Shown: positions 1 to 64,000 of the stretch, in pieces
How the letters are laid out: each line of letters starts with the position of its first letter
How positions within the stretch are numbered: the stretch's first letter is position 1
DNA from: Candidatus Uhrbacteria bacterium
GTDB lineage: Bacteria; Patescibacteriota; Patescibacteriia; SG8-24
DNA: 64,000 nucleotides
Direction of reading: 5' to 3'
Assembly: GCA_016929435.1 (NCBI GenBank)
Contig: JAFGIV010000022.1
Location: forward strand, 26,918-90,917
Position numbers and translations under genes: made by a program
Notes under the pieces: generated by a model
Told to the model about the DNA's origin: nothing
The model's database searches: none
Seen by the model: the letters and a program-made list of their open reading frames with translations, nothing else

Positions 1-859
1 GACCGTTGGCGTCGGAGGTGATGAACGGCTGGTTGATTTCCGTTTCCTGGGCGCTGGAAAGCTCGATCTTGGCCTTCTCCACCGCTTCCTTGATCCGCTG
101 GACGGCCAGGACATCGGCCCCCAGGTCGATCCCCTCGTCGTTCTTGAACTCCTGGATCACCCACTTTATCAGGCGCTGGTCAAAATCGTCGCCGCCCAGG
201 TGGGTATCGCCGTTCGTGGCCTTCACCTCCACCGTATCCTCGGCCACCTCCAGGACGGAAACGTCGAAAGTGCCGCCGCCCAGGTCATAGATGACGATCT
301 TTCCGCCCTGCTTCTTGTCGAAACCGTAGGCCAGGGCCGCGGCCGTCGGCTCGTTGATGACCCGCTTGACCTTCAGGCCGGCGATCTCCCCGGCGGTCTT
401 GGTGGCCTGGCGTTGGGCATCGTCGAAATAGGCCGGCACGGTGATGACCGCCTCCTCGACCTTCTCCCCCAACCGCTCCTCGGCATCGGCCTTCATCTTC
501 TGCAGAATCATGGCGGCGATCTCCTCCGGCGTGTATTCCTTTCCGGACATCTTCACCTTGATCCCCTCCCCGGCCTGGACCAGCTCGAACGGCAGGAGCT
601 GCCTCTCATGTTGCACCTCCGGGTCGTTCCAGCGCCGGCCGATCAGCCGCTTGATGGAATAGAGGGTGTTCTGGGGATTGACGACGGACTGGCGCTTGGC
701 GGTCTGGCCGACCAGCCGTTCTCCGGCCTTGGTGACGGCCACGACCGAAGGCGTGGTCCGGGCGCCCTCCTTGTTCTCCAAAACCTTCGGCTGCCCGCCC
801 TCGATGACGGCCATGCAGGAATTGGTCGTTCCCAAATCGATTCCGAGTATCTTTGGCAT
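1..859 (-). CDS. dnaK: molecular chaperone DnaK (Hsp70), N-terminal portion; 3' end lies beyond window start
   Basis: Minus-strand ATG (complement of 857-859) translates to [65 protein letters not shown]..., the canonical Hsp70 ATPase N-terminus. The frame stays open to position 1, and it is absent from the ORF track because there is no in-window stop. Confidence 0.9.
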
Positions 860-1055
860 ATTTCTATATGGTTAATTGGTTGCGATAACGGGGCTTGGCC
901 CCTAAATCCCCTGAAGGGGCTTATTTTGAATAAACATTGTGTTTTAATGACTGATTACGCTTGACTTGACATAATGTCGACAACTTGATATGGTGATGGA
1001 CATCACGACAGGGGGAATCCGAACGGCTAACTGCCTAAGGGAACCCTCTTTTGTT

Positions 1056-1367
1056 TTATTCATTCGACACCTTACCCCAACCGTAAAAAACAGAACTCAA
1101 CTCTTTTGTTGTCTTTTCGGGATAGGCGTCGAAAACAACGCTATCTAATCTGTTTGACAACTCTGTTAAGGCTTTTTCTACTTTTAAAAATCCATCCCCA
1201 ATTTTAACCGGTTTTCCGGGTTGTCCATTACGCTGATGAACATTGGGCAATCTCTCATCAAACGCATAACTTAGGGCCTCAAGCCTTATGTTGTGCATCT
1301 TATTCACCATAGCCCCCAATTCTTTCCATTCCTCAAAACTCATGTACGGTATTTTTCGGCGTTTCAT
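1056..1367 (-). CDS. hypothetical 103-aa protein, low-GC insertion between grpE and dnaK
   Basis: Intact ORF (MKRRKIPYMSFEEWKELGAMVNKMHNIRLEAL...) at ~40% GC versus ~62% in the flanking genes. No recognisable family. Confidence 0.45.
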   Translation of the reverse strand: MKRRKIPYMSFEEWKELGAMVNKMHNIRLEALSYAFDERLPNVHQRNGQPGKPVKIGDGFLKVEKALTELSNRLDSVVFDAYPEKTTKELSSVFYGWGKVSNE

Positions 1368-1400
1368 ATTATCTAATCGGATAAAAACATTGTAGTCATA

Positions 1401-1979
1401 TCATTCCCCCACCACCACCCGCGCGGGCCTGATTACCCTGTCGTAAACCCGGCAGCCGGCCTCCAGCACCTCCACCACCTGTCCGGACCCGGATCCCTCC
1501 ACCGCCCGGGTCATCACCGCCTCGTGGATGTTCGGGTCAAAGGCGACTCCGACCCCGTCGATCATCTCCACCCCGACCTTGGCCAGGACCGAATCCAGCT
1601 GCTGCCGGATGGCCCTGATGCCCCCGATCCATTGGGCGATATCCGGCGGGTGTTCGCTGCCCTCGGCCGGTTTCGGCTCATGGACGGACGACTTCCGAAG
1701 GGCCTCGATGACCGGCAGGAGTTGGGCAACCAGATCGGCACAGGCATACCGGGACAGGTCCGACCGCTGGCGCTCCGCCTCCCGTTTCAGGTTGGCGTAA
1801 TCGGCCATGGCCCTCTGCCACCCGGCCCTATACTCGGCGCACCTTTCGGGGGTGTCGTCGGGCGAAGCGACGGTCGCGCCCCCGTCGTCAGGCGGCACCC
1901 CTGCCAGGGCCTCGTTAAGGTCATCCACCGAAACGGCCTCGTCCTTTTTTTCGATGTCGTCTTTCCGGTCTTCGTCCAT
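1401..1979 (-). CDS. grpE: nucleotide exchange factor GrpE
   Basis: 192 aa with the GrpE C-terminal signature (...VAFDPNIHEAVMTRAVEGSGSGQVVEVLEAGCRVYDRVIRPARVVV) and the conserved hrcA-grpE-dnaK context. Confidence 0.85.
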   Translation of the reverse strand: MDEDRKDDIEKKDEAVSVDDLNEALAGVPPDDGGATVASPDDTPERCAEYRAGWQRAMADYANLKREAERQRSDLSRYACADLVAQLLPVIEALRKSSVHEPKPAEGSEHPPDIAQWIGGIRAIRQQLDSVLAKVGVEMIDGVGVAFDPNIHEAVMTRAVEGSGSGQVVEVLEAGCRVYDRVIRPARVVVGE

Positions 1980-2076
1980 AGAAAGTCTCTTAAATAATCT
2001 TTCGCTTGGCTCCCCGTTTATGGCAGTCTCCCGAATGGCAGGAATTGGGGATAAACCTGATCCGGCTATTTTGGGT

Positions 2077-2808
2077 CTATCCGGGGGCGATCAGCGTCTC
2101 CCGCAGGCACCGCATCAGCGAATAGTTCGACTGGTAATCCATCCGCTGCGGACCGAGCAGGCCGATGATCCCCTCCCCCGTCTCCGGCGTCCCATAGCGC
2201 AGGACGATGATGCTGGTGCCGCGGCCGAACGGGTTTTCCTCACCGATCAGGACATCGACATCCCGGGTCATCCGCCCCTCCAGCTCGTTCAGGACCTGAT
2301 CAAGCCGATCCAGGGCATGAGTCACCGCAAACAGCAGCTTCTCGTCCCGAAACTCCGGGTGGCGGAAAAGGTTCTCCATGCCGGTCAGGTGGAACCGCCC
2401 GTCGTTCAGGCTGACGAAAACCGTCCCCTTAGTCAGTCGGGCCAGACTTTGGGCGAAAGACAGGGAACGGTCGGCAATTCCGGCCCGAACCGCCTGCTGG
2501 ACCTCAACCAACTGGCGCTCCTGCTCCGCCGACGGCCTGGTTTTGGGTTCCACGAACTCGCTGACGAAATACCGGTAACCAATCTCGGTAGGGATCCGTC
2601 CGGCCGAAGTGTGCGGCTGTCTCAAAAGCCCCTGCTCCTCCAAGACGGCCATGTCGTTCCTGACCGTGGCCGGGGAAACTCCGAAATCGTATTTTTCGAC
2701 GATCGAACCCGAACCGACCGGTTCGGCGGTATCGACGAATTCCCGGACCACTGCCCAGAGAACCTTTTTCCTTCGATTTTCGGCGGAATCACCCATTGAC
2801 ATACGCAT
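2077..2808 (-). CDS. hrcA: heat-inducible transcription repressor HrcA
   Basis: The N-terminus ([73 protein letters not shown]) is the HrcA winged-helix region. A CIRCE element lies immediately upstream. Confidence 0.85.
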
Positions 2809-2814
2809 GAAAGA

Positions 2815-2841
2815 TTAGCACTCCTGACAGGAGACTGCTAA
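2815..2841 (-). promoter_or_regulatory. CIRCE operator (HrcA binding site)
   Basis: TTAGCACTC-ctgacagga-GACTGCTAA is the 9-N9-9 CIRCE inverted repeat (consensus TTAGCACTC-N9-GAGTGCTAA) with one mismatch, located 7 nt upstream of the hrcA start. Confidence 0.85.
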
Positions 2842-2851
2842 TCCTAAAGGG

Positions 2852-2880
2852 ATTATGCCTCCCTTTTTTAAGGCTGTCAA
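2852..2880 (-). promoter_or_regulatory. sigma-A type promoter of the hrcA operon
   Basis: On the minus strand, -35 TTGACA (complement of 2875-2880), a 17-nt spacer and -10 CATAAT (complement of 2852-2857), placing CIRCE just downstream of -10. Confidence 0.5.
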
Positions 2881-2904
2881 GAGGGGCAGAAAATCCCGCA
2901 TCCG

Positions 2905-2948
2905 ATAAAAAAACGGCTTTGGTTATGGGCCCAAAGCCGTCTTTATTC
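2905..2948 (-). terminator. rho-independent terminator, bidirectional in shape, serving the 2974..3417 gene
   Basis: Perfect 10-bp stem acggctttgg/ccaaagccgt with an 8-nt loop. Flanked by an A7 run that becomes a T7 run after the hairpin on the minus-strand transcript. Confidence 0.6.
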
Positions 2949-2973
2949 AAGAAGAAGCCCTTCCTTCTGCCTA

Positions 2974-3417
2974 CTATTCCTCTTCTTCGTCCAATGCCTC
3001 TGCGGACGGTTTCCCGGTGCAGATACCGTCCAGACTGAAATCACATACCGTGTTCACAGGACAATCACGGTCTGACCAACAAAATATCGCGCAGAAGTAT
3101 GGGGCGTTTCCGTAGGCGTCGGATATTACACATTGTTCCTCCCCGGGAACGATGTCGGGGCAGTTTTTTTCGTCGGCAAAACCGTATCGAAAGCACTGGG
3201 TAGAACAAAACCCGTACTCGTCAGAGACGAGTTTTACACATTTCTGGCCACTTTGGTCACCTTCCCCGTTATCACAGTCCCAGTCTGAATTGCAGGACTG
3301 CCCCCACAACGGGGCCTTGTCTTCGTCATCCTCGCCATCCCCCTGACATGCCATCGTCAACACCACCGACATGACCATTACTGCCATTGTCATCATAATC
3401 AACCCCATTTTTCTCAT
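2974..3417 (-). CDS. cysteine-rich secreted lipoprotein, member of a paralogous family
   Basis: Start adjusted to MRKMGLIMMTMAVMVMSVVLTMAC (signal peptide plus lipobox). RBS GGAGGG lies 7 nt upstream. About 16 Cys in 110 mature residues, homologous to the central module of the 4870..5796 product (...YGFCS..C...DCP...IC.G). Confidence 0.7.
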   Translation of the reverse strand: MRKMGLIMMTMAVMVMSVVLTMACQGDGEDDEDKAPLWGQSCNSDWDCDNGEGDQSGQKCVKLVSDEYGFCSTQCFRYGFADEKNCPDIVPGEEQCVISDAYGNAPYFCAIFCWSDRDCPVNTVCDFSLDGICTGKPSAEALDEEEE

Positions 3418-3483
3418 TACACACCCTCCTGTTGGGTTTTGGATGCCGCCGTTCGGCGGACACCATTTGTTAAAGACACCGAA

Positions 3484-3512
3484 ATGTTGACATAAATTTG
3501 GCCATCTGTCAA
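3484..3512 (-). promoter_or_regulatory. promoter of 2974..3417 gene (TTGACA-N17-CAACAT)
   Basis: -35 TTGACA (complement of 3507-3512), 17-nt spacer and a weak -10. The same architecture and downstream leader motif recur in the paralog promoters at 4760-4788 and 5862-5890. Confidence 0.4.
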
Positions 3513-3542
3513 GAGCCAAGAAGGTCAAGCGACAACCCGAAC

Positions 3543-3578
3543 AAAAAAGCGGGCGACCGACGGAAAGTCGGCGCCCGC
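3543..3578 (-). terminator. rho-independent terminator of the M8 protease gene
   Basis: Stem gcgggcgaccgac/gtcggcgcccgc with loop ggaaa, preceded on the + strand by A6, which is a T-run after the hairpin on the minus-strand transcript. Confidence 0.55.
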
Positions 3579-3616
3579 AAAAACAGTCAGAAAGAACAAT
3601 GCGAAGCGGTCAGCGG

Positions 3617-4696
3617 TCAAATTGTCCTGAACGGCAGGCGCCTAATGTCCTGCGTCAGGTCAAATACCTTGCCGACTCCCCGCCTTGAGAAGGCGGTTGA
3701 GAGGCTGAAAACGTCGGCAGCGCCGTAGTTAACGGCGTAACCGATATCCTCCATTGATCCTATGGTGACTATACTCACCGGCTCAAACGCCGATCCGGAA
3801 GTGAATCCGGTCATCGCCTCGACTCCAAAAACCGACTCCCTCCAGTGGCCGTCCTGGGTTCCGGCACCGTAATTTCCGTTCTCCACCGGAACCTTATGGC
3901 CATCATAATACGCCCCACCTACCTGCTCGAAAGCCGCCAACGCCTCGGTCCCAACGAAATGGGTATCAGCCCCCGGGTTGTAAAGGGAGGGGTTTTTGAG
4001 AAGACCCATGGCTTCCCAAAAAATACCGAATCCCAAGGAGTGTCCCATCTCGTGGAAAGCCACATTAGACAGGACGCCCTCCGCCAGCATCTGATCGGCA
4101 TCACTGTCATCTATGACGATGATGCTGACTGCCGGCAGAAGACTCGACCCTCGCCAAACGCAGGGGCCGGAATACCCCAAAATGCCTCCTGCCCCGTCAA
4201 TCGGGGCGATCTGGACAATTATTACGATATCGTCGATATCGTAGTCAATCCGGGGATGGGGTAACCCGTCACAGTATCCGGCCTCTATCGGGCTGGCGGA
4301 AAAACTGGCGGTCGGCAAATCTCCCACGATGATTCGCTCCCAACGAGCGGATGCCTCGTCGAAGGCGGATTCCGCGGACCTGCTGACTTGAGACACGAAA
4401 ATGAAATCAATATCGTATTCCCCACCTATGTCCGTATCCGCATCCGTATCGGTATCCGTATCGGCGTCCGCATCGGCATCAGCGTCAGCATCGGCATCCG
4501 AGCCGCCTAGGTCAACGCAGAACCCGGAAGCGCAGGTCAAATCCCCATCACAAGCCCCGCCTTCCGTGCACTGGCAGCCTTCGCTGCCGATCGCACAACC
4601 CCCTTCTCCGCTGCCCTCATCCTCATCACAGGCCGAAAGGCCAATCACCATCAGAAACATCGCCACGGACAGAATCGTTACGTTCAGGTTTTGCAT
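3617..4696 (-). CDS. leishmanolysin-like (peptidase M8 family) zinc metalloprotease lipoprotein with an N-terminal Cys-rich EGF-like module and a (DA)n/(DT)n linker
   Basis: Start at MQNLNVTILSVAMFLMVIGLSAC (lipobox) with RBS GGAGGGG upstream. HEMGHSLGF matches the M8 HExxHxxGF motif, with a distal His/Met-turn candidate (...DGHWRESVFGVEAMTG). N-terminal module C-x5-C-x-C-x5-C-x5-C-x4-C, then DADADADADADTDTDTDADTD. Confidence 0.6.
   Translation of the reverse strand: MQNLNVTILSVAMFLMVIGLSACDEDEGSGEGGCAIGSEGCQCTEGGACDGDLTCASGFCVDLGGSDADADADADADADTDTDTDADTDIGGEYDIDFIFVSQVSRSAESAFDEASARWERIIVGDLPTASFSASPIEAGYCDGLPHPRIDYDIDDIVIIVQIAPIDGAGGILGYSGPCVWRGSSLLPAVSIIVIDDSDADQMLAEGVLSNVAFHEMGHSLGFGIFWEAMGLLKNPSLYNPGADTHFVGTEALAAFEQVGGAYYDGHKVPVENGNYGAGTQDGHWRESVFGVEAMTGFTSGSAFEPVSIVTIGSMEDIGYAVNYGAADVFSLSTAFSRRGVGKVFDLTQDIRRLPFRTI
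4431..4500. repeat. hexanucleotide microsatellite (GTATCC/GCATCG-like units) encoding the (DA)n/(DT)n linker
   Basis: tccgtatccgcatccgtatcggtatccgtatcggcgtccgcatcggcatcagcgtcagcatcggcatccg. An imperfect 6-nt periodicity lies inside the M8 protease gene. Confidence 0.8.
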
Positions 4697-4759
4697 TTCA
4701 CCCCTCCTATGGGTATGTGGGCGTTCCATTATGGAAACGCCATTTTCAAAGACGCCGAC

Positions 4760-4788
4760 ACCTTAGCGCTGTTTGCGGTTTTTGTCAA
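4760..4788 (-). promoter_or_regulatory. promoter of M8 protease gene (TTGACA-N17-TAAGGT)
   Basis: Minus strand TTGACA aaaaccgcaaacagcgc TAAGGT, followed by the conserved leader GTCTTTGAAAATGGCG plus a hairpin. Confidence 0.5.
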
Positions 4789-4796
4789 GAGATACC

Positions 4797-4838
4797 GAGA
4801 AACAAAAGGCGGATACAGGAGAAAATCCAGTATCCGCC
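4797..4838 (-). terminator. rho-independent terminator of the 4870..5796 gene
   Basis: Perfect 9-bp stem ggcggatac/gtatccgcc with a 13-nt loop, followed on the minus strand by TTTTGTTTCT. Confidence 0.55.
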
Positions 4839-4869
4839 GTAACCAAGCCCGAACCAAAGAACGTGATAA

Positions 4870-5796
4870 TCAGCAGTCTTCCTCTATATCGACAAAGAAA
4901 TCTTCTGTAACCCCCGCGCAAAAGGGATAGTCGCAGAAGCCGTCCCCTACCCAATCACACGGATCGTCGGCACCGCAGGTGCAGGCATCATATACCAAAT
5001 CTTCACATGCGCCGTCGCATCCGCCATCTTCCCCAATATGAGATCCAGCACAAATGCTTATGCCTTCACTCATCCAATAGTGGCAATAACCGTCCGGACA
5101 ATCGGAATCGTCTTCGCATGATATGGAACAGAAGTCTGTACCACCATCGATCAACTCAACGAAGCAACCTTCCGTGCCGCTCCCCATATCTGTGCAATAG
5201 GGATCGAGATCGCCAGAATTGCAGCACTCCTTGGAACAAAACCCGTAACCATCAATCAAGATGCATGTCTGCCCAGCCGTACAATCATCGTTGGATAGAC
5301 AATCGCCTCCCCAATCCCCAGATACCGGTTCCGCATCGCATACTCCGCTACCACAATCGTCACTGTCATCGAACGGACTGGAGACGGCCTGAGAACAGTC
5401 CTCATCGCAGTACCCGTCACCGACCCAGTTGCAGGGGTCATCGGAACCGCAGGTGCAGGCATCATATACCAAATCTTCACAGGCGCCGTAGCACTCGTCA
5501 GCGTCACCGTCAGCATCGGTGTCGGTGTCCGTATCGGTGTCAGTGTCCGTATCGGTGTCGGTATCCGTATCGGTGTCGGTGTCCGTATCGGTGTCAGACC
5601 CCGGATTTCCCGGATCAACGCAACGACCGGAAGCGCACACTAAGCCCGGATCGCATCCACCGCCCGGGGTGCACTCGCACCCCTTATTGCCGACCTGGCA
5701 ATCATCATCCATTTCATCCCCCCGGCAACCGGGTGCAAAAAGGGCCATTATTGCCGCTACCGCCACGAACAACATCCCAATCGATAGTTTCTTCAT
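4870..5796 (-). CDS. cysteine-rich secreted lipoprotein with (DT)14 linker and internally duplicated Cys modules
   Basis: Start at MKKLSIGMLFVAVAAIMALFAPGC (lipobox) with RBS AGGAGGGG. The N-terminal module (CQVGNKGCECTPGGGCDPGLVCASGRCVD) is paralogous to the M8 protein N-terminus. Then (DT)14 DADGDADE; the module YGACEDLVYDACTCGSDDPCNWVGDGYCD is repeated near the C-terminus, and the central module is paralogous to the 2974..3417 product. Confidence 0.7.
   Translation of the reverse strand: MKKLSIGMLFVAVAAIMALFAPGCRGDEMDDDCQVGNKGCECTPGGGCDPGLVCASGRCVDPGNPGSDTDTDTDTDTDTDTDTDTDTDTDTDTDADGDADECYGACEDLVYDACTCGSDDPCNWVGDGYCDEDCSQAVSSPFDDSDDCGSGVCDAEPVSGDWGGDCLSNDDCTAGQTCILIDGYGFCSKECCNSGDLDPYCTDMGSGTEGCFVELIDGGTDFCSISCEDDSDCPDGYCHYWMSEGISICAGSHIGEDGGCDGACEDLVYDACTCGADDPCDWVGDGFCDYPFCAGVTEDFFVDIEEDC
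5497..5598. repeat. hexanucleotide microsatellite (GTGTCG/GTATCC-like units) encoding (DT)n
   Basis: About 17 tandem 6-nt units (gtcggtgtccgtatcggtgtcagtgtccgtatcggtgtcggtatccgtatcggtgtcggtgtccgtatcggtgtc). Confidence 0.85.
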
Positions 5797-5861
5797 CCTT
5801 ACCCCTCCTATTGGGTATATGGGCCTCCCGTTCGGGAGCGCCATTTGTTAAAGACACCGAA

Positions 5862-5890
5862 ATTTTAATGCAAATCGCATATTTTGTCAA
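5862..5890 (-). promoter_or_regulatory. promoter of 4870..5796 gene (TTGACA-N17-TAAAAT)
   Basis: Minus strand TTGACA aaatatgcgatttgcat TAAAAT, followed by the conserved leader TTTCGGTGTCTTTAACAAATGGCG plus a hairpin. Confidence 0.55.
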
Positions 5891-5912
5891 GGGCCCATCC
5901 TGACACGGCCGA

Positions 5913-5951
5913 ACCAAAACAAAAACGGCTTTGAATTATGGCCAAAACCGT
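5913..5951 (-). terminator. rho-independent terminator of the small lipoprotein gene, paralogous to the terminator at 2905..2948
   Basis: Hairpin acggctttg-aattatggc-caaaaccgt, followed on the minus strand by TTTTTGTTTTGG. Near-identical in sequence to the 2905..2948 hairpin (gacggctttgg...ccaaagccgt). Confidence 0.5.
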
Positions 5952-5987
5952 CTTTCTTGAGAAGAAATCCCTCCCTCTCTCCCCTCT

Positions 5988-6161
5988 TTATCTTTCCTCT
6001 TTTTTTTCTTCCTCACCCGCATCAACTCCACCCATCGGAATGCTGACCAAGACCCGACCAGCATCCGACTTGTGTGCCGATGAGGATGAGGAAGTGGCGC
6101 AACCGCCAATTACCATAATCATCGTCAGTATCAACACCAACAAAACCCGAATTTCTCTCAT
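5988..6161 (-). CDS. small lipoprotein (57 aa), not in the ORF track because under 60 aa
   Basis: Minus-strand ATG (complement of 6159-6161) translates to MREIRVLLVLILTMIMVIGGCATSSSSSAHKSDAGRVLVSIPMGGVDAGEEEKKEER with stop TAA. RBS AAGGAG, its own promoter and its own terminator. Confidence 0.5.
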   Translation of the reverse strand: MREIRVLLVLILTMIMVIGGCATSSSSSAHKSDAGRVLVSIPMGGVDAGEEEKKEER

Positions 6162-6198
6162 CTATCTTCTCCTTTGTTTACCTGTTTTGATTGGACAA

Positions 6199-6227
6199 AC
6201 TATAGCGTTTTTAGGCGGTTTTGTCAA
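6199..6227 (-). promoter_or_regulatory. promoter of small lipoprotein gene (TTGACA-N17-TATAGT)
   Basis: Minus strand TTGACA aaaccgcctaaaaacgc TATAGT. This is the fourth promoter of the array with the same -35 and spacing. Confidence 0.55.
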
Positions 6228-6298
6228 GCCTGACAGGCAAAGACCGCCGGCTCTGGCCGACGGCCTTACCTGGCCAAATTCAACCGAAAGAAGTTGGG

Positions 6299-6892
6299 TT
6301 ATCCCTCCTTCTTCGCCCCCCCGGAATGGCTGATGTCGGACAGGAGAACGTTCTCCACGAAAATCCCCCGCGGATAGAATATCCTCTCCAGTTCGTTCTT
6401 GCATTCCACCTCCACGGCATCGCGCTTGGCGGAAACGACATCCTGATAGTCGTAGCGGGAGGCGATCATCCGCATCCGGGAACGGATGGTCGGCCGGACG
6501 ATCTTGGCCACGAAATCCTCCCCTATGTTCTGCCACATGGTCGGAACCTGGTTGATGTCCAAACGGAGCAGTACGGTCCCCTCAATGGATATCTGCTTGC
6601 CGTCCGCCGTCTGGGCGATGATCGGCAGGTCACCCAAGGCCTGCTCGTGTTCCGGGTTGAACTGCCGGCTGATGCCGTACTCCAGGGTCTGGGTATTGAA
6701 AAGCTTGGCCTTCTGCCAAAACGGTATCTTCAGGTGCAGTCCGGGGGTCAGAACCTTCTTCAGCACTCCCCGCCCCAGGTCATATACGCAGGCCACATAC
6801 CCCGGCGGAACGTGAACGAAAAGCCCCTTCAGGACATCCTCCACCACGAAGGAATACATTATCTTGTCCAGGCTGTCTCCGGATCGGGACAT
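6299..6892 (-). CDS. SPFH/Band 7 (prohibitin/HflK-like) domain protein
   Basis: VPPGYVACVYDLGRGVLKKVLTPGLHLKIPFWQKAKLFNTQT... resembles the SPFH domain beta-sheet core. Confidence 0.55.
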   Translation of the reverse strand: MSRSGDSLDKIMYSFVVEDVLKGLFVHVPPGYVACVYDLGRGVLKKVLTPGLHLKIPFWQKAKLFNTQTLEYGISRQFNPEHEQALGDLPIIAQTADGKQISIEGTVLLRLDINQVPTMWQNIGEDFVAKIVRPTIRSRMRMIASRYDYQDVVSAKRDAVEVECKNELERIFYPRGIFVENVLLSDISHSGGAKKEG

Positions 6893-6925
6893 AAGACGGA
6901 CGGTTAGGTTGAATTACGGGCTTCC

Positions 6926-7612
6926 CTATGATTCCCAGCCGGAAATCATGCGCCTGATCCAGAATATGACCATTCCGAAAAACAGGGAAGTCAGGATGAA
7001 AAGGGATTTCACCATCGGCAGGAGCATCAGGACGGCCAAGGTGAACAGGGGGAAGAAGATCATGTACATCACGTCGGCCTTGGTGACCAGGTGCTCGCGC
7101 TTCTTCTGGACGGCATATATCTGGGCGAACAGCACCGCCGCCACTGCCGTTGCCCAAAACCAGCTGCGGGCCGCCAGGTCAAAACCGAAAAAGTCGGTAT
7201 TAACGGCTGCGGGCGGACTGATCCAGGGGTAGATAAGGTCCGCGCCGGTGAAACGGATTCCTGCCATGAAAACCTGGTATATGAGCACCAAAACCAGACC
7301 CTGTACCCCCAAGACGAATACCTTCGACCAATAGCTGACCCTATGGTCCTTCAGTAGTTCCCGAATCTTCTCCTTCCGCCTTACCGGATCGGTCCTGAAC
7401 TCCCGCTCCAGTTCCCCGATTTTCTCGCTTAGCCTCTCATAGCTGGAACGGCTTCGCTCGTCGATGATCGTGAACGGCAAGAGAGCGACGCGCAGGACCA
7501 CGGTCAATTCCACGATAGCCAGCCCCAGGTTACCGAAAGCCGGCCCCTGATACAGCCAAATCAGGGCGTTCAGGAGCGGGACGTATAGCCAATCGTGCCA
7601 AAATGCACCCAT
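6926..7612 (-). CDS. yidC: membrane protein insertase YidC (short form)
   Basis: Polytopic 228-aa protein; N-terminal LIWLYQ...GLAIVELTVVLRVALLPFT and overall topology typical of short YidC/Oxa1. Confidence 0.7.
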   Translation of the reverse strand: MGAFWHDWLYVPLLNALIWLYQGPAFGNLGLAIVELTVVLRVALLPFTIIDERSRSSYERLSEKIGELEREFRTDPVRRKEKIRELLKDHRVSYWSKVFVLGVQGLVLVLIYQVFMAGIRFTGADLIYPWISPPAAVNTDFFGFDLAARSWFWATAVAAVLFAQIYAVQKKREHLVTKADVMYMIFFPLFTLAVLMLLPMVKSLFILTSLFFGMVIFWIRRMISGWES

Positions 7613-7723
7613 AGTGATTTCCTTGACGGAACAGAGAAATTATATCCGAACGGCGCTTGGGAAGCAACATCCAAAAGGCAAGGGGGCGTCTCCTGACGCC
7701 CCCTTCGCCGTGCCGATTCCGGC

Positions 7724-8062
7724 TTACATCTGCCTGTAGGCACCGTTCCGCCAGGCGTCGATCGACTGCCTGAGGAACGGGTTTTCCACGATCTCGTAGA
7801 TCATGGACTTTCCGTTGCGGTTCATGGTGACGATCCGGTACTTGCGGAGAATCCGCAGCTGGTGCGAGACCCGAGAAACGGAATATCCGAACAGCTTGGC
7901 GATCTCGCTGACCGTCAGCCCGTTTTTGGACTGGGCCAGGGCACAGATTATCCTGTATCGGACCTGTCCGGAAATCGCCCGGAGAACGTCATGATTCTTC
8001 CTGAACTTGTCGCTGGCAAGATATTGGCGTATCTTGTCCAGTTCCCTGTCGGTTACTGGCAT
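7724..8062 (-). CDS. ArsR/SmtB-family HTH transcriptional regulator
   Basis: 112 aa with a wHTH core (...RIICALAQSKNGLTVSEIAKLFGYSVSRVSHQLRILRKYRIVTMNRNGK). Confidence 0.65.
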   Translation of the reverse strand: MPVTDRELDKIRQYLASDKFRKNHDVLRAISGQVRYRIICALAQSKNGLTVSEIAKLFGYSVSRVSHQLRILRKYRIVTMNRNGKSMIYEIVENPFLRQSIDAWRNGAYRQM

Positions 8063-8105
8063 GTTTTTGCGTTATTAATTCTTAACATGATTTTTTTGCG
8101 CAAAA
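8060..8105. promoter_or_regulatory. nested inverted repeats overlapping the arsR-like start codon (putative autoregulatory operator)
   Basis: CATGTT-N18-AACATG nested inside TTTTTGCG-N27-CGCAAAA; the outer CATG includes the regulator's start codon. Confidence 0.35.
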
Positions 8106-8263
8106 TTTACGGTAGCAACGAACAGAAAAAGTGTCAAGCGGCAAAAACCTGCGGATATCCCCACCCGCTCCGGACCGCCCTTTTCACGGACCTTGACGGG
8201 ACCGCAAAAAGATGGTAAAAATAGGCAAACCAACGAAACAACCGCACCTTAAAGGAGGCCGAA

Positions 8264-8845
8264 ATGTATGAGGAGCAGAGTGCCAGGGACCTGACATTGG
8301 TCCTGGCCATGGGCCGCATTGGTCCCGAGCAGTTCGGGATCTTCGGACGGGGAAACATAGCGGATGGGGGGCCGCTCACCATCACGGCCACCGTGATAGG
8401 GGCGAGTCACGTAATCAACCTGTCCTACGACGACAGGGAGGTTTTCTCAGAGCTATTCGCATGCGTCGAATTCGCCTGCGATATCCCGCACCTGATCATC
8501 CCCCCGTGGGATGACCGGGGCCGGATTTCCAAAATTGAATTCAGGGCAGATTCCGCTACCCTGAGATATTCCTTCTGCCCCCGACTGCTTTCGGTCGGGG
8601 ACGGACGGAAAGAGACGGAACGGATAGCCGAAGCCGCTGTCCGAGCCGAAAACAACGGCCACGAGTTGGGTCTCATCCACGAGTTCCCTCCCGAACCGCA
8701 CGAAACATGCGGATCACGGACAATCGTCCTTGTCCGTTGGGACAGGGAAAAGAGGGCCATCTCAACCGAGACGGTCCACGAGTACCTCAATGAGGACCGG
8801 GTGGCATTCACCCGGTCGATAATTTCCATCCTCCCGCCGTCATAG
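8264..8845 (+). CDS. hypothetical protein
   Basis: 193-aa ORF with coding-like composition; no recognisable motifs. Confidence 0.35.
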   Translation: MYEEQSARDLTLVLAMGRIGPEQFGIFGRGNIADGGPLTITATVIGASHVINLSYDDREVFSELFACVEFACDIPHLIIPPWDDRGRISKIEFRADSATLRYSFCPRLLSVGDGRKETERIAEAAVRAENNGHELGLIHEFPPEPHETCGSRTIVLVRWDREKRAISTETVHEYLNEDRVAFTRSIISILPPS

Positions 8846-8948
8846 TAGCCCACCACGACACGACGCACCTTCCCCTCAAGCGCCTTTTCGGGCGCTTTTT
8901 CGTTCCCAAAACCCCAACAGGGAGCCGTCAGGCTGCGGGAAGGCGGAA

Positions 8949-9356
8949 TCAGGCCAAGACCTCCTGAATCACCCCGACCACGTCCTTCAGGCTGGAGGAG
9001 TCCTTCAGCAGGTGGCGGCTTATGTTGTGCTGAAATATGCCCTCCTGATTTTTCGTCCCGATGATATTGGTGAAGATGACCACGGGAACGTCCTTTCCCC
9101 AAACGGATTGCCGAAGGCCCTTCAGCATGGCGTAACCGTCCATTACCGGCATTATCAGGTCCAAAAGGACCAGGTCCGGCCTCTCCCTTTCCCCCAAATC
9201 CAGCCCGTCCCTGCCGTTGGCGGCCGTCACCACGTCGAAATCGGATTTTTCCAAAAACCGACGGAGGGGCTTGACCAGGACTTCCTCGTCCTCCACCACC
9301 ATCACCTTCCTCTTCCTTGCGCTCTTGCCGATCTTGACCATACTTCCCGATCCCAT
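8949..9356 (-). CDS. response regulator receiver (CheY-like, single domain)
   Basis: KVMVVEDEEVLVKPLRRFLEKSDFDVVTAANGRDGLDLGERERPDLVLLDLIMPVMDGYAMLKGLRQ... carries the receiver-domain acidic pocket and the phospho-acceptor D in LLDLIMP. Confidence 0.7.
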   Translation of the reverse strand: MGSGSMVKIGKSARKRKVMVVEDEEVLVKPLRRFLEKSDFDVVTAANGRDGLDLGERERPDLVLLDLIMPVMDGYAMLKGLRQSVWGKDVPVVIFTNIIGTKNQEGIFQHNISRHLLKDSSSLKDVVGVIQEVLA

Positions 9357-9476
9357 GATTTACGTGCAGTAATTATACACTGATTCCCGATACCGTAAAT
9401 GCCCGGTTTGGGTGGGGCAAATGCCGTTGGCGGAAAAACCGTTCCGACAGGAGACACCCGCCGAACGGATAGGGTC

Positions 9477-9505
9477 TGGACAACCGAAAAAGGACATGGT
9501 ATTGT
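9477..9505 (+). promoter_or_regulatory. candidate promoter of tRNA-Glu (TGGACA-N17-TATTGT)
   Basis: Hexamers with 17-nt spacing ending ~15 nt before the mature tRNA 5' end. Confidence 0.35.
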
Positions 9506-9520
9506 CCTTTCGGATATTGG

Positions 9521-9598
9521 GGTCCCATCGTCTAGCCCGGTCCAGGACGTCTCCCTCTCACGGAGAAAACAGGGGTTCGAATCCCCTTGGGACTACCA
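9521..9598 (+). tRNA. tRNA-Glu (anticodon CUC), CCA encoded
   Basis: Hand-folded cloverleaf: acceptor GGTCCCA/TGGGACT; anticodon stem TCTCC/GGAGA with loop CTCTCAC; T arm AGGGG-TTCGAAT-CCCCT. Closely resembles bacterial tRNA-Glu (GTCCCCTTCGTCTAG...CAGGGGTTCGAATCCCCT...). Confidence 0.85.
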
Positions 9599-9602
9599 GA
9601 AG

Positions 9603-9632
9603 CACTCACCGAATGGTGGGTGTTTTTATTTT
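9603..9632 (+). terminator. rho-independent terminator after tRNA-Glu
   Basis: Stem cactcacc/ggtgggtg (one G-U) with loop gaat, then TTTTTATTTT. Confidence 0.6.
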
Positions 9633-9694
9633 GTTCGCCTTTAAAAAACCGTGATATAGTTTTTGCGTAATCTAAGGCCTGTTTTCTTGGCTAT

Positions 9695-10081
9695 ATGTCT
9701 ATATCCATAAAAAATATTTTTACCGCCCATAACAATCGAAGCGCTTCTTTTCGGAAAAAAGCTCTTGGTTATTTTCTTGTCTTTCTGGGTGCGTTTCCAG
9801 CGGTTGCATTTGCTTTAGCCTTCGTATTTTGTTTGTTCTTTCCGAATAATCACCTGATGAGGACATACATCATGGTCGATTTTGCTCTTGTCGAAGTCGT
9901 TGGCCCTATGGCATACGTGTTGCTATTGCTGTTGGCTTTGGCTGTGTTTTCTGCGCCGTTTTTCCTGTTGGTCTATATTGGCTTTCTTCTTGTTGGTTCG
10001 AAGAAAAAGAAACCGTCGGGCCAAGCCGTGCTGTTCGCGGTGTTTGCCTATTTTATCTGCTTTTCCGTTTTTTTTTTCTGA
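9695..10081 (+). CDS. small polytopic membrane protein (3-4 TM), AT-rich islet
   Basis: Hydrophobic segments; stop TGA overlaps the next ATG (TGATG), so the two are translationally coupled. Confidence 0.5.
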   Translation: MSISIKNIFTAHNNRSASFRKKALGYFLVFLGAFPAVAFALAFVFCLFFPNNHLMRTYIMVDFALVEVVGPMAYVLLLLLALAVFSAPFFLLVYIGFLLVGSKKKKPSGQAVLFAVFAYFICFSVFFF

Positions 10082-10823
10082 TGACTGAGAATCTGAATAC
10101 GAAATTTGACAGGAAAGTCTCTGGAATGAAAAGTCTTAATACTGGAATCGGGCATCCTATCTTGCCCGAATTTGATGTCATTAACATTTCCAAGTATGTG
10201 AAGTACGATGACATTGTCATTTATCAGGGAGATAGCTACGGGTACAAGTATACGGGTGATGCCTATAGCCAGATCGCCTTGGACCTTGACGTTGAAGGTC
10301 GTACTCTGTTTGTCAGGCGCTCTGAGATGGAGACCTATGTCGTACTCTGTTTGTCAGGCGCTCTGAGATGGAGACCTATTACGATGTCGAAATAGGTCAT
10401 GTGAAGAACAGGTATCCTTTATACCCGGCCGGCACCAAGAAACTGACCATCGAAATCACCGTTCCTGACCTTGACCGCATCATTGTTGAGGGTGGACATG
10501 TCAGCCTAGAGGGTTTGGAAGTGAATGACCTGCGGATTGACCTAAATAAGCGGTTCGTTGAGCTGAAAGGGGATTTGGTGGTGAGAGACGGTTTTGTCCT
10601 GAATGCTAAAGGGGGAGTGGTAGATTTGGAGGGTTCCGCAAAAAACCTAGAAATAAATTCCGGGGACTGTTGGATTGATATGGAGAATTTTACGGCTGAG
10701 ACCGCCTCAATAAACGCCGTTAACACCAGTCGTTTGAACGTTTACGTAACGGAAAACATGGAGGTCATTTCCGGGGTTAATTCTGGGATAGTCAAACATT
10801 TCGATTTCCATCAGGAAGAGTAA
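10081..10823 (+). pseudogene. putative-adhesin/beta-helix-like (DUF2807/DUF4097-like) gene split into two ORFs (10081..10395 and 10368..10823) by a frameshifting 41-bp tandem duplication
   Basis: Removing one 41-bp copy joins ...GRTLFVRRSEMETY to YDVEIGHVKNRYPLY... in frame, giving a single 233-aa protein. Confidence 0.6.
10298..10379 (+). repeat. perfect tandem duplication, 2 x 41 bp (gtcgtactctgtttgtcaggcgctctgagatggagacctat)
   Basis: Copy 10298-10338 is identical to copy 10339-10379. 41 is not a multiple of 3, so the duplication causes a frameshift. Confidence 0.95.
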
Positions 10824-10841
10824 CCGTGTTTGAAAAGACGA

Positions 10842-10953
10842 CGTTCCAGCACGAAAAGCACTACCACCCGCATCCAGCACGGGGAGGCTGTCTCCAATAG
10901 CTGGAGACGGCCTTTAAAGCCTCGAAACAAAAACACCCGAAAGGGTGTTTTTG
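10842..10953 (+). repeat. intergenic palindromic repeat element copy A (~110 bp: hairpin GGCTGTCTCCAatagcTGGAGACGGCC plus terminator CACCCgaaaGGGTG-T5)
   Basis: ~88% identical to copy B (13580..13691); the core palindrome also occurs at 12390..12428. Sits 19 nt after a stop codon. Confidence 0.85.
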
Positions 10954-11118
10954 TGTGCTGGGTTATTTTAATTGCGAAGGGGGGGTGCTTTATGGTATTG
11001 TGCAAATAACATATTTCAATCTAGAAAATAATTTTCGCTTCGTTAGTGGCGGTGCTTTATATCGTTATTCGAAGCTATGTCGAGGGAATTATTAATAATA
11101 TACTTAACCATTGCAAAT

Positions 11119-11724
11119 ATGAAAAATAATATTTTTATTAGAGTGATGTTGGCCACAATGGGCCTCTTTTCTCTATCTTTGTTCTTTTTGGTCTCCAATG
11201 TATACGCATATGTAGCAAGTGGATACACCCGCCCTTCAGGAAACGTAAGTTTTTACTTGCATGGCGCACTGGTGAATGTGGGGTGGCAGGGAGCGATAGA
11301 CAACGCTCGTAGCGAATGGAACGGGGCAGGATCTTCCTTTACGTTCTCTCAAAGCGGTACCGCTACAAGAAGCCCGAGCTTGGTTCAAAGCAGCACGACT
11401 GATGGGTATAACGACATCGGAGCACTTTCGTTGGACCTCAGTTATGTTGGATTTACATCTTCTGTTGCTAGTGGAACATCGATCATTGAAACGGACACAG
11501 CTTATAACTTGGAGAAGTCCTTTGATGTAAATCCGAATATTTATCAGTATGATGTTGAGAGTGTTGCTGTACATGAATTGGGCCACTGGTTACATTTGGA
11601 CGAAACACAGTCGTGGCGATGCTTTGCGTCTCCGCCAAGTATGTGCGGATCAGTTTCTATGGGGAGCACATATATGCGTTCTATAGAATCCGACGACATT
11701 AACGGCATTCAATATATCTATTAA
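11119..11724 (+). CDS. secreted metzincin-like zinc metalloprotease (snapalysin M7 / matrixin M10-like)
   Basis: Signal peptide MKNNIFIRVMLATMGLFSLSLFFLVSNVYA. Zinc motif VAVHELGHWLHLDE, a Cys pair, Met-turn candidate STYM and C-terminal DDINGIQYIY (matrixin DDIxGIQxLY signature). Confidence 0.6.
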   Translation: MKNNIFIRVMLATMGLFSLSLFFLVSNVYAYVASGYTRPSGNVSFYLHGALVNVGWQGAIDNARSEWNGAGSSFTFSQSGTATRSPSLVQSSTTDGYNDIGALSLDLSYVGFTSSVASGTSIIETDTAYNLEKSFDVNPNIYQYDVESVAVHELGHWLHLDETQSWRCFASPPSMCGSVSMGSTYMRSIESDDINGIQYIY

Positions 11725-11725
11725 T

Positions 11726-12337
11726 ATGAAGAAAACAACATTAATTGTAGCGGGATTGGCGGTTATAGTGTCTCTTACGACGCTGATGTACGGACTTGAT
11801 GGCAAAGACCAGGGAGGCAGCGCAACCCCACAGGGCGACGGAACGAGATTGTTGGTCAATGCCTTGCGTACAGAGCCTGATTTTAGGGTTGATACCCTTG
11901 ATTCCAGTATGATAGTTCAGGGGGAGGTGATTGCGGTCGATGAACTGTCTGACCAACCCTTAAGCCACAATACGCGTATAACCATTTCTGTCGACCAGTT
12001 GATTAAGGGGGATGATGTCAGCGAAACGATAGAGGTTTATGCGTTAGGTGGCGGCGGTGTAGAGGTTGTAGGAGATAACGAGAAAATAGGTCTTGTTGCA
12101 GGTGACGTCGGCATTTTCTTCCTTGGTTGGATGCCTGTGTCTGAAGGGTTCTACACATTTTTTGGCGGTTCAAGGGGCGTTTATGTTGAAAAGGACGCAC
12201 ATATTCGTAATTGGGGTGGAAAATCAATTAAAACTGATAGGTTTGTGCGCGAGATTGAGAAAGTGCTAGCTGACCCTGATGATAGAGAACATCAAAAGAC
12301 TTTGGGAGAGATGATCCGTGATAAGGAGTCTGAATAG
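11726..12337 (+). CDS. secreted partner protein P1 (signal peptide; paralogous to 12898..13527)
   Basis: MKKTTLIVAGLAVIVSLTTLMYG signal peptide; starts 1 nt after the protease stop. Shares the core ...V.G.VI......V.V...IKGD....TV...GG with the P2 paralog. Confidence 0.5.
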   Translation: MKKTTLIVAGLAVIVSLTTLMYGLDGKDQGGSATPQGDGTRLLVNALRTEPDFRVDTLDSSMIVQGEVIAVDELSDQPLSHNTRITISVDQLIKGDDVSETIEVYALGGGGVEVVGDNEKIGLVAGDVGIFFLGWMPVSEGFYTFFGGSRGVYVEKDAHIRNWGGKSIKTDRFVREIEKVLADPDDREHQKTLGEMIRDKESE

Positions 12338-12389
12338 AAGGTGTAAGAGGATACTACTTTTTCTTGGGACTACCACTTACATAAAGCGC

Positions 12390-12428
12390 GAGGAGGCCGT
12401 CTCCAATAGCTGGAGACGGCCGTTAGGG
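12390..12428 (+). repeat. repeat element copy C (core palindrome only, perfect 11-bp stem GGCCGTCTCCA atagc TGGAGACGGCC)
   Basis: Identical core to copy A. Lies immediately upstream of, and truncating, the second protease ORF; an in-frame TAG sits inside the repeat. Confidence 0.8.
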
Positions 12429-12430
12429 TC

Positions 12431-12895
12431 TTGTTGGTTACGCCTTTAGGTTCTGCGCTTGCTTGTTCCCAGGATTCATTGTTTTGGACTAGCGCCGTTG
12501 ATAGCGGGGAGATACGTTGGGGCGGTTCCACAAAGTATTCGTGGGAGTGGCAAGATGCGAGGGGTGCATGGAACCAGTTGAGTCCCGTTGATATTCTTCC
12601 TGATACAATATACACATATGAGGATTTAAAAATTTCGGACGTTGACAGCCATTACTTGGGATATTGGGGGGCATACATTCCTTCGTTGGGGACTGATGAT
12701 TTGGAGCTTAATGAATATTTTATGGATGGGGGCTCATACGGAAACAGGGCACATATCGTCTCTCATGAACTTGGCCGTGCTTTAGGTCTCGACCATGTTG
12801 ATGGTTGCGATCATGTGATGGATGATTATCAATATTGCACTTCAGTCACACCGTCATCAAACGATGAATGTAGCTACGATGAATTATGGAACTAG
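12431..12895 (+). CDS. degenerate paralog of the metzincin-like protease (5'-truncated, no signal peptide, zinc-motif H->R); possible pseudogene
   Basis: The ORF begins at TTG with no upstream ATG, and an in-frame stop lies in the repeat just upstream. Motif HIVSHELGRALGLDHVDGCDH is snapalysin-like HExGHxLGLxDH, but the second His is Arg (CGT where His would be CAT). Confidence 0.5.
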   Translation: MLVTPLGSALACSQDSLFWTSAVDSGEIRWGGSTKYSWEWQDARGAWNQLSPVDILPDTIYTYEDLKISDVDSHYLGYWGAYIPSLGTDDLELNEYFMDGGSYGNRAHIVSHELGRALGLDHVDGCDHVMDDYQYCTSVTPSSNDECSYDELWN

Positions 12896-12897
12896 GG

Positions 12898-13527
12898 ATG
12901 AAAGGCAAAATTATAGGCGGGGGGGTACTGCTTCTTGGCGTGCTGGGTATTGGTCTTCACGCTAATGTTTTGAGGGTGCCGGGTATTGTTAACCAGGTTG
13001 GCACTGTTGCAATCGCTAACTTTTCGGATGATGCCGAACTCGTAGGAGCGGCACATAACGTTTTTGTTGGTAAGGTAATAAAGAAACAGGACAGCTTTGT
13101 TGAGGGCAGGCTTGCCTTCACTCCTTATGAGGTTGTCGTCCTTTCCAATATCAAAGGTGATTTAGAAGGAACGGTAACGGTCCTTCAAAATGGGGGGTAT
13201 AAAGATGGGTTCTTGCAAATCTTGCATGATTCCGAATCGCCTGATGGGAGACTTCCATTTCCTGAAGTCAATCAATTATATCTGTTTTCAAGCAGACATA
13301 ATGTTGAGGCCGATGTCCACTACCTTCTTCCTACGATTCATGCTATGGAAAAGGTGAGTTCGAATACAGAATTTGGTGCCCAGGCTGACATTGCCGCCAT
13401 AACCAAGAGTGTTCGCATAGAAGAGCTGAGGGAAGCATATAAAAATGAGGTAGTTCCTTTGGCGGATAGGGAGCACGGTAGTGATTTCAATAGCTACAAT
13501 AAAACTGTACCGCAAAAGATTGAGTAG
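12898..13527 (+). CDS. secreted partner protein P2 (paralog of P1)
   Basis: Start chosen at MKGKIIGGGVLLLGVLGIGLHA (signal peptide), 3 nt after the upstream stop. Similar to P1. Confidence 0.5.
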   Translation: MKGKIIGGGVLLLGVLGIGLHANVLRVPGIVNQVGTVAIANFSDDAELVGAAHNVFVGKVIKKQDSFVEGRLAFTPYEVVVLSNIKGDLEGTVTVLQNGGYKDGFLQILHDSESPDGRLPFPEVNQLYLFSSRHNVEADVHYLLPTIHAMEKVSSNTEFGAQADIAAITKSVRIEELREAYKNEVVPLADREHGSDFNSYNKTVPQKIE

Positions 13528-13579
13528 GTTACGGGTTTGTGACAGAACTGATGTCGCACTGCCGTCTTGAAAAATCACC

Positions 13580-13691
13580 GCTCCAGCACGAAGGACACTG
13601 CCGCCCACATCCAGCACGGGGAGGTTGTCTCCACTATCTGTAAACGGCCGTTAAAGCCTCGAAACAAAAACACCCGAAAGGGTGTTTTTTG
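13580..13691 (+). repeat. repeat element copy B (~110 bp), at the islet boundary
   Basis: gctccagcacgaaggacactgccgcccacatccagcacggggaggttgtctcc...aaacacccgaaagggtgtttttt aligns to copy A; its palindrome is partly degraded. Confidence 0.85.
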
Positions 13692-13723
13692 CCTTTTTGC
13701 CGCGGTTTGTTCCAGGGTAGGCC

Positions 13724-14992
13724 CTACACCAGAAGCTCCGCGGCCCGTTGGGGGTCGGCCATCAGCTCCCGGGTCACCTCCTCCATGCGCATGCCGCGCG
13801 AACCCTTTATCAGGACGATGTCGCCGGAACGCATCCGTCCCTGGACGAACATGCCGGCCCTTTCCGTATCCGGAAAATGGAACACCTTTTCCCTGGGCAT
13901 TCCGGCCTCCAGGGCGGCCCGTTCCGTCTCTGTCGTCCTCTCCCCCACCAGAACCAACGTGTCCAGGCCGATTTCCGCCGCCTTGCGGCCGATTTCCCCG
14001 TGAAGCCCGGGTGAAGACCCCCCCAAATCGAGCATATCGCCCAAAACCGCAATGCGTCCGGACTCCGGGCCAACCGGCAGGTCCCCAAGAACGTCCAGGG
14101 CCGCGGATACGGATTTGGGGGAGGCGTTGTAGGTGTCGTCTATCAGGACCGTCCGCTTGATTCCGCCCAGACAACGGACCCTGCCGGGCAAGGGACGGAA
14201 ACTGCGGAGATTTTCGGCGATCTCCACCAGGTTCATTCCCTTGACCAGTCCCACCGCCATGCCGACCAAGGCGGCGTAGGCCACCTGACGGCCCAAAACC
14301 CCGGGAACGAACACCGGGACCGTGCTGCCGAAAGCCGATACCTTGAAACGCATGCCGCAATCCCCCTCCGGATCAAAAGCGTAGCCGAGCGATTCCGGCA
14401 GGGCGCGAACGTCGGCCTCCCCGTCAAACCCGTAGCTCACGACCCGACCGGCGGCCCTTTCCCGCATCTTCCAGACCCGCTCGTCGTCCCGGTTCAGGAT
14501 GGCCACCCCGTCCTTGCCCAAAGACTCTACCATCACCCGCTTTTCGCGAAAAACCTCGTCAATCGTCCTGAAAAGCTCCAGGTGCGATTGGGCACAGGCC
14601 GTCACCACGCCAATGGCCGGCGGGGCGATGCCGGTAAGCTTCTCGATATCCCCGGGACGATCCGCCGCCATCTCCAGCACCAGGATCGGCGGCAGTTCCG
14701 CCTTCCCGATATTGGCCCGAAACCAGGCCATAACCGCCACCTTAAGCCATTGCCAAGCGGATTTCCCCCCGCCCGGCAACCCCAAGACGGCCAAAGGCAT
14801 CCCGATTTCCGTATTCATGTTCCGGGGGCTGACCCTGATCGGAAAGCCTCCGGACAGGACGGCCCGAACCGCCTCCCTGGCCGACGTTTTTCCCACTGAA
14901 CCGGTAATCCCGATGATCTCCGGATTTCCGGACCGAATCAGGTATTTCCTGGCGCTTTTGGCCAAAAAAACCTCCAAGGACTTTCTGTACAT
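13724..14992 (-). CDS. murF: UDP-N-acetylmuramoyl-tripeptide--D-alanyl-D-alanine ligase MurF
   Basis: Mur ligase P-loop GITGSVGKTS, DDTYNASP motif and C-terminal LIKGSRGMRMEEV. Confidence 0.8.
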   Translation of the reverse strand: MYRKSLEVFLAKSARKYLIRSGNPEIIGITGSVGKTSAREAVRAVLSGGFPIRVSPRNMNTEIGMPLAVLGLPGGGKSAWQWLKVAVMAWFRANIGKAELPPILVLEMAADRPGDIEKLTGIAPPAIGVVTACAQSHLELFRTIDEVFREKRVMVESLGKDGVAILNRDDERVWKMRERAAGRVVSYGFDGEADVRALPESLGYAFDPEGDCGMRFKVSAFGSTVPVFVPGVLGRQVAYAALVGMAVGLVKGMNLVEIAENLRSFRPLPGRVRCLGGIKRTVLIDDTYNASPKSVSAALDVLGDLPVGPESGRIAVLGDMLDLGGSSPGLHGEIGRKAAEIGLDTLVLVGERTTETERAALEAGMPREKVFHFPDTERAGMFVQGRMRSGDIVLIKGSRGMRMEEVTRELMADPQRAAELLV

Positions 14993-15015
14993 ATCGTTGT
15001 CTCGGACAGGCCGGC

Positions 15016-16767
15016 CTAATACGGCCGATCGGGCGGAATCTTTATGTATTGTAGCAAAAACGATGCCAGTTCGCCAAAGAGCGGGGCTGCCGTCGATTCG
15101 GCGAAAGAAACGCCCTGGGGACTCTCTATCTTCACCAGCATGACAAAAGCCGGATCGTCCACCGGGGCAAAGCCGACGAACGTGCCGATGAACCGATCTT
15201 TGTCATACCCCCCGCCGTCAGCCCGCGCCATCTGAGCCGTGCCGGTCTTCCCCGCCACCCAATATCCGGGGACACCGGCCCGTTTGCCGTGCCCGTTCTC
15301 CACCACCTGGACCAACATGCCGCTGACCATGTCGGCGGTCCTTTTCGATACCACCTGACGAACGGACTGCGGCTCGATCCGGTTTCCGGTGCCGTCCGGA
15401 TAGCGAACCTCGGAAACGACATGGGGACGCATCAGCCGCCCCCCGTTGGCCAGGGCGCCAAAGGCGGCCACAAGCTGGATTGGGGTGGCCGTAATGCCCT
15501 GACCGTAGGAACCCGTAGTGCTCCAGATGTCCCCGCGTTTCCGGAGGGAAGAGATGTCCCCGGCGGTTTCGGCGGCGATTTCCACGCCGGTCGGCTGACC
15601 GAAACCGAACGCCTCCACGTACTCGAGGAAACGGTCGGGTCCCAGTTCCCGGACCGCAAAAATCGCCCCGGTGTTCAGGGACTTCTCCAGGACCTGGGTC
15701 ATGGTCTGCCGGCCGTTAGCCTTACCGTCGGAATTGCTGATCGTGTAGGGACCGATCTTCACCTGACCGGTATCCTCATAGGTGGTGTTCGGGGACACCT
15801 TACCGGCGTCTATTGCCGCCGCCATCGTCAGGGGCTTCATGACCGAACCCGGCTCATAGGCATGATAGGTGGCCGGATTGTTGAAGACCGACATGTCCCT
15901 GACGGACGAGTAGTCGTTGGGGTCAAAATCCGGATAGCCGCAGACCGCCAATAGGCGGCCGGTATCCGGCTCCATCACCACGACCGAACCGCCAACGGCC
16001 TGAAAACCGATGACCGCCTCCCGCAGTTTGGAGCAGGCCACGAACTGGATGCTGCGGTCAACCGTAAGGACGATATCCGCCCCGTCCTGGGCCGGTCGGA
16101 AACCGCTGCCGCCGACCGCCACCCCATCGGTCGAATTGCCCCTTGAATCCAGGTAACCGGCCTGTCCGGAAAGCTCCGTGTTCCAGTACCCCTCCACCCC
16201 ATACCGACCGACCAGGTTTCCGCCCTCGTCCGAACCCACGAAGCCGGTCAGGTGACAGGCCGTTTCGGACTCCGGATAAAAGCGGAAGGATTGGGGACTG
16301 AATGCAATCCCCCTGACCTTCAGGCTACGCAGCCTCTCGACCGTATCCTCATCCAACCGGGACTTCAGGGGAACGTAGGGGTCGTCCTCCACCCCCAATT
16401 TCCCGTCCAAAACCGGCTCGTCAATACCGAGGATCGGCGACAGGGCCCGGACGGCCGCTTCCCGATCGGCCGGCTCCATCTTCCTGGTGTCGGCGTAGGC
16501 CGTATACATGGTCTTGTTCACGGCCACCGGAAACCGGCCGTCCGGGGAATCCGGATCCGCCAGGAACACCCCTCCCCTTTCCGGAAAAAGCTCGCGGAAA
16601 ATGTCGTGCTGATCCGATGCCAGGGCCGAATAGAACGAGTGCGAGATGACCTGGATATGGAACAGCCTACCGGCCAATACGGCCGCCGAAACGGCCAGGA
16701 TCACCCGAAGGAAAACCATCCGCCCGGCAAACGGGTCCGGCATTCGCCTGATACCGAACCGCCTCAT
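15016..16767 (-). CDS. ftsI: peptidoglycan D,D-transpeptidase (PBP2/FtsI family)
   Basis: N-terminal TM helix, a KSLNTG-like motif and the KTGTAQ transpeptidase motif. Confidence 0.8.
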   Translation of the reverse strand: MRRFGIRRMPDPFAGRMVFLRVILAVSAAVLAGRLFHIQVISHSFYSALASDQHDIFRELFPERGGVFLADPDSPDGRFPVAVNKTMYTAYADTRKMEPADREAAVRALSPILGIDEPVLDGKLGVEDDPYVPLKSRLDEDTVERLRSLKVRGIAFSPQSFRFYPESETACHLTGFVGSDEGGNLVGRYGVEGYWNTELSGQAGYLDSRGNSTDGVAVGGSGFRPAQDGADIVLTVDRSIQFVACSKLREAVIGFQAVGGSVVVMEPDTGRLLAVCGYPDFDPNDYSSVRDMSVFNNPATYHAYEPGSVMKPLTMAAAIDAGKVSPNTTYEDTGQVKIGPYTISNSDGKANGRQTMTQVLEKSLNTGAIFAVRELGPDRFLEYVEAFGFGQPTGVEIAAETAGDISSLRKRGDIWSTTGSYGQGITATPIQLVAAFGALANGGRLMRPHVVSEVRYPDGTGNRIEPQSVRQVVSKRTADMVSGMLVQVVENGHGKRAGVPGYWVAGKTGTAQMARADGGGYDKDRFIGTFVGFAPVDDPAFVMLVKIESPQGVSFAESTAAPLFGELASFLLQYIKIPPDRPY

Positions 16768-18086
16768 AGGTATTTCCGCCCCTTCAGCCTTTCCGGCAGG
16801 TATTCCTGCCCATCGTCGGCATGGCCGTCCGGACGCTTTTTCCCGATGTCTGGGGGATAGGCGTAACCCCTGCCGAAACCGAGATCTCCCATCAGTTTGG
16901 TGGGGGCATTGCGCAGGTGCAGCGGAACCGGTTCATTGGCCGTTTCCGCCACATCGGCCCTGACCTTTCCGTAGGCAACGTAAACGGCGTTGGATTTTGG
17001 GGCCCTGGCCAGATAGGCCGTGGCCTGGGCCAGACAGACGTCGCATTCCGGCATCCCCAGCCGACGGACCGCATCAAAGGCGGCATTGGCCTGGACCAGG
17101 GCGTTCGGATCAGCCAAACCGATGTCCTCCGACGCAAACCGAACCAGCCGTCGGGCTACATATTCCGGCTTCTCCCCGGATTCCAGTATCCGTCCCAACC
17201 AATACAGGGCGGCATTGCCGTCCGAACCCCGCAGGCTCTTCTGAAGGGCGGAAATCAGGTTGTAGTGCTCTTCCCCGGTCTTGTCGTACCGAAAATGCGG
17301 CCGTTTCAGCTGTTCGGACAGCGACGATCTGGTAAGCACCGGCCCCTGTCCCCCACCCTTTCCGCCTTCCGCCACCGCGGACCTGACGGCCATCTCCAGG
17401 GCATTCAGGGCCACTCGGGCATCGCCGTCCGCCACGGCGGCAATGAACTCCAGGGCACCATCCTCAACCCCGACCCCGAACCCCCCCAAACCGCGTCCGT
17501 TGTCGGTCAGGGCCCGGTTCAGCAACCTGACGATATCCCCGGTCTCCAACCGCTTCAGCACGAAAACCCGCGCCCGGGACAGGAGGGCGGAATTCACCTC
17601 AAACGAGGGATTTTCCGTGGTCGCCCCGATCAGGACCACTGTCCCGTCCTCCACATACGGCAGGAACGCATCCTGTTGGGCCTTGTTCCAGCGATGGATC
17701 TCGTCGACGAAAACAATCGAGCGGATTCCGCTGAACTTCAGGGACTCCTCGGCCTCAAAAACGATCTTCCGAAGGTCCGCCACGCCGCTCGATACGGCGG
17801 ACATGGGAACGAAACGGTGCTTGGTCGTCTTGGCGATCAGCCGGGCCAGGGTGGTCTTTCCGGTTCCCGGCGGCCCCCAGAAGATCATGGACGGCACCTG
17901 GTCGGAATCGATCAGCCGCCGCAGGGCCTTCCCCTCGCCGATCAGGTCCCCCTGACCGACGAACTCGCCGAAATCCGCCGCCCGGATCCGGTCCGCCAGC
18001 GGAGAGTCTTTCCTCTTCTGCCTGTCTGCCCCATAGCCGAATAGATCCATACCAAAAAACCGACATCGTCCCCCGTTCCTTTCCAA
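16764..18086 (-). CDS. rarA: replication-associated recombination protein A (RarA/MgsA AAA+ ATPase)
   Basis: Walker A FWGPPGTGKTTLARLIA, Walker B VFVDEIHRWNKAQQDAFL and a MgsA C-terminal domain. ATGA overlap with ftsI. Confidence 0.85.
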   Translation of the reverse strand: MERNGGRCRFFGMDLFGYGADRQKRKDSPLADRIRAADFGEFVGQGDLIGEGKALRRLIDSDQVPSMIFWGPPGTGKTTLARLIAKTTKHRFVPMSAVSSGVADLRKIVFEAEESLKFSGIRSIVFVDEIHRWNKAQQDAFLPYVEDGTVVLIGATTENPSFEVNSALLSRARVFVLKRLETGDIVRLLNRALTDNGRGLGGFGVGVEDGALEFIAAVADGDARVALNALEMAVRSAVAEGGKGGGQGPVLTRSSLSEQLKRPHFRYDKTGEEHYNLISALQKSLRGSDGNAALYWLGRILESGEKPEYVARRLVRFASEDIGLADPNALVQANAAFDAVRRLGMPECDVCLAQATAYLARAPKSNAVYVAYGKVRADVAETANEPVPLHLRNAPTKLMGDLGFGRGYAYPPDIGKKRPDGHADDGQEYLPERLKGRKYL

Positions 18087-18145
18087 TTATATAGAAATAT
18101 CGATTAAACAGGAACGTTTAACGTTTCCCGGGTCCTTTTTTACGC

Positions 18146-18174
18146 AAAAGCAACCCCTTTAGGGGGTTGCTTTT
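18146..18174. terminator. bidirectional rho-independent terminator 3' of tRNA-Pro
   Basis: gcaacccc-ttta-ggggttgc hairpin flanked by A-runs and T-runs on both strands. Confidence 0.5.
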
Positions 18175-18176
18175 CA

Positions 18177-18252
18177 TGGTCGGGGCGACAGGACTTGAAC
18201 CTGCGGCCTCATCGTCCCGAACGATGCGCGCTACCAACTGCGCTACGCCCCG
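18177..18252 (-). tRNA. tRNA-Pro (anticodon CGG), CCA encoded, 76 nt
   Basis: Reverse complement CGGGGCG-TA-GCGC-AGTTGGTA-GCGC-G-CATCG-TTCGGGA-CGATG-AGGCC-GCAGG-TTCAAGT-CCTGT-CGCCCCG-A-CCA folds as a canonical cloverleaf with anticodon loop TTCGGGA. Confidence 0.85.
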
Positions 18253-18407
18253 CGACCCCCAAGACAATACCCCAATCCTCCAAAAAAGGCAAGCCGTGCC
18301 GGCCGAACGAGCCGGCTTTCTGTCCGAAAATTCAGGTAAGGATTACCCAAACCCGAAAACCCGCCAATGGGGCGGCCTAATTGCTTACTTGAAAATATTT
18401 CAATGTA

Positions 18408-18872
18408 TTATTGTGTCCGACCGCGGTTCCCTCCAGCACCCCGGTCCCCTTCCCGGGAGTCGGTTCGCTGATTGCCCTTAGGGTGACGGGTTCCCCCCCC
18501 GTTTTCCAGGTTGGCGAAAAGGGCACAGTTTTTACCGTCATCCGACAGGATATAGGAATAGAGGGTCCGTTCGTCACTCCCGCCGTTGGGGTCCCGCGGA
18601 ACCCTGGGGATCATGGCCTTGGCCTGCGGATACCTGGCCGTCAGCTCCCCGAACAGGTCGGCCAAATCGTATGTCCCGGGTCCTCCGTCCGGACTGTAGC
18701 AGGAACCGCCGGCCATGAACCGGCCGATCTGGGCCAGTTCAAGCTTCCGCCTGGAATCCCGGGCCTTCCGCCGGACCGATCCGGTAGCCGCCAGGACCAC
18801 GGTCGCCAAGACGGCGACGATGCCGACCGTGACCAACAGCTCGATTACGGTGAAACCCCTTTTTCGGCGCAT
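18408..18872 (-). CDS. type IV pilin / pseudopilin-like protein (prepilin N-terminal methylation motif)
   Basis: MRRKRGFTVIELLVTVGIVAVLATVV is the class III signal peptide G|FTxIE plus hydrophobic helix. The 3' end carries a G8 homopolymer (complement of 18493-18500), so the C-terminus is uncertain. Confidence 0.7.
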   Translation of the reverse strand: MRRKRGFTVIELLVTVGIVAVLATVVLAATGSVRRKARDSRRKLELAQIGRFMAGGSCYSPDGGPGTYDLADLFGELTARYPQAKAMIPRVPRDPNGGSDERTLYSYILSDDGKNCALFANLENGGGTRHPKGNQRTDSREGDRGAGGNRGRTQ

Positions 18873-18875
18873 ACG

Positions 18876-19436
18876 TCAATAGTCAATCCCTTCCCTGGCC
18901 GGGGTGCCTTCCCGGAAATAGTGTTTGGTGTCGTTGATCTCGCTGACCAGGTCGGCCAAACCGATGATGTCCGGAAACGCCCCGCGGCCGGTCAGGACAA
19001 GCTCCGATTCCGGGCGTTTTTTCTCGATCAGGGCCAGGATGCCCTCCAGCCCAAGCAGGCCGATCCGGACGGCCGTTACCGCCTCGTCCAGTATCACCAG
19101 ATCGAAACGCGGATCGGCGACCGTCTCCCCGGCCAGGTCCAATCCGCGACGGGCCTCGGCCAGGTCCTCCGTTCCGTTCCCGAACCGAAAACGGCCACCC
19201 TCGGAAAAATCCGCCCGTACGGATCCGGTCACCCAATACTCGACATCCGGCTTCAGCCGATCCAGGGCCTTCCGCTCCGAATACCGTTCCCCGCCCTTGT
19301 CGAAAAAGACGATGCCGACCCTCTTGCCGGCCCCCACCGCCCGAAGCGCCAGGCCCAAGGCCGCCGTGGTCTTTCCCTTCCCGTTGCCGGTGTAGACGTG
19401 AACCATCCCCGGCGTTTTCCCGTCTGGCGTTCCCAT
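18876..19436 (-). CDS. cobO: cob(I)yrinic acid a,c-diamide adenosyltransferase (CobO/CobA/BtuR family)
   Basis: VHVYTGNGKGKTTAALGLALRAVGAGKRVGIVFFDKG is the P-loop signature of ATP:corrinoid adenosyltransferases. The true start may be the internal MVHVY. Confidence 0.8.
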   Translation of the reverse strand: MGTPDGKTPGMVHVYTGNGKGKTTAALGLALRAVGAGKRVGIVFFDKGGERYSERKALDRLKPDVEYWVTGSVRADFSEGGRFRFGNGTEDLAEARRGLDLAGETVADPRFDLVILDEAVTAVRIGLLGLEGILALIEKKRPESELVLTGRGAFPDIIGLADLVSEINDTKHYFREGTPAREGIDY

Positions 19437-19441
19437 GGCGG

Positions 19442-20005
19442 CTACCTGACCAAATAATCCCGGAGCAGCCGAACGGCCTTTCCCCGATGGCTGATCCCGT
19501 TCTTTTCCTCCCTGTCCATTTCGGCGAAAGTCTTAGTCCGCCCTTCGGGCCGGAAGACCCGGTCCCAACCGAAATCGCTTTCGCCCCGCGGGGCGACGAT
19601 CGTCCCCCTGGTGATGCCCTCGAAAAAACGGGTGTCTTTTGGACCGCAGGCCAAACCGATCGTCGTGCGGGCTTCGGCGCCATAGACGCCAAAACGATCT
19701 GCCAATTGCCACAGACCCTCCTGGCCGACGGTCTTCACGAACCACTTGACCAACGGTCCCGGCAAACCGGGCTGATCGGGCGATGCGCTTAGGCAATCGA
19801 GAAACAGGCTGGTATCCTCTACGATAAGTCCCCCCTCCTGGCCGTGCCGCATTGCCTCCCGCAGCTTCGCCTCAATGACCGCCTTCGGATCAACCTCCTG
19901 TATCTCCGGCAAATCAATGTCCACCTGCTCAAGAACGCCGTCGCCCACGATGGCGACAACCTCCGCAAACTTATGCCTGGAGCCGGTGATGAATTTCACG
20001 GACAT
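19442..20005 (-). CDS. rdgB: non-canonical purine NTP pyrophosphatase (RdgB/Ham1, dITP/XTP pyrophosphatase)
   Basis: KFITGSRHKFAEV... with the C-terminal SHRGKA motif typical of the Ham1 family. Confidence 0.8.
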   Translation of the reverse strand: MSVKFITGSRHKFAEVVAIVGDGVLEQVDIDLPEIQEVDPKAVIEAKLREAMRHGQEGGLIVEDTSLFLDCLSASPDQPGLPGPLVKWFVKTVGQEGLWQLADRFGVYGAEARTTIGLACGPKDTRFFEGITRGTIVAPRGESDFGWDRVFRPEGRTKTFAEMDREEKNGISHRGKAVRLLRDYLVR

Positions 20006-20114
20006 ATTGCCTTCAATTTTCCGCCAAGGCGGTTAGGCGTGAATTATACCAAAATCGGCAGTAAAAAGGCGACTGCACAGTGCAGTCGCCGAAAATTACC
20101 TTGCTTCAGAGCCG

Positions 20115-20483
20115 TCAGACCGTCGTCATCTGGAGTTTGAAATGTCCAAACTCTTCCGTGTATGCGTGGACTGTTATGTCCAGCATACCCCCCGGACGGT
20201 TTTCGCTCGACAAGATACCCTCCCTGATCTCATCGATCCCCTCCGCCACATTCTTAAGAATGGCGATTGGCCCGGATTCGGCGGCGTCATCAATCTTTTT
20301 GGAAATTGATCTTTCCATCTTTTCCATCTCTTTCGCCTCTTCCACAGGCGACGAACCTTTAGAACCACCGATCCTTACCACCATTACCTTACTTGCCAAC
20401 AATGTCATTTGAGACCTCCTTTCGTTTGTTTTTGATCCCTTAACATCGCCGAAACACCTTATCACGGCACGGATTATTGTCAA
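20115..20483 (-). CDS. hypothetical small protein (start uncertain)
   Basis: ORF between rdgB and nrdJ on the same strand; no recognised family. Confidence 0.35.
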   Translation of the reverse strand: MTIIRAVIRCFGDVKGSKTNERRSQMTLLASKVMVVRIGGSKGSSPVEEAKEMEKMERSISKKIDDAAESGPIAILKNVAEGIDEIREGILSSENRPGGMLDITVHAYTEEFGHFKLQMTTV

Positions 20484-20632
20484 GTCCGACCGGGATTGGG
20501 TCGATATCGGCTCACCGAAAACCCGCCCCGGCCACAGGGTAACCGGCCCGCGTTAGCCGCCCAAAGAAAGGCAAAATGACCGGGTAACCTGGTAAAAATC
20601 CCCGCAAAAACGCATTGATCCGGGACGTTTCC

Positions 20633-23600
20633 CTATGAGCAACCGCTTGTGCTGCCGCAGTTCAGGCACTTGTAGCAGGCCCCGTTCCTGACCATCAGGG
20701 CACCGCAGGTGTCGCAGGCCGGGGCATCCGACTGGACATCGAATCCGGCGGTCAGGGCATCGCTCCCCGCCGACTGGCCGTCCCGAACGGACACCGCTTC
20801 GGTGATGTTCATCTGCCGCCCGTCGCGGGCCGGACCGGAAGCGGTCGTCTCCGGCATCACGGATTCGGTCTGGTCCTGCTGGCGGTCAGCCACCTCGGTA
20901 TTGGAGACATCGACATCGGATTTGCCCTTTTCGGCCAGGGTCGGCAGGTCCAAATTGACGCCACAGGCCAACTGTTCCTCCGGAGCCATGAAACGCAGGG
21001 CCAACCAGCGGAAAATGTAGTCCACGAGCGATTTGGCTATCCTGATGTTCGAGTTGCCCGTGAAACCGGACGGCTCAAACCGGACGTGGGCGAACTTGTT
21101 GACCAGGACCTTGAGCGGCACGCCGTACTGCAGGGCAATGGAGGTGGAGACCGCAAAGGCGTCCATCAGCCCGGAGATGACCGAACCTCCCTTGGACATC
21201 CGGAGGAAAATCTCCCCCGGCCGGCCGTCGTCATAGAGACCGACGGTGATGAACCCGGCGTGCCCGGCAACCGAAAACTTATGGGTAACGGACCGTCGCT
21301 CCTCCGGCAGGCGGCGGCGCAGCGGGCGGTATTCAATGCGGGTCTCTACCGCCGCTGCCGGCTTTTCGGCCCCGCCGCCGTCTTCCGCCCCTTTCCCCTC
21401 AGACGAGGTCTTCAGGACCTGCTGGCCCTTCGAGCCGTCCCGGTATATCGCCACGGCCTTCAACCCGAGCTTCCAGGCCTCCATGTAGGTCCTCTCGATA
21501 TCCTCGACAGTCGCCTCGTTGGGCATGTTGACCGTCTTGGAAATGGCGCCGGAAAGGAAAGGCTGTATCGCCCCCATCATCCGGATGTGCCCCATGGGCC
21601 GAATGGAACGGTGTCCGTTGGAAGGGCGGAAGGCGCAGTCGAAGACCGGCAGGTGTTCCTCCTTCAGGTTCGGGGATCCCTCAATGGTCTCGTTCCGGTC
21701 CAGGTAATCGAGAATCTCCTTCCTCTGGTCCTCCGCATACCCCAACCGTTCCAGGGCCTCCGGAACGGTCTGGTTAACGATCTTCATCAGTCCGCCGCCG
21801 ACCAGCCACTTGTATTTGACGAGGGCAATGTCCGGCTCCACGCCAGTGGTATCGCAGTCCATCAGGAAACCGATGGTTCCGGTCGGGGCCAGGACGGAAA
21901 CCTGGGCGTTCCGGAAACCGAACCTCATGCCGAGCTCCAAGGCGCTTTCCCATGACCGTTTGGCCTGGTCCACCAACTCGTCAGGAACGCCCTGGACGGG
22001 TATCGACATGGCACTGTCGCGGTGCTGCCCGATCACCTTCAGGAACGGTTTCTCGTTAAGCCGGTATAGGGCGAACGGCCCCATTGATTCGGCGATCCGG
22101 GACGATTGGCAGTAGGCGTAACCGGTCATCATGGCGGTAAGGGCGGCCGCATAGTTCCGCCCCTCATCGGAATCGTAGGCCAGGCCCCGGGACATCAGAA
22201 GCGCACCCAGGTTGGCGTAACCCAACCCGAGCGGACGGAAATCGTGGCTGTTCCGGTCAATGGCCGGGGTCGGATACGAGGACCGGCCCACCAGTATCTC
22301 CTGGGCGGTAATCATTACGTCAACCGCGTGCCTGAACGCCTCATGGTCGAATTCCCCGTCCTCGCGGCGAAACCGCATCAGGTTCAGGGACGCCAGGTTG
22401 CAGGAGCTGTCGTCCAGGAACATGTACTCGCTGCAGGGATTGGACCCGTTGATGCGCCCGGAATTGGGGACCGTATTCCAGCGGTTGACGGCCGTATCGA
22501 ACTGCATTCCGGGGTCGCCGCATTCCCAGGTGGCCTGGGCAATATGCCGCATCAGGTCCCGGGCCGGCACGGAATCCACCGTTTCCCCGGTGACGACCGC
22601 CTTGGTCTTCCACTCTCCTCCGTCCGCCACCGCCTGCATGAAACCGTCGGTCACCCGGACCGAATTGTTGGCGTTCTGGAAAAAAATCGATCCGTAAGCC
22701 TCCCCGTCCAGGGACGGGTCATAGCCGGCCCGTATCAGGGCCTTGGCCTTGGCCTCTTCCCGGATCTTGCAGGTTATGAAATCTACGATATCCGGGTGGT
22801 CGACGTTCAGGATGACCATCTTGGCCGCCCGCCTGGTCTTCCCCCCCGACTTGATGACCCCCGCAAAGGCGTCGTACCCCTTCATGAAGGAAACGGGACC
22901 GGAGGACCTGCCGCTGGAGTTGGCCAGGTTTTCCCTGGAGGAACGGAGGGTGGAGAGGTTGGTTCCCGTTCCGGATCCGTACTTGAAAAGCATCCCTTCC
23001 GTAACGGCCAGGTTCAGGATGGACCGAAGATCATCGCTGACCGAATTGATGAAACACGCCGAGCACTGCGGCCTTTCCTGGACGCCTACATTGAACCAGA
23101 CCGGGCTATTGAAGGCGGCCTTTTGGCTGACCAGAAGGGCGGTCAGTTCGGACTCGAAAGTCCGGTAATCGTCCTCCGTGGCGAAATATCCGTCCTCCCC
23201 TCCCCACCGGGAAATCGTCCGGGACACCCGATCGACCATCTGCCGCACGGAACTCTCCCGTTCGGGATCACCCAGCTTACCCCTAAAATACTTGGAGACC
23301 ACGATGTTGGTCGCCCCCTGACTCCAGGACTTGGGGACCTCCACCCCCCGCTGTTCGAATACCGGTCTCCCCTTTCCGTCGTTTATCACCGCATCCCTAA
23401 CCTCCCACTCGACGCCGTCATACGGGCCTGAACCTTCCTTGACGAAAAACCTCCGAAAACGGAGTCCGGAACCGCCGAAACGGAATTCGGAAGGCCGGAT
23501 CGAATCGGACCGGAGGATGCCCTTGGCCACGTGCGGCAGGTTGTTGTCGATCAGGGTGACGGCTACCGTTCGGCTGATGTCATCCGTACCGGGTATGTTT

Positions 23601-23854
23601 TGGGCACCGAAACGCCGGTCAATGTCAAGGAGAACCTGGTAGGTCATCCTGGCCAACAGGGCCCGGTCGTCGATTCCGGCCCTGGCCAAACCGGATTCCA
23701 GCACCCGGCCGATCGTTTCCGGAGCGAAATCGTCCAGGCTTCCGTCGTTTCGCCTGACCTGCCTGACCCTCAAAACCCCCGGAACCTGGTCCAAAACGGC
23801 GGAAACGGCCTGGTTATCCTCCTGATCTCTGGGGATGGGTTGGGAAACCGACAT
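20633..23854 (-). CDS. nrdJ: adenosylcobalamin-dependent ribonucleoside-di/triphosphate reductase (class II RNR, NrdJ) with N-terminal ATP-cone and C-terminal Cys4 zinc ribbon
   Basis: Class II RNR active-site region CGDPGMQFDTAVNRWNTVPNSGRINGSNPCSEYMFLDDSSCNLASLNL, and the C-terminal CDTCGALMVRNGACYKCLNCG. Confidence 0.85.
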   Translation of the reverse strand: MSVSQPIPRDQEDNQAVSAVLDQVPGVLRVRQVRRNDGSLDDFAPETIGRVLESGLARAGIDDRALLARMTYQVLLDIDRRFGAQNIPGTDDISRTVAVTLIDNNLPHVAKGILRSDSIRPSEFRFGGSGLRFRRFFVKEGSGPYDGVEWEVRDAVINDGKGRPVFEQRGVEVPKSWSQGATNIVVSKYFRGKLGDPERESSVRQMVDRVSRTISRWGGEDGYFATEDDYRTFESELTALLVSQKAAFNSPVWFNVGVQERPQCSACFINSVSDDLRSILNLAVTEGMLFKYGSGTGTNLSTLRSSRENLANSSGRSSGPVSFMKGYDAFAGVIKSGGKTRRAAKMVILNVDHPDIVDFITCKIREEAKAKALIRAGYDPSLDGEAYGSIFFQNANNSVRVTDGFMQAVADGGEWKTKAVVTGETVDSVPARDLMRHIAQATWECGDPGMQFDTAVNRWNTVPNSGRINGSNPCSEYMFLDDSSCNLASLNLMRFRREDGEFDHEAFRHAVDVMITAQEILVGRSSYPTPAIDRNSHDFRPLGLGYANLGALLMSRGLAYDSDEGRNYAAALTAMMTGYAYCQSSRIAESMGPFALYRLNEKPFLKVIGQHRDSAMSIPVQGVPDELVDQAKRSWESALELGMRFGFRNAQVSVLAPTGTIGFLMDCDTTGVEPDIALVKYKWLVGGGLMKIVNQTVPEALERLGYAEDQRKEILDYLDRNETIEGSPNLKEEHLPVFDCAFRPSNGHRSIRPMGHIRMMGAIQPFLSGAISKTVNMPNEATVEDIERTYMEAWKLGLKAVAIYRDGSKGQQVLKTSSEGKGAEDGGGAEKPAAAVETRIEYRPLRRRLPEERRSVTHKFSVAGHAGFITVGLYDDGRPGEIFLRMSKGGSVISGLMDAFAVSTSIALQYGVPLKVLVNKFAHVRFEPSGFTGNSNIRIAKSLVDYIFRWLALRFMAPEEQLACGVNLDLPTLAEKGKSDVDVSNTEVADRQQDQTESVMPETTASGPARDGRQMNITEAVSVRDGQSAGSDALTAGFDVQSDAPACDTCGALMVRNGACYKCLNCGSTSGCS

Positions 23855-24072
23855 AGGACAGCAAAAATCATGTTAGAATCCGCCAAAAAACCAACGGCAG
23901 ACGCCAACGGATTGGTTAGGGGTTGTTTCCGTACCCGTGTCGGTTTCCGACCATGCTTGTCTTTTGGGCGGAACCACCAAGGGTGCGTTGAGGCAATTTT
24001 ACCCCCCGCAACACCAAATCGCAACCGGCAAAAAAACGGTCGTTTTTATGCCTTCCGCAATTCTGTGGATAA

Positions 24073-24098
24073 CAAAAAACCCGGCTCCAAGCCGGGTT
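24073..24098 (-). terminator. rho-independent terminator between the exonuclease gene and nrdJ
   Basis: aacccggc-tccaa-gccgggtt hairpin followed on the minus strand by TTTTTGTT. Confidence 0.5.
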
Positions 24099-24109
24099 GT
24101 CCGTCTCCC

Positions 24110-24691
24110 TCAAAAAGGCAAGGTCATGCTGACCGGCGTCGGTTCCACCCCTTCCTTAAGGAGAAAATCGACCCTTGCCTCAACCGGCCTGCCCATCCTG
24201 TCCAGAAAGCGGACGAACCCGCCGGTCCTCCCGAACTCGTACACCTCCTTGGTGACCTTGACGTCCTGCATGCAGTAGTCACGGAGCCTGTCAATCTCCC
24301 CCCGCCGGAAATACTCGATGGCCATCAGCCCGTTCCCGCTCTTCCCCGTTCCGAGGGATCCGTGGGCAACGTCATCAAGCTTGAGACGGCGGCCGACGGT
24401 TTTCTCTATCTCCACCATCAGGTCCAGGGTCGGCAGTTTGGTCAGGTCCCCCGGATAGTAGGAATTGAGGACCTTGTAGTCAAAACCGAAAAGGTTATAC
24501 CCAATGACCCGGTCGGCCCTCTCCAGAAACGGCCATAGCCTGGAAAGCTCGCTCTCCAAAAAGGAGTGGTACCGGTCCTCGGCGTACGAGTACAGGCAGA
24601 CCATGGAGACCTTCAGCAGGGAAGGGTCATACTTGCCGACATCAGCGAAACTGTTGGACGTCTCGATATCGAAAACGACTTCGTTGGGCAT
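24110..24691 (-). CDS. DEDD-family 3'-5' exonuclease (PolB-exonuclease-like / RNase H-like fold)
   Basis: Exo I VVFDIETS, Exo II YNLFGFDYKVL and Exo III YCMQDV (YxxxD) motifs. Confidence 0.6.
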   Translation of the reverse strand: MPNEVVFDIETSNSFADVGKYDPSLLKVSMVCLYSYAEDRYHSFLESELSRLWPFLERADRVIGYNLFGFDYKVLNSYYPGDLTKLPTLDLMVEIEKTVGRRLKLDDVAHGSLGTGKSGNGLMAIEYFRRGEIDRLRDYCMQDVKVTKEVYEFGRTGGFVRFLDRMGRPVEARVDFLLKEGVEPTPVSMTLPF

Positions 24692-24825
24692 AACGAATCG
24701 GTAAAATTACTGGGATAGATTACCATAACGATAACCGGTTTACAAACCGGGCGGGGCCCCAAGAAACCGGTTTCGGCCGCCATCCGCCCCGGAAAGGAGG
24801 GGCGGGAACGGTACCCGGCGGCAAC

Positions 24826-25980
24826 CTAACGGACCTCCACCCTGATGTTGTCGGCCACGGTCGGCAGGCGGACGGCCCAAAACGGGGAAAGCCGGACCGA
24901 GGCCGAAGCGACTCCCTTGACCTGCTCCAGGTATTCGACGGCCGCCTCACCGGTCACGCCAGCCAGTTTTGCCGGGTCAAGGGCCGGGGAATCCTCGGAC
25001 AGGACGGCGTTGCCCATGGCCGATACCCGCAGGTTGGCCCGACCGCCGGCCAGGTCGGCCTTCTCCAGCTCAATGACCGTGGCCTTTTCCTCCATTCCCG
25101 CCAAACGGCGGCCGAAAGGAACGATTTCCCTGACCTTGGCCTCCGCCAAACGGTCGAGCTGGTTCCGGTCAAAGAATACCCCTACTGCCTTCACGGTAAC
25201 GGTCACCGAAAAACTCTCGGCCTCCTCCCCTACCGCCGGGGAGGAATGGCGGTCGGACATGACCGCCTGAATCGCCTCCCCGCTGACCGGCAGGCCACCG
25301 GCCAAAGCCTCCTTTCGCATCCGTTCGGTCAGGTCCCTGACCAGGTCGGATTTCAGCTGGGCAACCGCCACCTCAAAATCGGCGTTCCCGACCACCCTAA
25401 GGTCCCGAACGCCGCCGGAAACCGGCTCCACCGTTTCCACGGAAAACCTCTCCCGCAGGACCGGATTCAGTCCGGGAATGGTGAACGTCGAGTCTCCGAT
25501 GTCGTTCCCCGGACCGGTCCCGTCGGAAAATATGCCCACTTCCACCGAACCCAAGGCCGGAACCGTCACCTGATCCTTGATCCGAAACAGCATGCCGTTA
25601 CGGTCCAGCAGGCGGGTGGTGGCGACCAGTGTCTGGGGACTGGCCAGGCGACTTGTTATCCTGACCCGACCCTCGGCATGGCCTTCCACCCGGGAAACCA
25701 CGGCGGTCGGAAAGGTTCGGGTAGCGGTATCGGTCAGGGAAAGGACCGTCCCGGACAGTTCCCCGCCTCTCGGCTGCCGGGAAACGTCCGCAATGAACTC
25801 GGCCCGAATCTCCTCCTGCCGGGACAGGACTATGACCGTGGCCTTGGCCCAAACGACATAGAACACCAGGGCAGCCACGGCCAGGGTCATTATGACGAAA
25901 ACCGTGGCCAAACGCCGATATAGCGCCAGGTGGGTCGGCGGCAATTCCGAGAACGGCCGGTTTTGGGGCGGATAGTCCAT
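24826..25980 (-). CDS. membrane-anchored hypothetical protein
   Basis: Single N-terminal TM helix (LATVFVIMTLAVAALVFYVVWA) and a large extracytoplasmic domain. Confidence 0.45.
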   Translation of the reverse strand: MDYPPQNRPFSELPPTHLALYRRLATVFVIMTLAVAALVFYVVWAKATVIVLSRQEEIRAEFIADVSRQPRGGELSGTVLSLTDTATRTFPTAVVSRVEGHAEGRVRITSRLASPQTLVATTRLLDRNGMLFRIKDQVTVPALGSVEVGIFSDGTGPGNDIGDSTFTIPGLNPVLRERFSVETVEPVSGGVRDLRVVGNADFEVAVAQLKSDLVRDLTERMRKEALAGGLPVSGEAIQAVMSDRHSSPAVGEEAESFSVTVTVKAVGVFFDRNQLDRLAEAKVREIVPFGRRLAGMEEKATVIELEKADLAGGRANLRVSAMGNAVLSEDSPALDPAKLAGVTGEAAVEYLEQVKGVASASVRLSPFWAVRLPTVADNIRVEVR

Positions 25981-26100
25981 GACTGTAATATATCATAATC
26001 AGGGGCTTGGGGGTTGACACGGCGGCCGTTTCCTGATACCCTGAAAATCAAACAAGACGCCGGCGGACGAATGCGCCACCGGACGGAAAAGGACCTTGAA

Positions 26101-26343
26101 ATGAGAAAAAAAATTAGAAGACACAAGCGGAAGGCAAGAAATTGCCTCCCCCCGCCACTCCCTCCATATGACATCTATGGGGAATCAGAAAACTGCCTCC
26201 CGCCGCCCCCTCCATGCTGCTCATCTTCGTCAGACGATTCGTTATCGGACGGAAGGTTGTTCCCGAACTACGAGGTCGATGACCTCGACGATGTGAACGG
26301 GGAAAGAGGGAGAAAATCCCTTAACTTCGAGGAAAAAGAATGA
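26101..26343 (+). CDS. small basic/proline-rich protein (80 aa) in an AT-rich cassette
   Basis: RBS AAGGA 7 nt upstream of the ATG. MRKKIRRHKRKARNCLPPPLPPYDIYGESENCLPPPPPCCSSSSDD... with an acidic tail. The Pro codons derive from a GC-rich 25-28 bp direct repeat. Confidence 0.35.
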   Translation: MRKKIRRHKRKARNCLPPPLPPYDIYGESENCLPPPPPCCSSSSDDSLSDGRLFPNYEVDDLDDVNGERGRKSLNFEEKE

Positions 26344-26540
26344 ATCCGTTAATTAAAAAAATAATAGAGGACTTGTTGTCAAATGAGCCGATTTCGGCTC
26401 CCGTCACACCTGAAATGAAGGTGATGGTTCTGAAAGAGACCATCGCCTTCGCCGAAAAAATAATGGCGTTGGCGGAAGAAAGGATCAAAAAAATCCAAAA
26501 CGCCAACGCCAATATGGAAGCCCAATTATTGGGCAAATAA
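26340..26540 (+). CDS. small helical protein (66 aa), ATGA-overlapped with the upstream ORF
   Basis: MNPLIKKIIEDLLSNEPISAPVTPEMKVMVLKETIAFAEKIMALAEERIKKIQNANANMEAQLLGK, with translational coupling to the upstream ORF. Confidence 0.4.
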   Translation: MNPLIKKIIEDLLSNEPISAPVTPEMKVMVLKETIAFAEKIMALAEERIKKIQNANANMEAQLLGK

Positions 26541-26583
26541 ACCCGATTACTGGGCAAAAAACAACAACAAAGACGATTTCTCA

Positions 26584-26613
26584 AACGCCACTCCGGCTGG
26601 GGGTGGCGTTTAT
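26584..26613 (+). terminator. candidate terminator after the small two-gene cassette
   Basis: aacgccac...gtggcgtt 8-bp stem followed by TTTAT (weak U-tract). Confidence 0.3.
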
Positions 26614-26675
26614 GATTGCGGCGAGACCCCTAAATCCCCCTTCGGGGGACTTATGATGGTATGGGGGCGAAAACC

Positions 26676-29600
26676 CTATCCCCCCAACACCGCCCCCCGA
26701 CCGACCACTCCCTCCACCTCCCGAATGAAATCCCCGGAAAATGCGATCCGAAAACTGGTGTCGATGCTCTTTTCCGTTCCGTCCGGCTCTTGGGTCACCA
26801 GGACGACCCGCCGGTTTCCGGGATGTTCGGCCAAGACCCGCTTCATCTCCTCGGCGAAAACCTTGGTCATGGTGGCCGGTACGGCGATCCGGACGATTTC
26901 CGCCTCATGTGCCATGGCGTCGCCGCCGGACGGAGGGGCGCCATCCGGCGAATACATCGCCAACCGATCCCGAAGCTCCGCTGACGTCTCCGGATCGATC
27001 GGATAGAGACGCTCCAGGAGCAGGCTATCCTCCCCTTCCCGGTCCTGGTACTTGACCTCGGCGATGACCGCCCCCTCCTGGGCTATGATTTCCCGATACT
27101 CCTTATATGACCTGGGAAACACGACCATTTCGGACGGACCGCTCATGTCCTCCAGCCGGCAGAAGGCCATCTGATCCCCCTTCTTGGTGGTGATCTCGTG
27201 GACGTTGGTGATGTATCCGCCGACCCGCAGCAATCCCGGCTGCCTGAAGGACACCTCCTTGACCCGCTTCAGGGGCGTCAGCAGCCTGCCGAAAAATTCC
27301 GAATAGTCCTTGAAGGGGTGTTCGGAGACGTAAAGGCCCAAGAGCTCCTTCTCCCAAGCCAACCGCTCCCGCTTGGTGGCCGGAGGCACCTCCCTCATGG
27401 ACAGCTCGGCCTTCGGAACGTCCAGGGCCCCCTGCCCGAATATGCTGGACTGCCCGGACTCGGCGTCATGCCGCGCCTTCCTGTGGTAGGCCAGGATGGC
27501 GTCCATGCTGGCCAGCATCCGGTTCCGTTCGCCGAGCGAATCCATGGCTCCGGCCTTGATCAGGGACTCCAGGGCCCGCTTATTGAAGCCCTTGGTGCTG
27601 ACGCGGCCTGCCAGTTCGGCGATGCTCCCGAACGGGCCGTTTTTATTCCTCTCGTCCAGGATTTCGGCTATGGAATCCGATCCGAGATTCTTGATCGCCT
27701 TCAGCCCGAACCGGATCGTTCGGTCGTCGATGTACGTGAACTCGGCCAGGGAGGAATTGACGTCCGGAGGCAGGACGGCGATTCCCAGGCGGACACACTC
27801 CTGGACCGCATCGGCCACGGTCTCGATGTCCCCCGATTCGCAGGTCATGAGTGCGGCCATGTACTCGGCCGTATAGTTGGCCTTCATGTATCCGGTCCAA
27901 TAGGACACGACGGCATAGGAGGCGGAATGGGACTTGTTGAAGCCGTAGGCGGCAAACGGGACGATCAGCTCCCAGAGCTCGTCGGCCCGCTTCCGGGACA
28001 GCCCCCCGGCGACGCAACCGTCCTTGAACTTTGGCTCCTGCTTGGCCATTTCCGCCGGAATCTTCTTTCCCATCGCCTTCCGGAACTTGTCTGCCTCATC
28101 CCAGTTGTACCCGGCCAGGGTGATGGCCGACATCATGATGTCCTCCTGGTAGATGAGCATCCCCAGGGAGGCCTTCAGCAGGTCCTCCATCCTGGGGTCG
28201 ATCGGGACGATGAGCGACGGGTCATGCTTGCGGCGGATGTATTCCGGAATGTTGGCGATCGGACCCGGACGGTAAAGGGCAACCATGGCCGCCAAGTCAA
28301 AAATCGTCGTCGGACGGAGTTCCGTCAGGTACTTGGTCATCCCCGAGCTGGCGAACTGGAAGACACCCATGGTTTCGCCCCTGGCCAGCATCTCATAGGT
28401 CCTGGCGTCGTCGTACGGCAGGGATACCAAATCGATATCCACCCCCTTGGTGCCCCTGACCATATCCACCGCCTTTCCCAGGATCGAAAGGTTCCGTATC
28501 CCCAAAAAGTCCATCTTCAGGACCCCGGCATCCTCAACCGCATGCATGTCGAATTGGGTGATCAGCTTCTCCCCGCCCGCCTCCCTCTGTAGGGCCATGT
28601 ATTCGGTCAGCGGCCTGTCGGCGATGACCACGCCGGCGGCATGGACGGAAACGTGTCGGGCGCAACCCTCTATTTTCTGGGCCAATTCCAGGAGACGGGC
28701 GACCTGCGGATCGTCGTCGGACATCTCCTTCAGCTCGTTGCACTCCTCCAGGGCCCGGGCGATGGTCATGGCAAAACCCTGCGATCCCATGGGGATGGTC
28801 TTGGCGATCCGGTCGACGAACCCGAGCGGGTAGCCCAAGGCCCGACCAACGTCACGGACTGCCCCTCGGGCGGCCATGGTGCCGAAGGTACCGATCTGGG
28901 CGACATGGTCATGCCCGTACTTACCGGTGACATAGGCGATCACCTCATCCCGGCGGTCATCGGCGAAATCGGCATCGACATCGGGCGGCGAGGGCCGGAA
29001 AGGGTTCAGGAACCGCTCAAACGGCAGCTTGAAAAAAAGAGGGTCAATGGAGACGATGCCGACGGCATAGCCGACCAGCGAACCGGCCGCCGAACCGCGG
29101 GTATGGGAGACGATTCCCTGTCGCCTGGCCCAAATCATGTAATCGGCGACAACCAGGAAGTATTTGGAGTAGCCCTTCTGGTCCAATATCCCCAACTCGT
29201 AATCCAGCCGCTCCGTCTCATCCTCGGTCAGTTTCCGTCCCCGCTTGGACTCCAAGCCGCCGTAGGCCAACTCCCGCAGGTAGGAGGAGGGGTCGTGGCC
29301 TTCGGGAATGTCGAACCTGGGGAAGTTCCACTTGCCCAAATCCAGCCGCAGGTCACACCGCTCGGCGATCCTCACCGTATTTTCCACCGCCTCCGGACAG
29401 TCGGCGAAGGCCCTGGCCATGTGGTCCCCGTCCACGAACGAATAGTCCACGCCGGTCATCCGGTGGCGGTCGTCCTGGTCAACGGTCTTTCCGGCCCCGA
29501 TGCAGATCAGTAGGTCGTGCGGTTCGGAATCCTCCGGATTGAGGTAATGGACATCCTTAGTCGCCACCACGGGAATGTCCAGCCTTTTCCCCAACTCGAT

Positions 29601-30176
29601 AAGGTCGCGGTTCCGGGCCACCTGTTCGTCCATCTCCGGATGGTCCACCAGCTCCAGGAAAAAGTTTCCCTTACCCATGATACTCTCGTATTCCGCAGCC
29701 AACCGTTCGGCCCTTTCCCAGTCGTTCATCTCCAGGGACTTGCAGATGTCGCCCCGCAAGCCTCCGGAAAGGCATATCACCCCCTGGGCATGCCGCCCCA
29801 ACAGTTCCTTGTCAATCCGGGGCTTGTAGTAGAAGCCCTCAAGGTGTGCGGCGGTCGTCATTTTCAGGATATTCCTGTATCCAACCTCGTTTTCCGCCAA
29901 AAGGACCAGGTTGTGGGGCCGATCGTCGATCCGCGGCCGCCTGTCGGTCATCCGGTTCTGGGCCAGATAGGCCTCCACCCCGATGATCGGCTTGATTTCC
30001 TGCTTGAGGCATTCCTTGTAGAACTCAATGGCCCCATAAACCGCCCCGTAGTCGGTAATGGCCAAGGCCGTCATCCCCAACTCCTTTGCGCGCCTGACCG
30101 CATCCCTGACCTTCGGTAGTGCCTGAAGCAGGGAGTAGTGGGTATGGTTATGGAGATGGACGAAGGGGGCGGGCAT
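26676..30176 (-). CDS. dnaE: DNA polymerase III alpha subunit
   Basis: N-terminal PHP domain (HLHNHTHYSLLQA...) and polymerase core; 1166 aa. Confidence 0.9.
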   Translation of the reverse strand: MPAPFVHLHNHTHYSLLQALPKVRDAVRRAKELGMTALAITDYGAVYGAIEFYKECLKQEIKPIIGVEAYLAQNRMTDRRPRIDDRPHNLVLLAENEVGYRNILKMTTAAHLEGFYYKPRIDKELLGRHAQGVICLSGGLRGDICKSLEMNDWERAERLAAEYESIMGKGNFFLELVDHPEMDEQVARNRDLIELGKRLDIPVVATKDVHYLNPEDSEPHDLLICIGAGKTVDQDDRHRMTGVDYSFVDGDHMARAFADCPEAVENTVRIAERCDLRLDLGKWNFPRFDIPEGHDPSSYLRELAYGGLESKRGRKLTEDETERLDYELGILDQKGYSKYFLVVADYMIWARRQGIVSHTRGSAAGSLVGYAVGIVSIDPLFFKLPFERFLNPFRPSPPDVDADFADDRRDEVIAYVTGKYGHDHVAQIGTFGTMAARGAVRDVGRALGYPLGFVDRIAKTIPMGSQGFAMTIARALEECNELKEMSDDDPQVARLLELAQKIEGCARHVSVHAAGVVIADRPLTEYMALQREAGGEKLITQFDMHAVEDAGVLKMDFLGIRNLSILGKAVDMVRGTKGVDIDLVSLPYDDARTYEMLARGETMGVFQFASSGMTKYLTELRPTTIFDLAAMVALYRPGPIANIPEYIRRKHDPSLIVPIDPRMEDLLKASLGMLIYQEDIMMSAITLAGYNWDEADKFRKAMGKKIPAEMAKQEPKFKDGCVAGGLSRKRADELWELIVPFAAYGFNKSHSASYAVVSYWTGYMKANYTAEYMAALMTCESGDIETVADAVQECVRLGIAVLPPDVNSSLAEFTYIDDRTIRFGLKAIKNLGSDSIAEILDERNKNGPFGSIAELAGRVSTKGFNKRALESLIKAGAMDSLGERNRMLASMDAILAYHRKARHDAESGQSSIFGQGALDVPKAELSMREVPPATKRERLAWEKELLGLYVSEHPFKDYSEFFGRLLTPLKRVKEVSFRQPGLLRVGGYITNVHEITTKKGDQMAFCRLEDMSGPSEMVVFPRSYKEYREIIAQEGAVIAEVKYQDREGEDSLLLERLYPIDPETSAELRDRLAMYSPDGAPPSGGDAMAHEAEIVRIAVPATMTKVFAEEMKRVLAEHPGNRRVVLVTQEPDGTEKSIDTSFRIAFSGDFIREVEGVVGRGAVLGG

Positions 30177-30437
30177 TTTAATCCGGGGTTATTTCAGTTG
30201 TCACTTTAGGCCATTTCCCGGGTTTGGGGAAGGGACGGACGGAAACGAAAACCGGACTGTGGAGCCCGGTTTTCGCGTCACCCATTGGAGTTATCCCTCT
30301 TCCGGGCAGGACACCGTCGCGGAGACGATCACCTTATCGGCCAAAAACTAACGTTTACCGCAGCGATCCCGCCGCCGTCGGTAACCCTCATGCCGATTTT
30401 CGGGGTCAATCGGATGTCCCTGTCCATGGGTGCGGGG

Positions 30438-30869
30438 TCAACCTGTCCGTTGGATACCGTTTCCCCGTTCAGGTTCGGATTTTCCCGCAGGCGCCAACCG
30501 GTCCCTGATCTCCCTCAACAGCAGGACCTCCTCGGCCGGTTCCGGCGGTTTGGCCTCTTCCCTCTTCCTGAACCTGTTTATCTGCCTGACGGCAACAAAA
30601 ACGGCAAAGGCGATAATGAGGAAATCAACGACGGTATTGACGAACAGGCCGTAGTTCAGGGTGAGGGCCTCCGCCGTTTCGGTCGATTCCCTTAAGGTGA
30701 CGGACAGCCCGGAGAAATCGATTCCCCCGAGCAGCAGTCCTATCGGGGGCATGACAATGTCGGAAACGAACGAGCTGACGATCTTCCCGAATGCCGTTCC
30801 CACGATGACCCCGACGGCCATGTCCATGACATTCCCCCTGACTATGAACTGCCTGAATTCCCCCAGCAT
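30438..30869 (-). CDS. mscL: large-conductance mechanosensitive channel
   Basis: [44 protein letters not shown] is the canonical MscL TM1/periplasmic-loop region. Confidence 0.8.
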
Positions 30870-30898
30870 AGCGCAACTCGTTACGGCTAACGGCCTCC

Positions 30899-31225
30899 CT
30901 AAACCCTTCCCCTATCCCCGGTCCGTTGGGGATAATCCGGCGGCAATCGCGGCTCGACCGGCATGAAAGCCCACAGGAGAACATAGGCCAGGATACCCCA
31001 ACCCATTCCGGTAACGGTCACGAACACCCAAACCATTCGGATGGCCCAAGTCGGGACACTGACGGAATAGGCGATGCCCGCACAGACCCCGCCGATCCAG
31101 GCGACGGAGGGAAGGCGACGCAGGGGACGAAAACGATCGCGGTCAATCATACCGATTCCGCCAATCCAGGTGCCGCCTGTTTTTATCCCGTTGAACATCC
31201 ATGGAGAAAAACCGTTAGTCAACAC
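30899..31225 (-). CDS. PspC-domain membrane protein
   Basis: [38 protein letters not shown] matches the PspC domain. Confidence 0.55.
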
Positions 31226-31308
31226 CCTTGGGTACCTTAATTAAGTATACACCAGTGCCGCCCTGCCACCAACGGCCCCCGTCAGGTCCGCAACGTGCTG
31301 CCGCCCGG

Positions 31309-32991
31309 TCACCGGAACCGGGCATAGAAGGTCGTCCCCTTTCCCTCCTCCGACTCGAACCAAAGGTTGCCGTCATGCCGTTCTATTATGGTTTTGGCGA
31401 TATAGAGCCCCAGACCGGTCCCCTCAACGTCCTCCGGAGCGTTTTCCGCCCGGAAAAACCTCTCGAAAATACGCGGCTGCTGGTCGTCCGGGATGCCAAT
31501 ACCGTCATCCCGGACGAAAATGACGCTTCCCTCATGGCCATCGGGCAGCAGGCCGATCTCGACATGTCCGCCGTCCCTGGAATATTTTATGGCGTTATGG
31601 ACAAGGTTCATGAGGGCCTCCCTGAACCTGTCTCCGTCGACCGAAAGGGTGAGGCTCTCCGGCAGGGAGGACATTGACACGGAAACCCGCCTCTTCCCCG
31701 CCGCGGTCGCCAGTTCCCTCACCACCGACCCGATGATGGGGATGACATCGGCCGGCTTGCGAACGACGTCGAACTTCCGCCCGGACTCGATCCGAGAGAC
31801 GCTCATCAGGTCGTTGACCAGACCGATCAGGCGCCCGACGACAGAGGCGGCCTCGTTGGCCAGGTCGGACTGTTCCCTGCCCATCCTGTCCCCCACCCCC
31901 GCTATCAGCTCATCGATCGACCACTTGAGTCCGGTCAGCGGCGTCCTCAACTGGTGGCTGACCAGGGATATCAGCTCCGACTTTATCCGATCGACCTCGT
32001 AATCCTTGGTCATGTCGTCGAAAATCGCCACGGCCCCGATGACCCGTCCGTGGTTTCCGCGTATCGGCGCCGCCGAACAACGGATGACCATGCCGGTCCC
32101 GTCCGGGCGCCGGGCAAGAATCCTTTGGGAAATCACGCTTTTGCCGCGCGACATGGCCTCAAAAAGGGGGAAGTCCCCGCCGGAGTACGGTTCGCCGTTT
32201 TCCCTCGTCAGCCGATACTCGTTCGGAAAATCCCTCACTGCGGTGCCGACCGTGACCGGACGGCCGAAAATGATGTCCATGCCGCCGTTGGTCAGGGTCA
32301 GGGAACCGCTGCGGGAATCGGCCATCAATACCCCTACCGGCAAGTTGTCCAAAAGGGTCTGGAGCCGATTCCGCTGTTCCCGAATCTTTGTTTCCAGCCT
32401 TTCCCGGGAGGTCTGGATGACGTATCCCAAAACCGTATAGACGACAACGATCACGGACATTTCCTGAATCTGCCCCGGCGTATAGTATGTCGAAACTATT
32501 CCGTATCTGCCCATGACCGATACGGCGATTATGTAGGCGAAAAACAAAAAATTGAAGATTAGCCCCAATCGCATGCCCATGAGCATGAAGGCGGCCATGG
32601 GAAAACCCAGCACCCAATAGGCCCCGGTTCCCCCCGGAGCCCCGTGATAAAGCGCACAGGTGATGATGTACGCCGTCAGGAAGGTCAGCAGGACGGACGA
32701 GACGGCACGTCGGTGATGAAAACGGAAAAAGGCGACGTTGACGACTATCAGGAGACCGGCCGCCAGCTGATTGACCGCAAAACCCCATCCAACCCCGTCT
32801 TGGTATATGGAATAGCTGTAAAAAATGGCGGTTCCGGAGATTATCCAGGAAAACACGTAAAAGATGAAACGTTCCCGCGCCTCATCCTCATACCGAGGGA
32901 ATGAGGCGACGAAAAACCCCGCTATTTTCCCAAAAAAATTCCTCGAAAAAAATTGGAGCTTACCGAAATCCGCCATAACCCCAATCCGCAC
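31309..32991 (-). CDS. sensor histidine kinase (multi-TM sensor, PAS, HisKA, HATPase_c)
   Basis: H-box LISLVSHQLRTPLTGL, N-box HNAIKYS, and G boxes DDGIGIP and GTGLGLYIAK. Confidence 0.8.
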   Translation of the reverse strand: MRIGVMADFGKLQFFSRNFFGKIAGFFVASFPRYEDEARERFIFYVFSWIISGTAIFYSYSIYQDGVGWGFAVNQLAAGLLIVVNVAFFRFHHRRAVSSVLLTFLTAYIITCALYHGAPGGTGAYWVLGFPMAAFMLMGMRLGLIFNFLFFAYIIAVSVMGRYGIVSTYYTPGQIQEMSVIVVVYTVLGYVIQTSRERLETKIREQRNRLQTLLDNLPVGVLMADSRSGSLTLTNGGMDIIFGRPVTVGTAVRDFPNEYRLTRENGEPYSGGDFPLFEAMSRGKSVISQRILARRPDGTGMVIRCSAAPIRGNHGRVIGAVAIFDDMTKDYEVDRIKSELISLVSHQLRTPLTGLKWSIDELIAGVGDRMGREQSDLANEAASVVGRLIGLVNDLMSVSRIESGRKFDVVRKPADVIPIIGSVVRELATAAGKRRVSVSMSSLPESLTLSVDGDRFREALMNLVHNAIKYSRDGGHVEIGLLPDGHEGSVIFVRDDGIGIPDDQQPRIFERFFRAENAPEDVEGTGLGLYIAKTIIERHDGNLWFESEEGKGTTFYARFR

Positions 32992-33009
32992 CCAACCCCT
33001 TACCGATCC

Positions 33010-33327
33010 CTACTTACCCGCCTTTTTGGCGGTAGCGGTCCGCTTGCGGGCCGCCGAGGACGTCTTCTGCTCGATCGCCCAGGTGACGACCTCCTTCATG
33101 GCCTTGGCCACCAGGGAAAAGCTGGCGGCGGACCTGTCGAGCTTCTCGTTCAGGCTGGACGCCAAACCGTCGATTTTGGTCGCAACGACCTTTATCAGGC
33201 GTATGACCCTGTCGACATCCCGAACGATGGCGATGACGTAATACAGGAGCCACGACAGGAAGACTGTCAGCCACAGGACACACAGTGCCAGGACCACGAA
33301 CAGCAGGTCTTTTGACGTTTCGATCAT
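33010..33327 (-). CDS. small membrane protein, hypothetical
   Basis: One TM helix and a Lys/Ala-rich tail. Confidence 0.4.
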   Translation of the reverse strand: MIETSKDLLFVVLALCVLWLTVFLSWLLYYVIAIVRDVDRVIRLIKVVATKIDGLASSLNEKLDRSAASFSLVAKAMKEVVTWAIEQKTSSAARKRTATAKKAGK

Positions 33328-33474
33328 AGGTTTTTTGCTTAAATTTCCGATTGATTGGTTTCCGCCAACATTATATCACCGATCTTCAAGCCTGCCAAAA
33401 CCCCGCCCTGTTTCAGGACGGGGTTCGCCTTTTTATAATCCGCAAAAGACCGTGACGGCTTGCGCCGGACCGGA

Positions 33475-35925
33475 CTAACCCCTGACCGTTGCCCCGAACC
33501 GTTCGGACAGTTCGCCGGTGATGGCCGACATCTCCCGATCCACCTCCTCGGCGGTCAGGGTCCGGTCTTCCCGGGCAAACTCCAGATGCAGGGCCAGGCT
33601 CTTGTGTCCCGCCTCCACGCCCTTCCCCCGGTAGATGTCGAACGGCTCGATTTCCCGGAGCAGGCACCCGGATGCGCGGACGGCGGACTCGATATCGGCG
33701 TAGTCCACGGACTCCCTGACGGCAAAGGCCAGGTCGCGCCGGACCGCCGGAAAGGTCGGGGGCGGGACGTATTTCAGTCCGGTCCTCGGGACCCGGGACA
33801 GGATTCCCGTCAGGTCAACCTCCAGGGCCGTAACCGAACGGTCAATCCCGAATTTTTCCCGCACCGACGGATGGATTTCCCCGATCCGTCCCAGGACAAC
33901 ATCGCCGAAAACCACCGCAGCCGAACGGCCGGGATGCCAAGGGGAAGGAACATCGGCCTCCCGCCGCAGTTCCGGCATCCGAACGGACAGGCGGCCGCAC
34001 CAGGCCTCCAAAATTCCCCGCGCCTGACGAAAGGCAGTCTCCGGATCAGCGGCCCCGTAGGACAGGACCGACAGGTGACTCGGTTCCTCCGGCAGTTGGG
34101 CACCGGGTTGCCTGACATAGACCCGGCTGGCCTCGAACAGTTGGCCTTCCGGGAACAGGCCCTGATTCTCCGCAACTGCCTTCAGCATGCCCGGGATCAG
34201 GCTTGGGCGCATGAACTCAAAATCTCCGGACAGCGGATTGGCCAGGCGGAGGGCACGGTCCGGGTCGAACCCGGTCCGCTCAAGCAATTCCCGGCTGACG
34301 AACGAATAGTTTATCAGTTCGGTATAGCCGGCCCCGCGAAGCATCTGGCGGCTGGATTCCTCCATGGCCATGAGGGCATCCGGCGGATCAAGCGGCAATT
34401 CCCCGGAAGGGATGACTGACGGCAGGTTGTGGTATCCGTAGATGCGGGCGATCTCCTCGACAATGTCCCGCTCCCCCTCGATGTCCCGCTCCCGCCAATA
34501 CGGCACGGTAACCTCATACCGTGCCCTGACCCCAGAGCCGTGCGGGGCGGAAACCTGGAAACCGAGCGATTTCAGTATCCTGACCATCTGCGGTTTGGGA
34601 ATCCTGGTGCCGATCAGGCCCTCGGCCTTGACCGGACGAAAATTGTACTTGACCTTTTTTGCCGGGACAAGGCGATGGTCATGGACCGGACTGGCCACCC
34701 TCCCGCAGGCAACTTCCTGGCAGAGCTCCACGGCCCGGGCCAGGGCAACCATGGCCTGATCTTCGGGCAACCCCTTCTCGAACCGGAGGGAAGCGTCGGT
34801 ATGGGCGTTTATGCTCCGGGCCGTCCGCCGGACGGATACCGGATCAAAGGTGGCCGACTCGAAAACGACCGTCTTGGTGCCGTCGGTTACGGCTGACCCC
34901 ATCCCGCCGATGACCCCGGCCACGGCCACCGGCCGCTCGGCATCGGCGATCACCGGCATCGAGTCATCCAGGTCCGCCTCCCGGCCGTCGAGCATCGCGA
35001 TCCTCTCCCCTTTTCTGGCCCGCCGAACCCTGATCTCCGGCCCGGCCAGGCGGTCGTAGTCAAAGGCATGCATCGGCTGGCCGAGTTCCAGCATGACGTA
35101 GTTGGTGATGTCCACGACGTTGTTGATCGGTCGGATGCCGGCCAAACGCAGGCGATTCTTCATCCACCACGGCGACGGCCCGACACTGATGTCCTCCATG
35201 ACAACGGCCGTGTAGCGGGTGCAGTTTTTCCTGTCCTCCACCCTAACCGACAAGGGCTTTGGCTTGACGGATTTGGGCATTGGCAGGAGAACGGGTTCCT
35301 TCCAGGTGAACGGGCAGCCGAGGATGGCGGAGGCTTCCCTGGCCAGACCGACCGCGGAAAAGGCGTCCGGGCGGTTGGTCGTCACCTCAATGTCGAAAAC
35401 CGTATCGTCCAAACCCAGGGCCTTGGCCAGAGACGTGCCCGGTTTGGCCTTACACCAGCTCAAGTCCAATATCTCGTGTTCGGCATGGGGAAAGGCTTCG
35501 GCCAAACCGATTTCACCGGCCCCACAGACCATCCCCAGGCTCTCCACCCCCCGAATGCTGGCCGGCTGTAGCTCAATCAGGTCCCCCTGACCGTGCCAAC
35601 GGACCCTGGCGCCGACAAGCGCCACGGCCACCTTCATGCCGACCGCCAGGTTGGAGCCTCCGCACACCAGGGTCAGGCTGTCTTTCGGGCCGATCTCCAC
35701 GGCGGCCAAACGGAGCCTGTCGGCGTTCGGATGCGGCTTCACCCCAACGACCCTTCCGATCACCATCCGATCGAACATCGGCGCCTGCGGATAGGAACGC
35801 TCGACCGCCGGGCCGCACAGGGAAACCTTCCGGGCGAACTGCTCGGCCGAATCGCGGCCCTTCAGGTATTCCCTGATCCAATTGTATGAAACGAGAAGGT
35901 TCATAGTAGGGTGTTCGGAAATCAA
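33475..35925 (-). CDS. pheT: phenylalanine--tRNA ligase beta subunit
   Basis: 816 aa with tRNA-binding, B3/B4 and B5 domains; overlaps pheS by 4 nt. Confidence 0.9.
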   Translation of the reverse strand: MISEHPTMNLLVSYNWIREYLKGRDSAEQFARKVSLCGPAVERSYPQAPMFDRMVIGRVVGVKPHPNADRLRLAAVEIGPKDSLTLVCGGSNLAVGMKVAVALVGARVRWHGQGDLIELQPASIRGVESLGMVCGAGEIGLAEAFPHAEHEILDLSWCKAKPGTSLAKALGLDDTVFDIEVTTNRPDAFSAVGLAREASAILGCPFTWKEPVLLPMPKSVKPKPLSVRVEDRKNCTRYTAVVMEDISVGPSPWWMKNRLRLAGIRPINNVVDITNYVMLELGQPMHAFDYDRLAGPEIRVRRARKGERIAMLDGREADLDDSMPVIADAERPVAVAGVIGGMGSAVTDGTKTVVFESATFDPVSVRRTARSINAHTDASLRFEKGLPEDQAMVALARAVELCQEVACGRVASPVHDHRLVPAKKVKYNFRPVKAEGLIGTRIPKPQMVRILKSLGFQVSAPHGSGVRARYEVTVPYWRERDIEGERDIVEEIARIYGYHNLPSVIPSGELPLDPPDALMAMEESSRQMLRGAGYTELINYSFVSRELLERTGFDPDRALRLANPLSGDFEFMRPSLIPGMLKAVAENQGLFPEGQLFEASRVYVRQPGAQLPEEPSHLSVLSYGAADPETAFRQARGILEAWCGRLSVRMPELRREADVPSPWHPGRSAAVVFGDVVLGRIGEIHPSVREKFGIDRSVTALEVDLTGILSRVPRTGLKYVPPPTFPAVRRDLAFAVRESVDYADIESAVRASGCLLREIEPFDIYRGKGVEAGHKSLALHLEFAREDRTLTAEEVDREMSAITGELSERFGATVRG

Positions 35926-36980
35926 AACTGCTCAAGAAACCGGCGGTCATTGCGGTAGATGTCGCGGATGTCGGGGATGTTCAGGCCGGAACGCATCATC
36001 ATGGTCCGTTCCACTCCCCATCCGAAGGCAAACCCGCCCCACTCTTCCGGATCCAGGCCGCCGGACCTGAAAACGTTAGGGTGGACCATGCCGGCGCCCC
36101 CCAACTCCAGCCAGCCGTCCTTGCACAGGCGGCATTTTCCGTCCCCCAACCTTCCGGTTCCGCCACAGACCCCGCAGGAAACGTCGACCTCAAACGACGG
36201 TTCGGTGAACCTGAAATGGAAGGGGCGGAGGCGGGTCTTCCTGCCTGCCCCGAAAAAGGTCCTGGCAAAATGATCCAAAACGCCTTTCAGGTGCGTGACG
36301 GATACGCCCCTGTCGACCATCAGCCCCTCGAACTGGTGGAACATCGGGACATGGGAGACGTCCATCTGACGGCGGTAGCATTTGGAGATGCCGATCATCC
36401 GAATCGGCGGTTTCCGGCGCTGCATTTCCCTCACCTGGCCGGAGGAGGTGTGCGGGGTCAGGACCATCTTTCCCAGCTTGGGGTGATTGGGGGCATCGAC
36501 GAAAAAGGTCTCCCACTCGTCCCGGGCCGGGTGGTCAGACGGCATGTTCAGGGACTCAAAGGCATACCAGTCCCATTCCACCTCCGGCTGAACGGAACGG
36601 TGGAATCCGATCCGCCCGAAAATCGACCCTATCTCGGCGATCGCCTGGCTGACCAGGTGCAGGTGACCGGTCGCCGGCTTGATTCCCGGCAGGCTGACGT
36701 CAATCCGTTCGGTTTCCGACAGGCCGGAGAGGGAAACCGAGGACAGCTCCCGACGGCGGTTCGCCAGGGCCGCAGCCAACTCGTCCCTTATCCCGTTGGC
36801 CTGCTGTCCGACCGTCTTCCGGTCTTCGGACGACAGGTTGCCCAAGCCTTTCAGCAAAAGATTGAACCGGCTCTTGCGCCCCAAAAACCCGGTTTCCCAA
36901 ACCCCCAATGACGGCAGGTCGCCTATCTTGCCCAAGGCCGACAATGCCTCCTCCCTTAACGATTCGAGCCTGTCTTTCAT
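35922..36980 (-). CDS. pheS: phenylalanine--tRNA ligase alpha subunit
   Basis: Class II aaRS motifs (FRPSYFPFTEPS-like: FHFRFTEPSFEVD, GAGMVHPNV). Confidence 0.9.
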   Translation of the reverse strand: MKDRLESLREEALSALGKIGDLPSLGVWETGFLGRKSRFNLLLKGLGNLSSEDRKTVGQQANGIRDELAAALANRRRELSSVSLSGLSETERIDVSLPGIKPATGHLHLVSQAIAEIGSIFGRIGFHRSVQPEVEWDWYAFESLNMPSDHPARDEWETFFVDAPNHPKLGKMVLTPHTSSGQVREMQRRKPPIRMIGISKCYRRQMDVSHVPMFHQFEGLMVDRGVSVTHLKGVLDHFARTFFGAGRKTRLRPFHFRFTEPSFEVDVSCGVCGGTGRLGDGKCRLCKDGWLELGGAGMVHPNVFRSGGLDPEEWGGFAFGWGVERTMMMRSGLNIPDIRDIYRNDRRFLEQF

Positions 36981-37017
36981 AATCGATGGTCAATACCGAT
37001 AACCGTCCGAACGGACC

Positions 37018-38115
37018 TCAACCCCCGAACACCTGACCGATCCGATCGCCCAAGTGAACGATGTCGCCGTAGGTAACCAGCAGGATAAGGATCATCAGGA
37101 TGGCAAAACCGACATTGTGAACCATGGCCTCGACCTTCGGGCTTACGGCCCGCCGCCGCACCGTTTCGATCGCCAGGAAAAGAAGGCGTCCGCCGTCCAG
37201 GGCCGGAAAGGGCAGGATGTTTATTACCGCCAGGTTGACCGACAGCAGGGCCGCAAACTGAAGCAGGTACAGGAACCCCATCTGGGCAACCTCGGCCGTA
37301 ATGACGGCGATGCCGATCGGACCGGATAATTCCACCCCAACCGGCTGTCCAAGGGCCAGGTTACGGATAACGCCACCGAAGGCGGAAAGGATTTCCTGGA
37401 AAAAATAGCCCACCGTACCGGCCGCCTGGATCGGCGCCAGCCAAACCGGATAGGAAACGATGCCGGTCTGGATTATGGCCACCCCGAATCCGGCCCGTTC
37501 CGTTTCGGGAACCAGCTGCGGCACCAGGTTGGCCGCCACCGTTTCCTGATCCCGGCCGTAGGTCACGGCGATCTCCTGTCCCTCCCGCTGACCGGTATAT
37601 TCCCTGAACCACTCAACGCTTTCCGGTTTCCGTCCGTCCAGGGAAAGGATGACGTCACCGGCCTGGAGCCCGACGGATTCGGCCGCCGAACCCGGTAGAA
37701 CTGACATCACCTGGATGTTGTCCTGGCTGATGCTGGCGTATGCCGGCAGGTCATCAACCGCCGCCGGCAACCCGACCGCATATCCGACGGTCAGGAGCGC
37801 CCAGGCCAGGACCAGGTTCATGAAAACCCCGGCACAGAGGACGGCTGCCCTCTGCCAGGGCCTCTTGCCCGCGAACCCGCGGGGATCGTCCGGTTCCGAA
37901 CCGTTCTCCCCCCTGATCCTGACAAAACCCCCAAGCGGAATCCAGTTGACGGAATAGGTGGTCTCCCCCCTCTTGATCCCGAAGATTCGCGGCGGAAACC
38001 CGAAACCGAACTCCTCCACCCCGATCCCAAACAGCTTGGCCACCGCAAAATGCCCCAACTCATGGACAAGGATCAGGACGGACAGGACGATGGCCAAAAT
38101 CAAAACGGTATTCAT
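37018..38115 (-). CDS. rseP: site-2 protease RseP (M50 zinc metalloprotease with PDZ)
   Basis: HELGHF in TM1 and a PDZ domain. Confidence 0.8.
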   Translation of the reverse strand: MNTVLILAIVLSVLILVHELGHFAVAKLFGIGVEEFGFGFPPRIFGIKRGETTYSVNWIPLGGFVRIRGENGSEPDDPRGFAGKRPWQRAAVLCAGVFMNLVLAWALLTVGYAVGLPAAVDDLPAYASISQDNIQVMSVLPGSAAESVGLQAGDVILSLDGRKPESVEWFREYTGQREGQEIAVTYGRDQETVAANLVPQLVPETERAGFGVAIIQTGIVSYPVWLAPIQAAGTVGYFFQEILSAFGGVIRNLALGQPVGVELSGPIGIAVITAEVAQMGFLYLLQFAALLSVNLAVINILPFPALDGGRLLFLAIETVRRRAVSPKVEAMVHNVGFAILMILILLVTYGDIVHLGDRIGQVFGG

Positions 38116-38960
38116 CTGATTTTTTCGCTATCCAAATTAACCAAACCAAGGGGGATCGGGCGCTTCAGCCAGGCCGAAGCCAGACGGGAAAACTGTCCGG
38201 TCCGGTCACTGACGTAAAAAAGGTGGCGATGGCGTTTGGACAGGGACCGTTCCAGGCCCGAGTCATTGGCCAGAACCCGTTTCAGGGCCAAGACCGCCTC
38301 CCGGGCCGGATCGATCAGCCTGACCTCCGTGCCGACCGCCTTTCTTATGGCGGAACGGAGAAACGGATAGTGGGTGCAGCCCAAAATCAAAACGTCCACC
38401 TTAGGCCATTTTAGCGGTGTCAGGTATCTCTTGGCAACCATGGCGGTTTCCGGACGGTTCAGCCACCCCTCTTCCGCCATCGGGACGAAAAGCGGACAGG
38501 CCCTGCTTTTGACCCGAATTTCCCCTGACGACCGTTCGGACAGCTTACGGCCATAAATGCCGCTCATCACCGTTGCCCTGGTTCCGATTACCCCGATTTT
38601 TGGGATTGCCCTTTTTGGGGATCCCGCCGCCCCTTTCGGGGAAAGTCTGGAGACGGAAACTATCGCCGCCTCGACAGCCGGCGTGACCACCTCGATCACC
38701 GGCACGCTAACGTGCCTCCTCAATTCGTCGATCGCCACCGCCGAAACCGTATTGCATGCCACGACGATCATCTTGGCTCCCCGGGACAGCAGGAAATCGG
38801 CGTCCTCCAGGGCAAAACGACGCACTGCCTCCGGGCTCTTGTTGCCGTAGGGGGTGCGGGCCGTGTCTCCAAAATAGATTGTGTCATATCCCGGCAACTG
38901 ACGGAAAATTTCCCTGACCACCGTCAACCCGCCGATTCCGGAATCGAAAATGCCGATCAT
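38112..38960 (-). CDS. murI: glutamate racemase
   Basis: MIGIFDSGIGGLTVVREI... plus the conserved Cys-containing motifs (VVACNT, LGCTHYP). Confidence 0.85.
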   Translation of the reverse strand: MIGIFDSGIGGLTVVREIFRQLPGYDTIYFGDTARTPYGNKSPEAVRRFALEDADFLLSRGAKMIVVACNTVSAVAIDELRRHVSVPVIEVVTPAVEAAIVSVSRLSPKGAAGSPKRAIPKIGVIGTRATVMSGIYGRKLSERSSGEIRVKSRACPLFVPMAEEGWLNRPETAMVAKRYLTPLKWPKVDVLILGCTHYPFLRSAIRKAVGTEVRLIDPAREAVLALKRVLANDSGLERSLSKRHRHLFYVSDRTGQFSRLASAWLKRPIPLGLVNLDSEKIR

Positions 38961-39096
38961 ACCCCCTGATTCTACCGGAAAATGCGGCCAACGGGCAATT
39001 TTGCGACGATTTCCCCAATACCTTGACCAAAAAATCCTTTTTGTTAGGATTCAGGGCGGATGGTACGTTAAAAAAACGAACGAAAGGAAAGAAAAG

Positions 39097-40737
39097 ATGC
39101 CAAAAAAACGTCACCAAGACCCCCTCCATCTTCAGGACGATAACGTTGACTACCGGTTGGTCCGAAAGGCGGACGACAAACTGGTCTGCCTATCCGAATT
39201 CGAAGGGCAGACCGTGCTTAAGGTTTCCGATAGGGCCCTGCGTCTCTTGGCCAGATTATGCCTAAGGGAAATCAATTTCCGCATGAGGCCGGGCCATAAC
39301 GAAGCGGTTGCGGCCATCCTGGCCGATCCGAAGGCCTCCGAAAACGACCGCGCCGTTGCCGAAACCCTGCTCCGAAACGCCCAAATCGCCTCTGACGGCA
39401 TGCTGCCGATCTGCCAGGATACGGGTACGGCCATCGTCATCGGCCATAAGGGACGGCTCATCTGGACCGAAGGGAATGATGCGGATGAGATCGCTGCCGG
39501 CATCCGGGAAACATACCGGCGAAACAGCCTAAGATACAGCCAAATCGCACCTCTCGAGATATTCAGGGAGAAAAACACCGGTGACAACCTGCCGGCACAG
39601 ATCGACCTGTTCGTCGGCGGAAAGGAACATGGGGAGGAATACCGTTTCCTGTTCATGGCCAAGGGTGGCGGTTCGGCGAACAAGACCCAACTGTTCCAGG
39701 AAACCCCGGCCATCCTCAACCCGAAATCCCTGAAGGATTTCCTGTCCGAAAAAATCCGGGCCCTGGGAGTATCCGCCTGTCCGCCCTACCACATTGCCGT
39801 GGTGATCGGCGGAACCTCGGCCGAATCGGTGATGAGGGCCGTAAAGTTGGCTTCCGCCAGGTGTCTCGATGGCCTGCCGTCCGAAGGCAATGCCGAAGGC
39901 CAGGCTTTCCGAGATTATAATCTGGAGGCGGAACTTCTGGAAATTGCGAACCAATCCGGTTTCGGCGCCCAGTTCGGCGGCCGTCATTTTGCCCTCGATG
40001 TCCGGGTAATCCGGATGTCCAGGCACGGGGCCTCCTGCCCGATCGGTCTGGGGGTCGGCTGTTCCGCTGACCGGCAGGCCTTCGCCAAGATTGACCGGCA
40101 CGGCCTCTGGATGGAACGGCTGGACAGCAGTCCGGGCCGACTCCTGCCGAAGGACACGGATACCCCCCGCCGTTCCCGTGACCCGATTCCGTCCATTGAC
40201 CTGAACCGTCCGATGGACGAGATCCGGTCCGAACTGTCGAAATTTGAAGTCGGGACATTGCTGCACCTGAACGGCACGATTCTGGTGGCGCGGGATCTGG
40301 CCCACGCCAGATTTGCGAAACTGCTGTCCGAAGGGAAGCCGTTACCCGAATATCTGACGGGACATCCGATCTTCTACGCCGGTCCGGCCAAGACACCTTC
40401 CGGAAAGCCGTCCGGATCGTTCGGACCTACCACGGCCGGCCGGATGGACGGTTATGTCGATACACTGCAGTCGCACGGCGCCAGCCTGGTCATGATCGCC
40501 AAGGGCAACCGCTCCCCGCAGGTGACTGAAGCCTGCCGGAAACACGGCGGTTTCTATCTCGGCTCGATCGGCGGGGCGGCCGCCGTACTGGCCAAGGAAA
40601 ACATCGTATCCGTCCAATGCCTGGACTACCCCGAATTGGGGATGGAAGCCGTCTGGATGATGGAAGTCAGGGACTTCCCGGCCTTCCTCCTGACGGACGA
40701 CAAGGGGAACGACTTCTACCGGGACATCCCGAGCTGA
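39097..40737 (+). CDS. class I (Fe-S) fumarate hydratase, fused alpha/beta form
   Basis: N-terminal catalytic domain with PICQDTGTA and a C-terminal beta domain. Start set at MPKKRH with a purine-rich RBS; the ORF-track start at 38950 is an over-extension. Confidence 0.75.
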   Translation: MPKKRHQDPLHLQDDNVDYRLVRKADDKLVCLSEFEGQTVLKVSDRALRLLARLCLREINFRMRPGHNEAVAAILADPKASENDRAVAETLLRNAQIASDGMLPICQDTGTAIVIGHKGRLIWTEGNDADEIAAGIRETYRRNSLRYSQIAPLEIFREKNTGDNLPAQIDLFVGGKEHGEEYRFLFMAKGGGSANKTQLFQETPAILNPKSLKDFLSEKIRALGVSACPPYHIAVVIGGTSAESVMRAVKLASARCLDGLPSEGNAEGQAFRDYNLEAELLEIANQSGFGAQFGGRHFALDVRVIRMSRHGASCPIGLGVGCSADRQAFAKIDRHGLWMERLDSSPGRLLPKDTDTPRRSRDPIPSIDLNRPMDEIRSELSKFEVGTLLHLNGTILVARDLAHARFAKLLSEGKPLPEYLTGHPIFYAGPAKTPSGKPSGSFGPTTAGRMDGYVDTLQSHGASLVMIAKGNRSPQVTEACRKHGGFYLGSIGGAAAVLAKENIVSVQCLDYPELGMEAVWMMEVRDFPAFLLTDDKGNDFYRDIPS

Positions 40738-40854
40738 ATCCCAAAAAACAAAAAAATATTGCCCTTTCTCCGCTAAATTATTCACGACCCGGAAACCGCC
40801 GGACCCCCTTGCGATCACGCAACGGGGGTCCGTTTTCATTTCACCGGAAAAAAC

Positions 40855-42234
40855 CTATACCGCCTCCGCCGGGCCGACCTCCCGGATGGCGGCGATCAGC
40901 TCGGCCCTCCTGTCCAGCATCATCCCTTCGGTCGGGCATTCCAGGTTGAGGCGAAGCAGGGGTTCGGTGTTCGATGCCCGGACGCTGAAGAACCACGGGG
41001 CATCCGAACCGTCGAAATCGACCCGCAGGCCGTCGATCTTCGTGACCCGGTTGCCGGAGCCGTATTTTTCCTCAATGCGCCCCATCACGGCCCGAGCGTC
41101 ACTGACCCGGAAATTAAGCTCCCCGGAATGGGAATAGCGCATCAGCGGGGCGACCAGCTCGGAAAGCGGCCGACCGGTCTCGGACATCATGTCCAGGACC
41201 AGGAGCGTCACCAGGTCCGTCGCCTCGACATGGGACAGGTCCCGAAAATAGAAATGCAGGGAAAGCTCCCCCCCAAGCAGGGCGTCGTCCCGTCTCATCA
41301 GCGGCTTGATCAGGCCGTGTCCGACCGGCCCCATCCTGGAGACGCCGCCGGCCTTTTTTACCTCATCAGCCACCACCCGCGAGCAGCGGACATCGTAATA
41401 GACGATGCCGCCGGGATTGCCCTTCAGGAGCCGGGGGGCGATCAGGGCCAGGATTATGTCCCCCCGAACCGTCTGTCCCCTCTCGTCCACCAACCCGAAC
41501 CGGTCCGCATCGCCGTCAAAGGCAATGCCCAGGTCGGCCTTCTTCTCCAGAACCAATCCCTTCAGGTCATCCAAGGTCTCGTCTTTCAGGGGATTGGCCT
41601 CGTGGTTCGGGAAATTGCCGTCAGGGTCATCGTAGAGGACATCGGCGTTGACCGTCGGAAGGCGCTTGAGGAAATCGTGGATCAGGATGCCCTCCATGCC
41701 GTTGCCGCAATCCACGGCCATCCGGAAATCACGGAATCGAGAGACGTCAACCAGGCTGAATATGCGGTCCAGGTAGGCTGACTTGACGTCGGTTTCCACG
41801 ACCCGTCCGGCCGCCTTCTCCGGATACGGGCCGGCCAGGGCGATTTCCCTGACCTTGTCCATTCCGGTATTGCCGCCGATCGGCTGCACGTCCCCGTGAC
41901 AGAGCTTGAAACCGTTATATTCCCCGGGATTGTGGGAAGCGGTGATCATCACCCCGGCATCGTGCAGGTCATGGTCCCCGACCGCAAAATAGAGCATGGG
42001 GGTGGTCGCAAGCCCGATGTCAATGACATCAGCCCCCTGTCCGACTGCACCGCGGGAAAAAGCCGAAAAAAACCCGGGGGAGGTCAGGCGCATGTCCCGA
42101 CCGACGACAATCGTCCTGGCGCCGGTATGGCGGGCCATCGCCTGTCCGATCAGGAATGCCCCCTCCTCATCGATCTGTTCCGGAACCACCCCGCGGATGT
42201 CATAGGCCTTAAAAACTTTTGGGTCTAAAGTCAT
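40855..42234 (-). CDS. phosphomannomutase/phosphoglucomutase family enzyme
   Basis: Active-site TASHNPGEYNGFK and Mg site FDGDADR. Confidence 0.8.
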   Translation of the reverse strand: MTLDPKVFKAYDIRGVVPEQIDEEGAFLIGQAMARHTGARTIVVGRDMRLTSPGFFSAFSRGAVGQGADVIDIGLATTPMLYFAVGDHDLHDAGVMITASHNPGEYNGFKLCHGDVQPIGGNTGMDKVREIALAGPYPEKAAGRVVETDVKSAYLDRIFSLVDVSRFRDFRMAVDCGNGMEGILIHDFLKRLPTVNADVLYDDPDGNFPNHEANPLKDETLDDLKGLVLEKKADLGIAFDGDADRFGLVDERGQTVRGDIILALIAPRLLKGNPGGIVYYDVRCSRVVADEVKKAGGVSRMGPVGHGLIKPLMRRDDALLGGELSLHFYFRDLSHVEATDLVTLLVLDMMSETGRPLSELVAPLMRYSHSGELNFRVSDARAVMGRIEEKYGSGNRVTKIDGLRVDFDGSDAPWFFSVRASNTEPLLRLNLECPTEGMMLDRRAELIAAIREVGPAEAV

Positions 42235-42482
42235 GGTCGTTGTTCCTAATTTTTCTTAGCGTATCGTGCCTACCCTATTGGAAGTGTTACATCAGCGGGG
42301 CCTTTGTGGCAACCCGTTCCGCAACCGCCTGCCGTTCCCGCACCCCAACACGCCAAAACAAGACCGTGCGGTATTCGGCGGTGTGGACAAAGGTTTTGAT
42401 ACTTCGCCATAGACAATGTAAGATTAGGTGTGGGTAAACATAATTTTTAGGCAGACCGGCGGACTTCCGCCGCAACAAGACT

Positions 42483-43046
42483 ATGCCGACAACGACAATC
42501 GTTCTGGTCGCCATCCTGGCACTGGCCATCATGGCCGCAATCTGGGTAATCGTCACCTATAACGGGCTGGTTACCCTGCGTAACCGGACCGACGAGGCCT
42601 GGTCGGACATTGATGTCCAGCTCAAGCGGCGCCATGACCTCATCCCCAACCTGGTGGAAACGGTCAAGGGATACGCCCGACACGAGAGCGAAACCTTCGA
42701 AAAGGTCATCCGGGCCCGATCGTCGGCCATGGGTGCCCAGGGGACCGAGGCCAAGGCCCAGGCCGAAAGTGCCCTTAGCCAGACCCTGAAATCGATTTTT
42801 GCCCTGGCCGAGAACTATCCGGACCTCAAGGCCTCCCAGAATTTCCTCCAGATGCAGGATGACCTGAAGGACACGGAGGACAAGATACAGGCCGCCCGCC
42901 GCTTCTACAACGCCAATGTCCGGGACTTCAACACCCGCATCCAGGTCTTCCCGAACAGCCTGATCGCCGCCCAGCTGAAGTTCAGCAAATACGATTTCTT
43001 CGAGATCGCCGGCCCCGAACGGGAAAACATCCAGGTGAAATTTTAA
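42483..43046 (+). CDS. lemA: LemA family protein
   Basis: N-terminal TM then LemA domain (VTLRNRTDEAWSDIDVQLKRRHDLIPNLVE...). Confidence 0.75.
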   Translation: MPTTTIVLVAILALAIMAAIWVIVTYNGLVTLRNRTDEAWSDIDVQLKRRHDLIPNLVETVKGYARHESETFEKVIRARSSAMGAQGTEAKAQAESALSQTLKSIFALAENYPDLKASQNFLQMQDDLKDTEDKIQAARRFYNANVRDFNTRIQVFPNSLIAAQLKFSKYDFFEIAGPERENIQVKF

Positions 43047-43078
43047 GCTAAAAGATAAGAGCTTAAAGCTTAAGGTTA

Positions 43079-43963
43079 ATGACGACCTACGATTTCATCG
43101 AGTCCAACAAGCGCAAATCGACCCTACTGATGGTCGTCTTTTTCGCGTTCGTGATGGGAATCGGATACCTTTTCGACCGCCATTACGGGTTGGGCGGGAT
43201 GGCCTTGGCTGCGGCGGCCGCCTATTCCTCGGTTTCCGCCCTGGTCGGGTTCTATACCGGGGACCGGGTGGCCCTGGCGATGAGCGGGGCCAAGCCGATC
43301 CGGGAGACGGACAACCCCTACCTGTACAGGATGGTGGAAAATCTCTGCATCGCCACCGGCACCCCCATGCCGAAAGTGCATGTCATCGATGACCCGGCCA
43401 TAAACGCCTTTGCCGCCGGACGCAACCCGGAACACGCCTCGATCGCCGTCACCACCGGAGCCCTGCGGAAACTGGAAAACGAGGAGCTGGAAGGCGTCCT
43501 GGCCCATGAGATGTCCCATATCCGCAACTACGACATCCGCCTGATGACCCTGGTCATCGTCCTGGTCGGAACCGTCTCCATACTGGCCGACATCTTCCTG
43601 CGATCCACCCTGTTCGGCAGGAGACGCGACAGCCAGGACGGCGGCGGAAACGGCCTTCTGGCGATAGTCGGGATTGTCATGGTCGTCCTTTCCCCGATCG
43701 TCGCCCAGCTGGTCAAGCTGGCCGTATCCCGCCGCCGCGAGTTCCTGGCCGACTCGTCCGCCGCCCTGATCACCAGGTTCCCGGAAGGGCTGGCCCGCGC
43801 CCTGGCGAAAATCAGGGACGACAACACCCCGATGCGCCGGGCCTCCGGGGCTACGGCCCACCTGTTCATCTCCAATCCCCTCCGCGGGAACGCCCTGTCC
43901 AGGATGTTCTCCACCCACCCGCCGATAGAGGACCGGATCGCTGCCCTGAAAAGGATGGGGTAA
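43079..43963 (+). CDS. htpX: zinc metalloprotease HtpX (M48)
   Basis: HEMSHIRNYD zinc motif; the lemA-htpX pairing is common. Confidence 0.8.
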   Translation: MTTYDFIESNKRKSTLLMVVFFAFVMGIGYLFDRHYGLGGMALAAAAAYSSVSALVGFYTGDRVALAMSGAKPIRETDNPYLYRMVENLCIATGTPMPKVHVIDDPAINAFAAGRNPEHASIAVTTGALRKLENEELEGVLAHEMSHIRNYDIRLMTLVIVLVGTVSILADIFLRSTLFGRRRDSQDGGGNGLLAIVGIVMVVLSPIVAQLVKLAVSRRREFLADSSAALITRFPEGLARALAKIRDDNTPMRRASGATAHLFISNPLRGNALSRMFSTHPPIEDRIAALKRMG

Positions 43964-43996
43964 CCAGTGCCGTTTCCGAAAAAAACACTAAAGACT

Positions 43997-46570
43997 ATGG
44001 ACATACTCGATAAGTTCACCCAACACCTGAAGGACTGCCTGGCCCGGTCGTTTTCCCTGGCCGCGGAGATGGGCGATCCGGAAATCAACCCGGAACACCT
44101 GGTGCTTTCCCTGCTCCTCCTGCGGGGCTCCGTCGGGGGCGAGCTGCTCCGAAAGGCCAACCTGAGTCCGGAAGAGGTCCGGAGGATGCTCCGGCTGGCG
44201 AACGACCTGGCCCTCCGGGCGGATCCCGAACGGGCCGGCACCAAGATGCCGGATTCCGGCCCGCGGCTTTCCGACGAGTCCAAACGGACCATCGAAAAGG
44301 CGGTGCTCACGGCCAATACCCGCGGTCACCGCTATGTCGGCACGGAACACCTGCTGTCCGGACTTCTTCAGATCGATTCCCCGGCAGTGGAAGCCATCCT
44401 GACCGACCAGGACGTTTCCGCCTCCAGCCTTCGTGAGGAAACCGAAACCGTCCTTAAGGGCGCAAGCCGTTTCCCGGAAATCACGGGTTCCCAAGTCAGC
44501 GGCCAGGAAAGGGAAACGGCCCCGGATAAAAAAGATGAAACCCTTGGGGATGACGTCCCGGACGGACGGAGGGAGGGGAAAGGCGCCAACGCACTGGAAT
44601 TCTTTGCGGTAGAGCTGACCGACGAGAAGGCCCAAAAGAAGATCGATCCGGTCATCGGCAGGGACGGGGAAATCGAACGGATGGTACAGATACTCTGCCG
44701 ACGGACCAAGAACAACCCCGTTCTCCTCGGCGAACCGGGGGTCGGAAAAACGGCGATCGTCGAGGGGTTGGCCAAGAGGATTTTCGAGGGTAACGTTCCG
44801 GACATCCTCCGCGGCAAGCGGATATTCTCCCTGGACCTGGGCCTGATGGTCGCCGGCACCATCTATCGCGGCGAGTTCGAGGGGCGCGTCAAGCAGGTCG
44901 TGGATGAGGTGAAGGCCGACGCGGACATCATCGTCTTCATCGACGAGCTCCACAACATCACCGGGGCCGGATCCACCAACGGTTCCATGGACCTGGCCAA
45001 CATACTGAAACCGGCCCTGGCCCGCGGTGACCTGCGCTGCATCGGCGCCACCACCATCGCCGAATACAAGAAAAGCATCGAAAGCGACGGTGCCCTGGAA
45101 CGGCGGTTCCAGCCGATTGAGGTCAAGCAGCCGTCCCCGGAGGCGACCATCGGCATACTCAAGGGCCTGCGCCCGCATTACGAAAGGTGGCACGGGGTAA
45201 AGATCAGCGACGAGGCCATCGAGGCGGCCGTAACGCTTTCGGACCGTTACCTGACCGACCGGTTCCTCCCGGACAAGGCCATTGACCTCATCGATGAGGC
45301 CTCGGCCTGCCTGCGGGTCAGGGACAGCCGGACGGAAGGCAAATCCCGGGACAGCGACATCGAAAAACGGATGCGGGAGCTTGCTTCCCAAAAACAGCGT
45401 CTGGTGGCCGCGGAAAACTTCATCGAGGCCCTTAAGCTGAAGGCAAGGGAGCGGGAACTGTCGGAAATGCGGGAAGACGGGGGAAGTACGGAAAAGGAGG
45501 GGCAAAAGGCCTGCATCGGAACCATCGGCCGGCCCGAAGTGGCGGCGGTGATTTCCCGGGCCACCGGCATTCCCCTATCCGATTTGGTGCGGGAGGAACG
45601 GCAGCGGGCCCTGGAGCTGGAGAGCCTGATCGGCAAAAGAATCATCGGGCAGGACGAGACCGTAACCGCCATCGCCGAAATGGTCCGTCGGGCAAAATCC
45701 GGCATATCCGACCCGGACCGTCCGTTGGCCTCCTTCCTGTTCGTCGGCCCGTCGGGGGTGGGAAAGACCGAACTGGCCAAGGTCCTGGCGGAAACGGTCT
45801 TCAGCGATCCGGAAGCCCTGATCCGGCTGGACATGTCGGAATTTGCCGAGGGCTTCAACATCTCAAAGCTGATCGGCGCTCCGGCCGGATACGTCGGATA
45901 CCGAGACCGAACCAAGCTGACTGACGCCATCAAGCGCAAGCCGCACGCCGTTGTCCTGTTCGACGAGATAGAAAAGGCACATGACGAGGTCCTTAACCTC
46001 CTTCTCCAGGTCCTGGAGGACGGGGTCCTGACCGATGCCACCGGCCGGCAGGTCAATTTCCGGAACTCAATAATCATCATGACGTCCAACGCCGGTTCCG
46101 GGCAGCTGATACGGGAAGACATCGGATTCAGCCCAAAGGTTGACGGGGAAATCAGCCGTCAGGATACCGAGGACGCCAAGGCATCGGTGTTGAGGGAAAT
46201 GGAGGGCCAATTCCGACCGGAATTCCTCAACCGCATCGACCGCATCGCCGTATTCCAGCCCCTTTCCGGAAAGGACCTCGACCGAATCGCCCGGCTCCAG
46301 CTCGGTGAGCTTACCGACCGCATCGGGAAAGACTACGGCATAAGGATATCCTTTGCCCAAAAGGTATCCGAAACGATTGCCGAAAGGAGCTGGGATCCCC
46401 GATACGGGGCCCGAAACATCCGACGGCAAATCCAGGAGATGGTGGAAACCCCCCTGGCCAAGGAGCTTCTGAACGAAAAGTTCCGCCGTGGCGACCGGGT
46501 AACCGCCGGGATAAGGGACGGTCACCTGTCGCTCTCAAGACAACGGACCCATGCCAAACCCAAAGCCTGA
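43997..46570 (+). CDS. clpC: Clp/Hsp100 AAA+ ATPase (ClpC-like, two AAA modules, Clp_N repeats)
   Basis: Clp_N repeats, AAA1 [18 protein letters not shown]2 [15 protein letters not shown]. Start set at the ATG MDILDKF; the ORF track uses an upstream GTG at 43967. Confidence 0.8.
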
Positions 46571-47177
46571 AAACGTTTCGGAAACGGAAAGGCAGGCCAA
46601 TCGGCTGGAGAGGGCGCGGTTGGCCATGATCCGGACCGGGCAGGAAGGGTTGGCCGTTCCGGACCGCATTTCCTCCGCGGCAGCCGCCGAACCGCTGCCG
46701 CAGGCATACGGCCCCGAAGCCCGTCTCCGAACGGACCGGATTGCCAGACAGTCGTCCGATGGGGAAGAACCTCTGGAACCGGAAACAGGGGAAGGCGACA
46801 GGGAACCGAACGGAAATCCGGACGAAGAGCCGATGGACATTCCATTCGAAAAGGGCGACGAGAAGAACGGTTTGGCCCAACTCCGATGGCGAAAGGTGTT
46901 TTGGGTCAATGCCCTCTACGGATTCTGGTTCTTCCTCCCTCTCCTCACGGTATTTTTCCATAAGCTGGCTACGGATCACGTTATCCTGTCCGCCGTAAAG
47001 ATAAGGCACCTCCGTTACCTGCTGCTGGCCGAATGGATCGCCATTTCCGTCATGATCGCCTTGGTCGGAATGGTATACCTGGCCGTTATCGCAATCCTGG
47101 TGCTGATCGTCCATTGCGCAACCTCGCCCATAGAGTGCGTCACCCAGGGACTTAACTCCTTTTTCGGGCAACAATAG
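46551..47177 (+). CDS. hypothetical membrane protein with disordered N-terminus
   Basis: C-terminal TM helices; overlaps the clpC end by 20 nt. Confidence 0.4.
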   Translation: MPNPKPENVSETERQANRLERARLAMIRTGQEGLAVPDRISSAAAAEPLPQAYGPEARLRTDRIARQSSDGEEPLEPETGEGDREPNGNPDEEPMDIPFEKGDEKNGLAQLRWRKVFWVNALYGFWFFLPLLTVFFHKLATDHVILSAVKIRHLRYLLLAEWIAISVMIALVGMVYLAVIAILVLIVHCATSPIECVTQGLNSFFGQQ

Positions 47178-47188
47178 CCAAAAAAAAT

Positions 47189-48409
47189 ATGACTGAAAAA
47201 ACCAGGAAACTGCTCGTCCTGCTGATGATGTTCGCCGTGGTCGCCGCCGTCGGCCTTGCCCTCTGGTACCTCTTTTTCCGGGGAACGCCGCCCGCCTTAC
47301 GGCCGAGCGGGGAAGGGCCGGCCGTTGAGGTGCCTCCCGGCGGACTCCAACCGTCCCAAACCGGCGAACCGACCGTCATCGAACCGACCGTTCCGGGGGG
47401 CCTGCCGCCCGGCGTATCCGACATCGCCCAGGGCGGCCTGACGGCCGTATCCCTGGCCGTCCCGGACCGGACGTCCGGTGCCTCCATGGACGGTTCTGGA
47501 AACGTCAGCTTCTACAACCGCAACGACGGCCGTTTCTACCGTTTGGACGGTGACGGCAATCCCGTTTCCCTTTCCGGACAGCAGTTCTACAACGTCGATT
47601 CCGTCACCTTCGACCCCAAAGGCTCCAAGGCGATAATCGAATATCCGGACGGGTCGAACATCTTCTATGACTTCGACGTGAACCGCCAGGTCACCCTACC
47701 GAAACACTGGGAGGGTTTCGATTTCAGTCCGGACGGCGAAAGGATAGTCGCCAAGAGCCTGGGCCTGGACGCAAGCAACCGGTACCTGGTGATATCCAAC
47801 CCGGACGGCGGCGGTGTCCGTCCTGTCCAGGAGCTGGGGGACAACGCCGGAAAGGTTACGGTCGCCTGGTCCCCCAACAACCAGGTGGTGGCCATGGCCG
47901 AAACCGGACAGAGCTTTGGGGTAGATTCCCACGAGATATACCTGATCGGACAGAACAACGAGAACTTCAAGTCCCTCAAGGTGGAGGGGGTGGATTTCCG
48001 GCCCCTCTGGTCCCCGGACGGGGAACGGATCCTGTATAGCGTGGCCGGATCGACCAACGACTACCGTCCCCAGCTCTGGGTCACGGACGGTTCCGGGGAC
48101 AACATCGGCAACAACCGCCGCAGCCTGAACGTCGAAACTTGGGCCGACAAGTGCACTTTCGTCGATTCCGGCACCCTCTATTGCGGCATACCGAACCGCC
48201 TGGAGGACGGCTGGGGGCTGCAGCCGTCCCTGGCCGCCGGCATATCGGACACCATATACAGGATCGACGTCAACACCGGCGCCAGGACGCGGATCGCCAC
48301 CCCCGAGGGGTCCCACACCATCGGCAGCATCATGGTCTCCCCGGACGGCCGGTGGCTATACTTCACGGACAGCGGCTCCGGGTTTCTCAACCGGATCCAA
48401 CTGAAATAG
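47189..48409 (+). CDS. membrane-anchored TolB-like beta-propeller (PD40 repeat) protein
   Basis: N-terminal TM helix and repeated SPDG/WSPDGERI blades. Confidence 0.6.
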   Translation: MTEKTRKLLVLLMMFAVVAAVGLALWYLFFRGTPPALRPSGEGPAVEVPPGGLQPSQTGEPTVIEPTVPGGLPPGVSDIAQGGLTAVSLAVPDRTSGASMDGSGNVSFYNRNDGRFYRLDGDGNPVSLSGQQFYNVDSVTFDPKGSKAIIEYPDGSNIFYDFDVNRQVTLPKHWEGFDFSPDGERIVAKSLGLDASNRYLVISNPDGGGVRPVQELGDNAGKVTVAWSPNNQVVAMAETGQSFGVDSHEIYLIGQNNENFKSLKVEGVDFRPLWSPDGERILYSVAGSTNDYRPQLWVTDGSGDNIGNNRRSLNVETWADKCTFVDSGTLYCGIPNRLEDGWGLQPSLAAGISDTIYRIDVNTGARTRIATPEGSHTIGSIMVSPDGRWLYFTDSGSGFLNRIQLK

Positions 48410-48422
48410 GGACGGAAAAAAT

Positions 48423-49112
48423 ATGCGAAAGGCCCCAATATTCCCCATCCTGACCGTCATGTTGGCCGTGGCCGTACTGGCCATCCACTACCTTTCGGTT
48501 CGGATGATCGATACGAAAGGTTCCGAAACGAATCCGGATGTCGGTTCCCCTACTCCGCTGGAGATGCCGACGATCGTCTTCGGCAACCCGATGGTCGGAA
48601 ACAACTCCGCCAGGGTGACGATCGTGGAATTCAGCGATTACCTCTGCGGACCGTGCGGATCCCTGGACCAGACCCTAACACGGCTGGCCGGCGAGTATCC
48701 GAACGACGTCCGGTTGGTCTGGAAGGATTTCCCGAACGAGAAGAGCCATCCCGGATCGGTTGAGGCGGCCATGGCCGCCCGCTGTGCCGCCGATCAGGGG
48801 GCCTTTTGGGAATATCACCGGGCGATCTTCAGCGACCAGACCGGCCTGAATACGGACGGTTACGTCCAGATCGCCGATTCCCTTGGCCTGGACACCGAAA
48901 AGTTCCGGAACTGCCAGGAAAACCGGCTGTCCGAACCGCTGGTCAGGCGGGACCTGGAGGAAGCCCTCCGGCTTCGCCTTGATGCCACCCCCTACATCTT
49001 CGTGAACGACCGGAGACTCTCCGGCGCCCTGAGCTACGAGATACTGAAGAGCATCGTGGACGGGGAGATCAGCGAATCGCTGCGGACCGAAAACGCCCCC
49101 TCCGGCCTATGA
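48423..49112 (+). CDS. DsbA-like thiol:disulfide oxidoreductase (thioredoxin fold)
   Basis: N-terminal TM helix plus a CGPC active site. Confidence 0.65.
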   Translation: MRKAPIFPILTVMLAVAVLAIHYLSVRMIDTKGSETNPDVGSPTPLEMPTIVFGNPMVGNNSARVTIVEFSDYLCGPCGSLDQTLTRLAGEYPNDVRLVWKDFPNEKSHPGSVEAAMAARCAADQGAFWEYHRAIFSDQTGLNTDGYVQIADSLGLDTEKFRNCQENRLSEPLVRRDLEEALRLRLDATPYIFVNDRRLSGALSYEILKSIVDGEISESLRTENAPSGL

Positions 49113-50275
49113 CAAAAACCCTCAAGAAAACGGCGGTCATCGCGCTGGCCACGGCGGCCATCGTCTGGCTGGCGGCCCTTTCCCCCACCCCTCCGGCCCT
49201 GGCCCAATCCGGTGACAAGAACTTCCTGGAACGGGCCGTCGATGCGGTCACTCCGGGGGACGTCAAGCCGAGGCTGACGGTCGATATCCCGACGGTCAAA
49301 TTCTCCGACGTCATCGTCCATGATGACCGGATCGACATCCCCTGGCTGGCCGAGTACATCTCCGGCCTATACAAGTATGCCCTGGGGATCGGTTCGCTGC
49401 TGGCGGCGGTGATGATGGTGATCGGCGGGTTCATCTACCTGACGGCCGGGGATTCCAGACGGACCGGACAGGCTAAGGAGATGATCACGGACTCTATCCT
49501 GGGCCTCAGTGTCCTCATCGGATCGTATGTCCTCCTGAACGCCGTCAACCCGGACCTGACCAGACTGGACGCACTACAGATAGTCAATGTCAATCCGGAA
49601 AAATTCATCGTGGAAAATCCCGGGGGGATGGATGAGGGAACCGATCCGGATCCCAATGTCGACTACAGCGGAAAACCCGTCCCCACCAAAGGAACGGCTC
49701 CATCCGGTTCGGATATCTACGATGACATCTTCAAGCGATATGCCGGTTGTGCCGGTGTGGATTGGCGGGTTCTAAAGGCGGTCGCAAAGAAAGAAAGCGC
49801 CTTTCGATCCGATCTGGTAAACAAATTCGGCTTCATCGGCCTTTTCCAGACAAAGCCCAGTTTCTGTTCGCTCAAGCGTTACGGTCGGGCCGAAGACTGC
49901 ACTTACGAAAAATTGGCTGATCCGGAAATAAATACCGCATCAGCCGCCGGTGGCCAGCTTAAGAACGCCACCAACACGATTAGGACCAAATGTCCGAACA
50001 TCAAAGATACCGACACTTTCGTCATGCTGATGTATTTCGGACACAACAGCGGCAACGGTGCCCTGAAATCCGTACTTGACGATGTCGGATGCAACGGAAC
50101 AAGAGAGGACTATTACGAGGGCGGAAAAAACTTCTGGATGAAACAGGCGGAAAGAAAGGGGACGGAACCAATTCACAATTATGACAAACGGATGCAATAC
50201 GCATCGAAAGTGGCCGATGCGGCAAAAAGCTACGGGGTGACGGAACCGATCGTACCTGGACCGTGTCCACTATAG
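49109..50275 (+). CDS. membrane-anchored lytic transglycosylase (SLT-domain) protein
   Basis: Signal peptide, two closely spaced TM helices, then AKKESAFRSDLVNKFGFIGLFQ (catalytic ES...G-[LF]-Q motif of the SLT family). Confidence 0.5.
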   Translation: MTKTLKKTAVIALATAAIVWLAALSPTPPALAQSGDKNFLERAVDAVTPGDVKPRLTVDIPTVKFSDVIVHDDRIDIPWLAEYISGLYKYALGIGSLLAAVMMVIGGFIYLTAGDSRRTGQAKEMITDSILGLSVLIGSYVLLNAVNPDLTRLDALQIVNVNPEKFIVENPGGMDEGTDPDPNVDYSGKPVPTKGTAPSGSDIYDDIFKRYAGCAGVDWRVLKAVAKKESAFRSDLVNKFGFIGLFQTKPSFCSLKRYGRAEDCTYEKLADPEINTASAAGGQLKNATNTIRTKCPNIKDTDTFVMLMYFGHNSGNGALKSVLDDVGCNGTREDYYEGGKNFWMKQAERKGTEPIHNYDKRMQYASKVADAAKSYGVTEPIVPGPCPL

Positions 50276-50310
50276 GAAAAAGGACCCGAGCCGAGCTCGG
50301 GTCTTTTGTT
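50276..50310. terminator. bidirectional rho-independent terminator between convergent genes
   Basis: Perfect 9-bp stem gacccgagc/gctcgggtc, flanked by A5 upstream and TTTTGTT downstream. Confidence 0.6.
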
Positions 50311-50711
50311 CAGAAATCGCACAGCAGCATGTTCGACAGGCCGATACGGAATCCCCGAACCGTCGCCAATTCCTCCTTCGGGACCGAATCCGTCCCGACC
50401 CGGTCGATCGCCGCCTCAATCCTCCGAAAGGCGGCTTGGGCCAATTCAATGGCCTGATCCCGGTCAATCCTCGTCCTGCGGAAAAATTTCGGATGGAACA
50501 GGATCAGGCAGCTGCCCTTTCCCCCATCCAGGTTCTCGGCGAAATTGCCCATCTCCCCCAGCAGCCGCAGGAAAGCGGTGGTCCGGTCCCTGTTCCCCAG
50601 TATGCAGCGGCGATGGGCGATCTTCTGTCCGTGGCGGACACACCCCCCCGAATTTCCCATCGGAACGGCGATGTTGCATAAGGTACAGTATTCCGTTGTT
50701 GTTTTTTTCAT
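50310..50711 (-). CDS. hypothetical protein with N-terminal CxxC...C...C cluster
   Basis: 133-aa ORF; AT-rich upstream region carrying a direct repeat. Confidence 0.4.
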   Translation of the reverse strand: MKKTTTEYCTLCNIAVPMGNSGGCVRHGQKIAHRRCILGNRDRTTAFLRLLGEMGNFAENLDGGKGSCLILFHPKFFRRTRIDRDQAIELAQAAFRRIEAAIDRVGTDSVPKEELATVRGFRIGLSNMLLCDF

Positions 50712-50839
50712 TCCCTATCCTCTTTCTTTTTTCGATTATTTTTCCCCAGCCGGTGCACCGCTGGGGCCCGCCCCTACCATGTCATTTTATATCCGTGGTT
50801 ATTTTATATCCGTATTTTTTACCGTCTAAATGCTGAAAT

Positions 50840-51283
50840 TCAACTTTTTTCCCTTGGTTCGGTGATGTTCGGTTCGCCTCCGTAGGCAGCCCGGATCCAT
50901 TCCCCGGGTTTGGCGGCCAGGGCCGCCGATCGAATTGATTCAGCCAGTCCCTTCCGATCCTCCCGGCCGCTGGTCTCCAGGGCGGCTACCGGCACGCCCC
51001 AGGCAAAAGCCAGGCCGTTCGCCAGGGCCACGGCTGTCCGGCCCATGCTCCATGAAGCCCTAAAATCCGGATTGTCTCCGGCCAATTGTCCGCAAACCAC
51101 GGCTAGGGGCCTTTCCTCCCCGAACCGCTCCAGTATCACGGACAGGCCAGGGAAAGGGTTCCGGTCAGCGGAAAATTCCATCCATTCGGCCGCCTGACCG
51201 CCGACAAGCCCGAAAACCGATCCCTGATCGCCTATCTGGAGGAACAGGACCATATCACCCCGAAACCTCGCTGATGGTGTCAA
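50840..51283 (-). CDS. tsaB: TsaB/YeaZ-like (inactive Kae1 homolog) N-terminal domain protein
   Basis: GRTAVALANGLAFAWGVPVAALETS resembles the TsaB dimer-interface region; short at 147 aa. Confidence 0.45.
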   Translation of the reverse strand: MTPSARFRGDMVLFLQIGDQGSVFGLVGGQAAEWMEFSADRNPFPGLSVILERFGEERPLAVVCGQLAGDNPDFRASWSMGRTAVALANGLAFAWGVPVAALETSGREDRKGLAESIRSAALAAKPGEWIRAAYGGEPNITEPREKS

Positions 51284-51914
51284 TGACGGTCAGCTTCTTG
51301 GATTCCAGGATGCTGTACAGGAACCGGTCGGTGACATCCTTGCGGTAACGGAACTCCTGGGGGGTCATGACCGTATAGTTGACTTCCTTCCCTATCTCCT
51401 TCTCGAAAGACCGTATCATCGGGGCCAACCGCTCCCGCTTGACCCGCCCGACGATCAGCATGTCCGTCGGGGATTCCTTTTCCCCGGTGAACGTTCCGGT
51501 CAGGACCAGGTAGGAAATGCTGCCGACAGACGCCAGGCGGCGGACAAAATCCTTTTCCATCAGAACCCGGGACTTGGTGAACAGGGCCAACAGCTCCGGA
51601 TATACCAGGGAATCGGCATTCAGACGAAAGTATTTCCGCTGCCCGGAAGATTGCCGCTTGGGCCTTTCCTTTCCGGTTTTGGCCCCGTCACCATCGAATG
51701 ACAGTCCCTCTGACTCCGGATCATCCACCTCCACCACCAATTCCATGTCCTGAAGGTTCTTCAGTTCCGTTCGGACGGCGTTTATTTGGGCCCCAACACG
51801 GCGGGTCAGCTCCCGAACGAAATAGGCCTCTTTCGGGTTATGCAAAAAGAGCCTAAGGAGACGGACTCGGGTTTTCGAACCAAACAGCTGTTCAAGCATC
51901 TTAAATTTATCCAA
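51255..51914 (-). CDS. winged-helix DNA-binding protein, hypothetical regulator
   Basis: N-terminal wHTH-like TRVRLLRLFLHNPKEAYFVRELTRRVGAQINAVRTELKNLQDMELV. Confidence 0.4.
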   Translation of the reverse strand: MDKFKMLEQLFGSKTRVRLLRLFLHNPKEAYFVRELTRRVGAQINAVRTELKNLQDMELVVEVDDPESEGLSFDGDGAKTGKERPKRQSSGQRKYFRLNADSLVYPELLALFTKSRVLMEKDFVRRLASVGSISYLVLTGTFTGEKESPTDMLIVGRVKRERLAPMIRSFEKEIGKEVNYTVMTPQEFRYRKDVTDRFLYSILESKKLTVIDTISEVSG

Positions 51915-51980
51915 AAACCAAAAAGACGGGAGTGGGGGGGAATCAGGCCTTATTCTTGCCTTCCGCTGGATGTAGTATAA

Positions 51981-54245
51981 TTGCCCAAGGGGAAGCGGTC
52001 AACATCAGACCGCCAACAGCACCAAAACATGGCCGCGCCAGGAAACCGAATTTTCGGGATGACCCAGTCCCCAAACCGGAATTCCCGAATCTGCACCAGA
52101 ATGATCAGGATAGACCTTTCCGAAACCGCCCAAAAGCGGATCGGGGACGTTTTCGGTATCCTGAAGGCGGAAGCGTCGGAACGAAACTGCGATGCCCTAA
52201 CGGCCCACATCGAGGATGCCCTGGTTAGGGGGGTCTTCGATTCCCTGCGGAAACTGCCGAAGGATGCCCCCCAAGAGTCCGTCCTGGAATCGTCCGTATC
52301 CAAGGTCAACGACGCCCTGTTCCGCCTGCTTGGGGAGGACGGACTTTCCCTTGGTCCGGAAACGATCAGCGGGGCGATCATCTCCCAGAAAGGCCGGGAC
52401 ATCAGCATGGCCGTGTGGGGCCGCCCCTCCCTGCTGCTTTTCCACCCCACCCCATCCGGACAGTCCCGGATATACGACCTGACCGAGGATGGCGGGCGGT
52501 CCGAACCCCCGGGGCACGGATTTTCCCAGATTATTTCAGGGCGGATGACCGCCCATGACCGGTTCCTGGTCTCGAGCGATGACCTGCGTAATCCGATCGG
52601 CGACGTCAACCTTTCCCCCCTGGTTCTCCAAACCACCCCGGAAACGGCGGTCGAGGCCATCCGAAAGGCCCTGAACGGGATGCGTTCCGGATTCCCCGTC
52701 AGTCTCTTCGTCAGTGACGGGTCCACGGTCCCGTCGGCAAGCGTCCGGGACGTTCCGGTTCCCAGGGACCAAAAGGCGAAAAGCCATCCCGAAAACGTCC
52801 GGTCAATAGAGCGGCTGATCGCCACCGAATCGCAGACATCCGAAATCATGTCCCCGCCGATAATGCGGTCCATGGTCCGGAAGCTGGCCGGCGCCCTTAC
52901 GGCCGTCTCTGGCGGTCTTTCGGAAAAAATCCAGAAATGGAGGGAAGGGCGGGCCGAAATGAACATCGCACCCGGCATTCAGGCGGGGATCCAGGATCAG
53001 CCGCTTGAATCGACCGACAAAATCCCGCAAAAGACGGAAGGGGAACGCCCGCCGTTGGCCGACGACACGGATGGCGGCCAGAAAGACCCTGACGGGGAAG
53101 ACCGCGATTCCGGCCTGTCCAACCTTACCGAAGCCGTCAACGGGCTTTCGAGATCCGGAAAGGCCCTGCTTATCCTCGTATTGGCGGGACTGTCGGCCAT
53201 AAACCTGAGCGGACTGGTTATCGACTGGCACGGGAAACGGATGGCGGCGATCAGGGATTACGAGGCTGCCGTCAGGCAAATTGAGCAGGAGATCGATTCG
53301 GCTGACGCCAGCCTGATCTACCGCGACTACAGCCGAGCCGGGGAAATTCTCGATCGGGCCGAGACAATGGCCGCTGCCCTGCAGGAAGGCGACCAAAGGC
53401 GGTCGGAAACCAAAAAACGCCTGACGGCAGCCGTTGGGGAAAGACGGGAAATGGCCAACCGGATCGTCCGCCTTCCCGAACCGGAAATAATCGCCAGCCT
53501 AAACGGGACAGACGGCCCGGTGGCCCTGAAACGGCTGGCCGAATCGGGAAACCGCATCTATGCCGCCGCTGACGACGGTCAAATCGTCAACGTCAACCCG
53601 ACCGGGGGGCTGAACGAGGCGTCCAAGACCGATGGCCTTCCAACGCTTTTCCTAACCGACGGCAGCCGACTTCTGGCTGCCGAAACGGACGGCCAGCTCC
53701 TCATCGTTTCCCCTGACGGGAAGACCGGCACCGGCCGCATCTCCTGGGGCAAGGAAACGGTTCACCCGACCGATGCCGTCACCTGGGGATCCAGGCTCTA
53801 TGTCCTGGACTCGCCGCATAACCGATTGTTGAGGCACCAGGCCACGGACAGCGGGTACGGCAACCCTCAATTTTACCTAAAGGACGGGACGGACGTATCC
53901 AGGGGAGTTTCCATTGCCGTGGACGGCAACCTTTACGTCCTCCAGGGAGACGGCCAGGTGACCAAGATTCGCCTGGGGGAAAGGCAGGACTTTGCCCTCT
54001 CCCCCGTCGAACCGGCCCTGACGAACGCCAAGCGCATCCGAACCTCGGAAAGCGACGGAAACCTCTGGCTGCTCGACACCGCCAACCGACGCCTGCTGGC
54101 CTTCAGCAAGGAAAGCGGGGAGCTGCAGGCCCAATACAGGCACGAAACCCTCGCCGAAACGGACGACTTCCTGGTCAATGAGGCCGAACGGAAAATTCTG
54201 GCCGCCAACGGCAACAGCGTATTGCGGTTTGAACTGCCGGAATAG
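51981..54245 (+). CDS. large hypothetical protein with central TM helix and C-terminal repeated beta-propeller-like blades
   Basis: Repeats ...RIYAAADDGQIVNV / RLLAAETDGQLLIVSPDG / RLYVLDSPHNRLL / NLYVLQGDGQV / NLWLLDTANRRLLAF. Start uncertain. Confidence 0.45.
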   Translation: MPKGKRSTSDRQQHQNMAAPGNRIFGMTQSPNRNSRICTRMIRIDLSETAQKRIGDVFGILKAEASERNCDALTAHIEDALVRGVFDSLRKLPKDAPQESVLESSVSKVNDALFRLLGEDGLSLGPETISGAIISQKGRDISMAVWGRPSLLLFHPTPSGQSRIYDLTEDGGRSEPPGHGFSQIISGRMTAHDRFLVSSDDLRNPIGDVNLSPLVLQTTPETAVEAIRKALNGMRSGFPVSLFVSDGSTVPSASVRDVPVPRDQKAKSHPENVRSIERLIATESQTSEIMSPPIMRSMVRKLAGALTAVSGGLSEKIQKWREGRAEMNIAPGIQAGIQDQPLESTDKIPQKTEGERPPLADDTDGGQKDPDGEDRDSGLSNLTEAVNGLSRSGKALLILVLAGLSAINLSGLVIDWHGKRMAAIRDYEAAVRQIEQEIDSADASLIYRDYSRAGEILDRAETMAAALQEGDQRRSETKKRLTAAVGERREMANRIVRLPEPEIIASLNGTDGPVALKRLAESGNRIYAAADDGQIVNVNPTGGLNEASKTDGLPTLFLTDGSRLLAAETDGQLLIVSPDGKTGTGRISWGKETVHPTDAVTWGSRLYVLDSPHNRLLRHQATDSGYGNPQFYLKDGTDVSRGVSIAVDGNLYVLQGDGQVTKIRLGERQDFALSPVEPALTNAKRIRTSESDGNLWLLDTANRRLLAFSKESGELQAQYRHETLAETDDFLVNEAERKILAANGNSVLRFELPE

Positions 54246-54315
54246 GCGCACATACCAAAACCCCGAGGCGTTTCCGCCTCGGGGTCTTTTTCTTCGATTC
54301 CGGAAGATACCGCCG

Positions 54316-54717
54316 TTATTTCAACGTCACCTTGGCGCCGGCCTCCTCCAGCTTCTTCTTCCACTCGTTGGCCTGATCCTTCCCGACACCCTCCTGAAGC
54401 ATCTTCGGGGCACCGTCCACCAGGTCCTTGGCGTCCTTCAGTCCCATCTGGGTGATTTCCCGGATGGCCTTAATGACGCCGATCTTGTTGGAGCCGCCTT
54501 CGGTCAGCTCGACATCGAAGGTGCTCTTCTCCTCAACGGCCTCAACGGCAGCCGGGGCGGCGGCCATGGCCATCATCGGGGCGGCGGCGGAAACGCCGAA
54601 CTTGTCCTCCAGGACCTTGACCAGCTCGGCCAGGTCCAGGACGGACATATTCCCAATGGTCTCGACCAGTTCCTTGAACTTGGCCGGAACCTCCACGTTC
54701 TTGTTTTCTTCTGACAT
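54316..54717 (-). CDS. rplL: 50S ribosomal protein L7/L12
   Basis: C-terminal [56 protein letters not shown]. Confidence 0.9.
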
Positions 54718-54741
54718 AATTCTGGGTTTAACACGGATTAA

Positions 54742-55266
54742 TTAGGTCTTTGATTCCTTGACGGCGTTCAGCACCTGGACCAGGCCGCGCAGGTTGCCCT
54801 GCATGACCCCCACCAGGCCGGAAAGCGGCGCCCGAATCGATCCGACCACCTGGGCAATCAGCTGCTCCTTGGACGGGAGCGTGGCCAATGACCTGACCTC
54901 CGCGGCCGTGAGCCACTTGGACTCCAGAAGACCGCCGAGAATGGTGACCTTGTCGTTCTTCCTGCTGATTCCGGCCACCAGCTTGGCCGGAACTATCTGG
55001 TCGCCCCGGGCGGCCAGCATATAGACACTGCCGGAAAGGGCGGCCTCATCCACCTGGCCGATCCCGGCTTCCTTCAGGGCCCGGCGCAGGAGGGTCTTCT
55101 TGGAGGCGATTATTCCGACTTCGGATTTCTCGGCCTCCCGCCGCAGGCTGCCGTTGTCAACCACCTTCAGGGCGGCCAAATCGGCGAACACCACGGCAGT
55201 CGCCCCCTTCAGGGCCTCTACGTACCGGCCGACATCGTCCTCTTTTTTGATTCTGGTTTTAGCCAT
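54742..55266 (-). CDS. rplJ: 50S ribosomal protein L10
   Basis: L10 family sequence upstream of rplL. Confidence 0.9.
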   Translation of the reverse strand: MAKTRIKKEDDVGRYVEALKGATAVVFADLAALKVVDNGSLRREAEKSEVGIIASKKTLLRRALKEAGIGQVDEAALSGSVYMLAARGDQIVPAKLVAGISRKNDKVTILGGLLESKWLTAAEVRSLATLPSKEQLIAQVVGSIRAPLSGLVGVMQGNLRGLVQVLNAVKESKT

Positions 55267-55440
55267 AATTCGTTCGTTTTCCCCATACGGGGAACGGTTA
55301 CGGGGTTTCCCGTCTCGACCTTTAGGTGTCCCTTGCCAACGGGCGTCTCGGCTGCGGTTCGGACAAAAAAACCGCGGCCGGAAAACCGCAGCCCTAACGA
55401 AACAGACACCTAAGCGCTGATCGTCACCTGCATGGGAGTG
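55267..55440 (-). ncRNA. candidate L10 leader (autoregulatory 5' UTR structure)
   Basis: Long structured 5' region with several hairpins (e.g. ggctgcggtt...aaccgcagcc 10-bp stem) upstream of rplJ. Assigned by position only. Confidence 0.25.
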
Positions 55441-55592
55441 CCGCCAAGCGGATTATCCCCCGGAGGGGACCCATGGTCTGCGGTAACCGTTGTTATGGAT
55501 AGGTTATCCCCTCCCGAAAGTAAAGTCAAGGGGCACAAAAAAAGCCTGCCGAAATTCGGCAGGCGCAACGAGAAAGCACCGTTGCTTTCCGT

Positions 55593-55934
55593 TTAGAAAC
55601 GAGTGTCCTCTTTACGAGTGTCCTCAACGTAACTGTCCAAAACTTCGATGACTTTTTCCCGAATATCCTCGGGAATTTTCCAGTCAAACGACTGTTCGGA
55701 CCTGTCCGACCAGTTTTCACCACGCCAGAAACGACTGCCGTCGGAACGGAAGGCTTTATGACGTTCGACGGCATAAAATATATTGTCTCTCGATTTTTGG
55801 ACAAAAATCGATACCTCTCCTCCCCTAAAGGCCTTATAGAGCAGGTCGGCTGCCCGGTTCAGGTCCGGGATGCCGACCGATCCGTTCCTTGCCAACAGAC
55901 GGGCGAGGATCGGTTCAATCGGGATGCTTTTCAT
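55593..55934 (-). CDS. hypothetical protein
   Basis: 113-aa ORF with coding composition. Confidence 0.4.
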   Translation of the reverse strand: MKSIPIEPILARLLARNGSVGIPDLNRAADLLYKAFRGGEVSIFVQKSRDNIFYAVERHKAFRSDGSRFWRGENWSDRSEQSFDWKIPEDIREKVIEVLDSYVEDTRKEDTRF

Positions 55935-56113
55935 CTTATTAACCTTTCTTTTTTAATGTCCTGTCGGACCAAACATGTTTGAAATGAGATTACACCATCC
56001 CTTTCGGGATGTCAAGCCGATTTCCCCATCCCAATGGCCGTGATAGAATACGGACAGATGCCACTGCGCCAAAGACATAACTAACCCGTGCCCATGCCTG
56101 ACCTTGGCAGCCG

Positions 56114-57832
56114 ATGGGCACAACGAAAGAATACGTTATGCCCAAATTCACGGATGAGGAGAGGAAAAGGCTGGAACCGTATGTCACCGATACGGAATCG
56201 GATGTCTTTGCCGTAAGGGGCCTGGACGGGGTGGTCGGGGCGGTCTTTGCCCGATACAGCCGGGCCTCGACCGGATTCAGGGAAACCCTGCTCAAGGAAT
56301 TCGTGGATGAGGGGCAGATTGACGCCAAGAAGGCAGCGGACCTGATAGAGCGGGTCCTGATAGCCTTCGGCGACGATTCGGTCGGCGAGCTGGAAGGGGC
56401 CCACCTGTCCTTCGAGAACATCTCCGTTCTGGCGACGAAAGAGATAGAGGACCGCCGTATCGGCGGTTCCCCGATCGAAAAATCGACCCGGTATGTCCTC
56501 TATGACCAGAAGGACGATGGGGGGCAATACCGCTATTACCGCGATCCGGACATCATGGCCTCACCGCTGGCCAAGGACTACACGACCACGATGGATTTCG
56601 TTTTCGATACCTACTCCCGCCTGGTCGAACCGATGCAGCAATACTACAGGGGATTGAAGCCGATGGAGGAGGCCGAATACGACATCAACGGCGATGGCGT
56701 CAAGGAAAAGATGTCCGTCTTAAAAGAGGAAAACGACATCAAGGCCTTTAAAATCACCTATAGGATGGATATCCGCACCAAGGCCTGCGATACCCTCCGC
56801 TATCTCCTGCCCCTTTCAACGCTGACCAATGTCGGTATTTTCGGCAACGGCCGCTTCTTCCAGAACATGGTTTCCTGCCTCTGGACATCCGACCTTCCGG
56901 AAGCCAACCGCCTCGGTGACGCGTCCAAGGCCCAGCTGGATCAGGTGATACCCCGTTACGTCAAGCGGGCCTGCCGAAACGAATACCTGGCCACGGTCCG
57001 CCGGAACATGGGCCTTCTGGCCGACCGGATGCTGACCGGAATCGAACCGGAGGAAACCGACCGGATATCCCTGGTCGACCGGAGTGAGGCCGATATGGCC
57101 ACCTATCTCTCCAAAACGCCCGTTAGCGTGGATTCGGTCCGGAAGGCCCTGACCGCAGCCGAAGATGACATGATCCTGGCCCAGGCTCTCTATCCGCATG
57201 CCCGTCTCCCCCTGACTACCCTACGGGGTTTTGTCCGCCGGCTGTCCGGGGAGGACCGTCGGGAAATAATCCGGACCTATGTGGGGGAAAGGCAGACCCG
57301 CCGCGACCGGCCAGGGCGGGCATTCGAGGCCGGCTATGCCTGGACCTTCGATTGCCTGACCGATTTCGGGACATACAAGGACATCATGCGCCACCGGATG
57401 ACAACCCAAATGCGCCAGCGGTTCACCCCGCTCCTTGGTTTCGAGATGCCGGACGACCTGGCCAAGGCCGGATTTTCGGCCGAAGCCGAAGCCTGCGTGG
57501 CCAGGGCCTCGGAACTGTACCGCCTCCTGGAATCGGACTTTCCGGCGGCGGCGGCCTATGCCACCCTGCACGGCTCCAAGGTCCGCTGGCTGATCGGCAT
57601 GAACGACCGGGAGGCCCACCACATGATAGAGCTCCGCACCACCCCGCAGGGGCACGTCTCCTACCGCCGGGCCTGTCAGGAAATGCACCGACTGATCCGC
57701 AACCGTTCCCCCTGGCGGTCCGACGTGTTAAGGTTTGCCGACCATAACGACTATTTCTGGAGCCGGGCCGATTCCGAAGCCCGCCAACGGTCCGAGGAGC
57801 GGCAACTGGAAAAAAAGAGCGAAAAAACATAA
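56114..57832 (+). CDS. thyX: flavin-dependent thymidylate synthase ThyX-like, long (tandem-domain) form
   Basis: N-terminal FARYSRAS (ThyX ARxSYGS-like) and distal IMRHRMTTQMRQRF resembling the ThyX RHRxxxxxxxQRY signature. Adjacent tmk. Confidence 0.5.
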   Translation: MGTTKEYVMPKFTDEERKRLEPYVTDTESDVFAVRGLDGVVGAVFARYSRASTGFRETLLKEFVDEGQIDAKKAADLIERVLIAFGDDSVGELEGAHLSFENISVLATKEIEDRRIGGSPIEKSTRYVLYDQKDDGGQYRYYRDPDIMASPLAKDYTTTMDFVFDTYSRLVEPMQQYYRGLKPMEEAEYDINGDGVKEKMSVLKEENDIKAFKITYRMDIRTKACDTLRYLLPLSTLTNVGIFGNGRFFQNMVSCLWTSDLPEANRLGDASKAQLDQVIPRYVKRACRNEYLATVRRNMGLLADRMLTGIEPEETDRISLVDRSEADMATYLSKTPVSVDSVRKALTAAEDDMILAQALYPHARLPLTTLRGFVRRLSGEDRREIIRTYVGERQTRRDRPGRAFEAGYAWTFDCLTDFGTYKDIMRHRMTTQMRQRFTPLLGFEMPDDLAKAGFSAEAEACVARASELYRLLESDFPAAAAYATLHGSKVRWLIGMNDREAHHMIELRTTPQGHVSYRRACQEMHRLIRNRSPWRSDVLRFADHNDYFWSRADSEARQRSEERQLEKKSEKT

Positions 57833-57865
57833 CATGAATCAGGCTGGGTAAAGAAAGGCAAAAAC

Positions 57866-58552
57866 ATGGAAAAGACCGACAGCAAAAAAAACCGGGGCCT
57901 GTTCCTGGTGATTGACGGGACTGACGGTTCCGGAAAGGCGACCCAAACCAAACTCCTCATCGAGCGGATGGGGCGGGAAGGGTGGCCGGTGGAGACCGTT
58001 TCCTTCCCCCAATACGGCCAGCCGAGTGCCGGACCGGTGGAGGACTACCTGGCCGGCAAATACGGCGCGGCCGAGACGGTCGGACCGAAACGGGCCTCCA
58101 TCCTGTTCGCCGTTGACCGTTACGCCGCCAGCGCCAAGATCAGGCAATGGCTGGGGGAGGGAAAGATCGTCGTCGCCGACCGCTACGTGGCCTCGAACAT
58201 GGGCCACCAGGGCGGGAAGATCGCCGATCCAACCGAACGGGAAGCGTATTTTCGCTGGAACGACGACTTGGAATATGGGGTATTCCAGATTCCCCGGCCA
58301 GACCTGAACCTGATCCTTCATGTCCCCTGCGAAATCACCCAAGGCCTGCTGCAAGAACGGGACGGTGACCGGCAGGATATCCATCAGGCGGATGCCGACC
58401 ACCTGAAAAACGCCGAAAAGACCTACATCCAGATGGCCGAAATGTTTCCGGAAATGAGCCTGATCAGGTGCTGTAAGGGCCGAAAAATCCTGACTCGGGA
58501 AGAGATTCACGAGATGGTCTGGGAAAAGGTCGAAATCCTGTCGAAAAGGTAA
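57866..58552 (+). CDS. tmk: thymidylate kinase
   Basis: P-loop VIDGTDGSGKATQ and a DRY-like VADRYV. Confidence 0.85.
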   Translation: MEKTDSKKNRGLFLVIDGTDGSGKATQTKLLIERMGREGWPVETVSFPQYGQPSAGPVEDYLAGKYGAAETVGPKRASILFAVDRYAASAKIRQWLGEGKIVVADRYVASNMGHQGGKIADPTEREAYFRWNDDLEYGVFQIPRPDLNLILHVPCEITQGLLQERDGDRQDIHQADADHLKNAEKTYIQMAEMFPEMSLIRCCKGRKILTREEIHEMVWEKVEILSKR

Positions 58553-58638
58553 GAACCTCCGAGCAAGAGAAGGCCATGCCCCGGACCGATGTCCGGGGCG
58601 TTTTTGTTGTGATATACTTCCAGCATAAATGACATGAT

Positions 58639-59487
58639 ATGCCCAAAAACGACAAGCCGACCGGAATAATCGACACGATTACAGCATCCTGGCTAAACCT
58701 GATAAAAAACATCAGGGTTTACCTGAATTTCACCGCCGTTTCGGTATTCCTTGGCCTGGCCCTTTGGCTCCTGAAACTGGTTACCCAAGACCTGGCCACT
58801 GGCCGGATGGCTTCCGTGGCGGTCACGGTCGCCGTTTCCGTGCCGTTTACCCTGGCCTTCATGGTCCTGACGCTGGGACTGATTATTGCCACCTGGACCG
58901 GTTTAGGCAAAAAGCGGCCCGACTTTAGGGAATCGGTCGTTTCCGGGGCCAAAATGCTGAAATCGTTTGTATGGCTTTCGGTCCTAACGGGATTGGCCTT
59001 CATGGCCGCTCCAATAACGGTTCTCATCTCATCCTTTACGGCCGCCGTCATGGCGGCCCCCATCCTATCCCAAAACCCCTGGCTTTATGTGCTGGCGGCT
59101 GGGGCAATGGCGACCCTGACGGGACTGGTAATCGCCATCCCGGCCTATTATGCCCTGCCCCTGTCCTTCATCGCCAACCACCTGTCAATCGACGGCATCA
59201 AGGGATGGTCCTGCCTGAAACGGGCATCAGGACTGGTTCGGGGACGGTGGTGGCGGACCCTTTGGAGACTGTCTGTCCCCAGCCTGTTTTTCTGGCTGGC
59301 TGTCCAATTGGCCCTGAAACTGGTCGGCATCCTGACCGGAATGGCCTTTGGCGATTCGGAATCCGTCTGGTACGCATCACTTGGCCTGGTCATTTCCCAG
59401 TCAATATACGGCCTTTCCTATCCCCTTTTCGTCGGCACCAACCTTATGGTCTGGAATGACCTGAAACGGCTGGAGGGCAGGGAATAA
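58639..59487 (+). CDS. polytopic membrane protein, hypothetical
   Basis: At least six hydrophobic helices. Confidence 0.45.
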   Translation: MPKNDKPTGIIDTITASWLNLIKNIRVYLNFTAVSVFLGLALWLLKLVTQDLATGRMASVAVTVAVSVPFTLAFMVLTLGLIIATWTGLGKKRPDFRESVVSGAKMLKSFVWLSVLTGLAFMAAPITVLISSFTAAVMAAPILSQNPWLYVLAAGAMATLTGLVIAIPAYYALPLSFIANHLSIDGIKGWSCLKRASGLVRGRWWRTLWRLSVPSLFFWLAVQLALKLVGILTGMAFGDSESVWYASLGLVISQSIYGLSYPLFVGTNLMVWNDLKRLEGRE

Positions 59488-59497
59488 CGAATAAACC

Positions 59498-61018
59498 ATG
59501 AAACTGGAACCGGTAATCGGGCTGGAGATTCATGTCCAGCTGAAGACAAGGTCGAAAATGTTCTGCGGCTGCTCCAACCGGGGGGAATTCGAGCCGCCCA
59601 ACACCGCAGTTTGCCCGATTTGCCTTGGGCATCCGGGAGCCCTCCCTTCCGTCAACCGTGAGGCAGTCCGGATGGGAATCAGGATCGGCCTGGCCCTGAA
59701 CGGAAAGATCGCCCACCGGACCAAATTCGACCGAAAGAACTACTTCTATCCGGACCTGCCGAAGGGATACCAGATTTCCCAATTCGACCAGCCGATAGTC
59801 GAGGGCGGACGGCTTTCCTTTTCGGTGGGAAGGGGCGGGGAACAGCGGACCGAAACGGTCGAGCTGGAACGGGTCCATCTGGAGGAGGACGCCGCCAAAC
59901 TGTCCCATTCCCCGGACGGACGGCATTCTTTTGTCGATTTCAACCGCGGCGGAACGCCATTGGCGGAAATCGTCACCAAACCCGATATCCGCTCCCCGGA
60001 ATCGGCCAAGGCCTTCCTCCAGGAACTCCGGCTGGTCATGCGGTACCTGGACGTTTCGGATGCCGACATGGAGAAGGGGCACCTGCGCTGCGACGCCAAC
60101 ATCTCCATGCGGGAGGTTTCGGATGACCCCAAACGTGACGGTCCCGCCGCCCGCCTGAACCCCAAGACCGAGATCAAGAACCTCAATTCCTTCCGGGCCG
60201 TGGAACAGGCCCTGGAACACGAGATCCGCCGGCAGACCGCCCTTTGGGAGGAAGGCAATCCGGTCAGCGAACAGTCCACGCGCGGCTGGGACGAGGGCAA
60301 AAGGGAGACCGTGATCCAACGCACCAAGGAAGAGGCCCACGATTACCGGTATTTCCCGGAACCCGACCTTCCGCCGCTGGAACTTTCCGAAATGACCGAG
60401 GACGTAAGGCTCCGGCTGCCCGAACTTCCGGACAGCCGCCGAAACCGGATGGTTGAGGAACACGGGTTCACCGCGGAAGCCAGCCGAACGATCTGTGACG
60501 ACCGGCACCTGGCCGACTACACCGAACGGGTAATGTCCGAACTCGCCGAGTGGGTTACCTCTGCCGAAAGCGGGAATTGGGAGGAAAAAAGGGCGGAAAC
60601 GGCCAAACTGGCTTCCGGCTGGATCCTGACCAGGCTGGCCGGCGTAATGGCCGAACACGGGATCGATATCCGCATCCTGAAGATCACCCCGGAAAACTTC
60701 GCCGAACTCCTGACGATGATCCGCGGAGGAAAGGTTACCGGGCCGAACGCCATGCTGATCCTGGAGGAGATGGCCCTGTCCGGCCAGGATCCCTCACAGA
60801 TCATGGATGAGAGGAACCTGGGGCAGACTGACGACACTGAAGGTCTGGAAAGGACGGCTGCCGAAATCATCGCCGCCAACCCCAAGGCCGTGGGGGACTG
60901 GAAAGGCGGCAAGCAGGCCTCGGTCCAGTTCCTGGTCGGGCAGATGATGCGGGCCACCAAGGGGAAGGCGTCCCCCCAACTGGTCAGGGAAATCATTGAG
61001 CGCCAGCTGGGATCATGA
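59498..61018 (+). CDS. gatB: Asp-tRNA(Asn)/Glu-tRNA(Gln) amidotransferase subunit B
   Basis: MKLEPVIGLEIHVQLKTRSKMFCGCSN... is the canonical GatB N-terminus. Confidence 0.9.
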   Translation: MKLEPVIGLEIHVQLKTRSKMFCGCSNRGEFEPPNTAVCPICLGHPGALPSVNREAVRMGIRIGLALNGKIAHRTKFDRKNYFYPDLPKGYQISQFDQPIVEGGRLSFSVGRGGEQRTETVELERVHLEEDAAKLSHSPDGRHSFVDFNRGGTPLAEIVTKPDIRSPESAKAFLQELRLVMRYLDVSDADMEKGHLRCDANISMREVSDDPKRDGPAARLNPKTEIKNLNSFRAVEQALEHEIRRQTALWEEGNPVSEQSTRGWDEGKRETVIQRTKEEAHDYRYFPEPDLPPLELSEMTEDVRLRLPELPDSRRNRMVEEHGFTAEASRTICDDRHLADYTERVMSELAEWVTSAESGNWEEKRAETAKLASGWILTRLAGVMAEHGIDIRILKITPENFAELLTMIRGGKVTGPNAMLILEEMALSGQDPSQIMDERNLGQTDDTEGLERTAAEIIAANPKAVGDWKGGKQASVQFLVGQMMRATKGKASPQLVREIIERQLGS

Positions 61019-61129
61019 CGCGGTTTTTTCCAATCCCTTGCCAAACCCCAAAAACCGTGTATAATGCCTGTAGATACGCAAATAAGCCGCCGTCAGGCGG
61101 TTTTTAGAACCGAAACCTAAGCCAATTTT

Positions 61130-61318
61130 ATGGTCAACAAGGTCAAGCAATACCTCCGCGAATGCCGGGACGAGCTGAAGAAGGTCACCTGGCCCTCCAG
61201 ACAGCAGGTGGTCCGGGACACGATCGTGGTCATCGGCATATCCCTGTTCGCCGCCGCCTTCTTCGGCGCCACGGATTACGGCCTGATGAAGATTTTCGAT
61301 TTCTCCATCCGTCAATAA
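61130..61318 (+). CDS. secE: preprotein translocase subunit SecE
   Basis: 62 aa ending in a TM helix; precedes nusG. Confidence 0.8.
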   Translation: MVNKVKQYLRECRDELKKVTWPSRQQVVRDTIVVIGISLFAAAFFGATDYGLMKIFDFSIRQ

Positions 61319-61340
61319 CAAGAGACCGAACAACAACACT

Positions 61341-61886
61341 ATGGCCAAACAAACAGCCCACCTGGGCCGGCGCTGGTACGCCATCCACACCGCCTCCGGA
61401 TATGAGGAGAACGTCTCCCATAACATGGTCCAACGCATCGAGTCCATGGATATGCATGACAAGATATTCAATGTCATGATCCCGAAGGAGAAGAAGATCA
61501 AGATAAAGAACGGCAAGCGCCGGACCGTGGAGGAGAAGATATTCCCGGGATATGTCCTGGTGGAGATGGTCGTTACCGACGATTCCTGGTATGTGGTCCG
61601 GAACACCCCGAACGTCACCGGTTTCATCGGCACCGGCACCATCCCCACCCCGATCGCCGACGAGGAGATCAAGGCCCTGCAGAAGCGGATGGGCGTGGAG
61701 GAGCCGGAATTCAAGATTGACGTTGAGGTCAACGCTCCGGTCATGATAACCGACGGGCCGTTCAAGAACTTCGAGGGTAAGGTCTCGGAAATCGACGAGT
61801 CCCGCGGGAAGATCAAGGTCCTGGTCTCCATGTTCGGACGGGAAACCCCGGTGGAGCTGGATTTCCTCCAAGTTAAGAAAATCTAG
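61341..61886 (+). CDS. nusG: transcription termination/antitermination protein NusG
   Basis: NGN domain (WYAIHTASGYEENV) and a C-terminal KOW motif. Confidence 0.85.
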   Translation: MAKQTAHLGRRWYAIHTASGYEENVSHNMVQRIESMDMHDKIFNVMIPKEKKIKIKNGKRRTVEEKIFPGYVLVEMVVTDDSWYVVRNTPNVTGFIGTGTIPTPIADEEIKALQKRMGVEEPEFKIDVEVNAPVMITDGPFKNFEGKVSEIDESRGKIKVLVSMFGRETPVELDFLQVKKI

Positions 61887-61926
61887 GGTCCGACACTTCG
61901 TTTTTTATCCATTTTGAGCCAAAGAG

Positions 61927-61955
61927 AAAAGGCCCGCCGAAATGCGGGCCTTTTA
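61927..61955. terminator. bidirectional rho-independent terminator (nusG 3' end and NUDIX gene 3' end)
   Basis: ggcccgc-cgaaat-gcgggcc hairpin with a T-run on + and an A-run upstream. Confidence 0.6.
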
Positions 61956-62029
61956 GATATGCGGCTTAAAGGTCGAAAGAAAAGAAATGACCGCCGCGGC
62001 AAGGGCCGGGGCGGTCAATCAAGAAATTG

Positions 62030-62782
62030 CTATTTTTTTACTGTCACCTTCTCAATCGAGATATAACCTCGATTGGTGATTTTTTCTCGATAGCTCGAGT
62101 CAACCATCAAACGCCTTACTTTCTCGAAGAAAGCAAAAGGAATGATGCCCGCCTGTCCGGAATGGACAATCCCATTCATGATGTTCTCCTCGACCTCTTC
62201 CTCCGACAGGGAAAATACCCGCAACCCACCGTCATTGTCAACCCGGTCGGGAAGATACAGTCCGGAGAGAAAAATCACGCCGATCCGGTTTCTGATGCTG
62301 ATATCCGACCCGAATGGATACACGGGTCGGGTACAGAGATATAAGGTCGACTTCTGGCTCTCCTCCACCCCAGTTTCTTCGACCAATTCCCTTAAGAACC
62401 CCGACCTTACCCCCTCTCCGGGTTCGATCGCCCCGCCGGGGAATTCCAAGGAACTGTCTTTCCCGAAAATTCCGAGGTCAACATCCTTCCCCCCGATCCT
62501 GGCCACCATGGGCCGATCGGAATAGCGGCCTTCCGGCGGTCGCTGCTCGACGATCATCACCAGGCGTCCGTCCGGCAGGACGGGAACGATTGCCGTCCCC
62601 TCTTCTGTCCATTTTCCCTCTGAGTCAACAAGCTCAAGATAACAGAAATATCTGTTGGGTCCATTCTTAAAGATCGCCTGTTGGCGGCCTCCTGACGAAC
62701 AGACGAGTATGATTCGGTGCCTATATGGTCCCGAAATCAACTCAACTCTCCTTCCCTCACTCCAAAAAATTTTCTCAAGCAT
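62030..62782 (-). CDS. NUDIX hydrolase
   Basis: Nudix box GGAIEPGEGVRSGFLRELVEETGV. Inserted antisense between nusG and rplK. Confidence 0.7.
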   Translation of the reverse strand: MLEKIFWSEGRRVELISGPYRHRIILVCSSGGRQQAIFKNGPNRYFCYLELVDSEGKWTEEGTAIVPVLPDGRLVMIVEQRPPEGRYSDRPMVARIGGKDVDLGIFGKDSSLEFPGGAIEPGEGVRSGFLRELVEETGVEESQKSTLYLCTRPVYPFGSDISIRNRIGVIFLSGLYLPDRVDNDGGLRVFSLSEEEVEENIMNGIVHSGQAGIIPFAFFEKVRRLMVDSSYREKITNRGYISIEKVTVKK

Positions 62783-62972
62783 GCCTACTACCTCCGTTTT
62801 GAGAAAGAACCGTTTCAGGCACCTTAGGAGGAAAACGGCAAAAAGTCAAGATAAACCTGGGGACTTGCGTTTTTTGCCCATACATTGTAATGTTCCTTCC
62901 GAACAGGCGGTTCGGTTTTCCAAACCGGACAAAGCTTCTCGCCTTTCCCCCTAAACAAGAAATTCCCTAAAT

Positions 62973-63398
62973 ATGGCCAAGAAAATCAAGGCTTACATCA
63001 AACTGCAGATTCCGGCCGGAAAGGCCAATCCGGCCCCGCCGGTCGGTCCGGCCTTGGGCCAACACGGACTGAACATCGCCGAGTTCTGCCAGAAATTCAA
63101 TGCCGCCACGGCCCACCTGTCCGGGGAAATCACTCCCTGCGTCATTTCCGTCTATGACGACCGGACCTACGATTTCATCCTGAAGACTCCGCCGGCTTCG
63201 GCCCTCCTGAAGAAGGCCGCCGGAATCGAGAAGGGTTCGGCCAAGGCCCTATCCTCCAAAATCGGAAAGGTCACCAAATCCCAGGTCAGGGAAATCGCCG
63301 AAAAGAAACTGCCGGACCTGAACACCACGGATGTGGAGGCCGCCATGCGGATGATCGAGGGTACGGCCCGCCAAATGGGCCTGGAAATCAAGGATTGA
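62973..63398 (+). CDS. rplK: 50S ribosomal protein L11
   Basis: [43 protein letters not shown]... is canonical L11. Confidence 0.9.
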
Positions 63399-63495
63399 AC
63401 ACGGTAATGGGCGGGCCCCCGTGCCCGCACGCACCAAAATTATTTATTAATGTGGGAGGCCGTTTGGGCCGCAAATACCACTGACGAAACAGCCT

Positions 63496-64000
63496 ATGAA
63501 ACGCGGAAAGCGCTACGGCGAGCTGGCTGCCAGCTTTGACGCCAAGAAGACATACGGTCCGGATGAGGCCATTGAATTGGCCCAAAGGACATCAAACACC
63601 AAATTCGATTCCTCCATTGAGGTTCACGTCCTTTTGGGGATTGACCCGAAAAAAAGCGACCAGCTGGTCCGGTCAACGGTCGCCTTGCCGCACGGCACGG
63701 GAAAGACCAAGCGCATCGCCGTATTTACCAGCCAGCCGGATAAGGAGAAGGAAGCCAAGGAGTCCGGAGCTGACCTGATCGGTGGGGAGGACCTGATCGC
63801 CGAAATTGCCCAAAAGGGGAAGATTGAATTTGACGTGGCCGTTGCCACCCCGGAACTGATGCCGAAGATGGCCAAGATCGCCAAGATTCTCGGACCGCGG
63901 GGCCTGATGCCGAGCCCAAAGAACGAAACCGTAACCCCGAACGTCAAGAAGACGGTCGAGGAACTCCGGAAAGGTAAGGTTGCCTTCAAGAACGACGATA
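63496..64000 (+). CDS. rplA: 50S ribosomal protein L1, 5' part (runs off window end)
   Basis: MKRGKRYGELAASFDAKKTYGPDEAIELAQ...HVLLGIDPKKSDQLVRSTVALPHGTGK is canonical L1. No stop inside the window. Confidence 0.85.
   Translation, partial: MKRGKRYGELAASFDAKKTYGPDEAIELAQRTSNTKFDSSIEVHVLLGIDPKKSDQLVRSTVALPHGTGKTKRIAVFTSQPDKEKEAKESGADLIGGEDLIAEIAQKGKIEFDVAVATPELMPKMAKIAKILGPRGLMPSPKNETVTPNVKKTVEELRKGKVAFKNDD

What the first reader, a model, noticed from the sequence alone, without database searches (positions are those of the whole stretch)
26019..26615. AT-rich two-gene micro-cassette encoding a basic/proline-rich peptide and a small helical protein
Sandwiched between convergent housekeeping genes, and with lower GC than its surroundings, lies a candidate promoter TTGACA-N17-TACCCT (26019-26047). 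It is followed by ORFs of 80 aa and 66 aa overlapping by ATGA. The first is MRKKIRRHKRKAR, then two NCLPPP(L/P)PP units generated by a 25-28-bp GC-rich direct repeat (aattgcctccccccgccactccctccat / aactgcctcccgccgccccctccat), then an acidic tail. The second is an amphipathic helical protein. No known family fits. The architecture, a small coupled pair with foreign composition, is typical of toxin-antitoxin or effector/chaperone pairs.
Basis: partly seen in the sequence, partly recalled or inferred. Interest (0 to 1): 0.5.

Follow-up and report, generated by a model that had tools for sequence, protein, structure and literature searches.

The report
Fast-evolving small-protein operon beside dnaE
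This is a real, self-contained two-gene mini-operon for small proteins, found only in a narrow group of uncultured Uhrbacteria; its promoter and terminator are conserved but its coding part changes fast, its function is unknown, and nothing supports the toxin-antitoxin idea.

Summary
The sequence features are there. ORF1 (26101-26343, 80 aa) and ORF2 (26340-26540, 66 aa) overlap by ATGA. ORF1 holds a real C-rich direct repeat. The promoter TTGACA-N17-TACCCT lies at 26014-26042, 5 nt off the stated position.

The context was misread. Both neighbours, dnaE and a conserved 384-aa membrane protein (P384), are on the minus strand, so they are not convergent. The 695-bp gap has the GC content of ordinary gaps in this genome.

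Open frames of this size are common by chance. The evidence that this is a unit comes from elsewhere:
- The promoter type is 26-fold enriched in the window.
- A strong hairpin terminator follows ORF2.
- Promoter, 5'UTR, ORF1 start and terminator are conserved at the same site in two related metagenomic contigs.

ORF2 has a significant syntenic homologue (112 aa) in one of those contigs and a probable one in the other. It matches nothing else among billions of proteins. ORF1 is predicted to be disordered and is not annotated. Only its start and its acidic C-terminal tail are conserved, and its basic, proline-rich half is a local expansion.

The ORF2 homologue occurs without ORF1, and no toxin, antitoxin or defence family matches. 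The best reading is a clade-restricted accessory small-protein operon of unknown function.

The parts
25987..25995 (-). Extended -10 element (TGATATATT) of the neighbouring 384-aa gene. It lies 6 nt before that gene's ATG (25980..25978), which implies a leaderless mRNA. It bounds the cassette on its upstream side.
   Evidence: Read. The same TGATATATT-N6-ATG geometry occurs in relative L082, and TGATATATT is also present in L165. The leaderless start is inferred from the geometry.
26014..26042 (+). Cassette promoter: TTGACA (26014-26019), 17-nt spacer, TG-extended -10 TACCCT (26037-26042). The expected transcription start is near 26049.
   Evidence: The pattern TTGACA-N16-18-TANNNT occurs 9 times in the window against 0.34 expected, and 8 of the 9 lie in intergenic gaps. 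It is conserved in relatives as TTGACA-N17-TAGCCT (L162), TTGACA-N17-TATATT (L165) and TTGACC-N17-TAATAT (L167). The generic scanner did not call it, because the -10 matches only 3 of 6.
26043..26100 (+). 5' leader with a Shine-Dalgarno-like AAGGA (26089-26093) 7 nt before the ORF1 ATG. It also contains a non-conserved in-frame ATG at 26071.
   Evidence: The stretch from the promoter through the leader to the ATG is 91/121 (75%) identical to L162. The adjacent 384-aa gene is 73% identical as DNA. The ATG at 26101 and the AAGGA align with L162; the ATG at 26071 does not. SD duplex energy is -5.5 kcal/mol.
26101..26343 (+). ORF1, 80 aa. It has a basic N-terminus, two NCLPPP(L)PP repeats and an acidic tail, and is predicted to be disordered. 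It is probably translated, but this is uncertain.
   Evidence: no secondary structure, pTM 0.17. It is not annotated by PGAP and is absent from the 15-billion-protein collection in any start form. The codon score is -0.31 per codon, no better than the other frames. In favour: the start is conserved with L162. A stop-anchored comparison of the last 8 residues (SLNFEEKE against ELNFDEED) gives P = 5e-5. The differences between the two repeat copies are synonymous third-position changes plus an in-frame 3-nt indel.
26139..26215 (+). The two C-rich direct repeat copies (26139-26167 and 26190-26215) that encode the polyproline units. This is a lineage-specific expansion inside ORF1.
   Evidence: 1 of 150 shuffles reaches the score. 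The counterpart ORF in L162 is 39 aa and lacks this region.
26329..26333 (+). GAGGA ribosome-binding site of ORF2. It lies inside the 3' end of ORF1, 6 nt before the ATG of the ATGA overlap.
   Evidence: -5.9 kcal/mol. L162 has GAGGAGG before its second ORF.
26340..26540 (+). ORF2, 66 aa: a helical small protein annotated as hypothetical protein JW899_04385 (MBN1585574.1). This is the best-supported gene of the pair.
   Evidence: - The codon score of +0.25 per codon is the best of six frames; host genes score 0.16-0.59.
- It is called by PGAP and in a Logan assembly.
- AlphaFold gives pLDDT 87 with two helices.
- Against the syntenic 112-aa ORF of L165, the Smith-Waterman score is 67 against 27.7 +/- 5.2 in shuffles (0 of 3000). 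That ORF is also the only phmmer hit among 40,592 six-frame segments, at E = 0.009.
- An ORF2+L165 profile against the L162 counterpart gives hhalign P = 0.004.
26518..26559 (+). 21-nt tandem duplication spanning the ORF2 stop codon. The copies read AQLLGK-stop and TRLLGKK.
   Evidence: 81% identity; 17/20 matches is reached in 1.3% of shuffles. The L165 homologue ends ...EARLLGKKNI.
26583..26618 (+). Intrinsic-terminator-like hairpin: a 12-bp stem (AAACGCCACUCC / GGGGUGGCGUUU), a 5-nt loop and a tail reading GUUUAUGAUUG. It lies 43 nt after the ORF2 stop.
   Evidence: -24.9 kcal/mol, z = -4.3. Equivalent hairpins with U-rich tails follow the cassettes of L162 (z = -4.0) and L165 (z = -4.9). 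Their stem sequences differ. The generic scanner missed it because of its tail rule.
26635..26649 (-). Second hairpin (UCCCCC UUC GGGGGA) next to the dnaE stop codon. It is the likely dnaE terminator and is not part of the cassette proper.
   Evidence: region z = -4.0 and -3.2.

Best explanation
The locus is an autonomous, clade-restricted accessory operon for two small proteins. It sits antisense between dnaE and the conserved gene that normally follows dnaE directly.

Proposed mechanism:
1. A sigma-70-type promoter (26014-26042) starts a transcript of about 570 nt near 26049.
2. Ribosomes start ORF1 at AAGGA-N7-ATG (26101).
3. The ORF1 stop overlaps the ORF2 start (ATGA), and a GAGGA site lies 6 nt upstream. 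ORF2 is therefore made by coupled re-initiation and/or direct initiation.
4. A 12-bp hairpin with a U-rich tail (26583-26618) ends the transcript before it runs into dnaE.

Products:
- ORF2 is a genuine, fast-evolving 66-aa helical hairpin or coiled-coil protein. It has no catalytic features, so it most likely acts by binding another macromolecule.
- ORF1 is a disordered small protein with opposite charges at its two ends. Its conserved part is the acidic C-terminal tail. Its basic, polyproline half arose here by a 48-nt duplication and should make its translation depend on EF-P.

Shown: the ORFs, the repeat, enrichment and conservation of the promoter, conservation of the terminator, homology of ORF2 to syntenic ORFs, and absence from more distant relatives.
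Inferred: transcription, translational coupling, translation of ORF1, a binding rather than enzymatic role, and EF-P dependence.
The cellular function is unknown. It is not a recognisable toxin-antitoxin system.
For: Promoter:
- The pattern occurs 9 times against 0.34 expected, with 8 of 9 in gaps. The other eight promoters have an ORF start 1-52 nt downstream, and here the ATGs lie 28 and 58 nt downstream.
- Promoter plus leader is 75% identical to L162, against 73% for the neighbouring gene. The ORF bodies cannot be aligned as DNA.

Terminator:
- Hairpins are conserved in three genomes with different stem sequences.

ORF2:
- Its frame has the best codon score of six frames, +0.25.
- It has a PGAP call.
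- It is homologous to the L165 112-aa ORF (z about 7.5, 0 of 3000 shuffles; E = 0.009 as the sole hit in 40,592 segments), and that ORF has a strong GGAGG site.
- The hhalign comparison to the L162 counterpart gives P = 0.004.

ORF1:
- The start is conserved, the C-terminal tail is conserved (P = 5e-5), and the two repeat copies differ only by synonymous changes and an in-frame indel.

Synteny:
- dnaE and the 384-aa gene are adjacent in most relatives: a 24-bp gap in L002 and 88-155 bp in L082, L163/L164, L168/L169 and L170.
- An antisense unit with the same promoter type sits at this site in L162, L165 and L167. Only L162 and L165 show homology to the window's ORFs.
Against: - ORF1 has no codon-usage support, is not called by PGAP or by the Logan gene caller, is low-complexity and is predicted to be disordered.
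- Its whole-length similarity to the L162 39-aa ORF is not significant (p = 0.12).
- The conserved tail of ORF1 overlaps the ribosome-binding region of ORF2, so RNA-level constraint could explain part of that conservation.
- L165 lacks ORF1 altogether.
- L162 comes from a frameshift-ridden assembly, so its second ORF had to be reconstructed by hand across a frameshift.
- ORFs of this length arise by chance in this gap; the pair has p of about 0.04.
- There are no expression data of any kind.
- Only three or four genomes carry the unit, so the comparative evidence is thin.
Confidence: 0.6

Rival explanations
1. Only ORF2 is a functional gene. The ORF1 stretch is a long 5' leader or a regulatory upstream ORF. 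Its peptide sequence would be largely irrelevant. Its translation, slowed at PPPLPP and PPPPP and therefore sensitive to EF-P, would merely set ORF2 output through the ATGA coupling.
For: ORF1 is not called by two gene callers and is absent from all collections. Its codon score is no better than the other frames. It is predicted to be disordered. The L165 homologue of ORF2 works without any ORF1. The ORF1 counterpart in L162 is half the size and dissimilar except at its ends. The conserved tail coincides with the ORF2 ribosome-binding region.
Against: The start codon and SD are conserved with L162. The repeat copies differ only by synonymous changes and an in-frame indel. The tail motif differs mostly at third codon positions. 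No Rfam element and no unusual structure is found in the leader (z = -1.55).
Confidence: 0.25
2. A type II toxin-antitoxin pair, or an effector/chaperone pair. The acidic, disordered ORF1 would neutralise a helical toxin encoded by ORF2.
For: There are two small co-directional genes overlapping by ATGA behind one promoter. The upstream product is acidic and disordered. The sequences evolve fast, the distribution among relatives is patchy, and the GC content does not track the host.
Against: - No match to any toxin, antitoxin or defence profile, and no structural match (best E = 2.9).
- ORF1 has no DNA-binding fold.
- The ORF2 homologue occurs without a partner in L165.
- The family is confined to a few close relatives among 1.84 and 5.8 billion proteins searched.
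- There are no other copies in the window.
- ORF2 is neither basic nor hydrophobic (pI 6.2).
Confidence: 0.07
3. A split gene. ORF1's C-terminal part and ORF2 would descend from one ancestral ORF like the 112-aa protein of L165, broken here into two overlapping frames. ORF1 would then be partly a relic.
For: The L165 protein carries a 14-residue N-terminal extension (MNKINSYEVELATG) before the residue that aligns with ORF2 Met1. It contains SYEVE, which resembles NYEVD in ORF1 and NYV in the L162 small ORF.
Against: The resemblance is a 4-5 residue motif with no statistical support. The window and L162 both keep two separate ORFs, each with its own ribosome-binding site.
Confidence: 0.1
4. A non-coding spacer holding only the dnaE terminator and the promoter of the 384-aa gene, with chance ORFs. 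Alternatively, the real gene is the hydrophobic 87-aa ORF on the minus strand (26584..26321).
For: ORFs of at least 66 or 80 aa arise in 63% and 42% of shuffles. The gap GC is typical of gaps. The antisense ORF is open and shares wobble positions with ORF2.
Against: ORF2 has a significant syntenic protein homologue. A + strand promoter and terminator are conserved. The minus-strand frame scores lower (0.07 against 0.25), starts with TTG inside the hairpin and has no ribosome-binding site. The promoter of the 384-aa gene needs only about 20 nt.
Confidence: 0.04

Closest known systems
Phage 'morons' and chromosomal genomic islets (a unit of promoter, ORF and terminator inserted between two genes that are adjacent in relatives; comparison from my own knowledge of the concept)
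   Same: It has its own promoter and its own terminator, and its composition does not track the host. It is inserted between dnaE and the 384-aa gene, which are 24-155 bp apart in L002, L082, L163, L168 and L170. Its presence among close relatives is patchy.
   Different: It is not in a prophage: the flanks are core genes. No integrase, att repeat or phage hit was found. There are two ORFs, not one.
Type II toxin-antitoxin operons
   Same: Two small co-directional genes with a 4-nt overlap behind one promoter, and an acidic, disordered upstream product.
   Different: There is no toxin or antitoxin domain, and no DNA-binding fold in the upstream product. The downstream homologue occurs alone in L165. 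The family is not spread across taxa, and toxicity is untested.
Taxonomically restricted (orphan) small-protein genes, including young genes built by local duplication
   Same: No homologues exist outside a few close relatives among billions of proteins. The products are short, simple helices or disordered. Codon usage is weak. The unit is built partly from local duplications (48-nt and 21-nt), and its GC is close to that of intergenic DNA.
   Different: The promoter, start and terminator are conserved across genomes whose neighbouring gene is only 65-66% identical. The unit is therefore not brand new, and de novo origin was not shown.
Translated leader peptides or upstream ORFs with ribosome-stalling polyproline motifs (EF-P dependent; from my own knowledge)
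   Same: An upstream ORF with PPPLPP and PPPPP overlaps the start of the downstream gene.
   Different: No alternative RNA structure links stalling to ORF2 expression. The polyproline part is absent from the L162 counterpart. At 80 aa, ORF1 is long for a leader peptide.

Membership tests
Type II toxin-antitoxin system | Two small adjacent co-directional genes, often overlapping, in one operon | tested here: met
   ATGA overlap, one promoter and one terminator.
Type II toxin-antitoxin system | Toxin belongs to a recognised toxin fold or superfamily | tested here: not met
   Pfam, NCBIfam, PADLOC and PHROGs give nothing above noise. PDB sequence and fold searches give nothing.
Type II toxin-antitoxin system | Antitoxin has a DNA-binding domain (RHH, HTH, AbrB or Phd type) plus a toxin-binding region | tested here: not met
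   ORF1 has no domain hit and no predicted secondary structure.
Type II toxin-antitoxin system | Toxin gene is always accompanied by its antitoxin gene | tested here: not met
   The L165 homologue of ORF2 follows its promoter and GGAGG site directly, with no ORF1-like gene.
Type II toxin-antitoxin system | Toxicity of one product and its neutralisation by the other | not testable with these tools
   This needs expression assays.
Secretion effector/chaperone pair | A dedicated secretion machinery is encoded in the genome, and the chaperone has the characteristic small acidic alpha/beta fold | tested here: inconclusive
   Neither product has a domain hit. ORF2 is all-helical and ORF1 is disordered. 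The other genes of the window were not annotated for secretion machinery, and the rest of the genome was not available.
Moron-like autonomous insertion | Own promoter and terminator flanking the ORF(s), inserted between genes that are adjacent in relatives | tested here: met
Moron-like autonomous insertion | Located within a prophage or mobile element | tested here: not met
   The flanks are dnaE and a conserved core gene. No viral, phage or plasmid similarity was found. No flanking repeats bound the insert.
RiPP precursor peptide | Precursor with repeated cores encoded next to modifying enzymes | tested here: not met
   The neighbours are dnaE, the 384-aa membrane protein and an RNase H-like protein.
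Any Rfam RNA family (riboswitch, leader or sRNA) | Covariance-model match at or near the gathering score | tested here: not met
   Only two tRNAs in the window reach the gathering score. The best local hits are 15-21 bits against cut-offs of 34-117 bits.

The most novel reading that the evidence does not exclude
The site between dnaE and the 384-aa gene is a hypervariable cassette locus in this Uhrbacteria clade. A conserved 'shell' of promoter, leader, start codon and terminator would be kept, while the small-protein coding content inside it is rapidly diversified or exchanged between lineages. Supporting observations: the ORF bodies cannot be aligned although the shell is 75% identical; ORF lengths are 66, about 95 and 112 aa (possibly also the 229-aa ORF of L167, whose homology is not supported); and cassette GC is decoupled from host GC in both directions. 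Such a pattern is typical of conflict systems such as immunity, anti-phage or host-interaction factors. If so, this would be a new small-protein conflict module, possibly toxin/antidote-like in logic although unrelated to known TA families.
Probability: 0.12. Interest if true: 0.55.

Novelty: new member of a known kind. Interest (0 to 1): 0.27.

Why it matters
Candidate-phyla-radiation bacteria carry many unannotated small genes, and this is a well-delimited example. It has a conserved promoter and terminator around fast-changing small proteins, and it breaks an otherwise conserved dnaE-neighbour gene pair. It shows that an apparent singleton hypothetical protein has syntenic homologues that database searches miss. 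It also shows that an unannotated upstream ORF may be real. Without a function, the wider significance is modest. It would rise if the locus proved to be a diversifying conflict module.

Tried and rejected
- Large protein searches. ORF2 finds only itself among 5.8 billion clusters and among 1.84 billion HMMER representatives. ORF1 finds nothing, not even itself.
- Family and structure libraries. Pfam, NCBIfam, PADLOC and PHROGs give only noise. PDB by sequence and by Foldseek gives nothing. The afdb50 library was unavailable.
- Rfam. Nothing at the gathering score and nothing at relaxed thresholds.
- Mobile-element origin. No hits in IMG/VR, phage or plasmid collections. No bounding direct or inverted repeats. 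No paralogue or repeat of the spacer elsewhere in the window.
- Metagenome scan with the 384-aa protein found nothing. The scan with DnaE gave L082, which lacks the cassette.
- L167. Its 229-aa antisense ORF at the same site has only marginal similarity: hhalign P = 0.17, and Smith-Waterman p = 0.04 against L165 and p = 0.34 against ORF2. I do not count it as a family member.
- Origin of the ORF1 repeat from the dnaE 3' end. CCACTCCCTCCA at 26705 is the best match in the window, but it scores only 27 against 24 for the next best, so this is suggestive only.
- DGR-type variation. I considered and rejected it, because the differences between the repeat copies are not adenine-specific. No reverse-transcriptase search was run.
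- Literature. Searches for the sample accession and for comparable loci returned nothing useful.

Full report
**Source and layout.** The window comes from a Candidatus Uhrbacteria MAG. ORF2 is the deposited hypothetical protein JW899_04385 (MBN1585574.1). The consecutive accessions MBN1585573 and MBN1585575 are the 384-aa protein (here P384) and DnaE, so PGAP annotated nothing for ORF1. Both neighbours are on the minus strand: dnaE at 30176..26676 and P384 at 25980..24826. The finding therefore sits antisense in a 695-bp gap between two co-directional genes, not between convergent ones.

**What the sequence shows.**
- ORF1 (26101-26343, 80 aa) and ORF2 (26340-26540, 66 aa) overlap by ATGA.
- ORF1 is net +9 in its first 14 residues and net -7 in its last 41. 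It has 11 prolines and 4 cysteines.
- The NCLPPP units come from a direct repeat at 26139-26167 and 26190-26215. The gapped score is 33, against 21.7 +/- 2.7 in shuffles (1 of 150).
- In the ORF1 frame, the copies differ by AAT/AAC, CCC/CCG and CCA/CCC, all synonymous third positions, plus one 3-nt indel. The spacing is 48 nt.
- A 21-nt tandem duplication (26518-26538 and 26539-26559) spans the ORF2 stop.

**Is it more than chance?**
- The ORFs alone are not. In 5000 dinucleotide shuffles of the gap, an ATG ORF of at least 66 aa occurs in 63% and one of at least 80 aa in 42%. An adjacent same-strand pair occurs in 4%.
- The low GC is not a strong signal either. The gap is 0.489 GC, against a median of 0.52 (range 0.44-0.62) for the other gaps. 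Only ORF2 itself (0.413) is low.
- I scored codon usage against 29 host genes, which give 0.16-0.59 bits per codon. ORF2 scores +0.25, the best of its six frames. ORF1 scores -0.31, no better than its other frames.

**Signals of a transcription unit.**
- The promoter TTGACA-N17-(TG)-TACCCT lies at 26014-26042.
- The pattern TTGACA-N16-18-TANNNT occurs 9 times in the window against 0.34 expected. Eight of the nine lie in gaps, which cover about 19% of the window.
- For the other eight promoters, an ORF starts 1-52 nt after the -10 element. Here ATGs follow at 28 nt (26071) and 58 nt (26101), whereas ORF2 lies 297 nt away.
- A 12-bp hairpin with a tail reading GUUUAUGAUUG lies 43 nt after the ORF2 stop (-24.9 kcal/mol, z = -4.3).
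- A second hairpin at 26635-26649 abuts the dnaE stop.
- P384 has its own extended -10 element, TGATATATT, 6 nt before its ATG. The same geometry occurs in L082, which implies a leaderless mRNA. Most of the gap is therefore not needed for the P384 promoter.

**Relatives without the cassette.** DnaE relatives in species-representative genomes are at most 50% identical. The DnaE scan of metagenome contigs added L082 (DnaE 62%, P384 49%). P384 belongs to a family that is widespread in Patescibacteria, with 249 hits, some carrying a Baseplate_J match. In many of these, dnaE is followed directly by the P384 gene:

| Locus | Gap between dnaE and the P384 gene |
|---|---|
| L002 | 24 bp |
| L082 | 155 bp |
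| L163/L164 | 88 bp |
| L168/L169, L170 | about 100 bp |

Other lineages hold unrelated genes in the gap: L027 has an antisense 444-aa ORF and L084 a sense 164-aa ORF. The site is a variable spot, and the cassette is an insertion relative to the common arrangement.

**Relatives with the cassette.** The closest P384 relatives are L162 (66%), L165 (65%) and L167 (60%). All three carry an antisense unit divergent from P384, with the same promoter type:
- L162: TTGACA-N17-TAGCCT
- L165: TTGACA-N17-TATATT
- L167: TTGACC-N17-TAATAT

*Window against L162.*
- The stretch from the P384 start through the promoter and leader to the ORF1 ATG is 91/121 (75%) identical. The P384 gene is 73% identical as DNA. 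The ATG at 26101 and the AAGGA site are aligned.
- The ORF bodies cannot be aligned as DNA.
- The first ORF in L162 is a 39-aa acidic peptide that lacks the basic and polyproline part.
- Whole-length similarity to ORF1 is not significant (p = 0.12).
- The last eight residues, anchored on the stop codon (SLNFEEKE against ELNFDEED), score far above shuffles (P = 5e-5).
- This stretch overlaps the ORF2 ribosome-binding site, so part of its conservation may act at the RNA level.

*ORF2 homologues.*
- L165 has a single 112-aa ORF behind a strong GGAGG site and no ORF1.
- ORF2 aligns with it end to end. Shared features are M-x-P at the start, I..LL..E..P, LA..R....QNAN and EA.LLGK at the end.
- The Smith-Waterman score is 67, against 27.7 +/- 5.2 in shuffles (0 of 3000). 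It is the only phmmer hit among 40,592 six-frame segments of all fetched loci, at E = 0.009.
- L162 comes from an assembly with many frameshifts; its dnaE and RNR genes are fragmented. Its second ORF had to be joined across a frameshift. The ORF2+L165 profile matches the joined sequence collinearly, at hhalign P = 0.004.
- The 229-aa ORF of L167 is only marginally similar.

*Terminators and composition.*
- All three cassettes end in a 12-13-bp hairpin with a U-rich tail. The stem sequences differ but the pairing is kept.
- Cassette GC does not follow host GC:

| Genome | P384 gene GC | Cassette GC |
|---|---|---|
| Window | 0.64 | ORF2 0.41 |
| L165 | 0.49 (GC3 0.49) | ORF2-like 0.575 (GC3 0.73) |
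| L162 | 0.68 | 0.53-0.57 |

**Products.** AlphaFold in single-sequence mode gives ORF2 two helices (residues 3-14 and 24-65) at pLDDT 87. It gives ORF1 no secondary structure, with pTM 0.17. No solved structure or family matches either product.

**Interpretation.**
- The unit is a real, narrowly distributed small-protein operon with a conserved regulatory shell and rapidly diverging coding content.
- ORF2 is a gene.
- ORF1 is probably translated, given its conserved start, its conserved tail, and repeat differences that respect its frame. Its N-terminal half is a recent local expansion, and a purely regulatory upstream ORF cannot be excluded.
- The toxin-antitoxin reading fails three of the four testable defining features. 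Most tellingly, the ORF2 homologue occurs without a partner.
- The function remains unknown. The products have no catalytic features, so a binding role is the most likely.
- The rapid divergence, patchy distribution and decoupled GC leave room for a conflict-related module, at about 12% probability.

**Limits.**
- There are no expression data.
- Only three or four genomes carry the unit, and one of them is error-prone.
- My quotas for large-scale profile searches were exhausted before the L165 and L162 homologues were recognised, so the true extent of the family is untested.

Noticed in passing
window 9521-13700: A low-GC island (0.40-0.48 against about 0.61) starts right after tRNA-Glu(CTC) at 9521-9598. 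It encodes several secreted-looking proteins, two of which carry HExxH zinc-protease motifs (ORFs 11077-11724 and 12431-12895). It is probably an integrated or horizontally acquired segment.
   Followed up: partly
window 10830-10952, 12369-12425, 13567-13689: Three copies (84-86% identical) of a 57-123-nt intergenic element lie inside the island. They contain an inverted repeat (GGCCGTCTCCA...TGGAGACGGCC). This could be a terminator, a REP-like element or an unknown RNA motif. No Rfam hit reaches the gathering score.
   Followed up: no
window 10298-10379: A perfect 41-nt tandem duplication (GTCGTACTCTGTTTGTCAGGCGCTCTGAGATGGAGACCTAT, two copies) lies at the junction of two island ORFs. It is either very recent or an assembly artefact.
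   Followed up: no
window 966, 4760, 5862, 6199, 8109, 20456, 26014, 55987, 62212: A strong consensus promoter, TTGACA-N16-18-TAnnnT (often with a TG extension), occurs 9 times against 0.34 expected. Several copies (966, 6199, 8109, 20456, 55987) precede only short unannotated ORFs of 50-113 aa. These may be further small genes or RNAs.
   Followed up: partly
window 25978-25995 (minus strand); L082 3240-3260; L165 about 1262-1292: In the window and in L082 the conserved 384-aa Baseplate_J-like membrane protein gene has TGATATATT 6 nt before its ATG. This suggests a leaderless mRNA. L165 keeps TGATATATT but 17 nt before the ATG.
   Followed up: partly
window 26690-26717 against 26139-26167: The 3' end of dnaE (antisense strand) carries CCACTCCCTCCA and neighbouring C-runs that resemble the ORF1 repeat unit. 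It is the best match in the window but only slightly above background (27 against 24). It may be the source of the repeat.
   Followed up: partly
window 26321-26584 (minus strand): An 87-aa hydrophobic ORF lies antisense to ORF2 and shares its wobble positions. It has a lower codon score (0.07), a TTG start inside the hairpin and no ribosome-binding site. It is probably a shadow frame.
   Followed up: yes
L165 590-660 (minus strand): A second promoter, TTGACA-aactcgctaaaatatgc-TATAGT, lies directly after the L165 cassette. Its spacer is almost the same as that of the cassette promoter (aaacggtcaaaatatgc). It drives an unrelated gene of about 170 aa, and the two promoters look like duplicates.
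   Followed up: no
L162 (ENA ERZ25039513 contig_57698): dnaE and the class II ribonucleotide reductase are each split into several ORFs. The contig therefore has many frameshift errors or pseudogenes, and ORF boundaries in it are unreliable.
   Followed up: partly
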